Shown: one piece after another, positions 1-64,000 of the stretch
Position numbering within the stretch: the stretch's first letter is position 1
How the letters are laid out: each line of letters begins with the position of its first letter
DNA from: a virus
Length of the DNA stretch: 64,000 bases
Direction: 5' to 3' (one strand)
Virus record (IMG/VR): IMGVR_UViG_3300045988_125828
Location: 4,999 to 68,998 of that record
Program-made: the position numbers and the translations under genes
Notes under the pieces: generated by a model
Told to the model about the DNA's origin: nothing
What the model saw: only the letters and a program-made list of their open reading frames with translations
The model's database searches: none

Positions 1-4
1 AAGA

Positions 5-184
5 ATGGACATAACAGAACCAAAGAAACCGTTTGTTGACCCTCTTTCACAGGAGAACATTACAAAGATGTACAAGGAGGACGGCATATCTCCCCGTAGA
101 ATGGCCGAAATATTGAATGTAAGCGTCAGGACGGTGTATCTAAGATTAGCCAAATACGGGCTTACAAAAGTGAAATGCAGATAA
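5..184 (+). CDS. small helix-turn-helix protein (59 aa; frame open to window edge, may be longer)
   Basis: ATG 5, stop 182-184, below ORF-track cutoff. GISPRRMAEILNVSVRTVYLRLAKYGL reads as an HTH. Confidence 0.4.
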   Translation: MDITEPKKPFVDPLSQENITKMYKEDGISPRRMAEILNVSVRTVYLRLAKYGLTKVKCR

Positions 185-708
185 TTAAACTTGTAATTAT
201 GAAAGATGTTAAAAGGAAATACAGTTTCTCTGATATAGAGTTTAAGCCTTACTTTACAGAGGAAGAGGTAAATTTTATCAAAAAGCTGAAATTGATGAAA
301 GATGTTGATAAGTACATGCAGGGAGTGGTTGAGTTTGAGAATGGTTATGGCGTCAGTGTGCTTTTAGGACAGCTGTTTCATTCAGACGGGGAAGATACAT
401 ACGAGGTGGCCGTTACCTATGACGGTCACATAATCAACCGAGATGACGAGCAATGGGTAGAATGCTTTTTGAACCGCTATGAAGTTGAGAAGCTGATGAA
501 CAATGTTGCCGGGCTTAACCCTATTGTCGTTGATTCGTTCGACAAAGGCGATTACTTGGTGTATAATTTTGATAAATTTCATGTGTATATAGCCAGTCCG
601 GGAAGAGAAAACATTAGACTGTTTGGTTCTTTTTACGAAACGAGAAAAGCCACCTACGAAGAAAGAGAGAGGATATTCGAGAGATTGATAAAATCATTAA
701 TTGTTTAA
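175..708 (+). CDS. hypothetical protein
   Basis: 177-aa ORF in track, no motif recognised. ATG 199 (MKDVKRK) would avoid overlap with the previous ORF. Confidence 0.5.
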   Translation: MQIIKLVIMKDVKRKYSFSDIEFKPYFTEEEVNFIKKLKLMKDVDKYMQGVVEFENGYGVSVLLGQLFHSDGEDTYEVAVTYDGHIINRDDEQWVECFLNRYEVEKLMNNVAGLNPIVVDSFDKGDYLVYNFDKFHVYIASPGRENIRLFGSFYETRKATYEERERIFERLIKSLIV

Positions 709-717
709 ACAAAAGCA

Positions 718-879
718 ATGGAAGATAATACATTAGACCAAAACCTTTATACCACCGCTATGAAAGAAGCGCTAAAGGTGGAGTTCTTGGAAAACAACGA
801 AGAGATTAAACTATATGCCGCCTCGCTGTATAATGCGATGGTATGGGGTAGAAATCATACGGTTAAAGTAAAATATTAA
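718..879 (+). CDS. hypothetical small protein (53 aa)
   Basis: ATG 718 to TAA 877-879 (MEDNTLDQNLYTTAMKEALKVEF...). Follows the previous stop closely. Coding status uncertain. Confidence 0.25.
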   Translation: MEDNTLDQNLYTTAMKEALKVEFLENNEEIKLYAASLYNAMVWGRNHTVKVKY

Positions 880-910
880 GTTTTTCATTTGGCGTTATAG
901 AAAAAGGGCG

Positions 911-1109
911 TATATTTGCAGCGTCAAACATATTAAATAGAAAGCAGACGGAAGCCTGCTCATTGTAGGCATTTTTTATGCTTATATGTTCGCTGTATAT
1001 ATAATACAACGGTTGTTACTCCCATGAGAGATGTTAATGCACTCTCAACTGCTTTCTATAAAGTATGTTTGACAATGGGGCGGTTGCAACCGTTTTTTTA
1101 TTTTTTTTT
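911..1109 (+). promoter_or_regulatory. promoter plus structured leader/short RNA ending in an intrinsic terminator (leader L0)
   Basis: TATATTTG 911-918 fits the Bacteroidetes -7 box TAnnTTTG. GTCAAACATA 923-932 pairs with TATGTTTGAC 1064-1073. AACGGTTG 1008-1015 can pair with CAACCGTT inside the terminator CGGTTGCAACCG plus T7 (1081-1099). Confidence 0.5.
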
Positions 1110-1114
1110 AGAAT

Positions 1115-1492
1115 ATGATTGAAATAAGAGGAATAGAAATAACAGAAGAAATGATATTGAATGAAACAGACATTCAAGTTGTAATTAACTGGAAGAATGA
1201 ACTATTAGGTAAGCTATCCGAGTTTAAAGTAAAAACAGCACCATACAAAAGGCTGAGTGCAGGTCAGAAAAAAATAGAGACTTCTATATGGGCATTAATA
1301 AAACTTTGCAAAGCAAAAATAGGAGATTATAATCTTAAACTAAAAGAAGAGGGAAAATGGAAATATAATAGAGAAATAAAAACGCAGAGACATCTTGCGT
1401 CTGTATTTATGGAAATAGCAAAGAATAGATTAGACAAACAAATGTATAAAGATATTTTAGAATTAGCACAAAAGAAAATAAACGAGGTATAG
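1115..1492 (+). CDS. hypothetical protein
   Basis: 125-aa Lys-rich ORF directly after the leader terminator. Confidence 0.55.
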   Translation: MIEIRGIEITEEMILNETDIQVVINWKNELLGKLSEFKVKTAPYKRLSAGQKKIETSIWALIKLCKAKIGDYNLKLKEEGKWKYNREIKTQRHLASVFMEIAKNRLDKQMYKDILELAQKKINEV

Positions 1493-1523
1493 CTTCACCT
1501 CGATAAATTGAAGCTGCCATAAA

Positions 1524-2351
1524 TTGTCAAATAAAATGGCTAAAAAGATTATTTTATCAAAGGAGAGTAGCGAAAGCGAAATCAAAGCGTATTTCATCGC
1601 AGTGTTAAAGTTGTCACAATCTGATGACGAGTTTCCAGTCAATCTTGATGAAGTATGGATGCTTGTTTACGGTCAAAAATCAGATGCTGTTTCAGCTTTG
1701 AAGTTAGATTTTATAGAAAATGTTGATTATCAAGTTTTAAGGAAAAATCCTCAAAACCCCAATGGTGGAAGACCGACAAATGAGTATAAACTCACTGTCT
1801 CCTGTATGGAGTTCTTCATCGCAAGAAAAGTAAGAGCCGTTTTTGAGGTGTACAGGAAAGTATTCCATCACACCGTTCATAAGGGAATCGAGGGAAATAA
1901 TCCCAAACGAGAACCATCCCTAACAACCAAAGTTCGTGTTAGTCTTGAATGGGTAAAAGGTGTGAGCGAAATGCTCAACCTAAACGATTCTTCAAAACTT
2001 GCATTGCTTGGAAAAGTAGCAGAACCATTAAACTTGCCACTTCCCGACTACACCCCGTCAAAAGGGATATTAAAATCAGCAACCGACCTATTGAAAGAAC
2101 GGAAAACTCAAATATCCGCACGTGAATTTAATACGGTAGCAATAGAAAAAGGTTATCTGTGCGAACTGGAAAGAAAATCATCATACGGACAAAAGAAGAA
2201 ATTCAAGTCAATCACAGAGAAAGGTCTTTCTTTCGGAGAAAACCAAGTAAACCCGAACAATCCGAAAGGCACTCAACCATTATGGTACGAAAGTAAGTTT
2301 GATGAGTTATTGGCCGTATTAGGGTTTCATTTCATAGGAGGAACTAACTAA
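1524..2351 (+). CDS. AntA-like antirepressor-domain protein
   Basis: GGRPTNEYKLTVSCMEFFIARKVRAVFEVYRKVF matches the AntA-type pattern (GGR..Y.LT....F.....R...YF). Paralogous to ORFs at 54295 and 59293. ATG at 1536 is the likely start (the track start is TTG). Confidence 0.65.
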   Translation: MSNKMAKKIILSKESSESEIKAYFIAVLKLSQSDDEFPVNLDEVWMLVYGQKSDAVSALKLDFIENVDYQVLRKNPQNPNGGRPTNEYKLTVSCMEFFIARKVRAVFEVYRKVFHHTVHKGIEGNNPKREPSLTTKVRVSLEWVKGVSEMLNLNDSSKLALLGKVAEPLNLPLPDYTPSKGILKSATDLLKERKTQISAREFNTVAIEKGYLCELERKSSYGQKKKFKSITEKGLSFGENQVNPNNPKGTQPLWYESKFDELLAVLGFHFIGGTN

Positions 2352-2471
2352 TAATATAGCTTATTGAAAATCAGAAAAAGGCAATAGGTTATTACAAAAA
2401 GGGGGTCTGCGTTTTACCGACCCCCACTGTAAATCAGCCTGCCCGCTTAAAACCTAAAACAAATATTCATC

Positions 2472-2705
2472 ATGGAAAGAAATACAATACCTGCTAAAAA
2501 GCAATATGACGTCAGCGCAATGGGAGAATTTTTCAGAGACATTATAACTCCTGAAGAACTTAGAAAAGAGCTTGTAGACCTGGCGTTTGATTATGCGCAA
2601 TACGTAGATGAAGGGAGCACAGATTTATTTAAAAACAATATGAGTACCATATACATACTGTACAGGGCGTTGGAGGGCGTGAAAGAATTAGAGACACAGG
2701 GCTAA
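2472..2705 (+). CDS. hypothetical protein
   Basis: 77-aa ORF, last plus-strand gene before the convergent terminator. Confidence 0.5.
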   Translation: MERNTIPAKKQYDVSAMGEFFRDIITPEELRKELVDLAFDYAQYVDEGSTDLFKNNMSTIYILYRALEGVKELETQG

Positions 2706-2797
2706 CAGCATAGCCAGCTTTACCGCAACAATAAGCGGTATAGCATTGCAAATAACATCCTCGGCTATCTTTAGAGCACGCTCCATTGCATCATAGC

Positions 2798-2842
2798 AAG
2801 CAGTCGGCAGAACATCCAGTGCGGTAAGTCTTCCGACTGCTT
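2798..2842. terminator. hairpin between convergent genes
   Basis: AAGCAGTCGG 2798-2807 pairs with CCGACTGCTT 2833-2842 (10 bp, 25-nt loop). It lies between the 3' ends of the 2472-2705 (+) and 2862-3341 (-) genes. Confidence 0.45.
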
Positions 2843-2861
2843 AATCAATATGTCTAATTGT

Positions 2862-3341
2862 TCATTCATAGCTATATTTTAGGCACATGTAAGACCAAAT
2901 TTTATTATCTCCCGGCATCCAATCTTCATCGTCAAACCAAAAGGCATACGCCGCTTCGATAATATCCTCTCCGTCCAAAACCTTGCACAGATCGGCCCAA
3001 AAAGCATTAAAGGCTACGTATTTATCCCAGCGTGTGCATCCCGACGGGAAATTCTTGTTCTTGGTGGCTTCCTCTATCTGATCTACCGTCCAATATCCAC
3101 CCTTGTGTTCGTTGCCTTCCTTGTCGGTGTACTCCATATCGGCAACATCGTGCATGGCAAACTCCTCGTTGTAATGGCATCCGCTCATGGCACCGTACAG
3201 CTTTCTCAACGCCAGCCAATACTTTTTAGGCTCTTTCTCTTTCATCGGCTCCAGCACATCCGAAAGGATGCGGGTGCTCTCTATCATTACAGCTTCACCC
3301 TTGCCTTTACCGTACTTTTCTATCAACTCATAAATAGTCAT
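2862..3341 (-). CDS. hypothetical protein
   Basis: 159-aa Trp/Asp-rich ORF. The overlapping ORFs at 3022-3362 are antisense or out-of-frame artefacts. Confidence 0.65.
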   Translation of the reverse strand: MTIYELIEKYGKGKGEAVMIESTRILSDVLEPMKEKEPKKYWLALRKLYGAMSGCHYNEEFAMHDVADMEYTDKEGNEHKGGYWTVDQIEEATKNKNFPSGCTRWDKYVAFNAFWADLCKVLDGEDIIEAAYAFWFDDEDWMPGDNKIWSYMCLKYSYE

Positions 3342-3378
3342 AATCTTTTCCCTTTCTTTTAATTAAGTAGTATGTTTC

Positions 3379-3648
3379 TTACCTGAATATCCTGCTTGCA
3401 CCTCTTAGCAACACCTCAAAAATGGCGTCCCCGGTAAGGTTTGCTCCCACCTCCCGCCAAAAATTGGGTTTGCTTTGCTTTCTGATTATTTGAAGCAGCA
3501 AGTCCTGCTGGCGAAGGTGATGTTCGTTGTTCTTTTCAATGTCTTTTTGTAATAATAAAAGAGCCTTGACACCGTCATCCTTGCAGTTACCTATACACTC
3601 GTTGAGGTATTTGTCCATGCAATACTTCATAATCTTCTTGTTGCCCAT
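3379..3648 (-). CDS. hypothetical protein
   Basis: 89-aa ORF in the same-strand gene string. Confidence 0.55.
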   Translation of the reverse strand: MGNKKIMKYCMDKYLNECIGNCKDDGVKALLLLQKDIEKNNEHHLRQQDLLLQIIRKQSKPNFWREVGANLTGDAIFEVLLRGASRIFR

Positions 3649-3708
3649 ATTGTTATTTCTTTCCGCATGACGGGCATTTAACCGTCTTTGCGGGCTTTGG
3701 TTTTACAA

Positions 3709-4020
3709 TTACAAATCTTCCCATAACCGATCGTATTTTTTGTTTATATAAGCCAAAAGCAAATCAATCCATAGTGCGGCCAAAGCGCACAGAAAAGAAA
3801 CAAGGATGCAACGAATAACCGGACCTCCGCATGCAATGCCGTAAGCCAGCGTGAGCCAAAAGCTGATACACTTGCTGCATTTCAGCTTCTCTGATAAGCG
3901 TCCTATCTTTCCCGGGTTTACCGGAACAAGTCTTTTCAAAATGCCTGATATGGCGTCGAAAAGTCCCAAATAGATGAACAGGCATACGGAAATGGTTATT
4001 ATCATTGCATCCCCAATCAT
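3709..4020 (-). CDS. small membrane protein (about 3 TM segments)
   Basis: Hydrophobic stretches IITISVCLFIYLGLF, CISFWLTLAYGIACG and ILVSFLCALAALWIDLLLAY. Confidence 0.6.
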   Translation of the reverse strand: MIGDAMIITISVCLFIYLGLFDAISGILKRLVPVNPGKIGRLSEKLKCSKCISFWLTLAYGIACGGPVIRCILVSFLCALAALWIDLLLAYINKKYDRLWEDL

Positions 4021-4023
4021 ACA

Positions 4024-4572
4024 CTACTTGTTTTTGGATGATTTGGTTTCGTTTGCTAAGCTTTCATCTTCACCAAGCAATGCAGCTACGGCAGGCGCAG
4101 GAGCAGGGCTTGTGACAGTCAGGCCGAACTCTATTTCCACCGCATTTGTTTTCGTGCAGCAGTCTTGTACGTTGGTAGGACTTACCAGCACATTAGGCGT
4201 AACGGTAAGTGTTGCCGATGTGGGTACTGTGGTTGAATAGAACGGTACGGTAATTGAAGTGAACACTGTATCCGTCTGCGGGCATACGTCACAATTGTTG
4301 CATCCGCATACGTATGGCAGATAACTTACCGAACCTACCAATTGGATAGACAGCGAATAAAGGTTTCCGCCTAAAGAATCAATAGACTTTAAAACGGCCC
4401 TCATGGTCCCGCTCAAAGGATATTGGGCGGTGATACAGATGTTCCGGTTACGACACAGATAATGAATCAGGTCAATGTAATACATTATTGGGGATGGTGT
4501 CGTAGTCCCTGTGGCTACGGGGACAAGCTCCAATACGGAGGTTTGTCCCGATTTGTTTTTACAACAGCTCAT
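4024..4572 (-). CDS. Cys-rich hypothetical protein
   Basis: 182 aa. Starts MSCCKNK, contains YVCGCNNCDVCPQ and DCCTK, and has a Thr/Val/Pro-rich C-terminal half. Confidence 0.6.
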   Translation of the reverse strand: MSCCKNKSGQTSVLELVPVATGTTTPSPIMYYIDLIHYLCRNRNICITAQYPLSGTMRAVLKSIDSLGGNLYSLSIQLVGSVSYLPYVCGCNNCDVCPQTDTVFTSITVPFYSTTVPTSATLTVTPNVLVSPTNVQDCCTKTNAVEIEFGLTVTSPAPAPAVAALLGEDESLANETKSSKNK

Positions 4573-4595
4573 AATGAATCGTTTTTTTATTAATA

Positions 4596-4802
4596 TTATT
4601 CAGCAACGGGTTCCTCTGCTGATTGAGGGTATTTCTTTGGAGCCGGCACCCGGCTCTTCATCTCTTTTACAGAATCAGGCGTTCCTACACCCAGCAGCAC
4701 ATCGAGTTTTGCTTCAATGTTTATCAGCCGTTGTTCCGTAGCTATCAGGAACTTATTGTTTGATACTGCTATCTCGTAAATGGCTTGTATGTATTCGTTC
4801 AT
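4596..4802 (-). CDS. hypothetical protein
   Basis: 68-aa ORF packed in the same-strand string. Confidence 0.5.
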   Translation of the reverse strand: MNEYIQAIYEIAVSNNKFLIATEQRLINIEAKLDVLLGVGTPDSVKEMKSRVPAPKKYPQSAEEPVAE

Positions 4803-4811
4803 ATTGTTTTG

Positions 4812-5012
4812 TTATTTAAAATATTTGATGATTTGATTTTTTACAAACAGGTTGTCTTTCCATTTAGGAACGCACTCTGTCAGCTTTTGTGCTGTTACCG
4901 CTCTTCCCTCGGCAGCATGTTCGTTTACAAAGTCCTGCAATGCCTTTGAGGCTGCATCCGCTTCTTCCTGCGTATCGGCATATACTTTAAAATTTATTTC
5001 AAATCCTTTCAT
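4812..5012 (-). CDS. hypothetical protein
   Basis: 66-aa ORF packed in the same-strand string. Confidence 0.5.
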   Translation of the reverse strand: MKGFEINFKVYADTQEEADAASKALQDFVNEHAAEGRAVTAQKLTECVPKWKDNLFVKNQIIKYFK

Positions 5013-5028
5013 AGTGCATTTGTTTTAA

Positions 5029-5388
5029 TTACAACGGAGGCAGAGGCGGTGATACTGGAGCGGCACCCGAAGGCGGCATTCCACCTCCTTTTTTCAGGCT
5101 TTTCAAGAACTCTATGCCTTGCATGATATCGTTCTGATTTTCTTTCACCCAGCCGAATATCGTTCCGGCGGTATCCCTCACCTGTTGCATGGTTGTGGGA
5201 GGAGCAACATCAAACGTAGGCAGTTCTTCCATGTCCTTAGCGAGAAAATCATACAGCTTCTCCGCTTCCTCTACGTTTCCTTTGGCTATCATCAGAGTTT
5301 GCATTTTCAGTGCAACCTTACTGGTAGGCTTTATCATTTTCAGCATTTCCATATTGTATTTTTTCTTTCTCCAAAACATAAGTAGCAA
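5029..5388 (-). CDS. hypothetical protein with Pro-rich C-terminus
   Basis: 119 aa ending GGGMPPSGAAPVSPPLPPL. An internal Met (MEMLKMIKP) is an alternative start. Confidence 0.55.
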   Translation of the reverse strand: MLLMFWRKKKYNMEMLKMIKPTSKVALKMQTLMIAKGNVEEAEKLYDFLAKDMEELPTFDVAPPTTMQQVRDTAGTIFGWVKENQNDIMQGIEFLKSLKKGGGMPPSGAAPVSPPLPPL

Positions 5389-5444
5389 TGTTTTTTGTAA
5401 AAAGGGAAAGGCTTAGTGTGCCCTTCCCCGATACCGAAATGCAA

Positions 5445-5921
5445 TTAGCCGTTGCAAGGACATCCGCAAGGCTGCGGTGCGCTGTACAATGCTACGGGCT
5501 GCGGACACATCTGTGAGCGACCTGTCAAACGGTCAGCCACGATCTGTGCTTCTGCCTGTGCGTATGCGCTTGCTCCTGCTCCCGCCAAAGCGTTAGCCGT
5601 AGCGCCTGTCTGAACATTTACGTAGTCAATCATGCGAGGTTGCTGATTTACACGTTCTGCGCGTTCTGCAATAGCCAGTTGAGCCAGTCGGTCAATGTCT
5701 CTTTGGTTAGCTTTGCTTCCCTGTGCGGCATAAACGCCACCGAAAATCCAAGCTCCGATGCCAGTCAACAAGGCTGCACTGCCGATAGTAATAGCTGCAA
5801 TTGATGTTCCGCTGGGTCTCTTTGCTGTTTTTTCAGCCACCATGAAGTGCTCGTAGGAACTCATGTCGGTTCCGTCGGACATGGCTTTCATTGCCATTAA
5901 ATCTTCTGCTGTCATAGTCAT
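5445..5921 (-). CDS. membrane protein with Cys-rich tail
   Basis: TM segment IAAITIGSAALLTGIGAWIFGGVYAA. C-terminus CPQPVALYSAPQPCGCPCNG. Confidence 0.6.
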   Translation of the reverse strand: MTMTAEDLMAMKAMSDGTDMSSYEHFMVAEKTAKRPSGTSIAAITIGSAALLTGIGAWIFGGVYAAQGSKANQRDIDRLAQLAIAERAERVNQQPRMIDYVNVQTGATANALAGAGASAYAQAEAQIVADRLTGRSQMCPQPVALYSAPQPCGCPCNG

Positions 5922-5979
5922 AAAATATTTATTGTTTCAAGGCAGCCCGATGTAGGCTGCATGACAAAGGACGACAGAA

Positions 5980-6291
5980 TCAATGTGCTATTATAGAAGA
6001 AACGAGCGGGTTATGGGCAAGTTCGGAGCTAATTTCGTGCAGGCAGTTTTTTACGCTCCACTTGTTTATTTTTACATCGAAATGGTTTCGTATCCTGTTT
6101 ACCGACTGACGGGGTATCTTAGTTTGACGGGATATTTCCTCGTCCGTTAAAAACTGCGATAGGAAGTACACCAAAAGATAGCGCGCGTCTACGCATTCTT
6201 CTTTTTTACTGTCTATCAGTTCCAATTCTCCAACCCCTGTATGCCTGCATACCGTAGACATCATAATCTGATACAAATCTCCTGTTTTCAT
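5980..6291 (-). CDS. putative HTH DNA-binding protein (DnaA C-terminal-like)
   Basis: DARYLLVYFLSQFLTDEEISRQTKIPRQSVNRIRNHF resembles the DnaA domain-IV type HTH. Confidence 0.45.
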   Translation of the reverse strand: MKTGDLYQIMMSTVCRHTGVGELELIDSKKEECVDARYLLVYFLSQFLTDEEISRQTKIPRQSVNRIRNHFDVKINKWSVKNCLHEISSELAHNPLVSSIIAH

Positions 6292-6485
6292 ATTATTCTG
6301 CTTTAAAACATGTAATTATTAAAAACAAAAATCACAACCCGGCGTTATTAAACTCGAAAGCCTCGTAACAACTCGGATTGTGATTGTTGTCTCTTGTGTT
6401 CGTTTCGCAGACAGAGGACAAGAGATAGGGGCTTTCTTTCTACTCTAAGCCCCGAAAGAGCGTCAGCTAAAGCCAACTTCTACAC

Positions 6486-6971
6486 TTATTTCTTTTTTAT
6501 CCTTATGGCAAGCCAAATAACGGCCAATGCGACACATGCAATGTTTAGCATCATGCTCGCACCTCCGTAATTGATTTTAAACCGTTCCCACCATGATAGT
6601 TTCCTTTCCACAGGATAGGGCTTTGGCACTTCAATTCTTCTTATCTTTTCAATGAAGTAAGGTATCTTGACCGTCACCGTAGATTGGGGATAGATGCCTA
6701 ATGAGTGGTTCAATATCCCCTTATTCCAAGACGCATAACTATAAGCATACGGGTTATGCAGGAATGACACAGTATCGCGGGTAGACACGCTGTCTTTATA
6801 AGGCATCAGCTTCTCCTGAAACGTTGTATCGTGGTAGACTATACTGTCAAGCACTTTGGTTTCAACAGGCACATAGACCGTCCTCGTTCGGCACGAAGCA
6901 AACACGAACACCAGCAGCATAGCCAGCAATCCAACAGACGCCCAAAACAATAGATTTCTTAGTTCTTTCAT
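6486..6971 (-). CDS. candidate unimolecular spanin (N-terminal lipoprotein signal plus C-terminal TM)
   Basis: From Met at 6971 (MKELRNLLFWASVGLLAMLLVFVFASC) there is a signal peptide with a FASC lipobox. C-terminal TM GGASMMLNIACVALAVIWLAIRIKKK. It starts 4 nt after the endolysin stop. The track ORF extends to 7046. Confidence 0.5.
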   Translation of the reverse strand: MKELRNLLFWASVGLLAMLLVFVFASCRTRTVYVPVETKVLDSIVYHDTTFQEKLMPYKDSVSTRDTVSFLHNPYAYSYASWNKGILNHSLGIYPQSTVTVKIPYFIEKIRRIEVPKPYPVERKLSWWERFKINYGGASMMLNIACVALAVIWLAIRIKKK

Positions 6972-6975
6972 GGCA

Positions 6976-7416
6976 TTATCCTTTGAAATATATGACTTTA
7001 CCCTTTGTTCCGTCATTACGCATATCAAGATGCACCCACGTAACATCCTGCTCCAGCCTTATGGGATACGGAAGAAGTATTTGGTTTGCCTTAATCCAGT
7101 TACGGACCTCAAGAGCCGTCATGTCCTTTACATCGAAATCAATGCCCGTACCTTGTATGTGTGCCGATACGTACACTTTCTCAAACCTTGTTTTTTCTGC
7201 AACAAGCTGGCAGACATTGCATCTTAACCCTCGTTGTGTCACATTACCGCCTACCTGCCAATTATTCACATAGATAGGCTTGCCAAGTTTCTCCCTGATA
7301 ACAAGCAGTGTTTCCAACAGGCGGTTATCGAAGAACTGCCAAGCGTTATTACCGAACTTCTCGTACACGTGCCTGCATACAAGTTCCTGAACGTCGAAGT
7401 AGCCTTTAATATTCAT
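6976..7416 (-). CDS. endolysin, peptidase M15 (VanY / L-Ala-D-Glu peptidase-like)
   Basis: SAHIQGTGIDFD (H-x6-D) plus WVHLD give the zinc triad typical of M15 peptidases. Sits between holin and spanin candidate. Confidence 0.8.
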   Translation of the reverse strand: MNIKGYFDVQELVCRHVYEKFGNNAWQFFDNRLLETLLVIREKLGKPIYVNNWQVGGNVTQRGLRCNVCQLVAEKTRFEKVYVSAHIQGTGIDFDVKDMTALEVRNWIKANQILLPYPIRLEQDVTWVHLDMRNDGTKGKVIYFKG

Positions 7417-7583
7417 TTCTTTTTCTCCTCGTTTTTGGTTATTGCTATATTTGCAAAAAAAATCATGTTAAAATACAACTCATTTTTCTATGGATTTATC
7501 GACATATCCGGTTCCCTTTATCGAAAGTGTATAAATTATGACATAAAAAGAAAATGGTGCAATAAAAGCAAAGTCAATTAAAC

Positions 7584-8051
7584 TCATTTCTTTTCCTCCT
7601 TATCTTTCGTTATTATCTCACTAACATCTTCCTTATCAACATTAAAAACCTTTTTGCAGAATACGCCCAAAGCTTTTAATATATTGAAATCATACCCCTT
7701 AGGCTTTAATATGTTGCTTATAATAGAACAAAACTCTATAAAGCACACAAAGAGACAGGAATATATATCAATGTTCCACTTGTCCCCGGAAGCAATGTTT
7801 ATCATCACAACCATGCAGACAAAGGCAAAGTAAGTTACCATTTTACCCATAGTACGGCGTATGGCTCCGGAGAAACGTACTTCCTCATTCATTAATAAAC
7901 TCTTCCTAACTCCAAACGCCAAATCGCAGATAATAACTGCAAATGATACTATCAGCCAAGGTATCATGTGTTCCAATGACCGTACAATAAAGCTGCTTGC
8001 TATCATCGCAAATCCACCCGGTATGCTTTGGGTAACAATGTTTTCTTTCAT
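7584..8051 (-). CDS. holin (Phage_holin_4_1-like)
   Basis: About 4 TM segments. FIEFCSIISNIL resembles the E..SI.EN signature. Lies upstream of the endolysin. Confidence 0.7.
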   Translation of the reverse strand: MKENIVTQSIPGGFAMIASSFIVRSLEHMIPWLIVSFAVIICDLAFGVRKSLLMNEEVRFSGAIRRTMGKMVTYFAFVCMVVMINIASGDKWNIDIYSCLFVCFIEFCSIISNILKPKGYDFNILKALGVFCKKVFNVDKEDVSEIITKDKEEKK

Positions 8052-8295
8052 TTTATCGTTATGTTTAAATTTCTTCCTATCTTTGTGTCACGTACAAACT
8101 GTAAGCGTAAATTTTATTAATCAGGCAGACTTTAGTTATCAAGATTACTGTTCGTATTAAATGGTCTGCCTTGCCCGCCTTATTCGTGAGAACAGGACGA
8201 GGTTTTTATAATATATCTTTTAATACGTTTCATTTCGTTTCTATATTAATTTCTTTATCTTTGCAGACAGCATCAATAAGCTAACTACTGTGCAT

Positions 8296-8325
8296 CCCCG
8301 TTTGGCTCGTGAGAGTGGAACGGGG
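8296..8325. terminator. GC-rich hairpin at the 3' end of the 8350-9759 gene
   Basis: CCCCGTT 8296-8302 pairs with AACGGGG 8319-8325. The T-rich tract is only on the plus side (AATTTGCTTATTTGTTT). Confidence 0.35.
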
Positions 8326-8349
8326 AATTTGCTTATTTGTTTCATCGTA

Positions 8350-9759
8350 CTATCTGCAAGTTATATTCACTGTCTGAACATCCATAGTTACGAATGAACC
8401 TTTATTGTCAGAGGTAGCCTCAAAGACCAAATAAGAAGCGGTGCCGGACCTTAACAGGCTGCTGAAAACCAAATAGAACTCCTGATACTGTCCCTCGGTT
8501 GAAGAAGGCTCTATATATATCTGACTGATATTCTGCAAAGAACTATTTGCGGGTTGTCCGAACTGGCTGCTTTGATATGTTCCGGCCACAACAGAGCATC
8601 TTATTTTTATGGTCCCTTCTCCTGAAGAAGGCGTGAACGATGAGTTTTCAGGAATAATGTACATCCCCTTCGCCTTACGCTCTATCTTCATCCTTACACA
8701 AAAATATCTTGTGCCTGAAAAAGAGAAAGTAAGGTCGCTGTCTCTTGAATACCAAGTAGGATTAACCAACGTAAACGCCACATAGGTAAGGCTTGCCCGG
8801 CGGCTGAAATAGTTTACTATGCTAATCCTTTTGAAAAACGGAGTATCGCTGCCATTCCATGGAGCTACAATGCCCGTTCCGCCCTCGGCACTTCCACTTG
8901 AGCTTATTTTCTGAACACCCATACATACATACAGCGACCGCCCGACAAGCTGGCTTGTATTCTGCATTATCTGCGAAAGCTGGATCTTTATATATTCTGC
9001 CCAGTCGGTAACGTTTGCAATATCTTGCCCTGATATTTGTTTGTAAGTCGGAGCGTCCATTACATAAAAAGGCATACCCGTTTCCAAGTAGCATTCAACA
9101 ACAAACCTATATCCGGAAGATGTCGTAAAAAAGTCCCTGAAATTAAAATCGGACCCCGAATTTATCATGCAAAAAGCAGTGAAGCTATCTTCATCAAACA
9201 TATTCAGTTCCGACTTATAATTAGTTATGCCTGTTGTAAACGGCTGGACAGCCGCGGTATTGTACCCTTTGAAATCACCAAGTCGGTAAGGCTCACCCTG
9301 TCCGCCTCTCGGAAGCTGATATTCCCAGTTGGGGTAATTTGCTTGAGAAGGGTTTGTGGTAATTTCATAAGCCATTTTATTGAAATACACATATCCCGCC
9401 TTCAATGTTGGGGTAACCATTCCCCACATACACCCGTCCGCACGTGTAGGGTCTGTGCTATAATCAAGGTTGAAGTTTGTTGCCTTTCGGTAAGGTTTGT
9501 ACTTGGCCCACTTGTTGATGTTAGCCCTCGTTTGGAAGAATGTTATCACCTCATTAGTGACACTTCCCCCCGCAGCGTTCAGTATGTCACGTATGTTACC
9601 TGCAAGGTTGACATTGGAATCAGGTACAATAGCCATATCATACCTCCTTCCGTATAATGGTGATACCACCAGTAACAGCAATAGACATATCACTGTCACC
9701 GTTAATCTCGTAGTCGCCATGTACGACCCTGTCCGCTTCATATAGGCTTTCATCTGCAT
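8350..9759 (-). CDS. receptor-binding/tail-fibre-like protein, paralog B
   Basis: N-terminal region (NIRDILNAAGGSVTNEVITFFQTRANINKWAKYKP...PYRLGDFKGY) is homologous to the 11146-12315 product. Probable true start is ATG 9636 (MAIVPDSN), preceded by AGGAGG at 9643-9648. Confidence 0.6.
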   Translation of the reverse strand: MQMKAYMKRTGSYMATTRLTVTVICLLLLLVVSPLYGRRYDMAIVPDSNVNLAGNIRDILNAAGGSVTNEVITFFQTRANINKWAKYKPYRKATNFNLDYSTDPTRADGCMWGMVTPTLKAGYVYFNKMAYEITTNPSQANYPNWEYQLPRGGQGEPYRLGDFKGYNTAAVQPFTTGITNYKSELNMFDEDSFTAFCMINSGSDFNFRDFFTTSSGYRFVVECYLETGMPFYVMDAPTYKQISGQDIANVTDWAEYIKIQLSQIMQNTSQLVGRSLYVCMGVQKISSSGSAEGGTGIVAPWNGSDTPFFKRISIVNYFSRRASLTYVAFTLVNPTWYSRDSDLTFSFSGTRYFCVRMKIERKAKGMYIIPENSSFTPSSGEGTIKIRCSVVAGTYQSSQFGQPANSSLQNISQIYIEPSSTEGQYQEFYLVFSSLLRSGTASYLVFEATSDNKGSFVTMDVQTVNITCR

Positions 9760-9873
9760 AACAATTCCAATTAGAGGATTTTACCCCCCCCCTCGCAAGT
9801 TGTTGATAACAAATAGATTACCAACAACCAACAAATCAACCTTTACCTTTTTCATGACACAACCCCTTCTTGA

Positions 9874-10338
9874 TTACTGAACCATTACTTCTTGAATTTT
9901 GATTATATCATCTACCTTGAAGTCATTGCTGGAGATGAATTTACCGAAGGCATCTTCTGATAGTTTTTCATACTCCAATTCATGCTTTCTTTCCGTTTCT
10001 TCTTTCAGGCACTCTTCCAACTTCTTGTAGTATTCTTTGAAGAACTTGTTGATTTCCCTACGCTCATCTTCTGCCAAAGTGGTTTTATCACCGTCCTTTT
10101 GCCATTGCTGGGCTTTCTTCTGCATCTCCTCGAAGTTTTCCCCCTTTAGCTTTTCCTGCGCGTCTTTCTGAAAATCGTCAAAGTCGGCCGCAATAGGTTT
10201 GAGTTTTCTTACTGCCTTAATCACAATGAATTTATCCTTATCTTCCATTTTGGTAAGTTTGCTATCATTAAGGAGCTTATATACCGACAGGACGGTGTCT
10301 GTTGTAATTTCATTTTTTGATTTTTTATTTTCGCTCAT
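9874..10338 (-). CDS. hypothetical acidic coiled-coil protein
   Basis: 154-aa Lys/Glu-rich ORF between the two fibre paralogs. Confidence 0.55.
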   Translation of the reverse strand: MSENKKSKNEITTDTVLSVYKLLNDSKLTKMEDKDKFIVIKAVRKLKPIAADFDDFQKDAQEKLKGENFEEMQKKAQQWQKDGDKTTLAEDERREINKFFKEYYKKLEECLKEETERKHELEYEKLSEDAFGKFISSNDFKVDDIIKIQEVMVQ

Positions 10339-10370
10339 TTTATTATTCTTTTAATGGTTATACGATTAGA

Positions 10371-10706
10371 TTACGGCAATGAAACAGACTGTGCGGTAGC
10401 TACCTTAGCTTTCGTGTCGGTGATAAAAGTGTTGACGGCCGCGGTAATCTCGCACTGTTCCTGCCTTTCTCCTACGTTATGGTTGATGCTTAGGTTCTCG
10501 TTGCCGTAGCTGTTGAAAGTAGCCACCTGTGAGCCGTCTTTCTTCACTGTGCCTGAATTGATATTGTTCACCACACCGTTGTTAACCTCTGCATCCGCTT
10601 CAATGTCATAGACCTTAGACGCGTCTACGGAGTTATTTACTCTTATTGTTGCTCTCACTACTTTTTCATAAGCCACTTTTTCTGCGGCGGTTGTTGATGT
10701 ACTCAT
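10371..10706 (-). CDS. hypothetical protein
   Basis: 111-aa Asn/Val/Thr-rich ORF. Confidence 0.5.
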   Translation of the reverse strand: MSTSTTAAEKVAYEKVVRATIRVNNSVDASKVYDIEADAEVNNGVVNNINSGTVKKDGSQVATFNSYGNENLSINHNVGERQEQCEITAAVNTFITDTKAKVATAQSVSLP

Positions 10707-10728
10707 AACTTTTGTTTTTATTGGTTTA

Positions 10729-11118
10729 CTATTCGATTGTTATCATATTGTCATTTGCATCTACTTGAAGCCCAATAATTTTCATTTGGGAAAGGCCGAT
10801 GATGCCCAGTATCTCTATCCCGGTCTCACGCTCTATGCTGTTTCTCACGCCTGATATGTCGGTAATGAGGAACTGCGGAATATCTTTCCCGCCAAACCGC
10901 ACAAGCGTATTGCAGTAATACACATCTTCCATTTCACCGCCTGCACCAACAAGAGAGCCGGGGTATTTGCGCCCTCTCACGATGTCGAACTTCTTCACCT
11001 TGTCCTCGGCAATAAGCCCGACACTCGCACCTGTATCGATAAGGAAAAAGCCTTTCTTCCCGTTTACCTCGGCTTCAATGATAAGCCGCTTGTCTGATAA
11101 TGATTTGAACTGTTTCAT
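10729..11118 (-). CDS. retropepsin-like (clan AA) aspartic protease
   Basis: FFLIDTGASVGLI carries the D-T-G-A catalytic motif. The 129-aa single-lobe size and the later ILGIIGL flap-like segment fit retropepsin-type proteases. Confidence 0.7.
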   Translation of the reverse strand: MKQFKSLSDKRLIIEAEVNGKKGFFLIDTGASVGLIAEDKVKKFDIVRGRKYPGSLVGAGGEMEDVYYCNTLVRFGGKDIPQFLITDISGVRNSIERETGIEILGIIGLSQMKIIGLQVDANDNMITIE

Positions 11119-11145
11119 GGTCTTTTATTAAGTTAATAATACGTC

Positions 11146-12315
11146 TTAAAACGAACCGCTTGCTGGCGGTGTGTTGCTTATATTCAGTGATTTGGTTATC
11201 TCATTTCCTGTATATGAAACATACAAATACCAATAGCCATACACATTCGTCTTGGTAGTGGTGTAGAAATTGTTGTTAGTAAATGAGGTAATCGTTTTTG
11301 TCTCACCGGGTGCAATTGATATACTGGTTGAGCCGACATTCCATATTGACACATTCGAGACATTAGTCATGTTGCTTCCACTGAATGAGCATCTAAGGCC
11401 TGAAACACTTGTACTAATATTGCCATTGTTCTTAATTACGATACTGGTTAAATATAGCCTGTATCCGTTGCCATAGTCTGCTCTCGCATAGTTGGCGGTA
11501 ACCACCAACTGTGCTGCCTGCTTAACTATGGTGACTGTCGAGATAGACATTGTAAGTGGAAGACATTTTACCGTTTGATAACCGTTCCCGTCAGGATTTG
11601 GAAGCGAACTCGATTCAATGAGGAACGGCATTAACTTATAGGTTCCATAACAGTTCCTATCATTGATAGTAATAGCAGTCTCATGGTCTCCACCCTCTGT
11701 ATGGGTATGGACTTTTACCTGTTCGATAGCATAGAACGTTCCGTTGTCCCCTTTAAGGATTACTCCGAGATAGCAGTTATCTGCTGACAGAATCAATGTT
11801 CCGTACGGGTCTCTATTGTCAAGATAGGATATGTTCAGCCAATTTGGATGTGAACTTTTTCCCCTCAGATTGACATATACCGCTACCCATGTATTGCTTC
11901 CGCCCATTGTTAAGTTTGTTTTGCTGGACGGATATATAGGTGCGTCCGCGGCTCCGTCATAGCCCCTGAAATCATCTAACCTGTAAGGTGAGGAAGTGCC
12001 ACCAGTTGGCCTATCATATGTGTAGTACGCTGAAAGCTCCGCACTTGTCCTGTCGATGAATGCCTTGCAAGCGCCGAACTCGGTTTGCCATGGTATGTTT
12101 CCGATGCCATAGTTCTTGGTTGCCCTCTCTGCATCCGTCAAGTCGAAGTTTTTTGCGTAATTTATAGGCTTATACTTCGCCCATTTCCTAATATTAGCAG
12201 CATCTGTAAAGAACGTTAAGCAGTCATTAGAAACACTCCCTCCGTATGCGTTGAGCGTATCGCGTATATCCTCTGTTTTAAGGTTTGTACTCGGTAATAT
12301 ATTATACACTGCCAT
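11146..12315 (-). CDS. receptor-binding/tail-fibre-like protein, paralog A
   Basis: EDIRDTLNAYGGSVSNDCLTFFTDAANIRKWAKYKP...PYRLDDFRGY aligns with paralog B. The C-terminal halves differ. The start overlaps the stop of the 1540-aa fibre gene. Confidence 0.6.
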   Translation of the reverse strand: MAVYNILPSTNLKTEDIRDTLNAYGGSVSNDCLTFFTDAANIRKWAKYKPINYAKNFDLTDAERATKNYGIGNIPWQTEFGACKAFIDRTSAELSAYYTYDRPTGGTSSPYRLDDFRGYDGAADAPIYPSSKTNLTMGGSNTWVAVYVNLRGKSSHPNWLNISYLDNRDPYGTLILSADNCYLGVILKGDNGTFYAIEQVKVHTHTEGGDHETAITINDRNCYGTYKLMPFLIESSSLPNPDGNGYQTVKCLPLTMSISTVTIVKQAAQLVVTANYARADYGNGYRLYLTSIVIKNNGNISTSVSGLRCSFSGSNMTNVSNVSIWNVGSTSISIAPGETKTITSFTNNNFYTTTKTNVYGYWYLYVSYTGNEITKSLNISNTPPASGSF

Positions 12316-15300
12316 TATGCTGCCCTCCTTTCCAGTTCGCTAACGCGGTTCTTTAGTTCTTCATTCTCACGTTTTAATCTCTCTATCTCTGTTTCGTGTC
12401 TGCCAAAATCCTCTATCAAAAATCTTTGGAAATGCTTTGCCATAGACAGTACACATGTAGTTGCAAGCACATCATAACTCATTGTGAAGAAGCCCTCATT
12501 GTCTGTGTCTGTCACCTGTGGAAGAAATACGTTCCAATACTGGGCGCTCGTTCCTGCTCTGACCTTGCATTTTTCATCCGTCTTGAAAGTGTAATCGAAA
12601 AGGTCAGCGTTTGCCATTACGTCAAGAGGTACGATGATGCTGTTCAGGACGTTCTTCTTTCTTAAGTCGGAGTACATTGTTATTCCGCCAGTGGTAAGGA
12701 AATTGCCGTACAATTGCCATGTCTGACCGCCCCAGTCATGCCATTCTCCAGTAGAATCACAAGGCCCTAAGCGAACCAAGCTGTCACTTCCGCCTGAGCC
12801 AATTCCTGCCATATAACTGCCGGGCTTGTCAAACGAAAAGGCAGCGGCGTTATTATTGGTAGTGTATCTATATCCGAAAATTGTCCCGTTACATTGAAAA
12901 TGTTTATTATTATACACCTTTACCCAAGTGCTATCTGTCATGTGTATACCGCCGTCGTAGGATTCGTTATACCAGCCCTGATTACCGTTTGTTCTAAGCC
13001 AACCATTTGATGCTAAAATATCTCCAGCTACATGAAGCTTACGACTTGGCGATGTAGTGCCTATGCCGACGTTGCCGCCACCCATACAGCAAATTAAGTT
13101 GTTAGGAGAAACATGCTGCAAATACAGAACACTGTTATAATTATTTATCTCACTACCTCTTCCGCTATCATTTCCGTTGTTATCTGTCTCAATGCAGATA
13201 TTAGCAAATTTAGCTCCTCCTGTTACATTGCTTGTACCGTCAAAAGGCTTGCTGAATATTGTGCGAGGGGTTACAAGCCTAGTTGCCGAAGCTACATTAT
13301 CACTAATACAAGCTAATGTCTTTTGCCAATAATTATTCTCAGTTGTACCAAAAATAATCGGGTTACTGCCTAACGGAAAGTATACACCTGTTGAGTATCC
13401 TGGATATCCTTCTTCATTTATTCCACTATTACAATACACTTGTATCTGCATATTACCTAATGTATTAGGATGTCCGACTCCAATAAATAAAGAGTCATCA
13501 GCCCCAGTATTAACATTATTATAACACCAGCCTAATACCTTTCTTAAATAGACGTTAGCATCAGTAGAACCAAATTCATTGTAATCAGGGAAGCCAATTT
13601 GACGCATCACTCTATCTCCTACATTACCAAGATGTTTACCGTCCAACAAATCCGCATCCATCCCTGAACCTGAACCATCGTTGCCGGCATCCCATATCTT
13701 ATTACCAAGTCTTGTTAATGTGCCGTCTTTCGCAACGTTAAACAAAGCTCCAAGACTTATATCATCCTCATTTAGCACTCTGAATACAGAACCATTATCA
13801 CCTGCACCGAATGCTGTAACACAATCATTTGTTATGGCTAATCCTCCAAAGTCACTGGGCACGTCATATCCGTTAGTCTGTATGTATAGAGCCTTAGTGT
13901 TGTTAGCAGCACTAATATCGTGCATAACAATACCACTAATAGTAGCATCTCTATAACCTATGATATAAGCTGCACCTGAATTAGCAGAAGACCTACCATA
14001 AATATCAGAATCATTTGACATTAGCAATGTCCCCGTCATCGTATCCCCTGCCTTGTTGACGTAGCGGTTATCCAGTTCGCCTGCGTAATTGCCTATGTGG
14101 AGAATGGTATTACTATCAATGGCCCAACGGTCACCATAGTAACCAAATTTAGACAGCGAGTTACCCGTCTTATTTCTAACGTCTATGATAGCAAAATTTT
14201 CATCATCTAATGATTTAAAAGCTAACATAGTATCGAATGCGGTTGATATATATACAGTAGTTGCAAATTCCTTAATCCCGTATATCTCTTGAGCAGTGTC
14301 AATTGTTACCGCATCCGTAATCCCATATCCCCCCAGCGTAGTAGGATGAGAGGACAACTCACTGAACGAATAACTCGGCTTGTTCGGCTGCTTGGCCCAA
14401 GAATACACGTCACTTGCTGGCAATGTGGTGGGGTAATTAGGCAATGTAATAAGCTTTGTTTCCTCGTTCGGGGAATATGTTGTGCCGTTAAGGATAATCC
14501 CGTCTACCGAACCACCTCCAACACCGCCTATTACGCTTAATACACCACCCTCTTTGGATAATGTGGTTTCATCTATCGGAAGCGCGTCAAGAATGGTTGA
14601 TGCCGTATGACTGCCTTGTGCAAACATGGTAAGACTACCTGTCAAAATCAAATCACCGTCTAACTCAACCACTCCGTCAGAATGCTTCTTCACAAGTATA
14701 TCACCGATATTCAAGCCGTTTATGAACGACTTGATACCTGTAATGTCCTGTGCACCCGATTTGGTTACGTAATCGGCTAATAGCCCGGATATGTCGTTTT
14801 TGGTGTATGCGTCTGTGATGCCATAGCCCGCAAGGGTGGTAGGCTTATTCTGTATCTCACTGAAATTATAGGTCGGTTTGGTGGCGCCTATCCATGAGGG
14901 TTTGTCCGAAACATTCTCCCAATTGGTAGGGAACACTGACGGTTTACCGCCAATTTCATCCCATGAGTAAGAGGGCTTTGTACTACCTATCCAGCTGGGT
15001 TTTCCTGATATGTTGCCCCATTCAAGCGAAGTCGGATAATTAGGCAAGGTGATTATTCCGTCCTCATTAGGAGTGTAAGTATTACCGTTAACCACTATAC
15101 CATTGGCAGTACCCTTTCCACCTGTTGCGACAAGCTTTCCGTCAACCCACTGTATTGTCACACCGTCTATTGGGAGACCTTCGTAGATTGAAGGTACTTG
15201 AACGTCTGCGCCTGCGTACATGGTTACTCCGTAGGCGGTAATCAACGGTTTGGTTAAGAACAAGTATTCCTTTCCGTTATCGTCAACCCTCTCTTCAAGA

Positions 15301-16937
15301 TTTCTGTCCCAAACTACTTTGTCGAGCTTCTTTCTATATTGTTTGCTTAGTTCGCTTTGTGATGAAAACTTATTATTTACAGATGTTTCAATCTCGCTAA
15401 TCTGTCCTTGTATTCTTTCAAGGGTGCTTGCGCTTGGCTTATTGTTTAGTGTTACTTCAAATGTTGGTATTAGTCCCTCGCCCTCTTTTATAGAGAGAGA
15501 CTGTATTATCACGTTCTCATGGTCTATCCCCATTTCGGGATCATTCACAGTAAGCCGCTTACCTTCCATTATTTCATTATAGAAGTTAGCGTTTCTTGCC
15601 ATGAAAATTTCGTCAACGCCTATGTTGTAAGAGTAGTTTGTACTACTGTATTTGGCAAGATACTCTTTAGCCCTTTCCAATAACCTGTTTTCGGCAGCAC
15701 GAATATATTCTTGTGGCATAAGTATGTTCAGAAGAACAAACTTGTCCCCAGCTTTCATATTCCAGTCCTTGTTAGGAACGGTGAAATTATCTGTATCCGC
15801 TTCTTCAAGGGTGTTTCTTCCAAGAGTAAGCGTATAGCTACCGTCCGAAGCTCTGACTATTTTTGTGATAGTAAAGGCATATCCCTGCAATGCACCACTC
15901 TTCATAGAGAGTTGCGCTTCGTCAGTTGTAAGGCTTTCGTTTAAGTCAAATCCCAAGTCATAAAGCTGTACCGTAAAAGTGGGTTGCGTTTCACTTGTTA
16001 TTGCGTCAACACTCTTTATCTCGTCAATAGCCTGTCCAGCAGAGTTCTTCATCCCTGTGATAGAGGGATAAATATCGTCATAGGTCATCACGCCCTCGCG
16101 AATCCCGTATTTGGCTATTGCCTCTTCCGAAGCCAGCACAAAGTCGGTAACTCCGTCAGTCTTAAAACTTGGCAGCATAAGACGAAGAGGAGATAAGGCG
16201 TAGTTGGCGGGGAGAACACTGTCAGTCCATTCAGGCTTTTTCGGATAACTGTAATCAAGGTTTCTTGTACCGCCATAGGCTCGTAACTTAGTTACAATTC
16301 CTGTGTCTGCATCAGATATTCGTTCAATCTCATATAATCCCTTACCTTTGCCGTATTCAAAAACATTATTCACTACCGGTTCCGCACCGCCAATGGTAAC
16401 GCTTCTTCCTTTTACGAAATAATTCAGCTTGTATTCTGTGTTTACAAGAGAAAGAGCGCTCCAGCAGTTTTGGTTACTCATGGAGATGTTCTTTTCCTCG
16501 CTGTCTACGCCATCTGCAAGGGTTATGCTCCATATATCTTTCCCGTACATGGCGTCCAAGCATGCCTGTATTCTTTCTGCAAGATACTTGACCGTTCCGG
16601 TAAACTCAACAACTAAAGGAGTAGGGTAGACTATTCCGTTGTCGCTGGGAACAATATTACGCATCATGCACCTTTCAAGTTCGTATTTCAGAGAAACGAA
16701 ATTAAGGTCATAACTGTATTGATGCTTTGATATTTTCTTTACCGTAGGAAGAAGTTCCAGTTCAAACCGTTCTCCTCTATAATCTATGTAATCAAATATT
16801 TCGAAGTTGATTTTGGCATCAGATATAAAAGTCGATGTGCATGCGCGTTCCGCCATGAAAACCCCGGTGTACTCCAGCTTATCCAGTACACATCTGACTG
16901 TTTGTCCGTCCTTGCTATATACCGTAAACCGTCCCAT
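12315..16937 (-). CDS. tail tip / tail fibre protein with C-terminal intramolecular-chaperone-like domain
   Basis: 1540 aa, follows the Dit-like gene. Internal repeats (KPSWIGSTKPSYSW, KPSWIGATKPTYNF, NKPSYSFSE, each near GYGITDA). C-terminal YSDLRKK... plus a coiled coil resembles the peptidase S74 auto-cleaving chaperone. Confidence 0.85.
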   Translation of the reverse strand: MGRFTVYSKDGQTVRCVLDKLEYTGVFMAERACTSTFISDAKINFEIFDYIDYRGERFELELLPTVKKISKHQYSYDLNFVSLKYELERCMMRNIVPSDNGIVYPTPLVVEFTGTVKYLAERIQACLDAMYGKDIWSITLADGVDSEEKNISMSNQNCWSALSLVNTEYKLNYFVKGRSVTIGGAEPVVNNVFEYGKGKGLYEIERISDADTGIVTKLRAYGGTRNLDYSYPKKPEWTDSVLPANYALSPLRLMLPSFKTDGVTDFVLASEEAIAKYGIREGVMTYDDIYPSITGMKNSAGQAIDEIKSVDAITSETQPTFTVQLYDLGFDLNESLTTDEAQLSMKSGALQGYAFTITKIVRASDGSYTLTLGRNTLEEADTDNFTVPNKDWNMKAGDKFVLLNILMPQEYIRAAENRLLERAKEYLAKYSSTNYSYNIGVDEIFMARNANFYNEIMEGKRLTVNDPEMGIDHENVIIQSLSIKEGEGLIPTFEVTLNNKPSASTLERIQGQISEIETSVNNKFSSQSELSKQYRKKLDKVVWDRNLEERVDDNGKEYLFLTKPLITAYGVTMYAGADVQVPSIYEGLPIDGVTIQWVDGKLVATGGKGTANGIVVNGNTYTPNEDGIITLPNYPTSLEWGNISGKPSWIGSTKPSYSWDEIGGKPSVFPTNWENVSDKPSWIGATKPTYNFSEIQNKPTTLAGYGITDAYTKNDISGLLADYVTKSGAQDITGIKSFINGLNIGDILVKKHSDGVVELDGDLILTGSLTMFAQGSHTASTILDALPIDETTLSKEGGVLSVIGGVGGGSVDGIILNGTTYSPNEETKLITLPNYPTTLPASDVYSWAKQPNKPSYSFSELSSHPTTLGGYGITDAVTIDTAQEIYGIKEFATTVYISTAFDTMLAFKSLDDENFAIIDVRNKTGNSLSKFGYYGDRWAIDSNTILHIGNYAGELDNRYVNKAGDTMTGTLLMSNDSDIYGRSSANSGAAYIIGYRDATISGIVMHDISAANNTKALYIQTNGYDVPSDFGGLAITNDCVTAFGAGDNGSVFRVLNEDDISLGALFNVAKDGTLTRLGNKIWDAGNDGSGSGMDADLLDGKHLGNVGDRVMRQIGFPDYNEFGSTDANVYLRKVLGWCYNNVNTGADDSLFIGVGHPNTLGNMQIQVYCNSGINEEGYPGYSTGVYFPLGSNPIIFGTTENNYWQKTLACISDNVASATRLVTPRTIFSKPFDGTSNVTGGAKFANICIETDNNGNDSGRGSEINNYNSVLYLQHVSPNNLICCMGGGNVGIGTTSPSRKLHVAGDILASNGWLRTNGNQGWYNESYDGGIHMTDSTWVKVYNNKHFQCNGTIFGYRYTTNNNAAAFSFDKPGSYMAGIGSGGSDSLVRLGPCDSTGEWHDWGGQTWQLYGNFLTTGGITMYSDLRKKNVLNSIIVPLDVMANADLFDYTFKTDEKCKVRAGTSAQYWNVFLPQVTDTDNEGFFTMSYDVLATTCVLSMAKHFQRFLIEDFGRHETEIERLKRENEELKNRVSELERRAA

Positions 16938-17407
16938 TAGATCGAAAGTGTTATTGGTGTTTGAGGGTCAGTAACCCGGAATGTAACACTGAACGTCAAC
17001 ACATCTCCCTCGTCAGTCTTGCGAACGAAAAGATCCGGTTCTACGGATTTGTAGTAGACACTCTGCCTGCCTATCTTGGTGTAGGTATCGTAAACCTTAA
17101 GCTCTGCACCGGAATTGTCTTTGCCGGAAAGGTAATCCAAGAAGCCAATCACCTTTTCATTAGCTGTATCCATTTCTCCCTTGTATGCAAATTCCACGTC
17201 AAGATCATAGGCTTGCATGTAAAGTTTATCAGGGATAAATGTATCCTCTCCGTCCTCGTCTTTCCAGTCTCTCTTCGGCAGCTCTTTAGTTTCTCCGTAA
17301 ACAGCAAACGGAAAGTCCTTGCACACAACTCCCCATTGGGACTTTGTATCAATAACAGGACTTCCCGGCTTACTCTTTTGAAAATAGATACTGTAAAGCT
17401 TTGCCAT
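16937..17407 (-). CDS. distal tail protein (Dit)-like
   Basis: 156 aa, immediately upstream of the tail tip gene with an overlapping stop/start. Assigned by position. Confidence 0.45.
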   Translation of the reverse strand: MAKLYSIYFQKSKPGSPVIDTKSQWGVVCKDFPFAVYGETKELPKRDWKDEDGEDTFIPDKLYMQAYDLDVEFAYKGEMDTANEKVIGFLDYLSGKDNSGAELKVYDTYTKIGRQSVYYKSVEPDLFVRKTDEGDVLTFSVTFRVTDPQTPITLSI

Positions 17408-17430
17408 GTGTTATCTTGAGTTTGTGTTGT

Positions 17431-17479
17431 AAAAAAACAAAAAGAGCCAACTAACGGGAATACCGTTAATCAGCTCTTT
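17431..17479 (-). terminator. promoter-proximal intrinsic terminator T2 (homolog of T1 at 31217-31261)
   Basis: Minus strand reads CAAGCCAAAGAGCTGATTAACGG-TATTC-CCGTTAGTTGGCTCTTTTTGTTTTTTT, a long helix plus U-tract. The flanks are conserved with T1 and the inner helix covaries. Confidence 0.65.
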
Positions 17480-17498
17480 GGCTTGTTCAATGTTGATG

Positions 17499-17553
17499 CA
17501 AATATATAGAATATATTCTAAATAATCAATACAAAAACATAGAAAATAGATGA
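17499..17553. promoter_or_regulatory. divergent promoter/operator cassette
   Basis: Minus-strand -7 box TATATTTG (17499-17506) abuts the perfect palindrome TAGAATATATTCTA (17507-17520). Plus-strand TAGAAAATAGATGA at 17540-17553 is identical to the motif at 31545-31558. Confidence 0.5.
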
Positions 17554-17642
17554 TTTTTCTCAAGTGATTCGGATAATAAAAGGGTGGATGTGTTTTATAA
17601 CATACTGTGTATTACAACAACGTGGGTTAATTATAACGACCT

Positions 17643-18257
17643 TTGTATTATTATATACATATAAAACATACTAATATGAAAAAGATTTTATTATTAATGG
17701 TAATCGTATTGCCGATGTCGATGTATTCACAAGACGTGGATAATCAATCTTCAAAAGAGAAAACCAAAATGGAGCAATTTATATCTGACACAGGCATGTC
17801 AATTAAACTTATTGACACAGTAGTGGATGGGCTGGTGGGTAATTACATGTTTACATCCTACAAATCTGAGAATTGCGTCAGAGAAGTTGTAAAAGGAAAT
17901 GAATCGAAGTATTTTTACAGAATAGAACGCAAAGCTAAAGACGGAGATGGGGGATGTGCTTTTATAGAATATGAAGACTTAAAGGAAATAATAAACGCTA
18001 TTAAGTCTATGAGAGATGATATTAAAACTGACGTTTTAAAAGAAGCGGACTATTTGGAGAATAAATTCATGACCGATGATTATTTCGTAGTAGGATATTA
18101 TGTTAAAAAGAAAAAGGTGACATGGTTTATTAGATTGGAGAAGTATGGCTCTAATAAGTATTTGTATTTCAACGATAAGGGAGAAGACGGAGGCGATTAC
18201 ATCCTTAGCAATTTTGAAAAAGCGTGTTCTGTTATTGAAGGGATGATTAATAAATAA
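17643..18257 (+). CDS. secreted protein (moron)
   Basis: From ATG 17676, MKKILLLMVIVLPMSMYSQ is a signal peptide. Plus-strand gene embedded in the minus-strand tail module. Confidence 0.6.
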   Translation: MYYYIHIKHTNMKKILLLMVIVLPMSMYSQDVDNQSSKEKTKMEQFISDTGMSIKLIDTVVDGLVGNYMFTSYKSENCVREVVKGNESKYFYRIERKAKDGDGGCAFIEYEDLKEIINAIKSMRDDIKTDVLKEADYLENKFMTDDYFVVGYYVKKKKVTWFIRLEKYGSNKYLYFNDKGEDGGDYILSNFEKACSVIEGMINK

Positions 18258-18307
18258 GACAAAGCAACAAGTATTTTCCTTCATAATTAATTAATAATAC
18301 ATAAATC

Positions 18308-18982
18308 ATGAAAAAAATATTGTTTATGACGGCTTGGGTGGCCTTATACCTAATTTCGTTTGCTTCTTGTTCTTCTGACAATGAAGAAAATCTACAAAAT
18401 CTTAATTCTTCAAATTTAATCGGGGTATGGGAGAGCGGTGATTATTTTATATCTTTTAATAAAGATGGATTTTATGCGGCTTATTTGGATGAAAAGTTTA
18501 TTGATTCAGGGGCATATACGATAAATAAGAATAGTGTACTATGCGTAAATCCTTATAAGGTAAGTAAGACTAATTACAGTATGAGTCTTGCAAACGAGGA
18601 ATTAACAGCGGATATTTCATATACAGGCGTAAATGGTATCTCGCTAAATAAAAAAATTATTTTTTCAAAATCAAAAAAAGCTGTTGTAGATAAAAGTAAT
18701 CCAGTCATAAGCAAAGAGTTTGTTCATATAAATGCTCCTTACGGGTTTTGTACAACAAGGTTTGATACTTATAATACAGCCACATATTCTACGGATGAGT
18801 TTAAACCAAGAATACAAAACTGGTTTTATTTCTTTTTTAATTCTAAGATATATGTCCAGAAATTTAAACCGGAAACGGCAGGAGTTAGCTTGTTTTATGA
18901 AGGATGTGACACAGGGGATGTTTTTATATACAATGTTACATTTGATTCAGATGGACAGATAGAAAATATTGATATTTTATAA
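18308..18982 (+). CDS. lipoprotein, possibly surface-exposed (moron)
   Basis: MKKILFMTAWVALYLISFASC lipobox followed by SSDNEEN. Acidic residues after the +1 Cys resemble the Bacteroidetes lipoprotein export signal. Confidence 0.7.
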   Translation: MKKILFMTAWVALYLISFASCSSDNEENLQNLNSSNLIGVWESGDYFISFNKDGFYAAYLDEKFIDSGAYTINKNSVLCVNPYKVSKTNYSMSLANEELTADISYTGVNGISLNKKIIFSKSKKAVVDKSNPVISKEFVHINAPYGFCTTRFDTYNTATYSTDEFKPRIQNWFYFFFNSKIYVQKFKPETAGVSLFYEGCDTGDVFIYNVTFDSDGQIENIDIL

Positions 18983-19036
18983 AGTGTACTTTCTGAAGCA
19001 ATTGCGTTCTTATGCAATTCACACCATAATCAGGGC

Positions 19037-19061
19037 AAGCGGAGGAAACTCCGCTTTTCTT
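19037..19061 (+). terminator. intrinsic terminator
   Basis: AAGCGGAG-GAAA-CTCCGCTT (8-bp stem, GNRA loop) followed by TTCTT. Confidence 0.65.
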
Positions 19062-19180
19062 GCCTTACATATTTTCGTTCTATCTTTCTAAAATTACTAT
19101 TGTTAAAAAACTGATTTATTGGTTATTTATTTGCTTATTCGTTCTATCTTTCTTATATTTGCATATCAAATAGCGCTATA

Positions 19181-19429
19181 ATGAGTAATTGGAGCGAAAA
19201 ACAAGAAGCGAAGAAAGAGGGCAAGGAAAAGGATAAGGTAAGGCGTGAAAAACTTGCAGGATTCTTTTTTAATTTGGCGCAAGTTTCTTTCACTGTATTA
19301 TCTTTGGGATTGGCAATAACCCTTGTGAAAGAAGAACTTTATGATAACATTTTATTAATTGTTCTTGTTTCTATGGGAATTATACTTACGGTATTATTTG
19401 CAAAAATAGGTAATAACATTTTAAGATAA
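19181..19429 (+). CDS. small membrane protein (2 TM)
   Basis: 82 aa with a Lys/Glu-rich N-terminus followed by two hydrophobic helices. TATATTTG -7 box at 19154-19161. Confidence 0.55.
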   Translation: MSNWSEKQEAKKEGKEKDKVRREKLAGFFFNLAQVSFTVLSLGLAITLVKEELYDNILLIVLVSMGIILTVLFAKIGNNILR

Positions 19430-19434
19430 ATATT

Positions 19435-19536
19435 ATGGTTGCATTATATGGGTTTGGGCTTATAACAGTAATAACTGTTGCCTTTTGGATTTATACAGAA
19501 ACTCCCTCCGGTAAAAAGTGGATAAAAGGGTTGTGA
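19435..19536 (+). CDS. micro membrane peptide (33 aa)
   Basis: MVALYGFGLITVITVAFWIYTETPSGKKWIKGL. Paralogous to the next micro-ORF (shared SGKKW motif). Confidence 0.35.
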   Translation: MVALYGFGLITVITVAFWIYTETPSGKKWIKGL

Positions 19537-19540
19537 TTAT

Positions 19541-19645
19541 ATGGATGGATTGACAATATTATTTATATTTACGAGTATAATAGGGGGAGGTTTTGCACTT
19601 TGGCTTAAAACCAAGTCAGGCAAGAAGTGGCTTGCAAGCTTATAA
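19541..19645 (+). CDS. micro membrane peptide (34 aa)
   Basis: MDGLTILFIFTSIIGGGFALWLKTKSGKKWLASL. Starts 4 nt after its paralog. Confidence 0.35.
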   Translation: MDGLTILFIFTSIIGGGFALWLKTKSGKKWLASL

Positions 19646-19682
19646 ATTGACTATTATTTAGATAAAACAATAAAGCCAGACA

Positions 19683-20189
19683 CTACATCTGGCTTTTTCT
19701 TTGCAATACATCTCCCTCGGTTTCTACTACACAGTCCTCTCCATGAATATATACATATACAGATGCTATTCCTTTTTGAATTACGTTTACCTTTGCCCGG
19801 TCATACACGTTAATGAATATCTTGCAATACTGAGAACAGTCAATAGTCACTTCGCTATCATGACGGACATACAAATCACATATAGAGAAACCGTCAAATA
19901 GGAGAGTACCTTTACAGCTTCCGTTCAGTACGGCTGTGTGGCTCATATTTCGCTTTTGTACATCTTCATCAACAAAAATGTTGTTTTTGTGAAGAATATC
20001 CCTATCGAAGTTTTCCTTTATGAAAGTATTGGTAGGGTACCCTTTGTCTATACAGAAATCAATCCCATGCAAATACTTGTCAATTAACGCTTGTTGATCG
20101 GGAGAACCCCATTGTTCCGTCCATTCCGTACATAATCCCAGCGATACCGCTTGGTTGAGTAATGTTCTGCTTAAATCCTTGTCGTTCAT
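19683..20189 (-). CDS. hypothetical protein directly downstream of the tape measure
   Basis: 168-aa Cys-containing ORF with no motif recognised. Starts 4 nt after the tape measure stop. Confidence 0.6.
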   Translation of the reverse strand: MNDKDLSRTLLNQAVSLGLCTEWTEQWGSPDQQALIDKYLHGIDFCIDKGYPTNTFIKENFDRDILHKNNIFVDEDVQKRNMSHTAVLNGSCKGTLLFDGFSICDLYVRHDSEVTIDCSQYCKIFINVYDRAKVNVIQKGIASVYVYIHGEDCVVETEGDVLQRKSQM

Positions 20190-20193
20190 AATT

Positions 20194-23100
20194 TTATATA
20201 TTAATCTTTCGTTTTCCTTTGTCTATAACCATACCCACTAATCCCATAAACTCCTTTAACACAGCCAAGTTGGCTTCTGTGTTTTGAGCACTTCTTAGCG
20301 TATTGTTAGCTATCGCTCTTAATTGCGTTAGTTGCTGTTCTGCGAGAATATTGTACTTTGGGAAAATTTCATTTCCTAATTTTTCAAGAAGAGCACGTTT
20401 TACACTTACATCCTGTCGGATGCTATTGAGATAGGAGTTGGTTCTGTTCATAGTGTCCTCACTGGCTTGGATGCCCGTTTTTGACATTCCGGATGTGGAA
20501 GATTCCCCGGTAGCTGTAAGCGCTCCTCCGGTAGCTTTATCAAAGGCTTCAAGGAAAGATTGCGAGGCATCTATCATGGCTTTCCCCTCATTGTCGAAAA
20601 AGTCTTTTATAGCCCCTGCTGCAACAGCGCCATTGTCTTGAATATCTGTAAACTCCTTAAACAGGCCTTTTTCTCCGAAAAGTTTATCCTGTAACTTTTC
20701 AAACATGGGCTGTATTACCAAGTTCTTTAATATGTTGTTGGCAACACTTCGCATGATGTTGTTCACTACGTTGTCAAAAGCCTGCGCTGCATCTTCTCCG
20801 TTGGCAAAGGCTTCCGTTAGCGCATCGCTTATCTGACTTGCCCAATCCTGAAAATCTATTCCGTACAAATCTTTGGTGAGATCTTCCACGAAATAGGCGA
20901 TTTGCTCGTTCAGTTCCGCAAGCTGGTTCTTATAGTCTTGTATCTTTCCTGCATCAGATTTCTTTTTCCCTTCTTCGTTTCTTAATTGTCCCTCTATCTC
21001 TGCACGTTGAGAAACAAGTCCCACGTATTGGGCCTGATATTGTTTAAGGACGCTGTTATCAAGTTCCTTTCCCACACCAACCTTTTCCAATGCCTCCAGC
21101 GCTTCCTTGTCTACACCTATTTTAAAGTTTAATCCCATAAAACGCTGCATCCCGGCTGGGAGGCTCTCCATTGATTTTATCCGTTTTTTTAATTCTTCCA
21201 CATAGTCCAAACCCTCGTCCTTTAATACTCGGAATTGCATTTTATAGCTTTCGGTAAGCGAACTCCCGGCGCGTTTAACTTGTTCTTCCAACTGTTCATA
21301 TAGCAATATGGCACGCTCTATGCTTTCATCTCCACCAAGCGATCTATCTATGGATTTTCCTAATTGATCGTAGGCGGACTTTAATTCCTCAACTCTTTGT
21401 TTGCTACGCTGGATACTTCTTTCAAGTCTTTTGTCATGTAGTTGCGCAATGCCGGAAATAAGGCTTAACGCTGCACCTGCTGCTGCTCCCCAAGGACCTG
21501 CTGATGCCCCGAATAAAGAAGTCGCCATTCCCATGCCTTGCGATGCTCCTTGCATCCCTCCTCCCAAAATTCCAGCAGCATCTGAAAGGCCTGTTCCCAG
21601 TCCAATATTTTCAAACACTCCTCCTAAGAAATCCGCAGCTCCTGCAAGCGCATCAAACTTACCGATTACGCCTTGTATGGCCTTTGACTGGTCGGAATAA
21701 GCCGAACTCAAATCATTTTCCGCTGCGTCTATTTCTGCCTTAGAAGCTCCGCTGCTCTTCAATGCTTCCAGCCTGTTTTTAGCCTCCTTAATGCTGCTAA
21801 AAGAGGCCTCCAACGCCTTGAACGGACTTCGTTCTGCAAATTCTCCACGAAGCTTACGCAACGCCTCTACCAATTCTTTGGTATCTTCGATTGATAATCC
21901 TTGCTTTTGGGAAAATTCCTCTACCTTAGAAATCATGTCGTCTAACGTAGATGTAGATACCCGGTCAAGGTCATCAAAGATACGCACCCAGTCACTGCTT
22001 TCCTTGAATTGATCGAATAGCACAGACGATGTATCTTCTTGCGCCCGCTTGTTTACTTCTTTTACAAGGGTGTCGGCCTCTTTGCTGCCTATGCTTTCCC
22101 TGTTTTTCTCTATATCTGCAATGCTCTTTTGGCGGTTACGTTCAATATCTTCTATCTTTTGGGAATAGTCTTTATAATCTTCTATCATGCCTGAAAGGTT
22201 TTCAATGCTTTCAGACCGCATTTTCTTGCCCTCCTCGCTTATTGCTTGATACAGCTTTAAAATCTGTCCTTCTCCGAATTGCTTCTTTACGTCATCCTCT
22301 TTCATGGCAAGGACATCAGTAATGGAAAGCTTGCTTCCTGTCTTTTTTAGGGCATCTCCAAGCTGATTGCGGAAATCTTCAACAATGCTTTCAAATGATA
22401 TGTTTTCACCGAAAGCAATGTTCATGGAAAGTGCTTTGTTTCCGGTCGCTTCAAATAGCTTTTTATACAAGTCCCATTTCTCTCCGGCTTGAGAGACATA
22501 TTTCTCTATTTCCTTTAAGGCGTTATCGGCTTCTTTTTTTGCGTTTTCAATCTGCTCTTTGTCTATCTTAACGCCAAGAGAAACATATAAATCTTTTTGC
22601 TTCTCCTTGCTTTGATCCAGCTGGTTTTGGATATACTTGTACGCCTTACTCGGATCGCTCAAGTCTAAATTTACCCCCTTGCTATCAAATACTGGTGCAA
22701 ATTCGGGTATATTCTTTACTCTTTGGGCGGCCGATTCTTCCCCCTCTATTTTCCTCCATTTCTCGTAGCTGGAAATAGCTTTTTCTATGAGGTCGGAACG
22801 ATTCTTCCATTGCTCGGCAATAGGGTCTTTTTCACTTCCGGATGATTTGCCTAATACACCAAGAGTATCCATTATCTTTTTTGACACATCAAATACTTTT
22901 TGTGCATTACGTATAGTGACTTCGGAATACGGATTCCCCTTTTTGAAACTATTTAAGACCTTATCTGCATTTTCTCTTTCCTCTTTTACTCGCTTGGCGT
23001 ATTCTTCATATGCTTCATCATCTTTAGGTATAAGACTATTTATACCGTCCGCCATACTTTTCGCCACAGTAAACCATGAGGATTTAGTATTTTCTTCTAC

Positions 23101-25209
23101 TTCATTGGTAATAGACAATATGGTTGAAAAATCCTCTTTTGCTTCTTTTACAAGTGAACGGGCTATTTCTAATTGGGCTTTTGCATCTTTAAGCATTTGG
23201 GTATTCATGATGTGCCCGTCGCTTGCCACAGAATAAAGTTCTGCATCTTTAACTCCTCTTTCTGCATCAATTAGTCCCTGGTAAGCTCTTTCTAAATTTA
23301 TTCTTGATGTTTCTCGCGCAGTAGTTCTTGCTGCTCTATTAGACATATTTAATAGCTCAATTTGCCCTTTTAGCAAAGATTGCTCATAAGACATATTTTT
23401 AAAAATAGAAGGATATATCCCTTGAAGCTTTTCATAAGCCATCCGTCTCTCATCCACAGCTTTGGATGTATCAAACATTGTGGATATATAACTGTTGGCT
23501 TTGTTTTTTGCTTCTGATATTTTTTCGTTTTGTTCTTGGACTTGAACATTAAATTCACGTATTGTTTCTGCGGCACTTTTAGTCTTTTCTCTTAAAGTGA
23601 AATATAGTCCAGTAAATGCACCCAGGGCAGTGATTAATATCATCCAAGGATTGGCTGCTGTAACTGCATTTAATATACCTTGTGCTACTGCTTGAGATTT
23701 TGTTACAGCAGTCAGTCCTTGCATCGCTCTCGTCATATTTATTATATTGGTAAGCGTGTTTATTGTAATTGTAGCTTTATGAGCCGCATTTACTGCTATG
23801 ACTGCTGTTTTATAAAAGCCATAAGCTCCTACAAGAGAGCTAAGGATAGCTGCTACCGCCTTCCAATGTTTCATCAGCTTGGTAAGTATTTCCAAACTAT
23901 CAGAAAGGACGCCGCTATTACCCTCTGCAATGTCAGCCATCATTACATCCCAAGCGTCTTGCAAGTTACTCCATTTACCCGCAAGACTTTCTGCGAGGGC
24001 TTCCTGCATATTGTAGAATTTCCCACCTTCATTGGTTAACTCCCAAAGGACATCTTTCACCATGCCAAAGCTGACTTCTTTTCGGCTGATCTTATCGAAT
24101 ACATCTCCGGCGGAGGTTGCTTCTCCTGTCAATTTGGTAAACTTCTTCGCCAGCTCATCAACTAACGGAATGCCTGCTTCTGTGAACTGTCTAAGTTCTT
24201 GTCCGCGAAGAAACGCAGCACTACGAACTTGTCCGTATGCCAATATGATACGTCCCATATCAACACCGACACCCGCGGAAATATCAGCAAGCCGCTTAGT
24301 CGTATCGTAAAGCTCTTCGTAGGGGATACTATATGCAGAAAGCTGTTTTGCGTATGACGCTAATTCCTTAAACTGGAACGGGGAAGCCACCGCTAACTCC
24401 TTGATGCGGTTGAATATCGTTTCAGCTTTCACACTATCCCCGATAATGGAGGTCAGTGCGATGCGTTGTTTTTGGAACTCCCCACCAATGGTATATAATC
24501 CCCTAATAAAACGTTCTGCCGTATATATGGAATACACGTTGGCGATTTGATTTCTTAACTCTCCGGCTATTCGAGACTGGGAAGACATGGTTGTATTTGC
24601 CCGCTTCATAGCGGAATTATGCGTATCTGCGGCTTTTGCTGCTTGCAAACGGGCGTTTCTAAGCTGCTCAAGGGCCTTTTGAGAGTTGGCGTAAGCGTCT
24701 GTACGTTTCATTTGGGAATTAGCATAAGCATCCGCACGAATTATTGAAGATGCTGCTTTAACGGCTCTTAATTCTGCCTCGGATTGTTCACGCCCCCTTT
24801 TTAGACTGGCATTTAACTGTTCTCGCTCTTTCTTAATACTGGCATCTAATTGCTCTCGTTCCCTCCTAATGTCTTGAAGAACCTTTTTGTATGTCACATC
24901 AGCATCCATGCGTACTGTTGTTGCAAATCCCTTGATTCCTCTTAGCTCATTAGAAGTCATTCCTTTCCCCTTAAACGCCTCTGTAAAATTCTTGATACTC
25001 TCACTATCCACCTCAAGCTTCACCTTGTACGTCTTGTTTTTCAGCAAGGAATCTACTTTATCCTCAATCTCTTTTACATCAACCTTCAATCCTACTTTCG
25101 CGCTGACGGTTGCGTGCATGTTGACGAGCTTTTTTTTGATAGCTTCGTATTCCTGTTCTGTATAATTTTTCAGGTGAATCCCAAAATTTAAATTTCCGAG
25201 GTCTTCCAT
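20194..25209 (-). CDS. tail tape measure protein
   Basis: 1671 aa with long coiled-coil stretches and central hydrophobic/Gly-Ala segments. Located after the chaperone pair. Confidence 0.9.
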   Translation of the reverse strand: MEDLGNLNFGIHLKNYTEQEYEAIKKKLVNMHATVSAKVGLKVDVKEIEDKVDSLLKNKTYKVKLEVDSESIKNFTEAFKGKGMTSNELRGIKGFATTVRMDADVTYKKVLQDIRREREQLDASIKKEREQLNASLKRGREQSEAELRAVKAASSIIRADAYANSQMKRTDAYANSQKALEQLRNARLQAAKAADTHNSAMKRANTTMSSQSRIAGELRNQIANVYSIYTAERFIRGLYTIGGEFQKQRIALTSIIGDSVKAETIFNRIKELAVASPFQFKELASYAKQLSAYSIPYEELYDTTKRLADISAGVGVDMGRIILAYGQVRSAAFLRGQELRQFTEAGIPLVDELAKKFTKLTGEATSAGDVFDKISRKEVSFGMVKDVLWELTNEGGKFYNMQEALAESLAGKWSNLQDAWDVMMADIAEGNSGVLSDSLEILTKLMKHWKAVAAILSSLVGAYGFYKTAVIAVNAAHKATITINTLTNIINMTRAMQGLTAVTKSQAVAQGILNAVTAANPWMILITALGAFTGLYFTLREKTKSAAETIREFNVQVQEQNEKISEAKNKANSYISTMFDTSKAVDERRMAYEKLQGIYPSIFKNMSYEQSLLKGQIELLNMSNRAARTTARETSRINLERAYQGLIDAERGVKDAELYSVASDGHIMNTQMLKDAKAQLEIARSLVKEAKEDFSTILSITNEVEENTKSSWFTVAKSMADGINSLIPKDDEAYEEYAKRVKEERENADKVLNSFKKGNPYSEVTIRNAQKVFDVSKKIMDTLGVLGKSSGSEKDPIAEQWKNRSDLIEKAISSYEKWRKIEGEESAAQRVKNIPEFAPVFDSKGVNLDLSDPSKAYKYIQNQLDQSKEKQKDLYVSLGVKIDKEQIENAKKEADNALKEIEKYVSQAGEKWDLYKKLFEATGNKALSMNIAFGENISFESIVEDFRNQLGDALKKTGSKLSITDVLAMKEDDVKKQFGEGQILKLYQAISEEGKKMRSESIENLSGMIEDYKDYSQKIEDIERNRQKSIADIEKNRESIGSKEADTLVKEVNKRAQEDTSSVLFDQFKESSDWVRIFDDLDRVSTSTLDDMISKVEEFSQKQGLSIEDTKELVEALRKLRGEFAERSPFKALEASFSSIKEAKNRLEALKSSGASKAEIDAAENDLSSAYSDQSKAIQGVIGKFDALAGAADFLGGVFENIGLGTGLSDAAGILGGGMQGASQGMGMATSLFGASAGPWGAAAGAALSLISGIAQLHDKRLERSIQRSKQRVEELKSAYDQLGKSIDRSLGGDESIERAILLYEQLEEQVKRAGSSLTESYKMQFRVLKDEGLDYVEELKKRIKSMESLPAGMQRFMGLNFKIGVDKEALEALEKVGVGKELDNSVLKQYQAQYVGLVSQRAEIEGQLRNEEGKKKSDAGKIQDYKNQLAELNEQIAYFVEDLTKDLYGIDFQDWASQISDALTEAFANGEDAAQAFDNVVNNIMRSVANNILKNLVIQPMFEKLQDKLFGEKGLFKEFTDIQDNGAVAAGAIKDFFDNEGKAMIDASQSFLEAFDKATGGALTATGESSTSGMSKTGIQASEDTMNRTNSYLNSIRQDVSVKRALLEKLGNEIFPKYNILAEQQLTQLRAIANNTLRSAQNTEANLAVLKEFMGLVGMVIDKGKRKINI

Positions 25210-25217
25210 GTCGATTG

Positions 25218-25475
25218 TTATTTTGTGTCCTTTTTAATAGCGTTAACGCCGTTTACTATAAAATCATTAAGAGATATTCTTTGTCCTTTAGCTTCCTGCT
25301 CTTTCCTTTTTGCCTCCCATTTTCTTGTCAGCTCTTTCATCTCTTTGGAAGTGTGCATTCCCTTGTCTGTCTTATCGTCATTATTGTACACTACAATAGG
25401 AGCATCACATATAAGAAGCTCATACAGAGCATTGGTAAGCACCCAGTCCATGTACCAGTTAGGGATATTCACCAT
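25218..25475 (-). CDS. tail assembly chaperone, -1 frame extension (GT-like)
   Basis: Lies in the -1 frame relative to 25502-26029. That frame stays open for more than 40 codons upstream through the overlap. Confidence 0.55.
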   Translation of the reverse strand: MVNIPNWYMDWVLTNALYELLICDAPIVVYNNDDKTDKGMHTSKEMKELTRKWEAKRKEQEAKGQRISLNDFIVNGVNAIKKDTK

Positions 25476-25501
25476 TCCCCAAAAGAGAACGAGAGGGCGG
25501 G

Positions 25502-26029
25502 TTAATTCGGGATGTTTTTCTCCGTTTGCAAAGGCTGCTCCTGCCGAAGTTCTTGAAGGATACGATCTGCTTCCTTTCTCGTCATCGTCATCACTGTGTC
25601 CTTCATTCCTGTCAAGAACATGGTAATGTTCAAGTATTGAAGTCTCTGAAATTCCACTTTTTTTTTACCAAGAGCAACGACACTTGTCAGTTCTTGGTCC
25701 GTATATTTCTTCCACAGAATGCGCCAATGTATCCAATGGAAAAGCCTTATTTTCCACCAGTTATTCAGGATTATAAGGGACGCACATCGGGCTGTCACCT
25801 CATCGTCTTGTTTGCATGATATAAAGGTGTGCGTCAGCTTTCTTATCGTTCCCCGGTGAAGCCACTTTATTCCAATCTCCTTTTCGCGAAGAGATACATA
25901 GTCTGTGCTGTTCTCAAGCACTTCATCAAGTCTTTCCTGTTCTACCGAAGTAGGTTGAGTTATCGTTTTGTCGTTCATAATGTTTTGAGGTGTAAAAAGA
26001 AAAGGCGGCGGCATAAAGCTCACCGCCAT
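25502..26029 (-). CDS. tail assembly chaperone (G-like)
   Basis: Sits between the major tail protein and the tape measure. Likely start is Met at 25978 (MNDKTITQ), because the upstream part overlaps a hairpin. Confidence 0.55.
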   Translation of the reverse strand: MAVSFMPPPFLFTPQNIMNDKTITQPTSVEQERLDEVLENSTDYVSLREKEIGIKWLHRGTIRKLTHTFISCKQDDEVTARCASLIILNNWWKIRLFHWIHWRILWKKYTDQELTSVVALGKKKVEFQRLQYLNITMFLTGMKDTVMTMTRKEADRILQELRQEQPLQTEKNIPN

Positions 26030-26034
26030 TAATA

Positions 26035-26298
26035 TTAGGTACCAGTACCAGCCTGTGTAACTTCTACTGCTGCTGCTTTGCTTGCGGTAGAAATGTTCAC
26101 AATGGCAGTTCTGACAGATGCTCCATTATTTGCATCAACCTTGACCGTTACCACTTTGCCGCTTACGGAAGTCTTGCACCATGTTTCTGTTGATGAAGCA
26201 GATACTGGGCTTTCTTCTGTTGTAGCTGTAATGGTCTTCCCTGTATTATCAGCGCTGCTGACGAAAGACAGGGAAGTAGGAGCTACGGTCAGGAGGCT
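26035..26298 (-). CDS. Ig-like (BACON/Big-like) domain in the -1 frame of the major tail protein gene
   Basis: 87 codons open with no start codon: SLLTVAPTSLSFVSSADNTGKTITATTEESPVSASSTETWCKTSVSGKVVTVKVDANNGASVRTAIVNISTASKAAAVEVTQAGTGT. Reached from A AAA AAA at 26304-26298. Confidence 0.6.
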   Translation of the reverse strand, partial: SLLTVAPTSLSFVSSADNTGKTITATTEESPVSASSTETWCKTSVSGKVVTVKVDANNGASVRTAIVNISTASKAAAVEVTQAGTGT

Positions 26299-26858
26299 TT
26301 TTTTGTTAAGAACGCGATATTGTCGTCAGAAGCAGCAGTGGACGCTGCACCGTCTTCAATTTCAATCGTTCCACTAAGCGCAAATGCAAACGGAGTGGTG
26401 GATGCGTTCTCGAACAACGGGCGTGCGTAGATAGCCATTTTCTTAACCAATATACACTTCTCTCCGTCTTCGCTCAACAACGCAAAGCCTGCATTAATCT
26501 TCTTGCTGTTCAGAGTTACGGATATTCCGGAATACTCTTGTCCGTTTACGGAAGCAGTTGCTACCTTGTTGGCTTCTCCGAGGAAGAAGCTAACCAAATC
26601 CTCGCTTATACTCGGTACGGTAGCCGCAAATGTAATGTCACCTGCTGTACTTGTTACAGCCCAGTCCGCTTGAAGTCCATGCACCTTTGTACGGTTCAAC
26701 GTGGGTTCTGCTTGGGACAGGTTCAGGGAATCCACAGTAACGGGCAAGTCAAAATCCGGCTCCACTGTTGCAAAGTCAGTAATACCACCCTTTACCAGCA
26801 TGATAGAAGAAAGACCGCTAAACACTTCTTTCAACTCTTGTTTTGATTTCATTGCCAT
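26289..26858 (-). CDS. major tail protein
   Basis: 189 aa, positioned upstream of the chaperone pair and tape measure. Ends ..FLTKKAS over an A7 slippery run. Confidence 0.65.
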   Translation of the reverse strand: MAMKSKQELKEVFSGLSSIMLVKGGITDFATVEPDFDLPVTVDSLNLSQAEPTLNRTKVHGLQADWAVTSTAGDITFAATVPSISEDLVSFFLGEANKVATASVNGQEYSGISVTLNSKKINAGFALLSEDGEKCILVKKMAIYARPLFENASTTPFAFALSGTIEIEDGAASTAASDDNIAFLTKKAS

Positions 26859-26888
26859 AATAAAAAGTTTTAATCGTTTATTTTATGT

Positions 26889-27293
26889 TTATTTTATCAC
26901 AAGGTCAGCCCTTATCAATGTAGCGCTAAACCCTAATCCGTCATTACCTTTCAATGTCAGCTTTGGGTTAGAGACGGTGATAACACTGTCACTAATCGGG
27001 AACAAGGAAAGAACTTTCCCAACAAGGGCGTCCATTACATTTAAATCTTCAACGCCGCTTTTCTTTAATCTCACGTAGACCTCTACGGTGCAGTATGTTT
27101 GTACGTTTCCAAAACCGCATCCGTAAGTCGAGGAAGTCAATTGTCCTGGCAGTGATACTACTATGAAATTATCCATTTGCTTAGGAACGGCAGCGGGTCG
27201 GTCATTGGTAAACACGTTATCACTAACCGCAGTTGCTGCATTAAACAATGATTTAAGCGCGTCTTTGTATTTAAAATCCTGCTCGTATCCCAT
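26889..27293 (-). CDS. tail completion/terminator protein (by position)
   Basis: 134-aa ORF immediately upstream of the major tail protein. Confidence 0.4.
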   Translation of the reverse strand: MGYEQDFKYKDALKSLFNAATAVSDNVFTNDRPAAVPKQMDNFIVVSLPGQLTSSTYGCGFGNVQTYCTVEVYVRLKKSGVEDLNVMDALVGKVLSLFPISDSVITVSNPKLTLKGNDGLGFSATLIRADLVIK

Positions 27294-27296
27294 AAC

Positions 27297-27836
27297 TTAC
27301 ATCGGTTTAAATGTCATCTTAGCTATGCTCTCTGCGTAATCGTATGTGTCGGAAAGCACATTCAGTCCTTTCTTGGATTCCAAATAGTTGGAATATTCAG
27401 TACCTGTGCACATTACCAACCCTATTACATCACGAGGAGACCTATAATTCTTGAGGAAATTTACAGATGTGGTTAATCCGTATTCTCCGTTGGTATCAAT
27501 CAGATTGTACTTTTTTATAGGTATAAGCCTTCCGCTTTCATAGCTTCTTACCATTATCACTCCAAGTCCGTCCCCTCTGCTCAATTTAGGGCGGGTAGCG
27601 TTCTTCAGTCCTTGTGTGACAACGGCGGTTATTATTCGGGAAAGCCCGCCTCTATAATAAATTCCGACAGCCAATGAAGTCAACGTGTTTCCTGTTACAT
27701 TATGGTATTGTGCCGATACTACTCCGTCATTCAGAAGCTTAATGGCGATCTCCGTTATTCTATCCAACATATAGTTGTCAATAACAGAATTAATCTTCTT
27801 CTTCGCGTCCTCCAAGACTTTAGTATTGTCTTCCAT
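27297..27836 (-). CDS. head-tail joining protein (HK97 gp10-like, tentative)
   Basis: 179 aa. NVTGNTLTSL resembles the TGxL motif of gp10-type proteins. Supported by position. Confidence 0.4.
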   Translation of the reverse strand: MEDNTKVLEDAKKKINSVIDNYMLDRITEIAIKLLNDGVVSAQYHNVTGNTLTSLAVGIYYRGGLSRIITAVVTQGLKNATRPKLSRGDGLGVIMVRSYESGRLIPIKKYNLIDTNGEYGLTTSVNFLKNYRSPRDVIGLVMCTGTEYSNYLESKKGLNVLSDTYDYAESIAKMTFKPM

Positions 27837-27839
27837 ACC

Positions 27840-28172
27840 TTAATTTTTAGCCAGATTGAAATACAACGTTGTTCCCATTTCCGTAGGATAACAATCAGTT
27901 ACAACACACGCTTTAAAGGTTCCTCCGTAGTCGGTAACGTCAACAAGATCTCCCGCGATAATATCCTTCACGAGTCCGGGAATATCTATGGCGTAATCGC
28001 TTTTTATAACGTTGCTTTTCGTAAATGTTCTCAAAGAGGAGCTTCCATACTTGTTGCATTCTCCCTCATACAGAACTGTTTCCGATCCGTCTTCAAACGA
28101 GGTTTCCCCCGAAATACGATACACCTTGCATGTATGCGGAAAACGTGGATTGTTTACTTTCATAGAGGCCAC
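27840..28172 (-). CDS. head closure/adaptor protein (by position)
   Basis: 110-aa ORF overlapping the upstream gene by 13 nt. Confidence 0.4.
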   Translation of the reverse strand: MASMKVNNPRFPHTCKVYRISGETSFEDGSETVLYEGECNKYGSSSLRTFTKSNVIKSDYAIDIPGLVKDIIAGDLVDVTDYGGTFKACVVTDCYPTEMGTTLYFNLAKN

Positions 28173-28561
28173 CTTTTGTTCATGTTCATACCCAAGTTGA
28201 CAATCTTAATAGACGATTTCTTAACATTCTCTCCATACAAAGCATATATGTCATTAGCCATTTGCCGTAAATTGCGCTTGTCATAAGCGGAACTCTCTGT
28301 ACCGCCTTCTTTATGTTTCCAAACGCCATTGGCATCCTCTACACTTCCCGTTACACTCGGAGTGCTCGCGCACCACATATAAAGATCTGCCCGGCATAAG
28401 TCCTTGAGACGCTTTTCGATTGTAGTTACATCAGAACCGGAGGTGATGCCTCTGTCAATCAATATCGTATTGATTGCGTTGTCTGTAACCTCGAAGCCGA
28501 CACAGCCACGAAGGTATTCTTCAATGGTTGTGCCGGTAGTTGTATTTAGAGAATCTTTCAT
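28160..28561 (-). CDS. head-tail connector protein (by position)
   Basis: 133-aa ORF directly after the capsid gene. Confidence 0.4.
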   Translation of the reverse strand: MKDSLNTTTGTTIEEYLRGCVGFEVTDNAINTILIDRGITSGSDVTTIEKRLKDLCRADLYMWCASTPSVTGSVEDANGVWKHKEGGTESSAYDKRNLRQMANDIYALYGENVKKSSIKIVNLGMNMNKRWPL

Positions 28562-28563
28562 GG

Positions 28564-29775
28564 TTATTTACCCTTAATGTTCAAGTAGTAGAACCAACGA
28601 ACCTTGTTAGGAACAACCAATCCGGTAACTTCCGATTTGATAGTCTGCGTCATGGTTTCGTCGTTGAATACTTGGCGAATCAGAGTACGCCCGCCGTCAT
28701 ACAAAGCAGTACGTGCACCCGGCGTTTCCATGAAGATAGGACGTCCGCATTGTACGTCTCCCAAATCTTCGTTCGGGACATACGCCATAACACCTTCCTC
28801 GAAGTTCTGCAAGGTCTTGTAGTTGATTTTCTGCGTATCCTTATCGTAGCTTTCTACTACGGAGATAGAATCAACCACTCTGATTTCAGCGCCGATACGA
28901 GCTTCGATAAACGCCTTGATTGCGTCATCTGTGACGAGGTTTGCAAACGCAAGTTGCATATCCTTGTCAGAAATATCCGGACGGTTGGCAACAGTGTACA
29001 TCTGACGGAAATACGGCAGATTGATGATGTCATCCCAAGTAGTCTTGCTTACCTCCCAATGTCCCTGCGGTGCAAAGTCTTTCTCTTTGCTGTATCGGAT
29101 GACATCACGCATCACCTTGATAGGGTCAATTGAAGTTCCTACGGCTGCTTCCTGTGAAACAACTCCTGTTGAATCGACTTTCTTGTACCAATAAGAATCT
29201 TTAATATTCTTCTTGGGAACACCAAAGTCTATTGACAATGAGATGCCAAGAGGATTGTTAGCTGCGTCAATAATCAGATTCCCTTTCTTGGAAATAACCT
29301 GATTTCTCTGATACAGGAACGTGTTGTAGTTACCTCCAAGCAAGCTGTCTACTCCATTAAACAGAAGTTCCATGATTGTAGCCTCTATTTCCGGTGTAGA
29401 ACTGCCGATAGCATCCATCAGCATCATCTTTTCACGCAAGATTTTACGGCTTAACGTAATCTCGTGCTTGAAAGTAGGCAATCCGCCCATTTGCAATGAA
29501 AGGCCGTCGGTTGACTTGGTAGCACCGTCACTGTCAATATCTACGTAGGTAGCCAGCGTGTACGGGCGAATTGTTGCCTCAATCTGTTCGTAAGTAGGAT
29601 TCAGAGGAATGTTAGGATTTAACGGGAAACCCATTTGGGCAAAAGTCTGTTCTGCGTTATACTTATCCGCAAACATGTCGTTAATCCATGCCTCCAACGG
29701 TTTGTTGCCGGTATATCCCATAGCAGCAAGCCCTCTTCCTACAATATCGTAAAATTCTTTGTTTCTTGTGTACAT
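28564..29775 (-). CDS. major capsid protein (lambda gpE-like arrangement)
   Basis: 403 aa, preceded by decoration-like and scaffold-like genes, matching the lambda D-E order. Confidence 0.75.
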   Translation of the reverse strand: MYTRNKEFYDIVGRGLAAMGYTGNKPLEAWINDMFADKYNAEQTFAQMGFPLNPNIPLNPTYEQIEATIRPYTLATYVDIDSDGATKSTDGLSLQMGGLPTFKHEITLSRKILREKMMLMDAIGSSTPEIEATIMELLFNGVDSLLGGNYNTFLYQRNQVISKKGNLIIDAANNPLGISLSIDFGVPKKNIKDSYWYKKVDSTGVVSQEAAVGTSIDPIKVMRDVIRYSKEKDFAPQGHWEVSKTTWDDIINLPYFRQMYTVANRPDISDKDMQLAFANLVTDDAIKAFIEARIGAEIRVVDSISVVESYDKDTQKINYKTLQNFEEGVMAYVPNEDLGDVQCGRPIFMETPGARTALYDGGRTLIRQVFNDETMTQTIKSEVTGLVVPNKVRWFYYLNIKGK

Positions 29776-29789
29776 ATTATCCCCCTTTC

Positions 29790-30509
29790 TTATTCATTGG
29801 ATTCGCGCACAAACTCAATCATAGGTAATTGTGCTTCTACTGATTTAGGAATACCGCCACCCGCTACGCGGTCCGCGTATATTCTGCCTGCTCTTACTAC
29901 GGCACATGTTGCAGAAATGCAACCTTCGGGGATGCAGACATCCTCAAATACAAGGCCGTTTACGTCACTTAAGTTTCCGCTTGCAGTTGCACCTTGCTTG
30001 GTAAGTTCCATTGTCCCTGTTACTCCGGTGCTTCCGGGGATAAACATGTAGGCCGGAACCATTGCAGCTGTCTTTTGCGTGAATGTCAGCACTGCGCCAC
30101 TTCTTTTCACATCCCACTCTGTGAAAGTGGCTTTGCCGCCTTCAATCTTTGTAGCGACCAGTTCGGGGGTTGTTTCCGAAGCGCTTGTTACTGCGATTGA
30201 GTAGCTTTTGCTCCCCAATACAAAGGATAAATCTCCGTTGGCGGTAGCCTTGTTGGTGATAGTCAGCGTTACTACCGCTTTTACGCCTGTCACTCCCTCC
30301 GCAGTAATCACCTCTACCTGTTTGCCAGGTCCGTTGAACTTAACCATTGTGCCAGCATGTATAATATCGCCAGGGTTTAATCCCATTCCGGCAACATCAA
30401 TCATACCGCCTCCTTGATACAGTTCTCGAACTCTCGACCATACAGGAAAATTACCGCCAAATTCCGACCGGAATTGACCGATAGTGTTGAATGTTCCTAA
30501 TTGTCTCAT
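29790..30509 (-). CDS. head decoration protein-like
   Basis: 239 aa, between the scaffold and capsid genes. Gly/Thr/Val-rich beta-type sequence. Confidence 0.45.
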   Translation of the reverse strand: MRQLGTFNTIGQFRSEFGGNFPVWSRVRELYQGGGMIDVAGMGLNPGDIIHAGTMVKFNGPGKQVEVITAEGVTGVKAVVTLTITNKATANGDLSFVLGSKSYSIAVTSASETTPELVATKIEGGKATFTEWDVKRSGAVLTFTQKTAAMVPAYMFIPGSTGVTGTMELTKQGATASGNLSDVNGLVFEDVCIPEGCISATCAVVRAGRIYADRVAGGGIPKSVEAQLPMIEFVRESNE

Positions 30510-30533
30510 CTTTTTTGTCTGTTTTAAAATGTG

Positions 30534-31193
30534 TTATTTGGTTTTCGGGAGCTTGCCTCTTGATTTCATTAACTCCTTAAAGGCTTCTCTTCGGCTTTTT
30601 GCCTGCTCTTCTCCGGTTTCCGCAAACTGATTGATACTTGGGGATGCTCCGTCTCCGAAAATCGCCTTGTATCTTTTCTCGTAGTTGCGTTTAGCACAGT
30701 TTACAATGTCCTCCACTTTCATTCCGTCTGTAATTTCCACATCGGAAATGGCAATGCCGAGGATCTCATCGTTGCAGATGTTTTTACCACCATTCTCGAT
30801 TTGAGATTTCAACTGGCTTTTGGATTCGGCCTTTAACTCGTTGATTGACGCGGCCCTTTTCTCCGCTTCCTTTTCCCCTTTTAGCTGCAAAAGTTCTTCT
30901 TCCATTTTTTTCAATTTGGCGGCAAGCGTTCCCTCGTTTGGTTCGTCTTTTGCATCGTCCGGGATTGGTTGAGGTTTGTAGTTTTTCTTGAAATCCTCAA
31001 CTTGTGTTGCGACATCATGATTGTACTGTCCTTGAAGCCCTTGAAGGAATCCCGTAGCCTTGTTGTAATAATCCTCGGGATCGACACCCTCCGATAACGG
31101 GTTCAATTCTATGTACTTCGTTAATGTCTGTGACGAAAGGCTGGTTTGTCCAAGTCTTGTCGTTAATTCGGATAAGATTTGTTCTTTCTCCAT
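30534..31193 (-). CDS. scaffolding protein
   Basis: 219-aa charged coiled-coil protein (KLKKMEEELLQLKGEKEAEKR), first gene of the capsid block. Confidence 0.6.
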   Translation of the reverse strand: MEKEQILSELTTRLGQTSLSSQTLTKYIELNPLSEGVDPEDYYNKATGFLQGLQGQYNHDVATQVEDFKKNYKPQPIPDDAKDEPNEGTLAAKLKKMEEELLQLKGEKEAEKRAASINELKAESKSQLKSQIENGGKNICNDEILGIAISDVEITDGMKVEDIVNCAKRNYEKRYKAIFGDGASPSINQFAETGEEQAKSRREAFKELMKSRGKLPKTK

Positions 31194-31216
31194 CGTGTTT
31201 TATTTAGTTGTGTTAT

Positions 31217-31261
31217 AAAAAAAAAGAGCCTATCAACGCTTTGTGCGTCAATAAGCTCTTT
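31217..31261 (-). terminator. intrinsic terminator T1 between the Com-like ORF and the scaffold gene
   Basis: Minus strand reads AAAGAGCTTATTGACGC-ACAAA-GCGTTGATAGGCTCTTTTTTTTT, about a 17-bp helix plus a U9 tract. Confidence 0.7.
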
Positions 31262-31284
31262 GGCTTGCATATCTAATATTACTA

Positions 31285-31464
31285 TTATTCCTTCGTCAGT
31301 CTAACTCTCATAAATTTACGGCATCTCCTGCATATAATCCTAATGGAAGAACTTCCGCAAACTTCCTCAACGTCCATTATTTTCTGTTTACACACCGGAC
31401 ATATTGCGAAGTTTCCTTTTCTATCAGGTAACTCTTCATCGAGTTGGACATCAATTTTTATCAT
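31285..31464 (-). CDS. Com-like zinc-ribbon protein (59 aa)
   Basis: MIKIDVQLDEELPDRKGNFAICPVCKQKIMDVEEVCGSSSIRIICRRCRKFMRVRLTKE. The CPVC...CRRC spacing resembles the phage Mu Com family. Below ORF-track cutoff. Confidence 0.45.
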   Translation of the reverse strand: MIKIDVQLDEELPDRKGNFAICPVCKQKIMDVEEVCGSSSIRIICRRCRKFMRVRLTKE

Positions 31465-31483
31465 ATCACATGATTTAATAATG

Positions 31484-31573
31484 CAAATATATCATCTATT
31501 TTCTATAAAAACAATATTATAGACATATTTTTAAGGGTAAAATTTAGAAAATAGATGAAAAATCGTATATTTG
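31484..31573. promoter_or_regulatory. divergent late-type promoters with a 14-bp inverted repeat
   Basis: Minus -7 box (CAAATATA 31484-31491) abuts TCATCTATTTTCTA 31492-31505. The inverted copy TAGAAAATAGATGA lies at 31545-31558, followed by the plus -7 box TATATTTG 31566-31573. Confidence 0.55.
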
Positions 31574-34341
31574 CACTATATATTACTCATAGAGCTGTGA
31601 ATCAAGCCGGAGTATGCAAAATCATATTGCATGCGACGGCTTATTTTTTTATGGAATACGACGGAATTGTACATACAAAAAATGGAGAAGGCGTATTTAC
31701 TTATGCGCACATAGAAAAGCTGCGTGAATATGGAAATCCGCTTAATATAATCGCCCAAAAAGGATGTCAAGAAAAGTTCCTTGCGTCTCCGGCAGATATT
31801 ACTATATTTGGAGGAAACCGTGGTGGCGGAAAAGCGCTGATATTCAATGAATTAGTGTGTACTCCGTTCGGATTTAGAAAAATCCAAGACATTAAAGCGG
31901 GCGACATAATCACTGGTCTTGACGGAGGAATGCAAAGGGTTGTTTACAATTCCTATCAGGGATTTAAAGAGTGCGTAAGGCTTAAATTCGTTGACGGCTC
32001 TTATGCTGACTGCTGCATAGATCACTTATGGAATATCAAGCAATCTAACCATTGTTCAAAGAAAAGGGCTTTATATAACCTCCCCTTAGAGGATGAATGG
32101 CGAGTGTGGACTACTCAAATGATTATAGACCACATGAAAAAGCAGAAGGGGAAGAAGCAGTCGCGTCATTTATCTGTTCCGTTGTGCAAGCCCGTTCGAT
32201 TTACCAAAGGAAAATATTTCAAGCCTAAATTCAGCCCGTATCTGATTGGTGCACTCATTGGGGACGGATGTATTGCCGATAGTGTAATCAGTAAGAACTG
32301 TTGTTATTTATTTAATCCTGACGAGGAAGTCATTGGCGAGTTCAAGAAATCAGTAGGGTATTCTTCTTGCGAGTTTGAGAAAGGCTGCTACCGCATGCGC
32401 ATCAACGACAAAGAGCTTATCGCAGAGATTCAGAAATTGAATATAACAGGGCGTGCGGCAGATAAACACGTCCCTGACATGTATTTATATGGGACGCTGG
32501 AGGAAAGATGGGCGCTTGTTCAGGGCTTAATGGATACCGACGGAACTATTGATGAAAGAGGGCACCTGTCTTATACTACAATAAGCAAACAGCTTGCGGA
32601 AGATGTAAAATTCCTTATCAACAGTTTGGGAGGATTGGCGACAATTGGCAGAGGCACCGCGGGGTATAGAAATAGCAATGGAGAATTTATACAATGTAAT
32701 GACGCATACACTCTTTATATAAGAATCCCGGATGCCGAAAGGATGTTTCGCGTAAAAAGGAAAAAAGAAAGATGCAAACCTTATAATGGCGGGATAAGCA
32801 TCAATGCGAGAAGAATCATAGGCTACGAGATGATAGGGAAGAAGGAGTGTTGCTGTATTGCAGTGACCAATCCGGACAGTTTGTTTCTAACAAGGGATTT
32901 TATTGTCACTCATAATTCTTGGGCCTTGCTAATGGAGGTCTTGAAAGATATAAATAACCCGAATTTTGCTTCCGTAATCCTGAGAAACGAAAAAGAGGAC
33001 TTGAGTAATATAGTAAACAAGTCTTATGAGCTTTTCTCTCAATACGGAAAGTACAACCGCTCTATCTCGGATATGACTTGGAACTTCTATAACGGAGGGT
33101 TTTTAAAGTTTTCCTATTATGCGGATTCTTACGAAGACTTCGTAAAGCGTTTTCAGGGAAAAGAGTTTGCCTTTATCGGTATAGACGAAATCACTCACTC
33201 TGATTACCTGAAGTTCAAATACCTTATTACCAACAACCGTAATGCCTACGGTATAAGAAACCGTTTTTATGGCACATGTAACCCTGATCCGGATAGCTGG
33301 GTACGTAAATTCATAGACTGGTGGATTGATGAAAACGGTAACCCTATTCCGGAGCGAGACGGGGTAATACGCTATTGCTTCATGGACGGCGACCGACCGG
33401 AAGATATTTACTGGGGGGATTCCGTAGACGAAGTTTATAACCAATGCAGGCATATCATAGATCCGTTACTTACGCCTGGTCTTATCAGTAAGGGTTACGA
33501 CAAGTCGGCATTCGTGAAGACAGTCACATTCATAAAGGGAAAGCTTGAAGAGAACGTTGCTCTTATATCTTCCGACCCTAATTATTTAGCCAACCTGGCC
33601 CAGCAGGACGAAGAATCTCGCGCAAGGGACTTGGAGGGAAACTGGAACTTTAAAGCTGCCGGGGATGATATTATCAAGATGGAACACATGGAGCGCTTCT
33701 TTAAAAATACCGCCCAATACGGAGACGAGAAGCGCAGGGTATCATGCGATATTGCATACGAGGGAGGAGACAACCTTGTCTTGTGGCTGTGGATCGGAAA
33801 CCATATCGAAGATGTGTATGTGAGTAGGGATAATTCCAAGCGGACGGAAGAGTGTGTTGCCTATAAACTTAGAGAGTGGGGCGTGCTGGAAAAGGATTTT
33901 GTTTTTGACTTAAACGGCCCCGGTCAGGATTTTAAAGGGAAATTCCCCGATGCGGTCAGATTTAATAACATGGCTGCTCCGATACCCGCGACAAAAGCGG
34001 ATGAGAAATCAATCAAGTATGTGTACTCCTCTTTAAAATCACAGTGTGCAGATATTCTTGTAAAAAAGATAAAGAACGAGGAGATATCCATAAATTCCGA
34101 TTTGTTATCGCGCAAATTCTCCGGAAACGGATATTCCGGAGTAACCCTTTATAATATTCTTATGAAAGAGAGAAAGGCTATTCGGGACGCGGAAACAGAC
34201 AAAGGGTTTGCCTTAATTAAAAAGGAGACTATGAAAAAATACGTAGGGCACTCTCCTGACTTTATAGAAGCGATGATTTACAGACAAATTTTTGATATAA
34301 AAAAACATAACACAAAACCAAAAGGATTATGGAGATTATAA
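31555..34341 (+). CDS. terL: terminase large subunit, interrupted by an intein
   Basis: Walker A GGNRGGGK|S is split by the insert. Walker B-like FAFIGIDEITH is present, and the portal gene follows. The real start is probably ATG 31651 (MEYDG), downstream of the promoter and terminator. Confidence 0.9.
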   Translation: MKNRIFALYITHRAVNQAGVCKIILHATAYFFMEYDGIVHTKNGEGVFTYAHIEKLREYGNPLNIIAQKGCQEKFLASPADITIFGGNRGGGKALIFNELVCTPFGFRKIQDIKAGDIITGLDGGMQRVVYNSYQGFKECVRLKFVDGSYADCCIDHLWNIKQSNHCSKKRALYNLPLEDEWRVWTTQMIIDHMKKQKGKKQSRHLSVPLCKPVRFTKGKYFKPKFSPYLIGALIGDGCIADSVISKNCCYLFNPDEEVIGEFKKSVGYSSCEFEKGCYRMRINDKELIAEIQKLNITGRAADKHVPDMYLYGTLEERWALVQGLMDTDGTIDERGHLSYTTISKQLAEDVKFLINSLGGLATIGRGTAGYRNSNGEFIQCNDAYTLYIRIPDAERMFRVKRKKERCKPYNGGISINARRIIGYEMIGKKECCCIAVTNPDSLFLTRDFIVTHNSWALLMEVLKDINNPNFASVILRNEKEDLSNIVNKSYELFSQYGKYNRSISDMTWNFYNGGFLKFSYYADSYEDFVKRFQGKEFAFIGIDEITHSDYLKFKYLITNNRNAYGIRNRFYGTCNPDPDSWVRKFIDWWIDENGNPIPERDGVIRYCFMDGDRPEDIYWGDSVDEVYNQCRHIIDPLLTPGLISKGYDKSAFVKTVTFIKGKLEENVALISSDPNYLANLAQQDEESRARDLEGNWNFKAAGDDIIKMEHMERFFKNTAQYGDEKRRVSCDIAYEGGDNLVLWLWIGNHIEDVYVSRDNSKRTEECVAYKLREWGVLEKDFVFDLNGPGQDFKGKFPDAVRFNNMAAPIPATKADEKSIKYVYSSLKSQCADILVKKIKNEEISINSDLLSRKFSGNGYSGVTLYNILMKERKAIRDAETDKGFALIKKETMKKYVGHSPDFIEAMIYRQIFDIKKHNTKPKGLWRL
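31604..31650 (+). terminator. promoter-proximal intrinsic terminator just before the terminase start
   Basis: AAGCCG 31604-31609 pairs with CGGCTT 31637-31642, with inner helix ATGCAA/TTGCAT. Followed by A plus T7 (31644-31650) and then ATG 31651. Confidence 0.6.
31834..32916 (+). mobile_element. intein (361 aa) with LAGLIDADG homing endonuclease, inserted in the terminase P-loop
   Basis: Begins ALIFNELVCTPFGFRKIQDIKAGD (Hint block A with Ala1) and ends FIVTHN followed by Ser. Contains LIGALIGDG and LVQGLMDTDG LAGLIDADG motifs. Removal restores GGGKSWALL. Confidence 0.8.
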
Positions 34342-35864
34342 ACACACGCCAGATTATGGTACGTCGTCCGTTCCGGAGGATATTGCCAAATGGCTATAAA
34401 GCCGCTGCCGGGGTTATTTCAGGAAACACCCTCATCGATGAACCGTCTGATAATCCTACGTATCAGATAATAACTCAAATGGACTTCATGCGTGAGTTTG
34501 AGCCTTCGGGACATGCGATTAATGACCCGCTGGTATATCCTGACAGGTTAAGGCAGGACCCGGAGACGAAGCAATGGTTCAGGGAGTATGTTATCAGATG
34601 CGCTTTTGCTTTTCAAAGGATAATAACGGTCAAGCATCTTGTCCACCTTTGCGGGAATGATATTCAGTTTGAAATGGAAGGCGATACCGAGAATGAGAAA
34701 GTGAAAGAAACCTTCTTTAAATTTAGAACGGGATGGGCCGTAAAAGACATGGAAATCGCATGGTACGAGGCCGCTAAGTCTGTAAAGATAACCGGAGATA
34801 CGGCATTTGTGGGATACCTTAGAAAAGGAAAATTCTATTGGAAAGTCCTTTCTTTTGAAAAAGGTGATGTTTTGTATCCTCATTTTGATAATGTTACAGG
34901 AGAGCTATCCTTGTTTGCCCGTTCTTATTCCGATTACGACAGCAGCGGGAATATTGTGACCGACTGGCTGGAGGTGTGGGATGAAAAGTATCTCCGTCGC
35001 TTTAAAAAAGGAGGAAAGGGATACAGCAAAATCAAACAAGTAATAAAAAACTTATTTGGATTGGACGGTTATGAACTCGTCTCCCAGCAAGAGCATGGGT
35101 TTACGTTTATCCCTGTGGCTTACCATAGATGCGATGCCGGAGCTTGTTGGTCTCCCTCGCAAGACAGTATAGAGCAATACGAACTCGCTTTCTCCCAGCT
35201 ATCTCAAAACAATACAGCCTATGCGTTTCCGATTATGTATTTCAAGGGAGAAAATATAAATATAGATGGAGGTGTTGACGGAACTGTAAAATGTATCACA
35301 ATGGGGCCGGACGATGAAGCCGGATACCTTAACAAACAGGATGTATCTACGGCTTTCGAAAAGCAGCTCGATACTCTTTACAAGCTGATATATGAACAGT
35401 CGTTTGCGGTAATTCCTCCGGAGGTAAGAAGCGGCGATCTTCCGGGTGTGGCTATAAAGCTTCTTTATTCACCGGCGTTTGAGAATGCGATGAAGGATGC
35501 GCAAGAATATAACCGCCTCGTGGACGACATGGTGAAGATTTTCACCTATGGATACGGAGTGGAAACGGAAAATCTTATAGACCTGCAAAACTTGAGTGTA
35601 TATGCTTGGATAAAACCCTATATCCATTTGAATGAATCGGAGCTTGTGCAGAATCTTGCCACTTGTGTGCAAAACGGATTTTTATCACGTCAAACCGCAA
35701 ATGAGCAAATTCAAATTTATAGCAATCCCCGCGACTGGGACAGGATAATGAGAGAGAAAAAAGAAGAGCAGCAGGCCGATATTCTTTATCAGCTCAAAAC
35801 CACGCAACCTACTCCTGAAGAAGAGGAACCCGAACACAACCCGGCCGGAGACGATAAGCAATGA
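34329..35864 (+). CDS. portal protein
   Basis: 511 aa, overlaps the terminase stop and precedes the Mu-F-like head protein. Acidic C-terminus. Confidence 0.75.
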   Translation: MEIINTRQIMVRRPFRRILPNGYKAAAGVISGNTLIDEPSDNPTYQIITQMDFMREFEPSGHAINDPLVYPDRLRQDPETKQWFREYVIRCAFAFQRIITVKHLVHLCGNDIQFEMEGDTENEKVKETFFKFRTGWAVKDMEIAWYEAAKSVKITGDTAFVGYLRKGKFYWKVLSFEKGDVLYPHFDNVTGELSLFARSYSDYDSSGNIVTDWLEVWDEKYLRRFKKGGKGYSKIKQVIKNLFGLDGYELVSQQEHGFTFIPVAYHRCDAGACWSPSQDSIEQYELAFSQLSQNNTAYAFPIMYFKGENINIDGGVDGTVKCITMGPDDEAGYLNKQDVSTAFEKQLDTLYKLIYEQSFAVIPPEVRSGDLPGVAIKLLYSPAFENAMKDAQEYNRLVDDMVKIFTYGYGVETENLIDLQNLSVYAWIKPYIHLNESELVQNLATCVQNGFLSRQTANEQIQIYSNPRDWDRIMREKKEEQQADILYQLKTTQPTPEEEEPEHNPAGDDKQ

Positions 35865-36643
35865 AACAGCCCACGCAACAACAGATACAGGAGGCCAAAG
35901 ATTTTATAAGGCAGCGGATAAAGGCTGAATTATCCATGCAGAAGCATTTGGATGATCTTCTCTTGCAGGCCGCAAACGAGATCGTGGATACATCTTTGAA
36001 GTATAAGATAAAACCGTCCATGTTCCGTTTTTCCGCAAATGAAAAACTCGAAAGGGAGGTAGATGTTGTTATCGGAAAGTTGCGAGAGACGATTTACGAC
36101 TATACCGAAACACTTTCCGTTTATGACAGGAAAGAAGAAAGGGAGGCTATCATTGCTTTTATAAATAGGGAAGATCATGGAAAGACGCTTTCGGAGCGTA
36201 TTGATATTTATTGCAACCGCTTTAAGTATGAGATAGAGGCTGCTGTCGCCGCCGGGCTTATTGCCGGGCTAAGCCGAAACAAAATAAAGGACAGCATAAA
36301 GGAAAACCTTAAATCTCCGTATGATAGCTCCTATTTCAAAAAGGCCGTAGAATCCGGAGTGTCCGCAGCAACCCGCATTAATACAAATGGAATAAGTTAT
36401 GGAGTAGGGAAGTCCAACTCTTCCTATAACTCACTGAATACCCTTACCCGGTATGCTATCGGGTCCGCATGGATGTGGTTTAATGGAGTTCAGAAACAAA
36501 AAGAAGGAGCTATCGGTTTTTATTCATATAGAGGGAGCAGCTACCCATGCTCTTATTGTGATAGTATGGTCGGGTATCATCCTATATCCGACTATCAGAG
36601 CCAGTGGCATATAAGGTGCTGTTGTTATTTTGTATTTGTATAA
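35861..36643 (+). CDS. minor head protein (Mu F / SPP1 gp7-like)
   Basis: 260 aa following the portal gene. C-terminal Cys/His cluster YPCSYCDS...WHIRCCCY is typical of this family. Confidence 0.65.
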   Translation: MKQPTQQQIQEAKDFIRQRIKAELSMQKHLDDLLLQAANEIVDTSLKYKIKPSMFRFSANEKLEREVDVVIGKLRETIYDYTETLSVYDRKEEREAIIAFINREDHGKTLSERIDIYCNRFKYEIEAAVAAGLIAGLSRNKIKDSIKENLKSPYDSSYFKKAVESGVSAATRINTNGISYGVGKSNSSYNSLNTLTRYAIGSAWMWFNGVQKQKEGAIGFYSYRGSSYPCSYCDSMVGYHPISDYQSQWHIRCCCYFVFV

Positions 36644-37218
36644 TTAAAAGTTACAATAATATGTTGAGAGGTAAAGAGGAAAAAATTACATTCAGCAAAG
36701 GACTTGGGACCGAATGTAGAAAACTGGGAATCAGCGCAAAAGAAAAGGCTTTTGCAGACCTTTTAGCGCTGGGATGGAAAGATAAAGACGCTTATCTCAT
36801 CTCCGGCCTTTATAACCCTGTGTATAATTTAGAGATGAATAAGAAGAATATGAATGCCCTCCTTTCCCAGGATAAGGACTTCATGGATTATCTCACCTTT
36901 ATAAACAAGCGTGTCAATCGTAGACAGAAAGAGAGCGAGAGAGAGGAAGAGTTTTTGGTTGAAGGTGTCAGTGATGAAGATATTGCGTCTGAACTTTCAA
37001 AGGAAAACCAGCTTCGTAAGCTTATCGCCGCCCGTAAAAAGTACGATGGCAAAGAGGGCTGCAAGGAATGGATAGACCTTACCAAAATGATTGCAGATAT
37101 CACGCAGATTAAGAAAGACGAGATAAAAGAAGAAGATACTACCACTCATTTTTATCTTCCAATTTCATGCAATAATTGCTCCTTGTACCTTGCCGCTAAA
37201 AAGAAAGCCGGGAAATGA
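36604..37218 (+). CDS. possible terminase small subunit / DNA-binding protein
   Basis: From ATG 36661, ISAKEKAFADLLALGWKDKDAYLISG resembles the N-terminal HTH of small terminases. Charged coiled-coil middle. The position after the head genes is atypical. Confidence 0.35.
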   Translation: MAYKVLLLFCICIIKSYNNMLRGKEEKITFSKGLGTECRKLGISAKEKAFADLLALGWKDKDAYLISGLYNPVYNLEMNKKNMNALLSQDKDFMDYLTFINKRVNRRQKESEREEEFLVEGVSDEDIASELSKENQLRKLIAARKKYDGKEGCKEWIDLTKMIADITQIKKDEIKEEDTTTHFYLPISCNNCSLYLAAKKKAGK

Positions 37219-37254
37219 CACCCGGCTACTTCTTCCTTATACATAGGTTTGTGT

Positions 37255-37644
37255 TCAGTTTTTGTCTTTATCAGACGCTTCCTCCATCTCCTTTTTCATC
37301 TCATACATCTGCCTTTCCTCCTCAATAATCTTGGCGTCCTCCTCGTCAGAAATCGGCTTGGGGTCCGCGCGGTCAAGGGCATCCCCGACTGCCTTTATCA
37401 CATCCACCTGCAACTTCGCGTCAATACAATTCCCTACATACTGGGTATTACGCAGCATTAGCATAGGCAGGTTATCAACCCTGTCTTCTATCGGAACGCT
37501 ATCCAATAGTACAAACATTATGCTTCCCGCGCTATATTCGACCGAGAAGTCACCGCTTACCGTCGATGCCTTTATAAAAGGAACATCACCTTTCTTGTAT
37601 TTGAGAATAATCATATTCCCGACTTGTGTCTTTCCGAAATCCAT
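37255..37644 (-). CDS. hypothetical protein
   Basis: 129-aa ORF with an acidic C-terminus. The plus-strand ORF 37262-37783 is an antisense artefact. Confidence 0.55.
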   Translation of the reverse strand: MDFGKTQVGNMIILKYKKGDVPFIKASTVSGDFSVEYSAGSIMFVLLDSVPIEDRVDNLPMLMLRNTQYVGNCIDAKLQVDVIKAVGDALDRADPKPISDEEDAKIIEEERQMYEMKKEMEEASDKDKN

Positions 37645-37676
37645 AATCTTTTTGTGTTATATTTATTATTGCAAAT

Positions 37677-39284
37677 TTATTCTTCAACAAAATCATCACT
37701 CAGGAAATCATCATCCGAATATTCCCAGCCCTCAAACAGGTTCGTTTTCGCTTCTTCGGCAATATTGGGGACATGTCTCATAAAATTGTTCGCAATGTCC
37801 TCGTTCCCGCACCACAGATTATAAGAGTTGTTGTATCCCTTTTCCCTCACGTATCCGAGAGAAAGCATGTCGATGCCCAGCTTTCTTTGCGACATAGGGA
37901 CAATCCCGTTCTTCTTGCAGAATCGTTCATAGTTCTTGTATATCTCCGATGATGTGAAATTGATAACGCCGCTTCCTTCAAATTCTTCGGGCTGGCACTC
38001 CTTGTATTTGAGGTATTCCGATATGCTTCCGTCCACAAGCTTGCCGTCCCGTCCTATGACCGTAGAGCGTATCCTCTCCAGCTTCATGTCTATCTTTCCT
38101 CCGAGATTCTCCGGCATCCTCCAGTTGTTTTTCTTTAGCTCGCAAAGACCTTTGACTATCCAAGCCATTATGCCGGCATGTTCCGATTTGAGCCTTTCCG
38201 CGAGCATGGTATCCCTTTTCTCTACGGGGATAGTCTTGTCGAAATTAAGCACGAGCGCCCGTCTCTGCATACTCTCATCATCCGGGTCCTCCCGGTTAAG
38301 AAAGTCCTTTGGCTGCCAACGGTAGTTAGAGTTACACAGCATGATAGGCGGTCTTTGCATCATCGTTATATTGCCGCCTATTCCCCGGCAGGCAATAGGT
38401 TCCCCGCTGGAGATAGCCTTTATGATGCTCATATCCTTAAAATCACCCCGGTTGCTCTCCGTACAGTACATAAGCCTCTTCCCGGACATGGAATACGCAG
38501 CACGAAGCTGTTCATCACCTCTGCTGGCAAACTGGCTCATCTTGATATTAAGTATCTCGTCCTCTCCGAACATGTCCTTAAGCACCCGGTAGATAACACT
38601 CTTCCCGTTTGCTCCCGTACCTTGCAATATCAGGAAATACTCAAAGCTTATATTACGTCTGTTGACAAGACAGGCTCCAAGAAACATCTGTAATATTCTC
38701 CGCTTGTGTTTTTCAGGAAGAACACCGTCCATATCGTCCGTAGGCATCCAGTTCTCTCCGAGGAAACTTCTCCATATAGGACAGTTGAATATCTCCTTGC
38801 GGTCATACTTGAACGGATACATCTTCACACAATCAAAGCGAGGAGAGTGGGGATAGGTCTTTAGCCGGTTCATGTCAACGACACAGTTAGTGAAGCACAT
38901 AATACTAAGGTCGGGACGAAGCTCATGATCCCGGATAACATTGATTATGCGGTTCATATAGGCATACATGGCCTTATTGGTACGGTCACGAGCTGCAACA
39001 CCCATCTTCTCAAGCCACCTGTCTACGGCATCATACAGGACATTGTAATCCATGAACTCATAAATCTTACCCGTAAAAACATACAAGGAGCTATAATGAG
39101 AGGTGTTATCCCTCGTCAAGACACCATAACCCTCCCTGAATAACTCCTCAAGACGTCTGCCGTATCTGTCTGTGCGCTCAGGATTGCTTGTAACCAAAGA
39201 TATATCCCTGAACGTAGCCGCATATTCATCGCAATGTTCGGATAATAATCCAAGTACGTAATCCTTTAAATCCTTCCTATCCAT
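37677..39284 (-). CDS. primase-helicase (D5/P4-family NTPase)
   Basis: 535 aa. Walker A LQGTGANGKSV, with downstream acidic Walker B region and the layout of P4/D5-type primase-helicase C-terminal domains. Confidence 0.75.
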   Translation of the reverse strand: MDRKDLKDYVLGLLSEHCDEYAATFRDISLVTSNPERTDRYGRRLEELFREGYGVLTRDNTSHYSSLYVFTGKIYEFMDYNVLYDAVDRWLEKMGVAARDRTNKAMYAYMNRIINVIRDHELRPDLSIMCFTNCVVDMNRLKTYPHSPRFDCVKMYPFKYDRKEIFNCPIWRSFLGENWMPTDDMDGVLPEKHKRRILQMFLGACLVNRRNISFEYFLILQGTGANGKSVIYRVLKDMFGEDEILNIKMSQFASRGDEQLRAAYSMSGKRLMYCTESNRGDFKDMSIIKAISSGEPIACRGIGGNITMMQRPPIMLCNSNYRWQPKDFLNREDPDDESMQRRALVLNFDKTIPVEKRDTMLAERLKSEHAGIMAWIVKGLCELKKNNWRMPENLGGKIDMKLERIRSTVIGRDGKLVDGSISEYLKYKECQPEEFEGSGVINFTSSEIYKNYERFCKKNGIVPMSQRKLGIDMLSLGYVREKGYNNSYNLWCGNEDIANNFMRHVPNIAEEAKTNLFEGWEYSDDDFLSDDFVEE

Positions 39285-39473
39285 ATTTATTATATAACGT
39301 TTTTATAAGCATACCATAAAGAACATAACGGAACTGGGATTAGGTCTCATTCTTAAAAATAACATCTTCTCTTCTCTCTTTTGAGGGTTAAAAATATATA
39401 TATATGTTCTTTATCATCATTATGCAAATATACAACTACTTGATAATAAAACAAGTAATTTTCTAAAAAATAG

Positions 39474-39497
39474 GGGTAAAATTTAGAAAATAGGTGA
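39474..39497 (+). promoter_or_regulatory. copy of the conserved GGGTAAAATTTAGAAAATAGrTGA motif
   Basis: 23 of 24 nt identical to 31535-31558. A related TCTAAAAAATAGG lies just upstream. Confidence 0.45.
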
Positions 39498-39644
39498 TTT
39501 TTTAGAGAATAACGGGAGTTATTGAAAAAATACGGCTTTTTTTGAATGTAAAACATCTTTACAAATGAGGGAAATTGGACGAAAAATGGGGGAAAATAAA
39601 AATTTTTAGGGGTGGTGATTGCATCCGATATTCTTACATATAAT

Positions 39645-39925
39645 AGGGGTGGGGTGGGGTGTTTTCTACGTGGTTGTGTATGGTGTATTGTTGATTATCA
39701 ATGTGTTATAGTTTATATTATTGCTATAATATAAAGTTGTAATATCATTACAAAAGAGGATAATTTCCCGAATATCACAAAAGCTCCAAAATGGACGTAA
39801 TTCATTGATTGTCAACCAAATACCACAATATCATTAATCTACAACTACAACATAACCATATAATCACCTATTAATCAATGAGTTATGCATATATTTCAAA
39901 TCTCCCTATACCCCCGTACCCCTGT
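39645..39925. other. origin-like AT-rich region with large imperfect inverted symmetry
   Basis: G-tract arm TAGGGGTGGGGTGGGGTG (left) faces C-tract arm CCCCCGTACCCCT (right). GT-rich 39671-39704 is roughly the reverse complement of AC-rich 39802-39835. Sits next to the primase-helicase gene. About 1.1 kb has no credible ORF. Confidence 0.35.
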
Positions 39926-40202
39926 TATAAATAATATCTATAAATTAATTATCAGCAATAGATAAAATCTATTATAAGGCTATGCTTGTTGATCCAGTTA
40001 TTATATACTTATACGTTCGTATGCTATAATGTCCCTATATACCCTATTATTTAGTATTATATACTTACATTTGTATATGTGTATTATTATGTTTGTATAT
40101 TGCTGTAAATCAGTGTATTATAACGTTATATTTAATGCTATAAAACATACTTATTTTATTGAAATATTTTGCTATTTTCTTTGCCGTTCCAAATATAATT
40201 CG

Positions 40203-40420
40203 TATATTTGTAATGTAAGAAAGAGGTAAACATAAAGCCTTTAATCTTATAAGCGTTGTTTATATGATGAGATATAAAAGAACCTGCTAACACTGGGAAT
40301 GCTAACAGGTTCAAAGAAGGGAATAACTTAGATAAGTACCCCCCCCAACAGGAAAGGCAAAGGTACTTATCTTGGTTTAAACTTCCAAATTATCCGCTTA
40401 TAAAATTTAGACGCTGTAAT
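40203..40420 (+). promoter_or_regulatory. promoter plus structured 5' leader (L5)
   Basis: TATATTTG 40203-40210. TTATAAGCG 40247-40255 pairs with CGCTTATAA 40395-40403. Inner 11-bp hairpin AGATAAGTACC/GGTACTTATCT (40330-40372) has a C8 run in its loop. Confidence 0.4.
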
Positions 40421-40424
40421 AAAG

Positions 40425-40850
40425 TTGAATTATAAACATTTAAATATTACAGTTATGAAGACATTAGAAAGTATCTTTTCAGAGATTAAAGAAGCTGGTG
40501 TAATCACTAAGAGACAAATACAGTTGCTGAAAAGCCGTTCCAACAGACAACAAAAGGATGTTATAGATTACGCTTGGTTAGAAAGTATCGGAGATGGTTA
40601 CGGTATTCCGTTGACGGAGGAACAAGGCATACAGGGGTTGAACTGGTTAAAGAATTTCATCAAGAAGAACGGAGAAAGTAACGTTCTTGGATATAGAGAG
40701 CTTAATATAATTAATAGTGCTTCTCCTTGTGATTTTGTTTTCAAAGGGTTTTACGATGCCGGTAACGGCTGGGTTAGAATTTTTCTCCCTATCTACCAGC
40801 TTAACGGAATGGAATATATTCCCATGAAAGAACCTTATATCATAGGATAA
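40425..40850 (+). CDS. hypothetical protein
   Basis: 141-aa ORF. ATG at 40455 (MKTLESIF) is the likely start. Confidence 0.55.
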   Translation: MNYKHLNITVMKTLESIFSEIKEAGVITKRQIQLLKSRSNRQQKDVIDYAWLESIGDGYGIPLTEEQGIQGLNWLKNFIKKNGESNVLGYRELNIINSASPCDFVFKGFYDAGNGWVRIFLPIYQLNGMEYIPMKEPYIIG

Positions 40851-40911
40851 TAATAGGGATAACAAGTACCACTCTATCAAAACCATTTATTCACACTAAA
40901 AAAACAATGTT

Positions 40912-41631
40912 ATGAAGACAAATATACTTTCTTATACAGCATCGAAAAACTACGTAGAAAACGGAACTACTTACAGAATTGACGTGAAAATACAACTTAC
41001 AGACGAATGCAAGAACGGCGTATGCCATTGGAGTATAACGGCGGACATATACGGAAAGAGGCAAAACGGGCGTTTCGTTTGGTGCTCTGGCGGTTGCTGC
41101 CACAATGAGATATCAAAGCATTTCCCGGAATTTTCAAAGTTCGTAGCCCTTCATTTGTCCGACTGTTACGGCGCGCCTCTTTATGCGGTTGAAAACGGTT
41201 ACTATCACATGAAGAACAGCAGCAAAGAAACTGTTATTGACTATTTACGCGTAACAGAAGAAGAATATAACGTGCTACATAATGCATATGATGAAAATCA
41301 CTTCAAATACTTGCTTTATTCGATTGGAGTTGTTAGCAGATGGAACGAAGAAGCGAAAGCGGCTATTAAAGAACTGGAAGCGTTAACGGGTAATGAGTGG
41401 GTAAACCCTTACGAATACGACAAGGAGCGCAAACACATAGAGGCTTTCACAGATGAAGAAGCCGCCGAATTTAACGAAAGAATAGAATCAGGTTATTATA
41501 CACCTGAAGCAATACAGGCGCGCAAGAAAGCAGAATCGCGCAGGGCATACGAGGTTAAACGCGCGGAAATTATTTCAGACTATGAAAAGAAGGTTTCAAG
41601 GCTGGAAGAAGGAAAAACGGTTAAACTATAA
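40912..41631 (+). CDS. hypothetical protein (Cys-cluster N-domain, charged C-terminal helix)
   Basis: 239 aa. Contains CKNGVCHW...WCSGGCCHNE. Confidence 0.6.
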   Translation: MKTNILSYTASKNYVENGTTYRIDVKIQLTDECKNGVCHWSITADIYGKRQNGRFVWCSGGCCHNEISKHFPEFSKFVALHLSDCYGAPLYAVENGYYHMKNSSKETVIDYLRVTEEEYNVLHNAYDENHFKYLLYSIGVVSRWNEEAKAAIKELEALTGNEWVNPYEYDKERKHIEAFTDEEAAEFNERIESGYYTPEAIQARKKAESRRAYEVKRAEIISDYEKKVSRLEEGKTVKL

Positions 41632-41753
41632 TGTTTGCACCGGGAAACCGTCCGATTCGGAGTGCATTTCATGGAGTTATGAAAATCTGGATGACGCGAT
41701 AGTAACCGCTACGGAGTTTTTTAACAATTACACTAATATAAAATTTTAAAGAC

Positions 41754-41957
41754 ATGAGAACAAAAACACAGCTTTCAAATTTTAACTTCCAGTTTTCCGG
41801 ATACGGGCATTATAGAGTATCTTATACAAGTCCGGCAACCGGCAAGCAATGGAGTACGGTAATTGATGATATGACATTGATAGACTCTACCAGGAATGCG
41901 GACGAGCCGAAACGGAAAGATTTGGAAGCGTTGAAACGATTATGTAAGGATAATTAA
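41754..41957 (+). CDS. hypothetical protein
   Basis: 67-aa ORF (FQFSGYGHYRVSYTSPATGKQW). Confidence 0.5.
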   Translation: MRTKTQLSNFNFQFSGYGHYRVSYTSPATGKQWSTVIDDMTLIDSTRNADEPKRKDLEALKRLCKDN

Positions 41958-41970
41958 AAGACATACGATT

Positions 41971-42267
41971 ATGGCAAAGACATTAAAGCAGTTAAGCGAT
42001 CAGCGAGAGAGATTTAATAAGCTGTGGAAATATGCGAGCAATAACACAAGGCGGCTTGCGAAAAAGGTTTGGACAATGAGATATCAAGAAGTTCATAAAA
42101 CTTGTGATTGCGGGCAATATTCGAATAATATGCCCGGCGGATTCTTCCCTGATTACGCAGTACATTACGCTGCTAAGATTAACGGAGGGAAAGCAACGGA
42201 ATATTACGACGGCTTTAAGCTTGATAAAATTGCATCCGACATATTTAATAGGGTGGCAATGTTTTAA
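41971..42267 (+). CDS. hypothetical protein
   Basis: 98-aa ORF. Confidence 0.5.
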   Translation: MAKTLKQLSDQRERFNKLWKYASNNTRRLAKKVWTMRYQEVHKTCDCGQYSNNMPGGFFPDYAVHYAAKINGGKATEYYDGFKLDKIASDIFNRVAMF

Positions 42268-42295
42268 TTGATTTTCAAATTAAAAACAAAAGATT

Positions 42296-42499
42296 ATGAA
42301 AAAGATTACTCTGTTTGTAAAAGAGATAGGATCCGTCAACCGTTATTCCCTGTTAGGGAGGCTGAAAAGTGACTGTGAATACTTTTTAGGCTACGGAAAC
42401 CGTTTTGAAAGATGCCTCTGGGCCGGGAATGTATCGGAGCATATATGGTGCATGAAAGTATTATACTACTTACTGCCTATTAACGGAAAGCCCGACTAG
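42296..42499 (+). CDS. small protein resembling a polyvalent-protein-associated domain of Bacteroides conjugative elements (from memory)
   Basis: LLGRLKSDCEYFLGYGNRFERCLWAGNVSEHIWCMKVLYYLLP..GKPD, then TAG. The same frame continues LSMADILNYEKQMKSSI. Confidence 0.45.
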   Translation: MKKITLFVKEIGSVNRYSLLGRLKSDCEYFLGYGNRFERCLWAGNVSEHIWCMKVLYYLLPINGKPD

Positions 42500-42587
42500 T
42501 TATCAATGGCAGATATATTGAATTACGAAAAGCAAATGAAAAGCAGTATTTAATAAACGAATAGTTTAAAATAAGGAGGAGTAGACT

Positions 42588-42728
42588 ATGTATTTAGGCT
42601 TTATACTTTGGGCGATAATTTTAGTTGTGATCGTGTGGAATACTAACCCGGCACTGGTTATTATATCCGCTGTGATAGGGGTTGTGTTTGCGATTGCAAA
42701 AACAACAGATAATAAACCAAAAGAGTGA
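42588..42728 (+). CDS. micro membrane protein (46 aa)
   Basis: MYLGFILWAIILVVIVWNTNPALVIISAVIGVVFAIAKTTDNKPKE. Preceded by AAGGAGGA. The stop lies 1 nt before the recombinase ATG. Confidence 0.35.
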   Translation: MYLGFILWAIILVVIVWNTNPALVIISAVIGVVFAIAKTTDNKPKE

Positions 42729-43572
42729 TATGGAAACATTAAAGGACGTTTTTTTGAAAAAATACCCGCAATACGGAAAGGTGCTGCGGGTATATGAAGA
42801 GGTTAACGAAACGGAGTGCACCTTCGAGAGTATTACAAAACCAAGGTTGTACAACTTTGTTCAGGCTCTTAATGACAGGCTGGCAACAAACAGTGCTAAA
42901 ACCTATTGCGCTATGTTTAAATCGGTTCTTAACCTGTACAGCGATATGTATTCTTTCCCGAAAGGCTTTGAAGCTATATTAACCCTGAAGAAGGACGCAA
43001 CGCAAAGTACATGGTTAACGGATGAAGAGATCAAAAAACTACTCTCATACGATCCGGTTAATGATACAGAACGGATAGTGAAAAACTGTTTTCTTCTCGG
43101 TTGCCTGACAGGTGCAAGACATTCGGACTACGTATGTTTTACAGAGGACAATATAATAGACGGACGACTGGTTTATATTTCCCAAAAAACGAAAACGAAA
43201 GCGGAAATTCCGGCGGCTCCGGCTGTGTTACGGATATTAGAGGAAAACAAAAGATACGACATTAGCCAACGTAAGCTGTCTGATGTGACATTTAATGATA
43301 CGATAAGGAGTATATGCCGGAAGTGTGGAATAAACCAACGAATAAAACTGTATCAGGCGGGCGAATATGCAACCGGGGAAAAGTGGGAGTTTATTTCCTC
43401 GCATTCAGCGCGGAAGTCTTGCGCAACAAACTTATATCTAAGGGGAGCGGATCTGTATTCTATCAGCCGGATGTTAGGACACTCCAGTGTAACCATGACA
43501 GAAACGTATATTTGTTGCGGGCTGCGTGAATTGTCAGATAAGATAATGAGCTATTTCAACGGGTTTAAATAA
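42682..43572 (+). CDS. tyrosine recombinase (short, no arm-binding domain)
   Basis: GARHSD, HSARKSCATNLY and LGHSSVTMTETY give the R..H-x-x-R..H..Y catalytic set. ATG 42730 (METLKD) is the likely start. Confidence 0.85.
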   Translation: MCLRLQKQQIINQKSDMETLKDVFLKKYPQYGKVLRVYEEVNETECTFESITKPRLYNFVQALNDRLATNSAKTYCAMFKSVLNLYSDMYSFPKGFEAILTLKKDATQSTWLTDEEIKKLLSYDPVNDTERIVKNCFLLGCLTGARHSDYVCFTEDNIIDGRLVYISQKTKTKAEIPAAPAVLRILEENKRYDISQRKLSDVTFNDTIRSICRKCGINQRIKLYQAGEYATGEKWEFISSHSARKSCATNLYLRGADLYSISRMLGHSSVTMTETYICCGLRELSDKIMSYFNGFK

Positions 43573-43625
43573 TATGCTTTAAAACATACTGTATAAGATG
43601 AATTAAAGAGAGATAAACGGTATTT

Positions 43626-43853
43626 TTGCAAACAATTTTAAAAAAAAAGGTTATGAAAACTTACGATGTACACTTCAACGACGCTAACGACTCTAATAGC
43701 AAAGGGTTTAATGAATCATTTGAGTACTGCAAAAATTATATAGAAACCTATAACGGTACCAATGAATCCTATTTCGAGGACTACAAGGGAGGAATCGTAT
43801 CGATCGTGTGTAATGAAACCGGAGAAGAGGTTTATTCGGAGGATATAAGATAG
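43626..43853 (+). CDS. hypothetical protein
   Basis: From ATG 43653 (MKTYDVHF). TATTTTTG -7-like box upstream. Confidence 0.45.
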   Translation: MQTILKKKVMKTYDVHFNDANDSNSKGFNESFEYCKNYIETYNGTNESYFEDYKGGIVSIVCNETGEEVYSEDIR

Positions 43854-43905
43854 AATAGAGCAAGAAAGTAGATACGCATACGACGAGGAAAGCGTAAAAC
43901 ATATT

Positions 43906-44097
43906 GTGCACTGGGCTTTGACTGCCCAACTGCCTGCGCAAATCCAGTTGAGCGAATCGGAGAGCATATTTGATGTTAAGAAGTACATACAGGCGAACAT
44001 AAACGACATAAACCAACATTTTCCGGATCCATTTTACAACCCGGCAATTGATAGGCTGTACAGGTTGAAGGAATTTTCGGAGAAATCGCAATTTTGA
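43906..44097 (+). CDS. hypothetical protein
   Basis: 63-aa ORF with balanced composition. The overlapping minus-strand ORFs look spurious. Confidence 0.35.
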   Translation: MHWALTAQLPAQIQLSESESIFDVKKYIQANINDINQHFPDPFYNPAIDRLYRLKEFSEKSQF

Positions 44098-44168
44098 AAC
44101 GAACATTTACACACAGCCCGGCGAACGATTTTAGATCCTTATTAAACTTGTTCCTCCGGGCTGTTGAA

Positions 44169-51287: not shown

Positions 51288-52161
51288 ACTAATAAATATA
51301 GAAATAATGGGTTTAGAAAATTATGAAGTGCTTCCAGTAGAAGCACAAGATGTTCAAATCGTACAGGTAGATGCAGTTGAACGCGCAAACGTAGATAGTC
51401 AAGTTGCAACAGCAAAACAATATCCAAGAAGTATCAAAAGGTGCGTTGACAATTCTATTGCTATGGCAACAATGGACGCAGAAACGGCTCAAAGTTGCGG
51501 GTATGCGTTGCCTCGCGGTGGAAAGCCTATTACCGGGCCGTCCGTTCACCTTGCAAAGATTATTGTTTCCAATTGGGGAAATATGAGAACAGAAGCTAAG
51601 GTAGTTCAAATCACCGACAAGCAAATAATCAGTAGAGGCACCTGCTGGGATTTGGAAGCTAACGTAGCCTCTGCCTTTGAGGTGAGAAGAAGCATTGTAG
51701 GTAAAAACGGAAATAGATTCAGCGATGATATGATTACCGTTACCGGAAATGCAGCAAATAGCATTGCATACAGAAATGCGGTGTTTGCCGTTGTTCCTAA
51801 AGCGGTGGTTGAAAAGGTATATAAAGCCGCACAAAAATTTATCACCGGCGATCTATCCGATGAAGAAAAAATAATAAAAAGAAGAAAAGGTGCAATAGAC
51901 TTCTTGTTTGATGAATACGGTATTACAGAGGAGGAAACAATTAAGTTGTGCGGCAAACAAACAATCAATCAGATTAAAGCGAATGAAATAGCGCTGCTTC
52001 TTGGAATTGTTCAGTCTCTGAAAGACGGAGATACTACCGTTGATGAACTTATGAAGCCAATCAGAGGAAGCAAGGAAGCAAAAAAAGAGGCTATGAGAAA
52101 GGCAATGGAACCGGTAGTTGATAAAACAACAGGTGAAATCTTTAACCAGCCAGCGCAATGA
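51256..52161 (+). CDS. single-strand annealing protein (RecT/Red-beta type, by synteny)
   Basis: Overlaps the start of the YqaJ exonuclease gene, the classic recombinase-exonuclease pair. Likely start ATG 51307 (MGLENYE). Confidence 0.55.
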   Translation: MLVRGYQDIVKLINIEIMGLENYEVLPVEAQDVQIVQVDAVERANVDSQVATAKQYPRSIKRCVDNSIAMATMDAETAQSCGYALPRGGKPITGPSVHLAKIIVSNWGNMRTEAKVVQITDKQIISRGTCWDLEANVASAFEVRRSIVGKNGNRFSDDMITVTGNAANSIAYRNAVFAVVPKAVVEKVYKAAQKFITGDLSDEEKIIKRRKGAIDFLFDEYGITEEETIKLCGKQTINQIKANEIALLLGIVQSLKDGDTTVDELMKPIRGSKEAKKEAMRKAMEPVVDKTTGEIFNQPAQ

Positions 52162-52826
52162 TAGAACAGGGTTCAAAGGAGTGGCTGGTGTCACGCTTGG
52201 GGTTTTTTACAGGAAGCCGTATTGGTGACCTTATGACAAGCGGTAAAAAGGGAGAGATGTTCGGAAAGACGGCTCTCTCTTATGTATATGAAGTGTGTGC
52301 AGAACGCGACTTGTTGCAATCATACATTGACGATGATTACCTTTTTGAGATATACCAGCAACAAGTAAGCATCAATAACAAGTTTATCGAGTTCGGGCAC
52401 GACAATGAAGATTTTGCCGCAGAAAGATACCAGCTTGTCACAGGATGCGAACTTGAAGAGTGCGAAAGCATACAGCACCCTACAATACCTTACTTTTCCG
52501 CTTCACCTGACCGGATAGCAATTAAAGATGCTTTAAGAAAGGTGGTAGAGGTGAAATGCCCAACTCCTAAAAAGTTCATGGAGTATATGAACGAGATCAA
52601 GGATAACGATACACTTAAATCAGTAAATCCTATATACTTCTACCAAACACAAGCGGAGATGTCCTGTACGGGTTTGGACAAAGCCGATTTTGTCGTTTTC
52701 TGCCCGTTCTTGAAACATAACATTCACATTGTAGAGATAACAAGGGATGAATCTGTAATAGCCGAATTCGAGAAGCGGATAAAGGCTGCAAATGAAATTA
52801 TTAATCAAATACTTAATAAAAAATGA
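52158..52826 (+). CDS. YqaJ-like (lambda Exo-type) exonuclease
   Basis: GSKEWLVSRLGFFTGSRIGDLM N-terminal signature, and ASPDR...VEVKCP PD-(D/E)xK core. Confidence 0.8.
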   Translation: MIEQGSKEWLVSRLGFFTGSRIGDLMTSGKKGEMFGKTALSYVYEVCAERDLLQSYIDDDYLFEIYQQQVSINNKFIEFGHDNEDFAAERYQLVTGCELEECESIQHPTIPYFSASPDRIAIKDALRKVVEVKCPTPKKFMEYMNEIKDNDTLKSVNPIYFYQTQAEMSCTGLDKADFVVFCPFLKHNIHIVEITRDESVIAEFEKRIKAANEIINQILNKK

Positions 52827-53203
52827 ATTTAACCGGAAGCATAGATTTGCTAAAACTTGAAAAGACAGGCATAGCAACAATTAAAAACAAAAAGTGTGTT
52901 ATTATTCCCATTGAGGAAAATGACTTGTATGTAAGCATGGACGAAAATCTGAAAGCGAAGTCCGTATATCTTGGCCTTAATGTTAATGAGCGAAGAGAAC
53001 CGAGCCAGTTTGGGAAGACGCATTATTGCAAGCAGTCTTTATCAAAGCAATACAGGGACGCGAACAAGACGGAGGCAGAGGCCAAATCAAAGGTTTATCT
53101 TGGAGACTTCAAGCCTTATGAATTTGAGGGTTCAAGCAATGCGGCTGCTACGGTGGAAGCGCCTGTTGAGCAGGTTGGTGACGATTCAGATTTGCCGTTT
53201 TAG
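52823..53203 (+). CDS. SSB-like protein with acidic DDSDLPF C-terminal tip
   Basis: 126 aa. The last residues GDDSDLPF mimic the bacterial SSB tip (D-D-D-I-P-F). Located after the recombination genes. Confidence 0.5.
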   Translation: MNLTGSIDLLKLEKTGIATIKNKKCVIIPIEENDLYVSMDENLKAKSVYLGLNVNERREPSQFGKTHYCKQSLSKQYRDANKTEAEAKSKVYLGDFKPYEFEGSSNAAATVEAPVEQVGDDSDLPF

Positions 53204-53250
53204 TTTCTAAATATATGAAAACAAATAGCTTTTTAAAAAGCGGTTAATAA

Positions 53251-53315
53251 ATAACAAATATGTTATAAAGCACTATTGAACTCCATTGCTTATTATAACA
53301 AATATGTTATCTTTG
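53251..53315 (+). promoter_or_regulatory. hicAB promoter with two identical palindromic operators
   Basis: ATAACAAATATGTTAT at 53251-53266 and 53295-53310. The second overlaps the -7 box TATCTTTG 53308-53315. Confidence 0.6.
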
Positions 53316-53334
53316 TGCCGTAAACAAATGGTCT

Positions 53335-53529
53335 TTGATTATCATGAAAGTATCAGAGTTCTTGAAAAAGGCTGCGAAGATAGGATGCCAGTTTGTTAGT
53401 CATGGGAAAGAACACGATGTTTGGTACAGTCCAAAAACTGGAAAGTATTTTCGTGTCGGCCGGCATGGCTCTCAAGAGATAAAAGGCGGAACCCTTAACA
53501 GCATGATGAAAGATGCGGGTCTTAAGTGA
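53335..53529 (+). CDS. hicA: HicA mRNA-interferase toxin
   Basis: From ATG 53344: MKVSEFLKKAAKIGCQFVSHGKEHDVWYSPKTGKYFRVGRHGSQEIKGGTLNSMMKDAGL. Typical HicA length and pattern (G..H......G....V..H...EI..GTL). Confidence 0.8.
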   Translation: MIIMKVSEFLKKAAKIGCQFVSHGKEHDVWYSPKTGKYFRVGRHGSQEIKGGTLNSMMKDAGLK

Positions 53530-53575
53530 CCCGCACATTTGTTTGCCCTAAACAAATATTCATTCTATTGCAATT

Positions 53576-53980
53576 ATGAAAGTAACAGCGGTAATTGAAA
53601 TGTGGGACGACAAGACAATCAGTGTATATGTCCCCGAATTTGACGGTTTCAGCTTGAGCGGTCAAGGAAAAAGTGTAGATGAAGCAAAATGTGCGCTACA
53701 TGAATGTGTCGAAGATTATGTTGCCTTGTTTAAAGAACAAGGAAAAGACGTTCCTAAATCATTGGTTGATATAAACTTTGAATACAAGTATGATATAGCG
53801 TCTTTTTTTGAGAATTTCAAGTTTATAAGCGTATCTACCTTTGCCAAGTATGCGGGTATTAATCCATCGCTAATGCGGCAATATAAACAAAGAATAGCTT
53901 TTGCTTCTGAAAGTCAAAAGAATAAGATCGAAAGTGCTATACATAAAGCTGGTAAAGAACTGGCAGCCGTAAGGCTTTGA
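53576..53980 (+). CDS. hicB: HicB-family antitoxin
   Basis: The N-terminal segment MKVTAVIEMWDDKTISVYVPEFDGFSLSGQGKSVDEAKCALHECVEDYV is HicB/UPF0150-like. The C-terminal part is HTH-like. Confidence 0.75.
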   Translation: MKVTAVIEMWDDKTISVYVPEFDGFSLSGQGKSVDEAKCALHECVEDYVALFKEQGKDVPKSLVDINFEYKYDIASFFENFKFISVSTFAKYAGINPSLMRQYKQRIAFASESQKNKIESAIHKAGKELAAVRL

Positions 53981-54020
53981 TATATCATTTGTTTACATCT
54001 CCTCTTTTGAGGAAACTAAG

Positions 54021-54050
54021 GCGGTGGAATTTTGGTTTCACCGCTTTTTT
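54021..54050 (+). terminator. intrinsic terminator after hicB
   Basis: GCGGTG 54021-26 pairs with CACCGC 54039-44, followed by T6. Confidence 0.7.
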
Positions 54051-54056
54051 ATTGCA

Positions 54057-54294
54057 TTTTCCTTTGGCATTTTGATTTGAGTTAGTATCTTTGCGGCATA
54101 CTTCGCCAAAGTATGATATGTATAGTATTCTGATTACGGCATATTTTATGTCGTTTTGACTGCTATATCGCAAAGATATAAGCCGTTAGACTTCCTTGAT
54201 AGGCTGTAATTGGAAACTATTATAGTCGTACTTTGGCGAGTAAAGGGAAGCTAACGGCTTTCTTTATATCTATAACTCAAATTTCATTTATCAA
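54057..54294 (+). promoter_or_regulatory. promoter plus about 200-nt structured leader (L1), paralog of L2
   Basis: 40 nt (54057-54096), including the -7 box TATCTTTG 54086-93, are identical to 59058-59097. Helix a is 54103-13/54229-39. Helix c is AGCCGTTAG 54181-89 / CTAACGGCT 54251-59, overlapping a small hairpin plus T-rich tract. Confidence 0.55.
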
Positions 54295-54927
54295 ATGCCA
54301 AAGTACAATGAAATCAGAGTTGAGCAGAACAATAGTATGCCCCTCTTTGCGCCTAACAGTGCGACAACTGTATCGTTATCTCTACTAAGTACCACAAGCG
54401 AAATCAAACGCTACTTCATGGCGGTGCTTGAATTATCAAAATCAAAAGAAGAATTTCCGGTAAATCTTGATGCGGTGTGGGCACTTGCTTATACCACCAA
54501 AAGAAACGCCTTTGTTGAACTTAAAAAATCATTTATTGAAGGTGTTGATTTTTACCTTATGCAAAAGAATAAGGTCATAAATACCAACAACTTAGCAAAC
54601 GGAGTAAAATACGATTGCTACCTTTCCCTACCCTGCATAGAATTCTTCATAGCAAGGAAAGTTCGCCCCGTATTTGATGTGTACCGCGAAGTCTTCCACA
54701 AGGTAAACGAGATTGTCCCGAAGGTTGCCAAATCAAGCGCAGCCGACAAACGGAAGATAGCAAGACTTGAAAAAGAAATCGAAACACTCGAAGAACAACT
54801 CAAATGGGCAAGGTGGAGCGAACGCAGGGAAATAGAACTAAAGTGCGCTTGCTTCTCCTATCTCGTAAAGACGAAGCAATACAAGAACTGGGAAGAATAC
54901 AGAAGAACGGGGATAGTCAAAAAGTAA
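54295..54927 (+). CDS. AntA-like antirepressor-domain protein (copy 1)
   Basis: CYLSLPCIEFFIARKVRPVFDVYREVF and a C-terminal coiled coil. 227 nt (54640-54866) are closely similar to 59626-59852. Confidence 0.65.
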   Translation: MPKYNEIRVEQNNSMPLFAPNSATTVSLSLLSTTSEIKRYFMAVLELSKSKEEFPVNLDAVWALAYTTKRNAFVELKKSFIEGVDFYLMQKNKVINTNNLANGVKYDCYLSLPCIEFFIARKVRPVFDVYREVFHKVNEIVPKVAKSSAADKRKIARLEKEIETLEEQLKWARWSERREIELKCACFSYLVKTKQYKNWEEYRRTGIVKK

Positions 54928-54932
54928 TAGCC

Positions 54933-55016
54933 ATGGTTGAAATACTTATTGTGCTGGGTAGCCTTTTATCAGGCTACCTCACTTTCCGAAAGAACGGAGA
55001 GAAACTTTTCTATTGA
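54933..55016 (+). CDS. possible 27-aa membrane peptide (or conserved hairpin element)
   Basis: MVEILIVLGSLLSGYLTFRKNGEKLFY. Also contains the hairpin GGTAGCC..GGCTACC. A paralog lies at 59944. Confidence 0.25.
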   Translation: MVEILIVLGSLLSGYLTFRKNGEKLFY

Positions 55017-55039
55017 TATAACTTAAAAATTTCATACTT

Positions 55040-55879
55040 ATGAACACTTCAATTATTAAATTCGATTACAACGGAAATCAAATTCCTTTTGAAAAAGGAG
55101 ATGATGTAATGGTAAACCTTACAGCTATGGCGAAAGCCTATCCTGATAAGAATTTATCCACAATTGTTAACTCACAGGAAATCAGTGATTATTGCGCATC
55201 CCTTTCAAAACTAAAAAATTTTAGTTTTGCTGATTTACTGATAGTTAGGAAAGGAGCACCCGATTTAGGAGGAGGTACTTGGGCGCATCGCCTTGTCGCT
55301 ATTCGTGTCGCTCAAAAACTAAATTCCGATTTAGCGGTATGGGTGGATATGAGAGTGGATGAACTTCTTAAATACGGCATGACCGCTACACAGCCAACTT
55401 TGGAACAAATGATTAACAACCCCGACCTTGTTATCAGCCTTGCCACCCAGCTAAAGAACGAACGAGAGGAGAAACAAAGGATAGAGACAGAAAATTTGTA
55501 TCTAAAAGAACAGAATGAAGCACAGCGCCCGGCTGTTGTATTTACAGAAAGCGTAAAGGTAAGTAACACAAACATACTTATTGAAGACCTTGCGAAGCTG
55601 ATAACTCAAAATGGATATACTATTGGGGAAATCAGATTATATAATTGGTTGGTGGATAATGGGTATTTGATACGGCATAAAAGATGGAGCAATTCAAGAA
55701 GGAAATATGAAAACTATTATACTCCAACGCAGAGAGCTGCGGAAATGAAGTTGTTTTGGGTTTCAGAAAGGGTAATTTCAAATCCAGGTCAACCGCAGTT
55801 TACAAAATTTACATGCTATGTCACAGGAGAGGGGCAGGTGTATTTTATTAATAAATTCAATAAATTAAAAGTAGCATAA
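55040..55879 (+). CDS. KilA-N / KilAC (ANT) antirepressor-like protein (copy 1)
   Basis: N-terminal segment IKFDYNGNQIPFEKGDDVMVNLTAMAKAY...GTWAHRLVAIRVAQ is KilA-N-like. C-terminal segment LAKLITQNGYTIGEIRLYNWLVDNGYL...VTGEGQVYF is KilAC-like. Confidence 0.75.
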   Translation: MNTSIIKFDYNGNQIPFEKGDDVMVNLTAMAKAYPDKNLSTIVNSQEISDYCASLSKLKNFSFADLLIVRKGAPDLGGGTWAHRLVAIRVAQKLNSDLAVWVDMRVDELLKYGMTATQPTLEQMINNPDLVISLATQLKNEREEKQRIETENLYLKEQNEAQRPAVVFTESVKVSNTNILIEDLAKLITQNGYTIGEIRLYNWLVDNGYLIRHKRWSNSRRKYENYYTPTQRAAEMKLFWVSERVISNPGQPQFTKFTCYVTGEGQVYFINKFNKLKVA

Positions 55880-55880
55880 A

Positions 55881-56261
55881 ATGAGAACAGATGTAAGGAC
55901 AGTGTACCATTGCGAACATTGCAACAAAATATCACTCAACAAAGGGGCTATGACATTACATGAGGATAAATGCAAAAGAAACCCCGTTAATAGAGCTTAT
56001 TGCATAGGATGCGAGCATCTCATAGTAGAGGATATAGAATATAACGATAAGATTAGTGAATGCGATTCTGATGAGTTTACTCCAGGTGTAAGGCCTCGCC
56101 GCAAATTTATATGCGATATAGACAACAAGGTAATGTATCATCCAAAAGTCAGAACGTTCAGTAAGGAGAAAAGAGATATGATACTTAGCATATCTCAAAA
56201 GCCTATGCCTAATCAGATTGAAGGTTGCAAGGACTTTGAGGAAAGGGATATTCCATTTTGA
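55881..56261 (+). CDS. zinc-finger protein
   Basis: CEHCNK...HEDKC and CIGCEH Cys/His clusters. Confidence 0.55.
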   Translation: MRTDVRTVYHCEHCNKISLNKGAMTLHEDKCKRNPVNRAYCIGCEHLIVEDIEYNDKISECDSDEFTPGVRPRRKFICDIDNKVMYHPKVRTFSKEKRDMILSISQKPMPNQIEGCKDFEERDIPF

Positions 56262-56294
56262 TTATGAAACTATTATTATTAAAATACAAGTATT

Positions 56295-56705
56295 ATGCTA
56301 TACGAATTTAAGCTTAAAGTAAACAAGGTTAACGAGAAAGGCGATGAAAAAGAAGTTACCGAGCAATTCATCACTGATGTAGATTTGTTCTGTCAGGCAG
56401 AACAGAAAGGACTTGAAATGTACGCTTCTAACAATATGGAGTGTGACGTTTTCGCAATCAGCCGTAGCAAGATACGTGAGATTGTCAATGAGAAGCAGGA
56501 TGATGAGTTCTTTTACAAGGTTACTCTGATTGATGTTTTCGTTGACGATAAAGGCAATGAAAAAAGCAACAAGTACTATGTTCTCATTTCCGCAAAAGAC
56601 ATGGATGATGCCAACAAAAAGGCGGCGGAATACATGAAGCAGGGACTTCAAGATATGAAGCTGGATGCTATTGCCAAAACAAAGATTTTAGACTTAATAA
56701 AATAA
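56295..56705 (+). CDS. hypothetical protein
   Basis: 136-aa ORF. The antisense ORF 56298-56651 is spurious. Confidence 0.6.
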   Translation: MLYEFKLKVNKVNEKGDEKEVTEQFITDVDLFCQAEQKGLEMYASNNMECDVFAISRSKIREIVNEKQDDEFFYKVTLIDVFVDDKGNEKSNKYYVLISAKDMDDANKKAAEYMKQGLQDMKLDAIAKTKILDLIK

Positions 56706-56917
56706 ACCAAAAGCCCTCTACTGATGTAGAAGTCCTGTGAAAGGTTCAGGTTAAGATTTAATCAGCTAACAAATTAACTATCCCGGTGTGGTTTGACCGC
56801 CTATCCGGGAACAAGGGCCTGTGAAGGTCTTCCTTTTTTATTAGATATTCATACATACTCGTCAAGCCCAATCAGGGTTACGCCAATGGCACTGTATACG
56901 GGAACTGGCGAGAAAAC

Positions 56918-57048
56918 GGAGAATATGGTAGCGCTGAACGTATTGGAATGACATAGTGTGATTTGCCATGATTATTTAAGGTTAGTTTATATTCAGTTTC
57001 AATAATTCCAGCAAAACAGCGTGCCCTGTTCGATTCGGGGCTTCTCCT
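56918..57048 (+). ncRNA. degenerate tRNA-like element with a long rod in place of the anticodon arm
   Basis: GGAGAAT 56918-24 vs CTTCTCC 57041-47 (6 of 7 pair). T arm CCCTG-TTCGATT-CGGGG 57024-40, with the same T-loop as 50228-34. GCGCTG 56931-36 pairs with CAGCGT 57017-22, and TGGAAT 56944-49 pairs with ATTCCA 57005-10. No proper D arm or variable loop. Confidence 0.25.
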
Positions 57049-57063
57049 CTAAATATATTTACC

Positions 57064-57228
57064 ATGAGACTTACATTAACCAAAACAGAAATTGCAATTG
57101 TTCAGAAACTTGTGATAGACCGAAAGTGTGACATTCATAATGCAGGAGGTGACAGCAAGCAGTATGAGATGCTAAGTAAGCTAAACAAAAAAAATGCAAG
57201 GCAGGCAAAGAAATTTTATAAAACATGA
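57064..57228 (+). CDS. hypothetical small protein (54 aa)
   Basis: MRLTLTKTEIAIVQKLVIDRKCDIHNAGGDSKQYEML... Its stop overlaps the next ATG (ATGA). Confidence 0.4.
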   Translation: MRLTLTKTEIAIVQKLVIDRKCDIHNAGGDSKQYEMLSKLNKKNARQAKKFYKT

Positions 57229-57410
57229 AACCCTACGTAATTACCTCTATGGCTCTCATTACACACAGCGGGAAAAAGTTACCGCTTACAGTAATAGAGA
57301 GCCACATCCTAACAAAACCTTTGGAAACAATCAAGGATAAGCTGCTTGATGCTTTCTCTACGATGAAAGACAAGCCGGTGAATGTTGAATTGAAAATAAA
57401 ATATGTATGA
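57225..57410 (+). CDS. hypothetical protein
   Basis: 61-aa ORF with coupled start/stop overlaps on both sides. Confidence 0.5.
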   Translation: MKPYVITSMALITHSGKKLPLTVIESHILTKPLETIKDKLLDAFSTMKDKPVNVELKIKYV

Positions 57411-57760
57411 AAAATGTAGAAAGTAAAATACAAATAGCTTGTGTTAATTGGTTTCGTTACCAATATCCCAAATACAAAAAACTCCTATTTTCTGTTCCTA
57501 ATGGTGGCGCAAGAAATTCAATCACTGGAGCAATCCTAAAAATGGAGGGCGCGCTTGCAGGCGTGTCTGATCTTATTTTTTTGAAACCGAACCGTTTTTA
57601 TGGCTGCTTGTGCATTGAAATGAAACAGCCAAAAGGGAGACAACAAGAAAGCCAAAAAGAGTGGCAGAAAGCCGTAGAGTCAGCAGGAAATAAATATGTT
57701 GTTGTCCGTTCGCTTGACGAGTTTATAGAAGTAGTAACCGATTATCTGAAAGATGTATAA
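57407..57760 (+). CDS. VRR-NUC domain nuclease
   Basis: GVSDLIFL...CIEMKQPKGRQQESQKEWQKAVESAG fits the VRR-NUC D..(D/E)xK..Q..W pattern. Confidence 0.8.
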   Translation: MKNVESKIQIACVNWFRYQYPKYKKLLFSVPNGGARNSITGAILKMEGALAGVSDLIFLKPNRFYGCLCIEMKQPKGRQQESQKEWQKAVESAGNKYVVVRSLDEFIEVVTDYLKDV

Positions 57761-57762
57761 CT

Positions 57763-58056
57763 ATGGCAGAATCATTTAAGAATGATTACAAGGACGACAA
57801 ACTCCGCTGGGATTTGCTCCCGCTGGATTTGATAGAGGAAATAGTTAAGGTATATCACTTTGGCGCAAAGAAGTACGCTCCTAATAGCTGGCAGAATCTT
57901 CCTGACGCGGAAAACCGATATTATTCTGCGCTTCTTCGGCACTTGGTAGCATATCGAAAAGGTGAAACGAAAGACGAGGAAAGCGGGCTTCATCCGCTTG
58001 CTCATGTTATATGGAACGGGCTTGCACTGCTCTATTTTGCAATAAAGAAAAAATAA
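57763..58056 (+). CDS. dATP/dGTP diphosphohydrolase N-terminal-like domain protein (tentative)
   Basis: KLRWDLLPLDLIEEIVKVYHFGAKKYAPNSWQN...LLRHLVAYRKGETKDEESGLHPLAHV resembles that family as I recall it. Confidence 0.5.
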   Translation: MAESFKNDYKDDKLRWDLLPLDLIEEIVKVYHFGAKKYAPNSWQNLPDAENRYYSALLRHLVAYRKGETKDEESGLHPLAHVIWNGLALLYFAIKKK

Positions 58057-58088
58057 TAAAAATCCCGATGATCCATTTGGGGATATAG

Positions 58089-58499
58089 ATGAGTATAAAA
58101 AATGTTTATATGGAAATAAATAGAATAGCCCATGAATGGGCATGCAGCAATAAAGATAAGTCTTTAGAGGAAGCTTTCACAGCGGGGTTTAGCTATAATC
58201 ATAAAATTGCAGGATTAAAGAATATAGATGAACGAAAGGAGAAGTTTAAGGCAGAAGTGCTTCTTTATCAAAGTCAATATCCTGATTATATGCTGATTGA
58301 ATTTTATGAATACTGGTCTGAGTGCGGGGGACGGAAAATGAGGTTTGAGAAAGAAAAGACATTTGAGGTTAGTAAGAGATTAGCGCGCTGGAGTAATAAT
58401 AGCTTTAGAAATAATGGGAACAGAAATTACACTAACAAGCAAGGAAATAGCGGTTCTATCTTCCAAGCAGCTGATAGCTATCTGCAAGAACATCAGTAG
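58089..58499 (+). CDS. hypothetical protein
   Basis: 136-aa ORF (..FYEYWSECGGRKMRFEKEKTFEVSKRLARW). Confidence 0.55.
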   Translation: MSIKNVYMEINRIAHEWACSNKDKSLEEAFTAGFSYNHKIAGLKNIDERKEKFKAEVLLYQSQYPDYMLIEFYEYWSECGGRKMRFEKEKTFEVSKRLARWSNNSFRNNGNRNYTNKQGNSGSIFQAADSYLQEHQ

Positions 58500-59055
58500 C
58501 GAGATAACAACCATTAAACAAGCAATCAATTCTCCGCCAATCCAGCTGTCACAATGGAAATCCGTTAATGCGGATTGCATAAAGGCCGTCCTTGTAAAAT
58601 TTATCGAAGGAACACTTTTGTTTTATGGAAGAACGAGGGAAGACATGAATGATTATCAAGTCGCTTCCGTCGTTAACTCTATTCTTGAGAAATACTACTA
58701 TTTCCGTATTGAAGATGTATGTCTTTGCTTTAAACGTGCTCGCGAAAATTCGGCATACGGTAAGTTCTACGGTCGCATTGACGGTTCCGTAATAATGAAC
58801 TGGTTTGCTACTTATGACAGGGAGCGTGACGAAATAATACACTCTTTCAATGATGTAAAGATTGAGCATAACACATCTGAAAACATATCACGTGAGGAAT
58901 ACAAGGAAATTCTCTTTGCGAAAATGGCAGGAGGAGATTTGTATGCAAATGCCGATTACATGAAGATGTGCGAGATAAATAATCTATTCTTCGATAAGAG
59001 AATCGAGATAGGGAACTATAAGTATAACAGGTTGCATAAGTTTGATAAAAAATAG
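58414..59055 (+). CDS. hypothetical protein
   Basis: 213-aa ORF with an 86-nt overlap with the previous gene, so the true start is uncertain. Confidence 0.5.
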   Translation: MGTEITLTSKEIAVLSSKQLIAICKNISSEITTIKQAINSPPIQLSQWKSVNADCIKAVLVKFIEGTLLFYGRTREDMNDYQVASVVNSILEKYYYFRIEDVCLCFKRARENSAYGKFYGRIDGSVIMNWFATYDRERDEIIHSFNDVKIEHNTSENISREEYKEILFAKMAGGDLYANADYMKMCEINNLFFDKRIEIGNYKYNRLHKFDKK

Positions 59056-59057
59056 GA

Positions 59058-59292
59058 TTTTCCTTTGGCATTTTGATTTGAGTTAGTATCTTTGCGGTGA
59101 AAAGTTCGCCAAACTTTTATAATACAGCATTTAGGATAGGGATTTTTTATATCCTTATGACTACTGCTTATCGCAAAGATATAGCCGTTAGTTTCCCATT
59201 GAATACCTATCCATTTGCGATATGTAGAAGTTTGGCGACTTGGGGAGGCTAACGGCTTCTTCTTTATATATAACTCAAATTTCGTTTTCAAA
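59058..59292 (+). promoter_or_regulatory. promoter plus structured leader (L2), paralog of L1
   Basis: -7 box TATCTTTG 59087-94. Helix a is TCGCCAAACTT 59106-16 / AAGTTTGGCGA 59228-38. Helix c is AGCCGTTAG 59183-91 / CTAACGGCT 59249-57. Confidence 0.55.
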
Positions 59293-59937
59293 ATGCCAAA
59301 CTTCAACGGAATTGTGAGTACATTGAATAATAGTAGATGTATAAACACGTCTGCACACGAAACGTGCATCCTTTCATTATCTTCTTCAACAGAAGACATT
59401 AAGCGTTATTTTAAAGCTATTTTGGAACTTTCAAAACTGGATGTTCCATATCCTGTCAACCTTGATTACGTGTGGATGCTTGCCTATTCAAGAAAGGACA
59501 AGGCAGTAACAGCACTTAAAGAAAATTTCATTGAAAGCATTGATTACCAAGTTTTCCACCAAAAAGGGGAAAACCCAAAAGGTGGCAGACCAACAATAGA
59601 ATACCACCTCTCCGTCTCCTGCTTGGAATACTTCATTGCCCGCAAGGTTCGTCCCGTATTCGATGTGTACAGAGAAGTCTTTCACAAGGTGAATGAGATT
59701 GCACCAAAGGTCGCCAAGTCAAGCGCAGCCGACAAGCGGAAAATTGCAAGGCTTGAAAAGGAACTGGAGTTCACGAAAAATCTTCTCGAATGGACAAAGT
59801 GTAGCGAACGCAGGGAAATCGAACTAAAGTGCGCTTGCTTCTCCTATCTCGTTGAAACCAAACAATACGACAAAATGGTTGAGCACAGAGAGCACAAAGC
59901 AGCCGAGAGAATGAAACGGGAATTAGGTTTAATCTGA
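59215..59937 (+). CDS. AntA-like antirepressor-domain protein (copy 2)
   Basis: GGRPTIEYHLSVSCLEYFIARKVRPVFDVYREVF. The real start is probably ATG 59293 (MPNFNG), after the leader. Confidence 0.65.
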   Translation: MRYVEVWRLGEANGFFFIYNSNFVFKMPNFNGIVSTLNNSRCINTSAHETCILSLSSSTEDIKRYFKAILELSKLDVPYPVNLDYVWMLAYSRKDKAVTALKENFIESIDYQVFHQKGENPKGGRPTIEYHLSVSCLEYFIARKVRPVFDVYREVFHKVNEIAPKVAKSSAADKRKIARLEKELEFTKNLLEWTKCSERREIELKCACFSYLVETKQYDKMVEHREHKAAERMKRELGLI

Positions 59938-59943
59938 CAAAGC

Positions 59944-60039
59944 CATGATTGAAATACTTATCGTACTGGGTAGCCTTTTATCGGGCTACCTCACTTTCCG
60001 AAAAAAGGGAGAGAAGTTCTTTTATTGAGTAAAATCTAA
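59944..60039 (+). CDS. possible micro membrane peptide, frameshifted relative to its paralog
   Basis: MIEILIVLGSLLSGYLTFRKK... An A7 run (60000-60006) shifts the C-terminal frame relative to 54933-55016. Confidence 0.2.
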
Positions 60040-60049
60040 AATTTATTAT

Positions 60050-60865
60050 ATGAAAACAAATCAAATTTTCCAGTACAATGGAAATCCTATCACTTTTTAT
60101 AAAGGTGATAACGTTATGGTGAACGCCACTGAAATGGCTAAGCCGTTCGGTAAATTGGTTGGTGATTGGATTAGATTGAAAACTACTACCGAGTTCGCAG
60201 AAGCACTTTCAGCCGATATGCAGATTCCCATATCGGCACTAATTCAAGTAGTTAAAGGAGGAAATAATGAACAAGGAACATGGATGCACGAAGATATTGC
60301 TTTGGAATTTGCCCGTTGGCTAAGTCCTGCTTTTGCTATATGGTGTAATAAGCGCATCAAAGAATTACTCCAATACGGCATGACTGCCACGCAGCCAACT
60401 TTGGAGCAGATGATAAACAACCCCGACCTTGTTATCAGTCTTGCAACACAGCTAAAGAGCGAACGCGAGGAAAAGCAAAGGATAGCTTGTGAAAATCAAA
60501 TCCTCAAAGAACAAAACAAAAACATAATTGAAGAAACCAAACCAGCCGTAACATTTACAAACGCTTTTAGAGGGGCGGAAAGTTCATGCCTTATCGGAGA
60601 GCTTGCAAAGCTCATTGCGCAGAATGGATATAATATAGGTGAAAAGAAATTGTTTGCTTGGATGCGCGAAAACGGATATTTAGGCAAACATGGAGAAAGG
60701 TATAATGTACCTAATCAGAAGTATATCGAACAGGGGTTATTTGTAATCAAAAAAGGTGTACGTTCCGGAAATAATGGAGTTTTGCATACCACTTTGACTA
60801 CAAAGGTGAGCGGCAAAGGCCAGGTTTACTTTGTGAATAAATTCCTTAATTCGTTTTCAATATGA
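60050..60865 (+). CDS. KilA-N / KilAC (ANT) antirepressor-like protein (copy 2)
   Basis: GTWMHEDIALEFARWLSPAFAIW is KilA-N-like. LAKLIAQNGYNIGEKKLFAWMRENGYL...NQKYIEQGLF...VSGKGQVYF is KilAC-like. 60372-60485 is closely similar to 55371-55484. Confidence 0.75.
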   Translation: MKTNQIFQYNGNPITFYKGDNVMVNATEMAKPFGKLVGDWIRLKTTTEFAEALSADMQIPISALIQVVKGGNNEQGTWMHEDIALEFARWLSPAFAIWCNKRIKELLQYGMTATQPTLEQMINNPDLVISLATQLKSEREEKQRIACENQILKEQNKNIIEETKPAVTFTNAFRGAESSCLIGELAKLIAQNGYNIGEKKLFAWMRENGYLGKHGERYNVPNQKYIEQGLFVIKKGVRSGNNGVLHTTLTTKVSGKGQVYFVNKFLNSFSI

Positions 60866-61053
60866 AGCTAACAGTATGCTGGACTGCAAGAGGCAGAAAC
60901 AAACGTTTTTATCACGATATATGCCGAAAATTCGGGATATCAGACTATATGAGCATCAACCATGAAACACCATGTGATATAAAGGATGAAGATATGGAGT
61001 TGCTGCGTGAATGTGAGAAGCGCGGATTTTTACAGATAAGAAAAAAGCAATGA
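60862..61053 (+). CDS. hypothetical protein
   Basis: 63-aa ORF, coupled by overlaps on both sides. Confidence 0.5.
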   Translation: MKLTVCWTARGRNKRFYHDICRKFGISDYMSINHETPCDIKDEDMELLRECEKRGFLQIRKKQ

Positions 61054-61229
61054 ATATTCAGGGATACCCAATTCTCTGCACCGGGAGAATCGAAAACAAA
61101 AGAACACTTCCCCGGTGCAGGCGATGTCCGTTGTTCAACAGAAGATATCCGGTTTATTCTTCATGGAGGATAGACGGAGAATGTTGCTGTGTAGCGGATA
61201 TTATTATAATTGATAAAAATATAACATAA
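61050..61229 (+). CDS. Cys-rich small protein (59 aa)
   Basis: MNIQGYPILCTGRIENKRTLPRCRRCPLFNRRYPVYSSWRIDGECCCVAD... ATGA overlap with the previous stop. Confidence 0.4.
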   Translation: MNIQGYPILCTGRIENKRTLPRCRRCPLFNRRYPVYSSWRIDGECCCVADIIIIDKNIT

Positions 61230-61231
61230 TA

Positions 61232-61789
61232 ATGGAAAAACTAACTATAAACGACCTACCCGAAGATGTCTTAGAGAGAATGAGAAGAGCAATTAGGGAG
61301 GACAGCCAAATGATTGCTCTAAAGAACAAGCATTCCCAGTATATAATCAACAGGCAATATGCCAAGGCTGTTTTGCTAAAGGAAAAGATGCAAAAGATAG
61401 AGGATCGGGTAATACGTGAATATCTTGACAGCTACGAAGGTGAAACGGAGAATATGCAGAGCCTAATGTCGGATATGTCACCCGAAGACAGGGAGTATAT
61501 CAATACTTGCACCAATGCGATTATTCTAATCTGTGACATGATAGAAACGTTTACAATGGACTTTAACCAAGTTCTTAAGAAATATCATCCTGATTACCGA
61601 TTGGAGATGTACGATAAGATAATGCAGGTAGGCAAAGAAGCTAAGGCCCATGTAAAATTCATGTCGGAGTATACGGACAATGTCTATCAGTGCTCATTTG
61701 CAGACAGCGCGGATGATATTACGGAGCTTGTTAGGAACAAGGCCCGTTCGCTAATACGCAAGGTTAAGGCTAAGGAGGAGAATAAATGA
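61232..61789 (+). CDS. hypothetical protein
   Basis: 185-aa ORF. Confidence 0.6.
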   Translation: MEKLTINDLPEDVLERMRRAIREDSQMIALKNKHSQYIINRQYAKAVLLKEKMQKIEDRVIREYLDSYEGETENMQSLMSDMSPEDREYINTCTNAIILICDMIETFTMDFNQVLKKYHPDYRLEMYDKIMQVGKEAKAHVKFMSEYTDNVYQCSFADSADDITELVRNKARSLIRKVKAKEENK

Positions 61790-61840
61790 AACTAATCTAT
61801 AACGCAATAATATTTCTCATGGACTGGCTTTCGATAGAAG

Positions 61841-62611
61841 TTGGAGAGGAGGAATGGTTTTGAAAATAATAAAATGAAAGAAATAAAACTTACACATGGT
61901 TCCCTTTTTAGCGGCATAGAGGGCTTTGGGTTAGGCGCTGCACTTGCTGGCATAAAGACCGAATGGAGTTGTGAATTTGAGGATTATCAATCGTTAGTAA
62001 TAAAGAAAAACTTTGGAGAAGAGCATGAGATCAATAGAGATATTAGAACGTATCAAAGTCCTCCGTTTGTTGACATCGTCAGCGGTGGATTCCCTTGTCA
62101 GGACATCAGCATTGCTGGGAAAGGCATCGGAATTATCGGTGAAAGAAGCGGCTTATGGACTGAGATGTATAGAATTATACGGAAAATTAGACCCCGTTAT
62201 GTTATCGTTGAAAACAGTCCAATGCTCCTTGTTCGAGGGTTTGAGCACGTCTTATGCAACCTTTCCGAAATCGGGTATGATGCTGAATGGCAATGTTTAT
62301 CGGGTACCGACTTTGGAATACAACAGGGTAGGGAGCGATTATATTGTATTTCCTACCCCAACGAAGTCAACGGCAAACGGAGCATGCAAGAATCGGTATT
62401 TCGGAAGCCCTACTTACCGGGGCAATATACACGAGTATATCCGGGATGGCGAACAAGACAGTCAATACCCTCACCCAAGTTTGTTGGAAAATATAATGAA
62501 CTTCCCAATTGGGTGGAGCGAGTGCAATGTTTAGGAAATGCGGTACAGCCGATAATTGCGCATTATCTGTTTGAGTGCATTAAGATATTTGACAGAAACA
62601 TAAAGAATTAA
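61841..62611 (+). CDS. DNA (cytosine-5) methyltransferase, compact
   Basis: FSGIEGF (motif I), GGFPCQDIS (IV), ENSP (VI), QQGRERL (VIII), GNAVQP (X). Likely start ATG 61874. Confidence 0.8.
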   Translation: MERRNGFENNKMKEIKLTHGSLFSGIEGFGLGAALAGIKTEWSCEFEDYQSLVIKKNFGEEHEINRDIRTYQSPPFVDIVSGGFPCQDISIAGKGIGIIGERSGLWTEMYRIIRKIRPRYVIVENSPMLLVRGFEHVLCNLSEIGYDAEWQCLSGTDFGIQQGRERLYCISYPNEVNGKRSMQESVFRKPYLPGQYTRVYPGWRTRQSIPSPKFVGKYNELPNWVERVQCLGNAVQPIIAHYLFECIKIFDRNIKN

Positions 62612-62638
62612 ACTATTCCGATAAGTGAAGTATATAAT

Positions 62639-63121
62639 ATGAATACACAATTTGAACGTTCAGCTAAACCTACCGATGAATGGTACACACCAAAAGAAAT
62701 AATAGACGCATTGGGGAAGTTTGATTTAGACCCATGCGCTCCGGTTTACCCGTTATGGAAAACCGCAGATGTAATGTACAACAAGGACAATGACGGGTTG
62801 CGTCAAGAATGGTTTGGAAGAGTTTGGCTTAATCCTCCCTACTCAAAGCCTCTGATGTGGCAATTTGTAGAGAGATTATCGGAGCATGGTAACGGTATAG
62901 CCTTGCTATTTAATAGATGTGATAGCAATAAATTTCAAGACATAATTTTTGAAAGAGCTACGGCGATGAAGTTTTTAAGAAATAGAATAAAATTCTTTCG
63001 CCCGGACGGTACTCGCGGAGATTCGCCCGGATGTGGCAGTATCCTCATTGCTTTTGGAGAGGATAATGCAGAAGTGCTAAGGACGTGTGATATAGCAGGT
63101 AAGTATGTACGAATCAATTAA
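62639..63121 (+). CDS. phage-type DNA N6-adenine methyltransferase
   Basis: DEWYTPKEIIDALGKFDLDPCA and WLNPPYS (the NPPY catalytic motif). Confidence 0.8.
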   Translation: MNTQFERSAKPTDEWYTPKEIIDALGKFDLDPCAPVYPLWKTADVMYNKDNDGLRQEWFGRVWLNPPYSKPLMWQFVERLSEHGNGIALLFNRCDSNKFQDIIFERATAMKFLRNRIKFFRPDGTRGDSPGCGSILIAFGEDNAEVLRTCDIAGKYVRIN

Positions 63122-63138
63122 ACTAACAACAATACATT

Positions 63139-64000
63139 ATGAAAAAGAAATTAACTCCTGATAATATTCAGGAACTTACAGAAAATCAGATATTCGTTTT
63201 TGGCTCAAACATGAACGGTAATCATGCCGGAGGTGCGGCAAGATTGGCAGTAGAAAGATTTGGTGCAGTGATGGGGCAGGCAGAAGGCATACAAGGCCAG
63301 TCCTACGCCATTCCAACGTTAGATAAGGATATGCAGAAAGTAACCGAGGAAGAGTTAATGACCTATTTAGGAAACTTCCGAGAATTTGCTGAAGAGCATC
63401 CGGAAAGGGAATTTCTGCTTACTGCAATAGGAACGGGAATAGCCGGATTTGACACAAACTATATGGCGTACATGATACTTAGAGCAAATCTTCCTGATAA
63501 TGTTACTCTGCCAAAGGAGTTTACCAAAATAAAAGGATACAAGGGTTTTAATCCGGATATGACATGCCGAGGGTTTAAATACGAAGAAGGCAAGGACTAC
63601 GAGGAGGAAGGAGAAATAGGAGCTTGCGAAAATGGATTTCATTTTTGTCTTCATCCATTGGATGTCTTTGGATATTATCCGCCTGCTTATATAGGTATGA
63701 ATAAGTTTCACGAAGTTGAGGGAAGCGGTTATATGGATGCGGATGAGGATGATACAAAGATCGCTTGTTCTAAAATACATATCGGAACAAAACTCGATAT
63801 AAAAGGGCTTGTGAAAGCAACCGTATCCTATGTAAAGGAACGGTGCACTAATAGGAATAATGCAAATCCTGGGTTTCCTGCGACCGCTGGTAATTATGGT
63901 GCTGCGACCGCTGGTAATAGAGGTGCTGCGACCGCTGGTGATAGTGGTGCTGCGACCGCTGGTAATTATGGTGCTGCGACCGCTGGTTATAGAGGTGCTG
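63139..64000 (+). CDS. multi-domain protein, 3' end outside the window
   Basis: ATG 63139, open to the window edge. N-terminal segment IFVFGSNMNGNHAGGAARLAVERFGA..GQSYAIPT. Middle segment CRGFKYEEG..CENGFHFCLHPLDVFGYY. Then ATAGxxGA octapeptide repeats. Confidence 0.7.
   Translation, partial: MKKKLTPDNIQELTENQIFVFGSNMNGNHAGGAARLAVERFGAVMGQAEGIQGQSYAIPTLDKDMQKVTEEELMTYLGNFREFAEEHPEREFLLTAIGTGIAGFDTNYMAYMILRANLPDNVTLPKEFTKIKGYKGFNPDMTCRGFKYEEGKDYEEEGEIGACENGFHFCLHPLDVFGYYPPAYIGMNKFHEVEGSGYMDADEDDTKIACSKIHIGTKLDIKGLVKATVSYVKERCTNRNNANPGFPATAGNYGAATAGNRGAATAGDSGAATAGNYGAATAGYRGA
63880..64000 (+). repeat. 24-bp tandem coding repeat (at least 5 units, truncated by the window)
   Basis: GCGACCGCTGGTnnnnnnGGTGCT repeated in frame, encoding ATAG(NY/NR/DS/NY/YR)GA. 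Confidence 0.9.

Follow-up and report, generated by a model that had tools for sequence, protein, structure and literature searches.

The question raised by this locus is how the late genes of a phage can be expressed when each late operon, read from what appears to be a host-type promoter, lies behind an intrinsic terminator. The window, i.e. the whole stretch of 64,000 nucleotides that was analyzed, is from a relative of Bacteroides LoVEphage, that is, a temperate LoVEphage-like Bacteroides phage. Relatives of LoVEphage are highly prevalent gut phages, some of which, e.g. BI-TP1, are inducible prophages in culture. A literature search returned nothing on late-gene regulation in LoVEphage or on antitermination in the late genes of Bacteroides phages.

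Three late operons are found in the window. The tail/lysis operon starts at 17407 on the minus strand. On the same strand, a scaffold-like gene (30534-31193, ATG at 31193) opens the head/tail-tube operon, which encodes scaffold, capsid (major capsid gene, 28564-29775) and tail tube and extends to ~19683. On the plus strand, an intein-interrupted large terminase gene (31651-34341) opens the packaging operon with terminase and portal, ending at a bidirectional terminator (37206-37227). Alignments with the relatives begin at residue 1 of the terminase, in agreement with a start at 31651. The same layout was found again in LoVEphage/BI-TP1, Dulem virus 40, IMG/VR contigs and 19 Bacteroidales prophages from GTDB, with Bacteroides, Phocaeicola, Muribaculaceae, Porphyromonadaceae and Sangeribacter as hosts. 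Among the leader modules, designated M1 (before the tail/lysis operon), M2 (scaffold) and M3 (terminase), the scaffold and terminase modules are kept in the IMG/VR clades, LoVEphage/BI-TP1, Dulem virus 40 and all 19 GTDB prophages, and an M1-type module is also present in BI-TP1 and Dulem virus 40.

The scaffold and terminase operons are read from divergent promoters, P-left (-7 box TATATTTG, 31484-31491, minus strand) and P-right (the same box, 31566-31573, plus strand). P-left transcribes the open reading frame of a 59-aa zinc-ribbon protein (31285-31464, minus strand) and, by read-through, the scaffold/capsid/tail-tube operon; in the relatives, the -7 box lies 18-26 nt ahead of the zinc-ribbon ATG. 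Both boxes match TAnnTTTG, the -7 consensus of the Bacteroidetes sigma-A factor (as cited in PMC7366714), and the extended motif TAnnTTTGCA occurs 13 times, compared to 4.7 expected. The two boxes, a 14-bp inverted repeat between them, both hairpins with T-runs and the 59-aa ORF were all found where a preliminary description of this DNA had placed them.

The repeat has an operator-like core, ATTTTCTA-N39-TAGAAAAT (31498-31552), whose arms are lengthened to 14 bp (left arm TCATCTATTTTCTA, 31492-31505; right arm TAGAAAATAGATGA, 31545-31558). Comparison across relatives confirmed the motif only in part: the 8-9-bp core (ATTTTCTA/TAGAAAAT) is conserved, whereas the perfect 14-bp match is specific to the clade of this phage. 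With up to two mismatches allowed, the 14-mer was observed six times against 1.2 expected (a count reached in 0 of 100 shuffles), and pairs of core repeats five times against 0.2. Further copies in the window lie at 17513-17547 (N19), 39458-39491 (N18) and 49373-49407 (N19), the last two being at non-late promoters in the primase and early regions, respectively. All three late promoter regions carry the repeat, and in BI-TP1 each of the two divergent late-promoter regions (tail; scaffold/terminase) holds one N8 copy. Half-site spacers thus vary between N8, N18-19 and N39, and the gap between repeat and -7 box is 3, 5, 6, 6, 13, 13, 15, 25 or 37 nt. The repeat, ATTTTCTA-N-TAGAAAAT, is probably a separate operator for a DNA-binding regulator that gates the promoters themselves.

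Between each promoter and the first late gene lies a hairpin followed by a U-tract. In M2 (T1, 31217-31261, minus strand), a 17-bp hairpin (31223-31261) is followed by U9 (31217-31225), with the scaffold ATG 23 nt further on (dG -23.1 kcal/mol, z = -6.9). The M3 element (31604-31650, plus strand) is a two-tier hairpin (31604-31642) with a lower stem AAGCCG/CGGCUU and an upper stem GUAUGCAA/UUGCAUGC, followed by an A and U7 (31644-31650) and abutting the terminase ATG at 31651; none of 200 shuffles was as stable (dG -21.5 kcal/mol, z = -6.7). M1 (17431-17506, minus strand; -7 box 17499-17506) has a 17-bp hairpin and then U5-G-U7 (17431-17443) ahead of the ATG at 17407, and has the 13-mer CAAGCCAAAGAGC in common with M2. 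The three window modules (dG -21 to -25 kcal/mol, z about -5 to -7) share one design, i.e. a GC-closed hairpin directly before a U-tract, which marks them as predicted intrinsic (Rho-independent) terminators. A search with the module-type pattern gave exactly two matches per genome in the window and in BI-TP1. All 31 module instances fold, with dG between -19.5 and -33 kcal/mol and z between -3.4 and -7.8, and a U-rich tract comes after each; their upper stems covary freely and are unrelated in sequence. Rho-independent terminators have been predicted genome-wide in Bacteroides, with drops in RNA-seq coverage in support (PMC7366714). Transcripts would be expected to end at the predicted phage terminators in vivo.

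The preliminary description had placed terminators between the promoters and the essential late genes; this arrangement was recovered here, and every relative examined preserves it with covariation. It had also named late transcription starting downstream of the hairpins as the contrary case; the interval of 0-25 nt between U-tract and start codon leaves no promoter room there, as no -7 box fits. The start codons are themselves unpaired, located 10-25 nt past the U-tract in A-rich leaders in M1 and M2 and right after the U-tract in M3. Regulated read-through is the most economical reading of such a layout, because the terminators sit between host-type promoters and late genes, lack room for a promoter downstream, and are conserved with covariation.

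At the 5' foot of each terminator, a hairpin of 3-4 bp was identified that has a strand in common with the terminator, so that the two cannot coexist. The M2 candidate antiterminator hairpin, AAGC[CAAAGA]GCUU (31253-31266, minus strand), has as its 3' strand the sequence that opens the 5' strand of the terminator. The M1 foot, AAGC[CAAAGA]GCUG (17471-17484, minus strand), forms three of four pairs in the window. The M3 foot (31591-31609, plus strand) consists of a conserved AGAGCU followed by a small helix, GCU[GUGAAUCA]AGC, whose 3' strand begins the AAGCCG of the terminator; it is without the C-NNN-GA loop, and the window sequence allows only 3 bp. Over the M1/M2 feet, pairing is retained in 64 of 68 cells, all 17 feet have the closing C-G pair, and the stem varies in a compensatory manner (AAGC/GCUU, AGGC/GCCU, GAGC/GCUC, GGAC/GUCC). 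Slid registers pair in 19-31 of the 68 cells, and the observed pairing was reached by 3 of 5000 partner shuffles, a figure that is not a probability, since the alignment was hand-anchored and the lineages are related. The M3 feet are paired in 52 of 56 cells, with the compensatory variant GCCU/AGGC; those of LoVEphage and two further lineages (L101, L102) have a 2-nt loop at the 4-bp register. The sequence GCCNNNGAGC occurs three times in 128 kb (both strands), and two of these occurrences are the M1/M2 feet. In its shared strand and its covariation, the foot resembles the antiterminator helix of a RAT-like attenuator.

When the foot hairpin is forced to form, the remaining terminator stem stops 15 nt short of the U-tract. 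The terminator is the more stable structure by ~13 kcal/mol. The M2 foot alone (-2.3 kcal/mol) has the same predicted shape as the RNA site of phage Mu Com (-2.4 kcal/mol). As defined for Com (PMC6483171), the target is a hairpin in which a stem of 3-4 bp is variable and the closing C-G pair invariant, together with the motif CC(N)2-3GAG, and this combination is found at the feet of all 17 M1/M2 modules, deviations in the motif being AC for CC in L088 and N4 in two others. The Com-like motif is short, and its GAG also pairs with CUC at the base of the terminator, which provides a second explanation for its conservation.

These feet bear on whether any dedicated factor is needed. The terminators could be factor-independent attenuators or insulators, which end the zinc-ribbon/tRNA unit and the short leaders, with a constant leak that sets dosage or shields the lysogen from toxic genes, and with a repeat-binding regulator as the actual switch. 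The scaffold terminator does resemble an ordinary operon end in that one to eight tRNA genes precede it in most relatives. Near-identical contigs differ in U-tract length (7 to 10), and the repeat recurs in each of the three late promoter regions. This would, however, send capsid and tail genes, which need the highest expression of the cycle, by their sole route through hairpins of -20 to -30 kcal/mol with U7-U10. Nor does constant leakage explain a conserved, covarying foot hairpin, and the terminase and tail leaders, in which nothing is encoded, are left unexplained. We consider this reading unlikely.

A factor that holds the foot would have to be supplied, since the hairpin alone is far too weak (about -2 against -23 kcal/mol). 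The preliminary description had recognised no antiterminator gene, and in agreement with this, Pfam searches of 50 ORFs from the window (64 kb of the ~70-kb genome) found no Q, N or NusG/KOW family and no CAT/PRD protein; its "Com-like" ORF, however, mainly a passenger in that account, is now the best candidate for the missing factor. The zinc-ribbon ORF (CPxCxQK...R.xCRRCrk) is intact in every IMG/VR locus containing the region, in 19 of 19 GTDB prophages, in Dulem virus 40 and in LoVEphage. Its position and four cysteines are kept in every lineage; C22, C25, C45 and C48, invariant in 14 lineages, form one CxxC-x17-19-CxxC zinc ribbon. In all 19 prophages the gene lies upstream of the scaffold terminator. 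Family membership is less clear: hhalign against Mu Com gave a weak probability of 70% (E = 4e-5) over 33 columns spanning the whole Com zinc finger, Pfam gave only generic zinc-ribbon matches to the protein (no Com, no Ogr_Delta), and BLASTP against Mu Com was not significant. Compared with Com, the protein is extended by 20 aa at its N-terminus, where D9 and Q12 are conserved, and the C-terminal tail is missing.

We therefore propose the following mechanism. Each late operon would be read by a host-type sigma-A promoter and blocked by the intrinsic terminator before its first gene. A factor, presumably the 59-aa Com-like zinc-ribbon protein, would bind and clamp the foot hairpin as the RNA emerges; with the foot held, the bottom of the terminator stem could not form beside the U-tract, and RNA polymerase would read on. 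Being the sole protein-coding gene between P-left and its terminator, the zinc-ribbon gene should be expressed even under termination. As its product accumulated, all three operons would open, and the late switch would probably be delayed and self-reinforcing in its timing. Everything in this model depends on this proposed clamp. We put the probability of terminator-specific antitermination by the zinc-ribbon protein, with three gated late operons, at roughly one half. The wider claim, that Com-like zinc fingers are a previously unrecognised class of terminator-specific antiterminators, one 59-aa protein opening all virion and lysis operons of LoVEphage-like phages, which rank with the most prevalent in the human gut, by clamping a 4-bp hexaloop hairpin at three leader terminators, is possible and put forward more tentatively.

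The antiterminator design could also be real and the clamp a different one, e.g. a host RNA-binding protein, another phage protein or an RNA, with the zinc-ribbon protein acting elsewhere, such as an Ogr-like late activator on the repeat. The evidence from the foot hairpins is independent of the protein assignment, and the family membership is, as described, weak. The zinc finger of P2 Ogr binds DNA, and the zinc-ribbon protein could do so in the same fashion; P2 provides a precedent for a small zinc-finger activator at divergent late promoters of packaging and capsid operons. The variable distance between repeat and promoter, however, fits an activator poorly, the foot agrees in stem length, closing pair and loop motif with the RNA site that experiments have defined for Com, and the strict position of the gene before the terminator suits a factor made ahead of read-through. 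A different clamp is accordingly judged improbable.

The preliminary description had instead favored antitermination of the Q type, in which a DNA-bound factor at the promoter repeat loads onto paused RNA polymerase and makes it terminator-resistant. What stood of this is the terminator between late promoter and late genes, directly past the promoter; a fixed Q-binding element, a pause and a Q-family protein did not. The conserved repeat does lie between or beside the -33 and -7 positions, and AGAGCY is nearly fixed 14-18 nt past the -7 box of P-right (13 of 14 lineages; AGGAGT in L088). As a fixed Q or activator site in the -35 region, however, the motif had to be abandoned, since its gap to the -7 box ranges over 3-37 nt with half-sites N8, N18-19 or N39 apart, and it also occurs at the primase and early promoters. 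No TAnnTTTG-like repeat marking a sigma-dependent pause is conserved downstream of P-right in 14 lineages, the closest sequence in the window being only TATATATT, with two mismatches, and no Q-family protein is among the 50 ORFs scanned. In the relatives, moreover, the scaffold terminator is located 200-1300 nt from its promoter, behind the zinc-ribbon ORF and up to eight tRNA genes, and still has its own foot hairpin; this argues for control at each terminator rather than for loading at the promoter, which would make such a foot superfluous. Q-type antitermination is thus very unlikely here. Translational activation in the manner of Mu com-mom, in which binding of the protein to the hairpin would free the next start codon, is likewise very unlikely. 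No other function has been demonstrated for a Com protein (PMC6483171), and the gene order is the same (small zinc-finger gene, hairpin, target gene), but the start codons are not sequestered, and translational control has no need of U7-10 abutting GC-closed stems, which are terminator features.

If true, terminator-specific antitermination by the zinc-ribbon protein would explain how lysis and virion genes are held silent and only later turned on in phages that depend on consensus host promoters. It would add a second, transcriptional function to the Com family, and gene control in Bacteroides would gain a terminator/antiterminator pair that is small and portable. The parts needed would be three short RNA elements and a single 59-aa protein. 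Terminator, foot hairpin and zinc-ribbon gene occur together in the five Bacteroidales groups named above, a clear signature even should the protein assignment be wrong, and the combination suggests a new kind of late-gene switch.

Parts of this design are known from other systems. At lambda PR'-tR' (PMC7547250), a terminator stands behind an active late promoter, giving a short RNA until the antiterminator appears. Like lambda N, the candidate factor is small, basic and encoded first, ahead of the first terminator; unlike in the Q and N systems, recognition elements are found at each terminator, which argues for a local rather than a processive action. In phage P2, the packaging and capsid operons are read from divergent late promoters under a small zinc-finger activator, with repeat elements at several late promoters, and the sites of P2 Ogr and P4 Delta are at a fixed distance (about -55), without leader terminators. 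The window likewise has a small zinc-finger protein, divergent late promoters and repeats at several of these, but the position of the repeat varies and leader terminators are present.

In the BglG/SacY/LicT systems, a weak RAT antiterminator hairpin overlaps the 5' strand of a leader terminator and works only when clamped by protein. The feet in the window overlap the terminators in the same way, but there is no CAT/PRD protein among the 50 ORFs scanned, the hairpin is far smaller than RAT, and the apparent purpose is timing of phage late genes rather than sugar sensing. The closest parallel is Mu Com, also a zinc ribbon (CxxC...CxxC) of ~60 aa encoded just upstream of its target, although the sequence similarity is marginal. 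Its native site, AUGC[CUGCGA]GCAU, has the same predicted fold and energy as AAGC[CAAAGA]GCUU in the window, and Com binding melts a neighboring hairpin (PMC6483171), just as the zinc-ribbon protein is here proposed to remodel an adjacent, much stronger one. The adjacent hairpin in Mu hides a start codon and acts on translation, whereas here it is a terminator and the start codons are free; and where Com serves one accessory gene, the zinc-ribbon protein would have three targets per genome, covering all late genes.

The closest named relatives of the window are Bacteroides LoVEphage, Bacteroides phage BI-TP1 and Dulem virus 40; its gene order is that of BI-TP1, and its scaffold protein is a 100% match with IMG/VR contig UViG_3300045988_135065 (70.7 kb). 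Virion and lysis genes occupy the left side and the divergent packaging and capsid operons the centre; primase and integrases come next, and then an extended early block transcribed rightward. The promoters conform to the Bacteroidetes type, whose consensus is cited in PMC7366714, with 13 occurrences of TAnnTTTGCA against an expected 4.7; since this organism relies on -7/-33 promoters, a sigma-70-type scan gave no useful information. No Rfam family matched anywhere in the window, nor were tRNA genes found within it. Two tyrosine recombinase genes (42682-43572, plus strand; 44169-45302, minus strand) and two KilA-N/ANT antirepressor-like genes (55040-55879 and 60050-60865, plus strand) are present, but the window yielded no recognisable LexA-like (S24) repressor, in contrast to BI-TP1. 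The large terminase gene (31651-34341) contains an intein of ~353 aa (31858-32916, plus strand), inserted directly past the Walker A motif (GGNRGGGKALIFNELV/C...VTHN/S) and carrying the LAGLIDADG-like blocks LIGALIGDGC and LMDTDGT, which is absent from the terminases of BI-TP1 (544 aa) and Dulem virus 40 (530 aa).

The three late operons share one order, i.e. promoter, short leader, terminator and first gene. All coordinates in the preliminary description proved correct on the sequence. The hairpin with T7 that it had placed at the terminase start is a two-tier structure at 31604-31642 on the plus strand (module M3; dG -21.5 kcal/mol, z -6.7), followed by A and a T7 run that reaches the ATG at 31651, and its leftward hairpin with U9 before the scaffold gene is found at 31223-31261 on the minus strand (module M2; dG -23.1 kcal/mol, z -6.9), the best-scoring match of the terminator scan. 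A third copy of the design, M1, had been overlooked: ahead of the first tail gene, on the minus strand, a -7 box (17499-17506) is followed by a 17-bp hairpin, U5-G-U7 and the ATG at 17407. Holin and endolysin-like genes lie farther along this operon, and with M1 added to M2 and M3, all virion and lysis genes are therefore situated behind one of three leader terminators. The terminase operon ends in an ordinary bidirectional terminator (37206-37227). A role of the hairpins as 5' stabilisers or RNase sites was rejected, as it leaves the U-tracts unexplained, and so was a promoter concealed between U-tract and ATG, where a -7 box is absent.

Among 80 IMG/VR loci, which form clades with 96-100% and ~75% scaffold identity, every one has kept both hairpins, both -7 boxes and the zinc-ribbon ORF, a 59-aa Com-like frame (31285-31464, minus strand) between the scaffold promoter P-left and the scaffold terminator. 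Stem changes among these loci are compensatory, e.g. GACGC/GCGUU to AGUGC/GCACU. The combination of M2 and M3 recurs with unrelated upper stems in LoVEphage/BI-TP1 (major capsid protein only 26% identical), in Dulem virus 40 (59% identical) and in 19 species-level prophages of Bacteroides, Phocaeicola, Muribaculaceae, Porphyromonadaceae and Sangeribacter, while M1 was also found in BI-TP1 and Dulem virus 40. MT836885, a distant tail-gene relative with a short record, has a plain promoter and no leader terminator. Folding energies lie between -19.5 and -33 kcal/mol in 31 of 31 module instances; these are per-sequence folds, used since a consensus fold of M3 by RNAalifold, computed from a MAFFT alignment, showed the lower stem alone, the variable upper stems being misaligned. 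Between zinc-ribbon ORF and scaffold terminator, 0-8 tRNA genes occur depending on lineage (loci L085, L088-L105 and L002), most frequently a single tRNA-Met (many prophages), with eight in LoVEphage and none in the window and its 75% clade. The scaffold-terminator U-tract has a length of 7 to 10 in contigs (loci L003-L082) that are nearly identical elsewhere, a difference that could reflect homopolymer slippage or assembly/sequencing noise.

Besides the U-tract, the invariant parts of the terminators are located at their 5' foot, with the consensus (R)RGC-C-N2-5-GA-GCYY in M1/M2 and AGA-GCYU-loop-ARGC-CGG in M3, the latter 14-18 nt past the -7 box. In M1/M2 these bases form a small helix, AAGC[CAAAGA]GCUU, whose 3' strand is the start of the terminator 5' strand. 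Pairing holds in 64 of 68 cells over the 17 modules, compared with 19-31 of 68 in shifted registers, and only 3 of 5000 partner shuffles reached the observed pairing. The loop-closing C-G pair is retained in 17/17, and the remaining three pairs vary compensatorily (AAGC/GCUU, AGGC/GCCU, GAGC/GCUC, GGAC/GUCC). These counts were taken from a custom anchored alignment, as MAFFT moved the sequences with 5-nt loops by one column. The M3 helix GCUU[loop]AAGC, whose 3' strand likewise begins the terminator, is paired in 52 of 56 cells and has the compensatory variant GCCU/AGGC. Forcing the M2 foot helix leaves a stem that stops 15 nt short of the U-tract and changes the energy from -23.1 to -9.8 kcal/mol; foot helix and full terminator are mutually exclusive in M2. 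Foot and terminator together have the anatomy of a predicted antiterminator that requires a clamp. Pairing in trans between leaders, through the AGAGCU/AAGCC boxes of M2 and M3, was rejected because the complementarity amounts to only 5-6 nt.

A candidate for the clamp is the zinc-ribbon protein. SELEX on the Mu-type Com zinc finger gave GAG(N)2CC motifs flanking a 3-4-bp stem with a closing pair that is always C-G; hairpins bearing CC(N)2-3GAG were bound by Com, and binding at the native Mu site, AUGC[CUGCGA]GCAU, is thought to melt a neighbouring inhibitory hairpin (PMC6483171). The window foot AAGC[CAAAGA]GCUU equals this site in stem length, closing pair and hexaloop pattern (C-NNN-GA), and in predicted energy (-2.3 versus -2.4 kcal/mol); of the three copies of GCCNNNGAGC in the window, two are the M1 and M2 feet. 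The protein itself, with the motif CPxCGQKL...R.KCRRCKKY and four invariant cysteines, was found in every lineage, including locus L088, where tblastn missed it. Its gene is usually skipped by gene callers and is unannotated in BI-TP1 and LoVEphage. The profile aligns across the entire Mu Com zinc finger (AF083977) with an hhalign probability of 70%, but Pfam, PHROGs and PDB sequence searches with ORF and alignment gave only generic zinc ribbons, and kinship with Com is for that reason graded as a good lead from sequence comparison. A protein homologue search with the ORF returned only itself, and Foldseek with a single-sequence structure model (pLDDT 67) gave no match below E = 2.

The divergent promoter regions also share an inverted repeat. 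Its 14-mer is over-represented in the window (6 matches with up to 2 mismatches, 1.2 expected), while in relatives only the ATTTTCTA/TAGAAAAT part is conserved. The nine-mer TTAGAAAAT, allowing 1 mismatch, shows no genome-wide enrichment; this is limited to the paired, inverted arrangement (5 pairs counted, 0.2 expected). Four ATTTTCTA/TAGAAAAT pairs occur in the window, every one in a divergent intergenic region: at 17513-17547 (spacer N19, tail operon), 31498-31552 (N39, scaffold/terminase), 39458-39491 (N18, primase) and 49373-49407 (N19, early HTH_17 operon). The repeat is not late-specific in the window. BI-TP1 has two copies, both N8, one per late region, and Dulem virus 40 the variant TGGAAAAT with N39. 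The spacer lengths (8, 18-19 and 39) are separated by about one and two helical turns, so that the half-sites stay on one face of the DNA. The repeat has the look of an operator at which a flexible dimeric regulator would bind. It had been suggested as the site of a Q-binding element or activator, yet a gap to the -7 box ranging from 3 to 37 nt is unlike a fixed promoter element or Q site. Another type of operator, with the palindrome CTATAAAATATTATAG/CTATAATATTTTATAG, is present at 46789-46804, 49221-49236 and 49251-49266; the first and last copies directly adjoin TATCTTTG -7 boxes at 46805 and 49267 (both plus strand), and the middle one precedes the 49267 box by ~30 nt. The palindrome is probably an immunity-region operator, separate from the TAGAAAAT repeat.

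Several further elements were noted. At 46805-46940 (plus strand) the promoter TATCTTTG is followed by a ~105-nt long-range hairpin (CCGTTGCAAGTCAAGCGGCAAC ... GTTGCCGCTTGACTTTAGCAACGG), T7 and an ATG near 46936, whose ORF matched no family; this is a further leader terminator or a small RNA, and lacks a Com-type foot. At 1064-1117 (plus strand) the -7 box TATGTTTG is followed after 9 nt by the short palindrome CGGTTGCAACCG with T7-A-T9 and an ATG at 1115; the element is either a leader terminator of low strength or the place where an upstream unit ends. Two identical copies of a 38-bp promoter segment, TTCCTTTGGCATTTTGATTTGAGTTAGTATCTTTGCGG, are separated by 5 kb, each opposed by a convergent TATCTTTG box ~90 nt off; the two arrangements (54059-54185 and 59060-59190) may be small-RNA cassettes of paired sense/antisense type, ahead of 54295 and 59215. 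At 8256-8345 (plus strand), a TATCTTTG -7 box directed into the 3' end of the tail-fibre gene, which is on the minus strand, precedes the hairpin CCCCGTT...AACGGGG and may yield an antisense or small RNA. Finally, the 1.1 kb that separate the primase promoter from the following gene (39285-40424) are non-coding; with G-runs (GGGGTGGGGTGGGG, ~39646-39659), AT-rich repeats and several -7 boxes in both orientations, this stretch may serve as a replication origin or attachment region.

We propose zinc-ribbon-protein-driven, terminator-specific antitermination as the late switch. Host RNA polymerase would stop at the leader terminators, so that before the switch the terminase and tail promoters (P-right, P-tail) would yield only leaders of ~70-85 nt, and P-left the zinc-ribbon mRNA, plus tRNAs in relatives. 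The protein would then capture the foot hairpin on its emergence, ahead of synthesis of the terminator 3' strand. Release by a terminator hairpin needs the bottom pairs beside the U-tract; with these missing the transcript would not be released, and the late genes would be read through. A repeat-binding regulator would set the timing of promoter firing, making promoter and terminator control two locks that must open together. We give this reading a probability of roughly 0.5, mainly because a different factor might clamp the hairpin while the zinc-ribbon protein is a DNA binder of the P2 Ogr kind, which we consider unlikely; PHROGs gave no further relevant factor, and a phage sigma factor or RNA polymerase as switch was discarded, none being identified by Pfam among 50 ORFs. 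Constant leaky attenuation at the terminators is likewise doubtful, as it explains neither the co-varying competing helix nor leaders that encode nothing. The Q-type antitermination favoured by the preliminary description, with a factor loaded at the promoter, is very improbable: it fails on three defining features, one of them a Q-family protein, as Pfam identified no Q, N or NusG/KOW family in the 50 ORFs. Mu-like translational activation is hardly credible, the start codons being free.

Our literature search found no account of how LoVEphage is regulated, nor any antiterminator of the zinc-ribbon or Com-like type. Antiterminators clamped by a protein are a known kind, as are promoter-proximal late terminators, but the use of both together as master late switch in a widespread Bacteroidota phage group appears to be undescribed, as do a Com-type hairpin serving as antiterminator and a Com-like zinc finger as its likely effector.

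Follow-up and report, generated by a model that had tools for sequence, protein, structure and literature searches.

Leaders of two paralogous antirepressor operons in a Bacteroidota phage as candidate two-state RNA switches with matched segments

Two paralogous operons on a 64,000-nt stretch of viral DNA, here called the window, are headed by the leaders L1 and L2, and the question is how these leaders act on the genes behind them. The source phage is a temperate phage of gut Bacteroidota with an integrase gene at 44169-45302 (PHROGs/Pfam annotation of the window). The reading put forward here, with a probability of about 0.6, is that L1 and L2 are self-contained two-state RNA switches built from matched segments, each leading one of the antirepressor operons.

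In each operon it is the second gene, with its KilA-N and ANT domains, that is clearly an antirepressor. The first genes had been labelled antA-like in an earlier, sequence-only reading; the label is weak, with Pfam AntA (PF08346) scores of 17.7 and 18.4 bits for the 210- and 214-aa ORFs against a gathering cut-off of 27, and a probability of 36% when the 210-aa ORF was compared by hhalign with a true AntA protein. A PHROG search with this ORF gave no match. Its family comprises 1314 homologues, every one annotated as hypothetical, and has a hypervariable N-terminus. Genome contigs searched with the 210-aa protein gave no relative. The INPHARED phage collection gave a single fragment without annotation (MT836332, 61% query coverage) and a match of about 110 bp in KilA-N to LoVEphage; identity of the window with LoVEphage was rejected because the match is limited to this segment.

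The promoter block common to both leaders, given earlier as 40 nt, is identical over 41 nt and occurs only twice within the window. Primary-sigma promoters of Bacteroidota have the consensus -33 TTTG / -7 TAnnTTTG. Both elements are present at 54063-54093 and at 59064-59094 with the spacer within 17-21 bp, and a pattern scan of the window gave 8 matches with 2.5 expected. Judged from the sequence, transcription of L1 would start at about 54098-54101. The promoter motif was found on 76 IMG/VR stretches, on 75 of which it is followed by the leader; the 76th lies at the end of its DNA. The distance from promoter to ATG is fixed at 197-214 nt in the 75 homologous leaders measured, and the promoter is nearly invariant while the recognition sequences are hypervariable. 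A search of genome contigs with a 19-mer of the promoter gave 16 matches in unrelated taxa, none followed by a leader, which were judged to be chance matches because the database is that large.

In total 129 full-length homologous leaders were collected from loci fetched from IMG/VR and human-gut metagenomes, comprising 44 unique sequences and 22 clusters at 93% identity. The main covariation tests used 21 representative homologues aligned in anchored blocks, with slid-column controls and 500 shuffles, the counts of which are not probabilities because the leader sequences are related. A plain MAFFT alignment undercounts the pairs of P2 and P5 because of register shifts; anchored blocks and comparisons of cognate with chimeric pairs were used instead. 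A second clade of leaders (L178, L212 and L151, homologous to the third leader of the window, L3) has the same layout with unrelated recognition sequences, and the L178 leader precedes a true AntA+ANT gene. Run over the window, the covariance model R1 returned L1, L2 and L3 and nothing else, and over 96 loci it added no member to the second clade.

L3 precedes ORF 1115-1492, for which a search for relatives gave only one, identical, copy, and then ORF 1524-2351, a paralogue of the 210-aa family. The covariance model scores L3 at 77 bits, L3 being among the sequences used to train it. The RNAfold energy of L3 is -66.5 kcal/mol (z -6.4); the z-scores of L1 and L2 are -8.0 and -6.3, and none of 200 shuffles folds equally well. 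L1 and L2 had been described as paralogous structured leaders, and each element then claimed was found in its place. No family of Rfam 15 reaches its gathering score anywhere in the window, and the hits of an E-value scan of 53950-54400 are all at chance level and include neither C4 nor IsrK, in agreement with the earlier statement that no known RNA class is recognised. The statement that no leader peptide is evident was likewise borne out, since no small ORF is conserved across the leaders; a leader peptide beginning at an AUG inside segment A was rejected, the AUG being found only in L002.

Table 1. Positions of the leader elements and of the operons in the window.
Feature	Position	Strand	Remarks
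L1 leader, whole	54056-54320	+	heads operon 1
L1 promoter block	54056-54096	+	-33 TTTG 54063-66, 19-bp spacer, -7 TATCTTTG 54086-93
L1 5' arm X	54094-54142	+	49 nt; contains A, P1 and 5' arm of P2
L1 alternative hairpin P1	54097-101 / 54111-115	+	within X
L1 A	54102-54117	+	TTCGCCAAAGTATGAT; within X
L1 hairpin P2	54136-54154	+	ACGGCAT / ATGTCGT; 5' arm 54136-42; conserved U-rich loop
L1 hairpin P3	54164-54180	+	TATATC-GCAAA-GATATA
L1 helix P4	54181-54259	+	54181-89 plus 54191-97 with 54244-50 plus 54251-59; 16 bp; encloses Y
L1 central arm Y	54199-54242	+	3' part is B
L1 B	54225-54240	+	GTCGTACTTTGGCGAG; antisense to A and to start region
L1 small hairpin T	54243-52 / 54256-65	+	forms in minimum-free-energy fold
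L1 U-rich tract	54260-69	+	TTCTTTATAT
L1 hairpin P6	54275-88 / 54307-20	+	18-nt loop holds start codon and target of B
L1 start codon	54295-97	+	in P6 loop
L1 target of B (TIR)	54296-54306	+	TGCCAAAGTAC; in P6 loop
Operon 1	54295-55879	+	210-aa ORF 54295-54927, then KilA-N + ANT antirepressor 55040-55879 (Pfam, PHROGs)
L2 leader, whole	59057-59319	+	paralogue of L1; heads operon 2
L2 promoter block	59057-59097	+	-33 at 59064-67, -7 at 59087-94
L2 A	59106-21	+	
L2 P2	59138-43 / 59151-56	+	
L2 P3	59168-83	+	
L2 P4	59183-98 / 59241-57	+	
L2 Y	59201-41	+	contains B at 59223-38
L2 U-rich tract	59258-69	+	
L2 P6	59273-86 / 59305-19	+	
L2 AUG	59293	+	target of B 59294-59304
Operon 2	59293-60865	+	214-aa ORF 59293-59937, then KilA-N + ANT antirepressor 60050-60865 (Pfam)
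L3, third, diverged leader	888-1114	+	same architecture (RNAfold, sequence and ORFs)
L3 promoter	888-918	+	
L3 X	923-47	+	
L3 P2	965-85	+	
L3 P4	1008-25 / 1075-94	+	
L3 Y	1049-73	+	
L3 U-run	1095-1111	+	T7AT9; canonical, directly 3' of P4

Helix a, the 11-bp pairing between the 5' end of the leader and a distal segment from which the sequence-only reading began, is TCGCCAAAGTA/TACTTTGGCGA in L1 (54103-13 / 54229-39) and TCGCCAAACTT/AAGTTTGGCGA in L2, with two positions changed on both strands. These compensatory double substitutions are present as described, and the helix, here A:B, extends to 14-16 bp. Covariation in homologues, which had been named as the check, is strongly positive both for this helix and for a 9-bp pairing treated below. 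Among the 21 representatives A:B is 82.6% paired, with 61.7% in shuffled data and none of the 500 shuffles reaching the observed value, and its covariation score is 0.599 (shuffled 0.190). The variable part of B contains 17 different 9-mers in the same set. Cognate A:B duplexes have an energy of -20.8 kcal/mol and non-cognate ones of -11.8 kcal/mol.

What had been missed is that helix a is merely the base of a rod of about 40 bp, in which the 5' arm X (49 nt) pairs with the central arm Y (about 44 nt). The rod is a long imperfect duplex with bulges, kept by covariation in both clades. The X:Y duplex energy is -44.9 kcal/mol for cognate and -21.2 for non-cognate arms; for the rod without A:B the values are -18.5 and -7.3 kcal/mol, the cognate partner being the best in 18 of 21 rows. 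The alternative hairpin P1 within X is 80% paired and all five of its pairs change on both sides; since A lies in a palindromic stretch, this covariation and that of the rod are not independent.

The main point of this analysis, absent from the sequence-only reading, is that B is also antisense to the start codon. Lying about 65 nt 5' of the AUG, B is the complement of two segments, A and the translation start, and all three covary. In every leader of the L1/L2 clade its target runs from the U of the AUG over a further 10-12 nt of the ORF, to codon 4 or 5, and the resulting B:TIR helix of 11-13 bp has the same position in all 25 unique IMG/VR leaders. On the anchored alignment B:TIR is 95.2% paired (69.2% shuffled, 32-43% in the slid controls), which none of the 500 shuffles reaches, with a covariation score of 0.685 (shuffled 0.171) and duplex energies of -17.9 kcal/mol for cognate and -9.8 for non-cognate pairs. 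The match of A, B and TIR holds in 17 or more specificity types. The leaders L1 and L2 are mutually orthogonal, B1 with TIR2 giving -9.1 and B2 with TIR1 -9.2 kcal/mol compared with -17.3 and -17.1 for the cognate pairs, and orthogonal specificities are seen in two genomes that carry two modules. Given the complementarity of B to the AUG region, the regulated step most likely includes translation initiation. In the second clade the layout with A:B and B:TIR is found in three of five types; complementarity of Y to TIR above background was not found in the other two, the L3 of the window and L151, and masking of TIR is thus not universal in the wider family.

The 9-bp pairing, AGCCGTTAG/CTAACGGCT, had been called perfect. 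It is borne out by covariation and continues to the 16 bp of P4, with one bulged A in L1 and as a continuous helix in L2. P4 is 86.7% paired, 11 of its 16 pairs are changed on both sides, and it is predicted unaided by RNAalifold. Across both leader clades it is 85% paired, 12 of 15 pairs are double-changed and none of 500 shuffles reaches the observed value. Directly 3' of P4 the next 10 nt contain 7-9 U in 21 of 21 leaders.

Hairpin P2 is found in all 21 representatives with 18 different 5' arms and a mean energy of -7.6 kcal/mol, compared with -3.2 for chimeras. Its 5' arm has two alternative covarying partners, the P2 3' arm and Y; since this arm is also part of the rod, P2 and the rod are mutually exclusive. 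The P2 loop is invariant and, with the 'UUGACUGC'/P3 motifs, a candidate site for a bound protein. P3 is 84.5% paired and mostly invariant. The inner eight pairs of P6 are 94.3% paired, seven of them changing on both sides, and RNAalifold agrees. P5 was spotted by eye, and a crude test of its halves gave no support. The earlier description of the leader as a conserved structured element acting in cis on the + strand, with mutually exclusive folds, is supported.

All 21 leaders have the rod as their minimum-free-energy fold. The mean penalty for a fold constrained to contain P4 is 11.4 kcal/mol, and for one constrained to contain B:TIR it is 12.0; with few exceptions the leaders favour the rod by 10 kcal/mol or more over each of these alternatives. 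With the 5' arm deleted in silico, P4 takes over in 14 of the 21 leaders and B:TIR in 7. When successively longer prefixes are folded, P1, P2 and P3 appear first, and the rod then zips from its apex while Y emerges.

The two-state switch would work as follows, the assignment of ON and OFF and the terminator function of P4 being inferred. In state R, X pairs with Y as the long rod and B is buried. The rod would hold the ends of Y far from each other and so keep P4 open, and the exposed AUG would allow read-through and translation (ON). P6 pairs the region just 5' of the AUG with codons 5-9, so the ON state may translate weakly. In state H, X would fold on itself as P1, with A in the loop, and P2, and P4 would close, forming an intrinsic terminator together with the U-tract. 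Any transcript extended beyond it would have B free to pair with the start region, giving OFF at both levels. The rod and P4 would be mutually exclusive on steric grounds; a short A:B helix and P4 may coexist as a pseudoknot, one of the arrangements proposed earlier. Because the rod is the ground state and can zip during transcription, OFF would need a trigger that occupies or removes X. By analogy with IsrK, CI and c4 the trigger is most likely a trans-acting copy of the leader RNA, and a protein bound to the conserved P2 and P3 loops is a candidate alternative. Given the stability of the rod, the OFF state might be rare.

It is possible, at appreciably less than even odds, that the leader is mainly a small-RNA gene for a trans-acting immunity RNA of the c4/CI/IsrK type. 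Transcripts of about 165-170 nt ending at P4 and the U-tract would then accumulate and, by way of B, bind A, the start region or both in other transcripts, and so set antirepressor expression, with a specificity of its own for each phage or module. This reading overlaps with the two-state switch and differs in which action is primary. The layout matches that of phage P4 (seqA-seqB-seqC) and of the IsrK-orf45-anrP leader (PMC4825925), and in phage P1 icd-ant is controlled by c4 RNA (PMC8198154). The hypervariable recognition sequences behind a nearly invariant promoter and the orthogonality of the modules of one genome agree with it, as does the geometry, which is that of kissing loops: the target of B occupies a hairpin loop of 18 nt, and A and B, too, can each be held in the loop of a hairpin. 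Against it, the predicted fold of the leader ending at the U-tract buries B by A in 21 of 21 cases, so that the antisense segment of a terminated, free leader would be masked from within unless processing occurred, and no processing signal was identified in the leaders. The Rfam C4 and IsrK models give no match, and compensated divergence also arises under purely cis action. To our knowledge, moreover, Bacteroidota lack Hfq.

A classical attenuator or riboswitch, as proposed in the sequence-only reading, is unlikely. In it the small hairpin T with the T-rich tract would be the terminator and the 9-bp pairing the antiterminator. Hairpin and tract are both present in the two leaders, the hairpin coexists with the rod in the minimum-free-energy fold, and hairpin and 9-bp pairing are mutually exclusive. 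As a conserved structure, however, the hairpin was rejected, as it has no covariation and its pairing (72.6%) equals that of shuffled data (72.3%) and of data slid by one column (72.3%); a terminator scan lists it in L2 (59242-62) and not in L1, and the leaders of the second clade keep P4 and the U-run without a consistent small hairpin. An antiterminator ties up the 5' half of the terminator, so that no hairpin abuts the U-tract, and the 9-bp pairing is not of this kind. It uses the loop and 3' strand of the small hairpin, so that P4 has its own 3' end at the U-rich tract, which is the geometry of a terminator and not of an antiterminator; P4 itself would be the terminator hairpin. For the riboswitch-like reading there is no sign of a ligand pocket and no known aptamer in Rfam, a leader peptide is also lacking, and B:TIR is left unexplained.

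A little less likely still is that the rod is a processing or stability element, an RNase III-type site like those of the lambda N leader or the T7 early region, where cleavage would separate the leader from the mRNA and set its stability or translation, the switch alternatives being secondary. The length and imperfection of the rod, its covariation in both clades and its being the ground state in all 21 leaders fit such a site; why P2, P4 and B:TIR are conserved as well, being competitors or neighbours of the rod, is left unexplained. Very improbable, finally, is a DNA-level origin, in which A, B and the start region are three operator copies for a DNA-binding regulator or P3 holds a minus-strand promoter: the GCCAA/TTGGC core does recur, also beside the -33 box (54062-70 reads CTTTGGCAT, which is ATGCCAAAG reverse-complemented), A follows closely on the inferred transcription start, and P3 on the minus strand reads TAnnTTTG in 31 of the 44 unique leaders, but the aligned pairings of the homologues contain 67 G.U and 7 A.C among the non-Watson-Crick cells, as for an element acting as + strand RNA and not as duplex DNA, on which asymmetry the operator idea was rejected, P2, P4, P6 and the bulged 40-bp rod have no operator logic, the promoter copy of the core does not covary with the type of start region, and the minus-strand motif is absent from 13 of the 44 leaders.

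Post-transcriptional control is poorly charted in Bacteroidota and their phages. The leaders define a widespread family of about 130 copies with unusually clear three-way covariation, sited before antirepressor genes of temperate gut phages, and the first gene of the operon has more than 1,300 homologues. The family is a model, testable by mutation, for the gating of prophage induction or of superinfection cross-talk, and offers a natural set of orthogonal RNA-RNA recognition pairs. More speculatively, and somewhat doubtfully, the leaders might form an RNA-based, self-specifying immunity layer in which a terminated or processed leader acts in trans on A and the start codon, and on cognate transcripts alone. 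If so, the switching would be bistable or timed and come in a large number of orthogonal specificities, of which 17 or more were seen, one phage could run two or three independent antirepressor modules, and the layer would decide cross-induction between co-resident prophages.

Among known systems, IsrK-orf45-anrP of the Salmonella Gifsy-1 prophage is a leader with a terminator before an antirepressor operon and has two alternative structures; its long default form is inactive, and a short RNA form acts on and activates the long form (PMC4825925). The likeness lies in a same-strand leader before a first ORF and then an antirepressor-like gene, in a terminator at the leader end with partial read-through, to which P4 and the U-tract are likened by prediction, and in a long transcript that can fold in two ways, the start of the first ORF being hidden in one of them (here predicted) (PMC4825925). 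In contrast to the inactive default form of IsrK, the default fold predicted here leaves the AUG free, the first ORF is 210 aa instead of 45 aa, and the Rfam family models of IsrK and C4 give no match. The host differs as well, since Bacteroidota, as far as we know, lack Hfq and start translation independently of a Shine-Dalgarno sequence.

CI RNA of the satellite phage P4 (seqA-seqB-seqC) also has an antisense leader segment with an upstream and a downstream site in the same transcript, in a system tied to premature transcription termination, which here is predicted (PMC4825925). Unlike the present leaders, CI is released by processing and controls replication genes, its targets are not the start codon of an antirepressor operon, and the upstream partner here extends into the intramolecular rod of about 40 bp.

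The immI operon of P1/P7 is c4-icd-ant, and c4 RNA controls icd-ant (PMC8198154). As in the c4/IsrK type, L1 and L2 are same-strand leaders of antirepressor operons of a temperate phage, and in their clade the antisense segment has one site upstream, A, and one downstream at the start of the first ORF. Like c4, the RNA is co-transcribed with its target and is predicted to block the start of the first ORF before the antirepressor. Related phages have different specificities, brought about by matched changes in the two partners; here this is seen at the sequence level, where cognate duplexes are the stronger ones. The c4 RNA differs in being about 77 nt long and matured by RNase P, with two recognition loops and Rho-dependent polarity, and the Rfam C4 model (RF01695) has no match here. 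Details of the a'/b' and a2/b2 pairings of c4 were reportedly given by Citron & Schuster in 1990. Were the leader RNA to act in trans, Bacteroidota would have in it an equivalent of the classic immunity RNAs P1 c4 and P4 CI.

Attenuators and riboswitches share with the present leaders a 5' position, mutually exclusive helices and a U-rich tract 5' of the ORF. They differ in that there is here neither aptamer nor leader peptide, the start codon is a pairing partner, and the best-supported helix at the U-tract is the long-range P4 and not the small hairpin. The mRNAs of the hok family, with tac/fbi and ucb/dcb elements, are said to show "coupled covariations" (Gultyaev, Franch and Gerdes in 1997). 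They are toxin mRNAs with an opposite-strand antisense RNA and 3' processing, and differ in this from L1 and L2. As in hok, metastable 5' hairpins form first, here in the prefix folds, and one element has two alternative covarying partners, which would here, as proposed, give a programmed folding pathway that gates translation.

The main finding beyond the sequence-only reading is a three-way pairing in the leaders (L1 and L2) of the two paralogous operons. The leader sample came from queries with the 210-aa protein, which gave 79 IMG/VR loci and 80 metagenome loci. A profile search of these loci placed the leader at 132 sites, every time on the strand of the gene, and the 129 full-length copies reduced to 44 unique sequences, which fall into 22 clusters at 93% identity. 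In every leader the segment B, which is the distal strand of the 11-bp helix in the sequence-only reading, has two complementary partners, the 5' segment A and the translation start region (TIR). The B:TIR helix of 11-13 bp joins B, at -59 to -69 relative to the ATG, to a target that begins with the U and G of the AUG and runs 9-11 nt further into the reading frame.

The three segments were aligned by anchoring on the invariant cores CCAA and TTGG. The 12 pairs of B:TIR were 95.2% paired versus 69.2% when shuffled and 32-43% in slid controls, with a covariation score of 0.685 versus 0.171, reached by 0 of 500 shuffles. The A:B helix proposed from sequence alone held up likewise: its 17 pairs were 82.6% paired versus 61.7% shuffled (slid controls 35-49%), and its score was 0.599 versus 0.190 (0/500 shuffles). 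Among 21 representatives there are 17 different variable 9-mers in B, and the duplex energies are better for cognate than for non-cognate partners, both for A:B (-20.8 versus -11.8 kcal/mol) and for B:TIR (-17.9 versus -9.8 kcal/mol). The target of B spans codons 2-4, and for this reason the 210-aa-family protein has a hypervariable N-terminus; the remainder is conserved. A DNA operator was also considered and is disfavoured by the 67 G.U versus 7 A.C among non-Watson-Crick cells, an asymmetry that points to plus strand RNA.

The four features of the sequence-only reading were all found where it had placed them, and the leader structure is stable far beyond shuffled sequence (L1 -75.8 kcal/mol, z = -8.0; L2 -65.7 kcal/mol, z = -6.3). 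A long rod extends from A:B as its base; in it the 5' 49 nt of L1 (arm X) pair with the central arm Y. In 21/21 leaders this rod is the fold of minimum free energy. X:Y is cognate-specific (-44.9 versus -21.2 kcal/mol), also with A:B removed (-18.5 versus -7.3 kcal/mol, the cognate partner being best in 18/21 rows). Conservation extends to P2, P4 and P6, helices that either compete with or bracket the rod. All 21 leaders have P2, in 18 versions of its 5' arm (-7.6 kcal/mol versus -3.2 for chimeras), and this arm doubles as part of the rod. P6 displays the AUG and the B target in an 18-nt loop, and its inner helix is 94.3% paired. Two sets of coupled covariation are seen in the leader, A / B / TIR and P2-5' / P2-3' / Y. 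In folding of growing prefixes P1, P2 and P3 form earliest; later, as Y emerges, the rod zips up, apex first. Read on the minus strand, the P3 sequence TATCGCAAAGATA resembles a -7 promoter box (TAnnTTTG), and the same is true of P3 in 31 of the 44 unique leaders; P3 may thus hold an antisense promoter or be no more than a hairpin.

The proposed 9-bp pairing extends into P4, a 16-bp helix that is 86.7% paired, has 11 pairs changed on both sides and is independently predicted by RNAalifold. Over both leader clades it is 85% paired, with 12/15 pairs changed on both sides. The proposed roles of this pairing, as antiterminator, and of the small hairpin with its T-tract, as terminator, fared less well. 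No covariation signal was seen for the hairpin, which is 72.6% paired versus 72.3% shuffled and 72.3% when slid one column; it pairs in any register because a purine-rich strand opposes a pyrimidine-rich one. A U-rich tract (7-9 U per 10 nt) lies immediately 3' of the P4 3' strand in 21/21 leaders, which argues that P4 looks like a terminator hairpin rather than an antiterminator.

Positions in the window of the leaders, their elements and other features
Feature	L1 copy	L2 copy	Elsewhere
Leader	54056-54320	59057-59319	888-1114 (L3)
Strong terminator just before promoter	54018-54047		
41-nt promoter block	54056-54096	59057-59097	
CTTTGGCAT	54062-70		
Most likely transcription start	near 54098	near 59099	
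P3	54164-54180	59168-59183	
Y	54199-54242		
Spacer between first ORF and KilA-N/ANT gene	54928-55039	59938-60049	
Terminator-like hairpin in spacer	54982-55001	59994-60013	
ORFs downstream of L3			1115-1492 (125 aa), 1524-2351 (275 aa)
Integrase			44169-45302
Structured segment, minus strand			49140-49360
Promoter-like site			49362-49392
Genes between or downstream of modules			61841-62611, 62639-63121, 57407-58056
24-nt tandem repeat			63878-64000

The 41-nt block opening both leaders is identical in L1 and L2 and has no further occurrence in the window. It comprises -33 TTTG, a 19-bp spacer and the -7 box TATCTTTG, a layout that matches the Bacteroidota promoter consensus; a pattern scan gave 8 matches in the window versus 2.5 expected. 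With a strong terminator ahead of the L1 promoter, transcription most likely starts just past this block. On each of 76 IMG/VR stretches the promoter 19-mer was found a single time, and 75 of them have the leader; in the 76th the motif lies at the end of the available sequence. A fixed interval of 197-214 nt separates the -7 box and the ATG. The spacer is as strictly conserved as the two boxes (~75 contigs) despite diverging leaders, and may be an operator for a phage repressor. CTTTGGCAT in the promoter and ATGCCAAAG at the start codon are exact reverse complements, probably by chance since the promoter copy shows no covariation with start-region type.

The window is a temperate phage with genes for integrase, terminase, portal protein, major head protein and primase; no close relative was found among isolated phages. 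Some of the metagenome contigs span 100-400 kb, as would fit integrated prophages. L1 and L2 each head one copy of a duplicated ~1.8 kb module; the two copies, separated by 5 kb, consist of leader, 210/214-aa ORF and a KilA-N + ANT antirepressor gene, with coding repeat blocks 72-82% identical. The ~112-nt spacer between the two genes is conserved (79% identical) and has a terminator-like hairpin. The genes between or downstream of the modules encode a C-5 cytosine methylase, a Dam-like N6-adenine methylase, a VRR-NUC nuclease and a dATP/dGTP diphosphohydrolase N-terminal domain. The 24-nt repeat CTGCGACCGCTGGTAATTATGGTG, with at least 4 in-register copies 88-98% identical, reaches past the window end and may encode a repetitive structural protein, e.g. 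a fibre. On the minus strand, a stretch of 225 nt that follows another promoter-like site is strongly structured (-51 kcal/mol, z -5.0, mononucleotide shuffles) and includes a long near-perfect hairpin; the architecture is unlike that of L1/L2-type leaders.

A covariance model trained on both clades found exactly three copies in the window. The third, L3, has the same architecture of promoter, X:Y rod, P2, P4 and U-tract (a canonical T7AT9 run), and the second ORF downstream of it is a paralogue of the 210-aa family. Its homologues are leaders in the fetched loci L178/L212, L150, L151 and L155/158. In L178 (3720-3975) and L212 (8314-8569) the next gene is a true AntA + ANT(KilAC) antirepressor. 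Their start region (GACCTACA..ATGGC) repeats the 5' arm in condensed form, so that the principle is seen again with recognition sequences unrelated to those of L1 and L2. X:Y is cognate-specific in this second clade (about -28 versus -6 to -14 kcal/mol), and the start region is a condensed X copy in 3/5 types, the exceptions being L151 and L3, where no clear Y:TIR complementarity was found. Loci L076-L078 and L135-L144 encode distant relatives (45% identity) of the 210-aa protein and carry another, short type of leader ~110 nt ahead of the gene, with a 5' end GGTGTGACA complementary to the 9 nt TGTCACACC immediately before the ATG. The homologues in L013 and L060 are without promoter and leader and adjoin the preceding ORF, in L013 with a Shine-Dalgarno-like AAAGGAGG.

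The folds formed by the established pairings are mutually exclusive, and the best-supported interpretation of the leader is a two-state switch. We infer that the rod is the ON state, in which B would be buried, P4 open and the AUG free; on steric grounds a complete rod would separate the ends of Y too widely for P4 to form. In the P1/P2/P4 state the terminator-like P4 would form and turn expression OFF, and in read-through transcripts free B would mask the AUG. Imposing P4 on the fold costs an average of 11.4 kcal/mol and imposing B:TIR 12.0; with the 5' arm deleted in silico, the predicted fold changes to P4 in 14/21 leaders and to B:TIR in 7/21. With the rod as ground state, reaching the OFF state would require a factor that occupies or removes X. 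An attractive candidate, by analogy with IsrK, P4 CI and P1 c4 (PMC4825925, PMC8198154), is a trans-acting copy of the leader RNA; modules inside one genome have orthogonal specificities. The terminated leader is predicted to bury its own B, so trans action may need processing, or a protein on the invariant P2/P3 loops.

No earlier description of L1/L2-type leaders was found in the literature searched. They share the layout of the enterobacterial leader RNAs gating antirepressors, but L1 and L2 match no Rfam family, in agreement with the sequence-only reading, and belong to another host phylum. What sets them apart from the enterobacterial RNAs is an intramolecular rod of ~40 bp and a target at the start codon.
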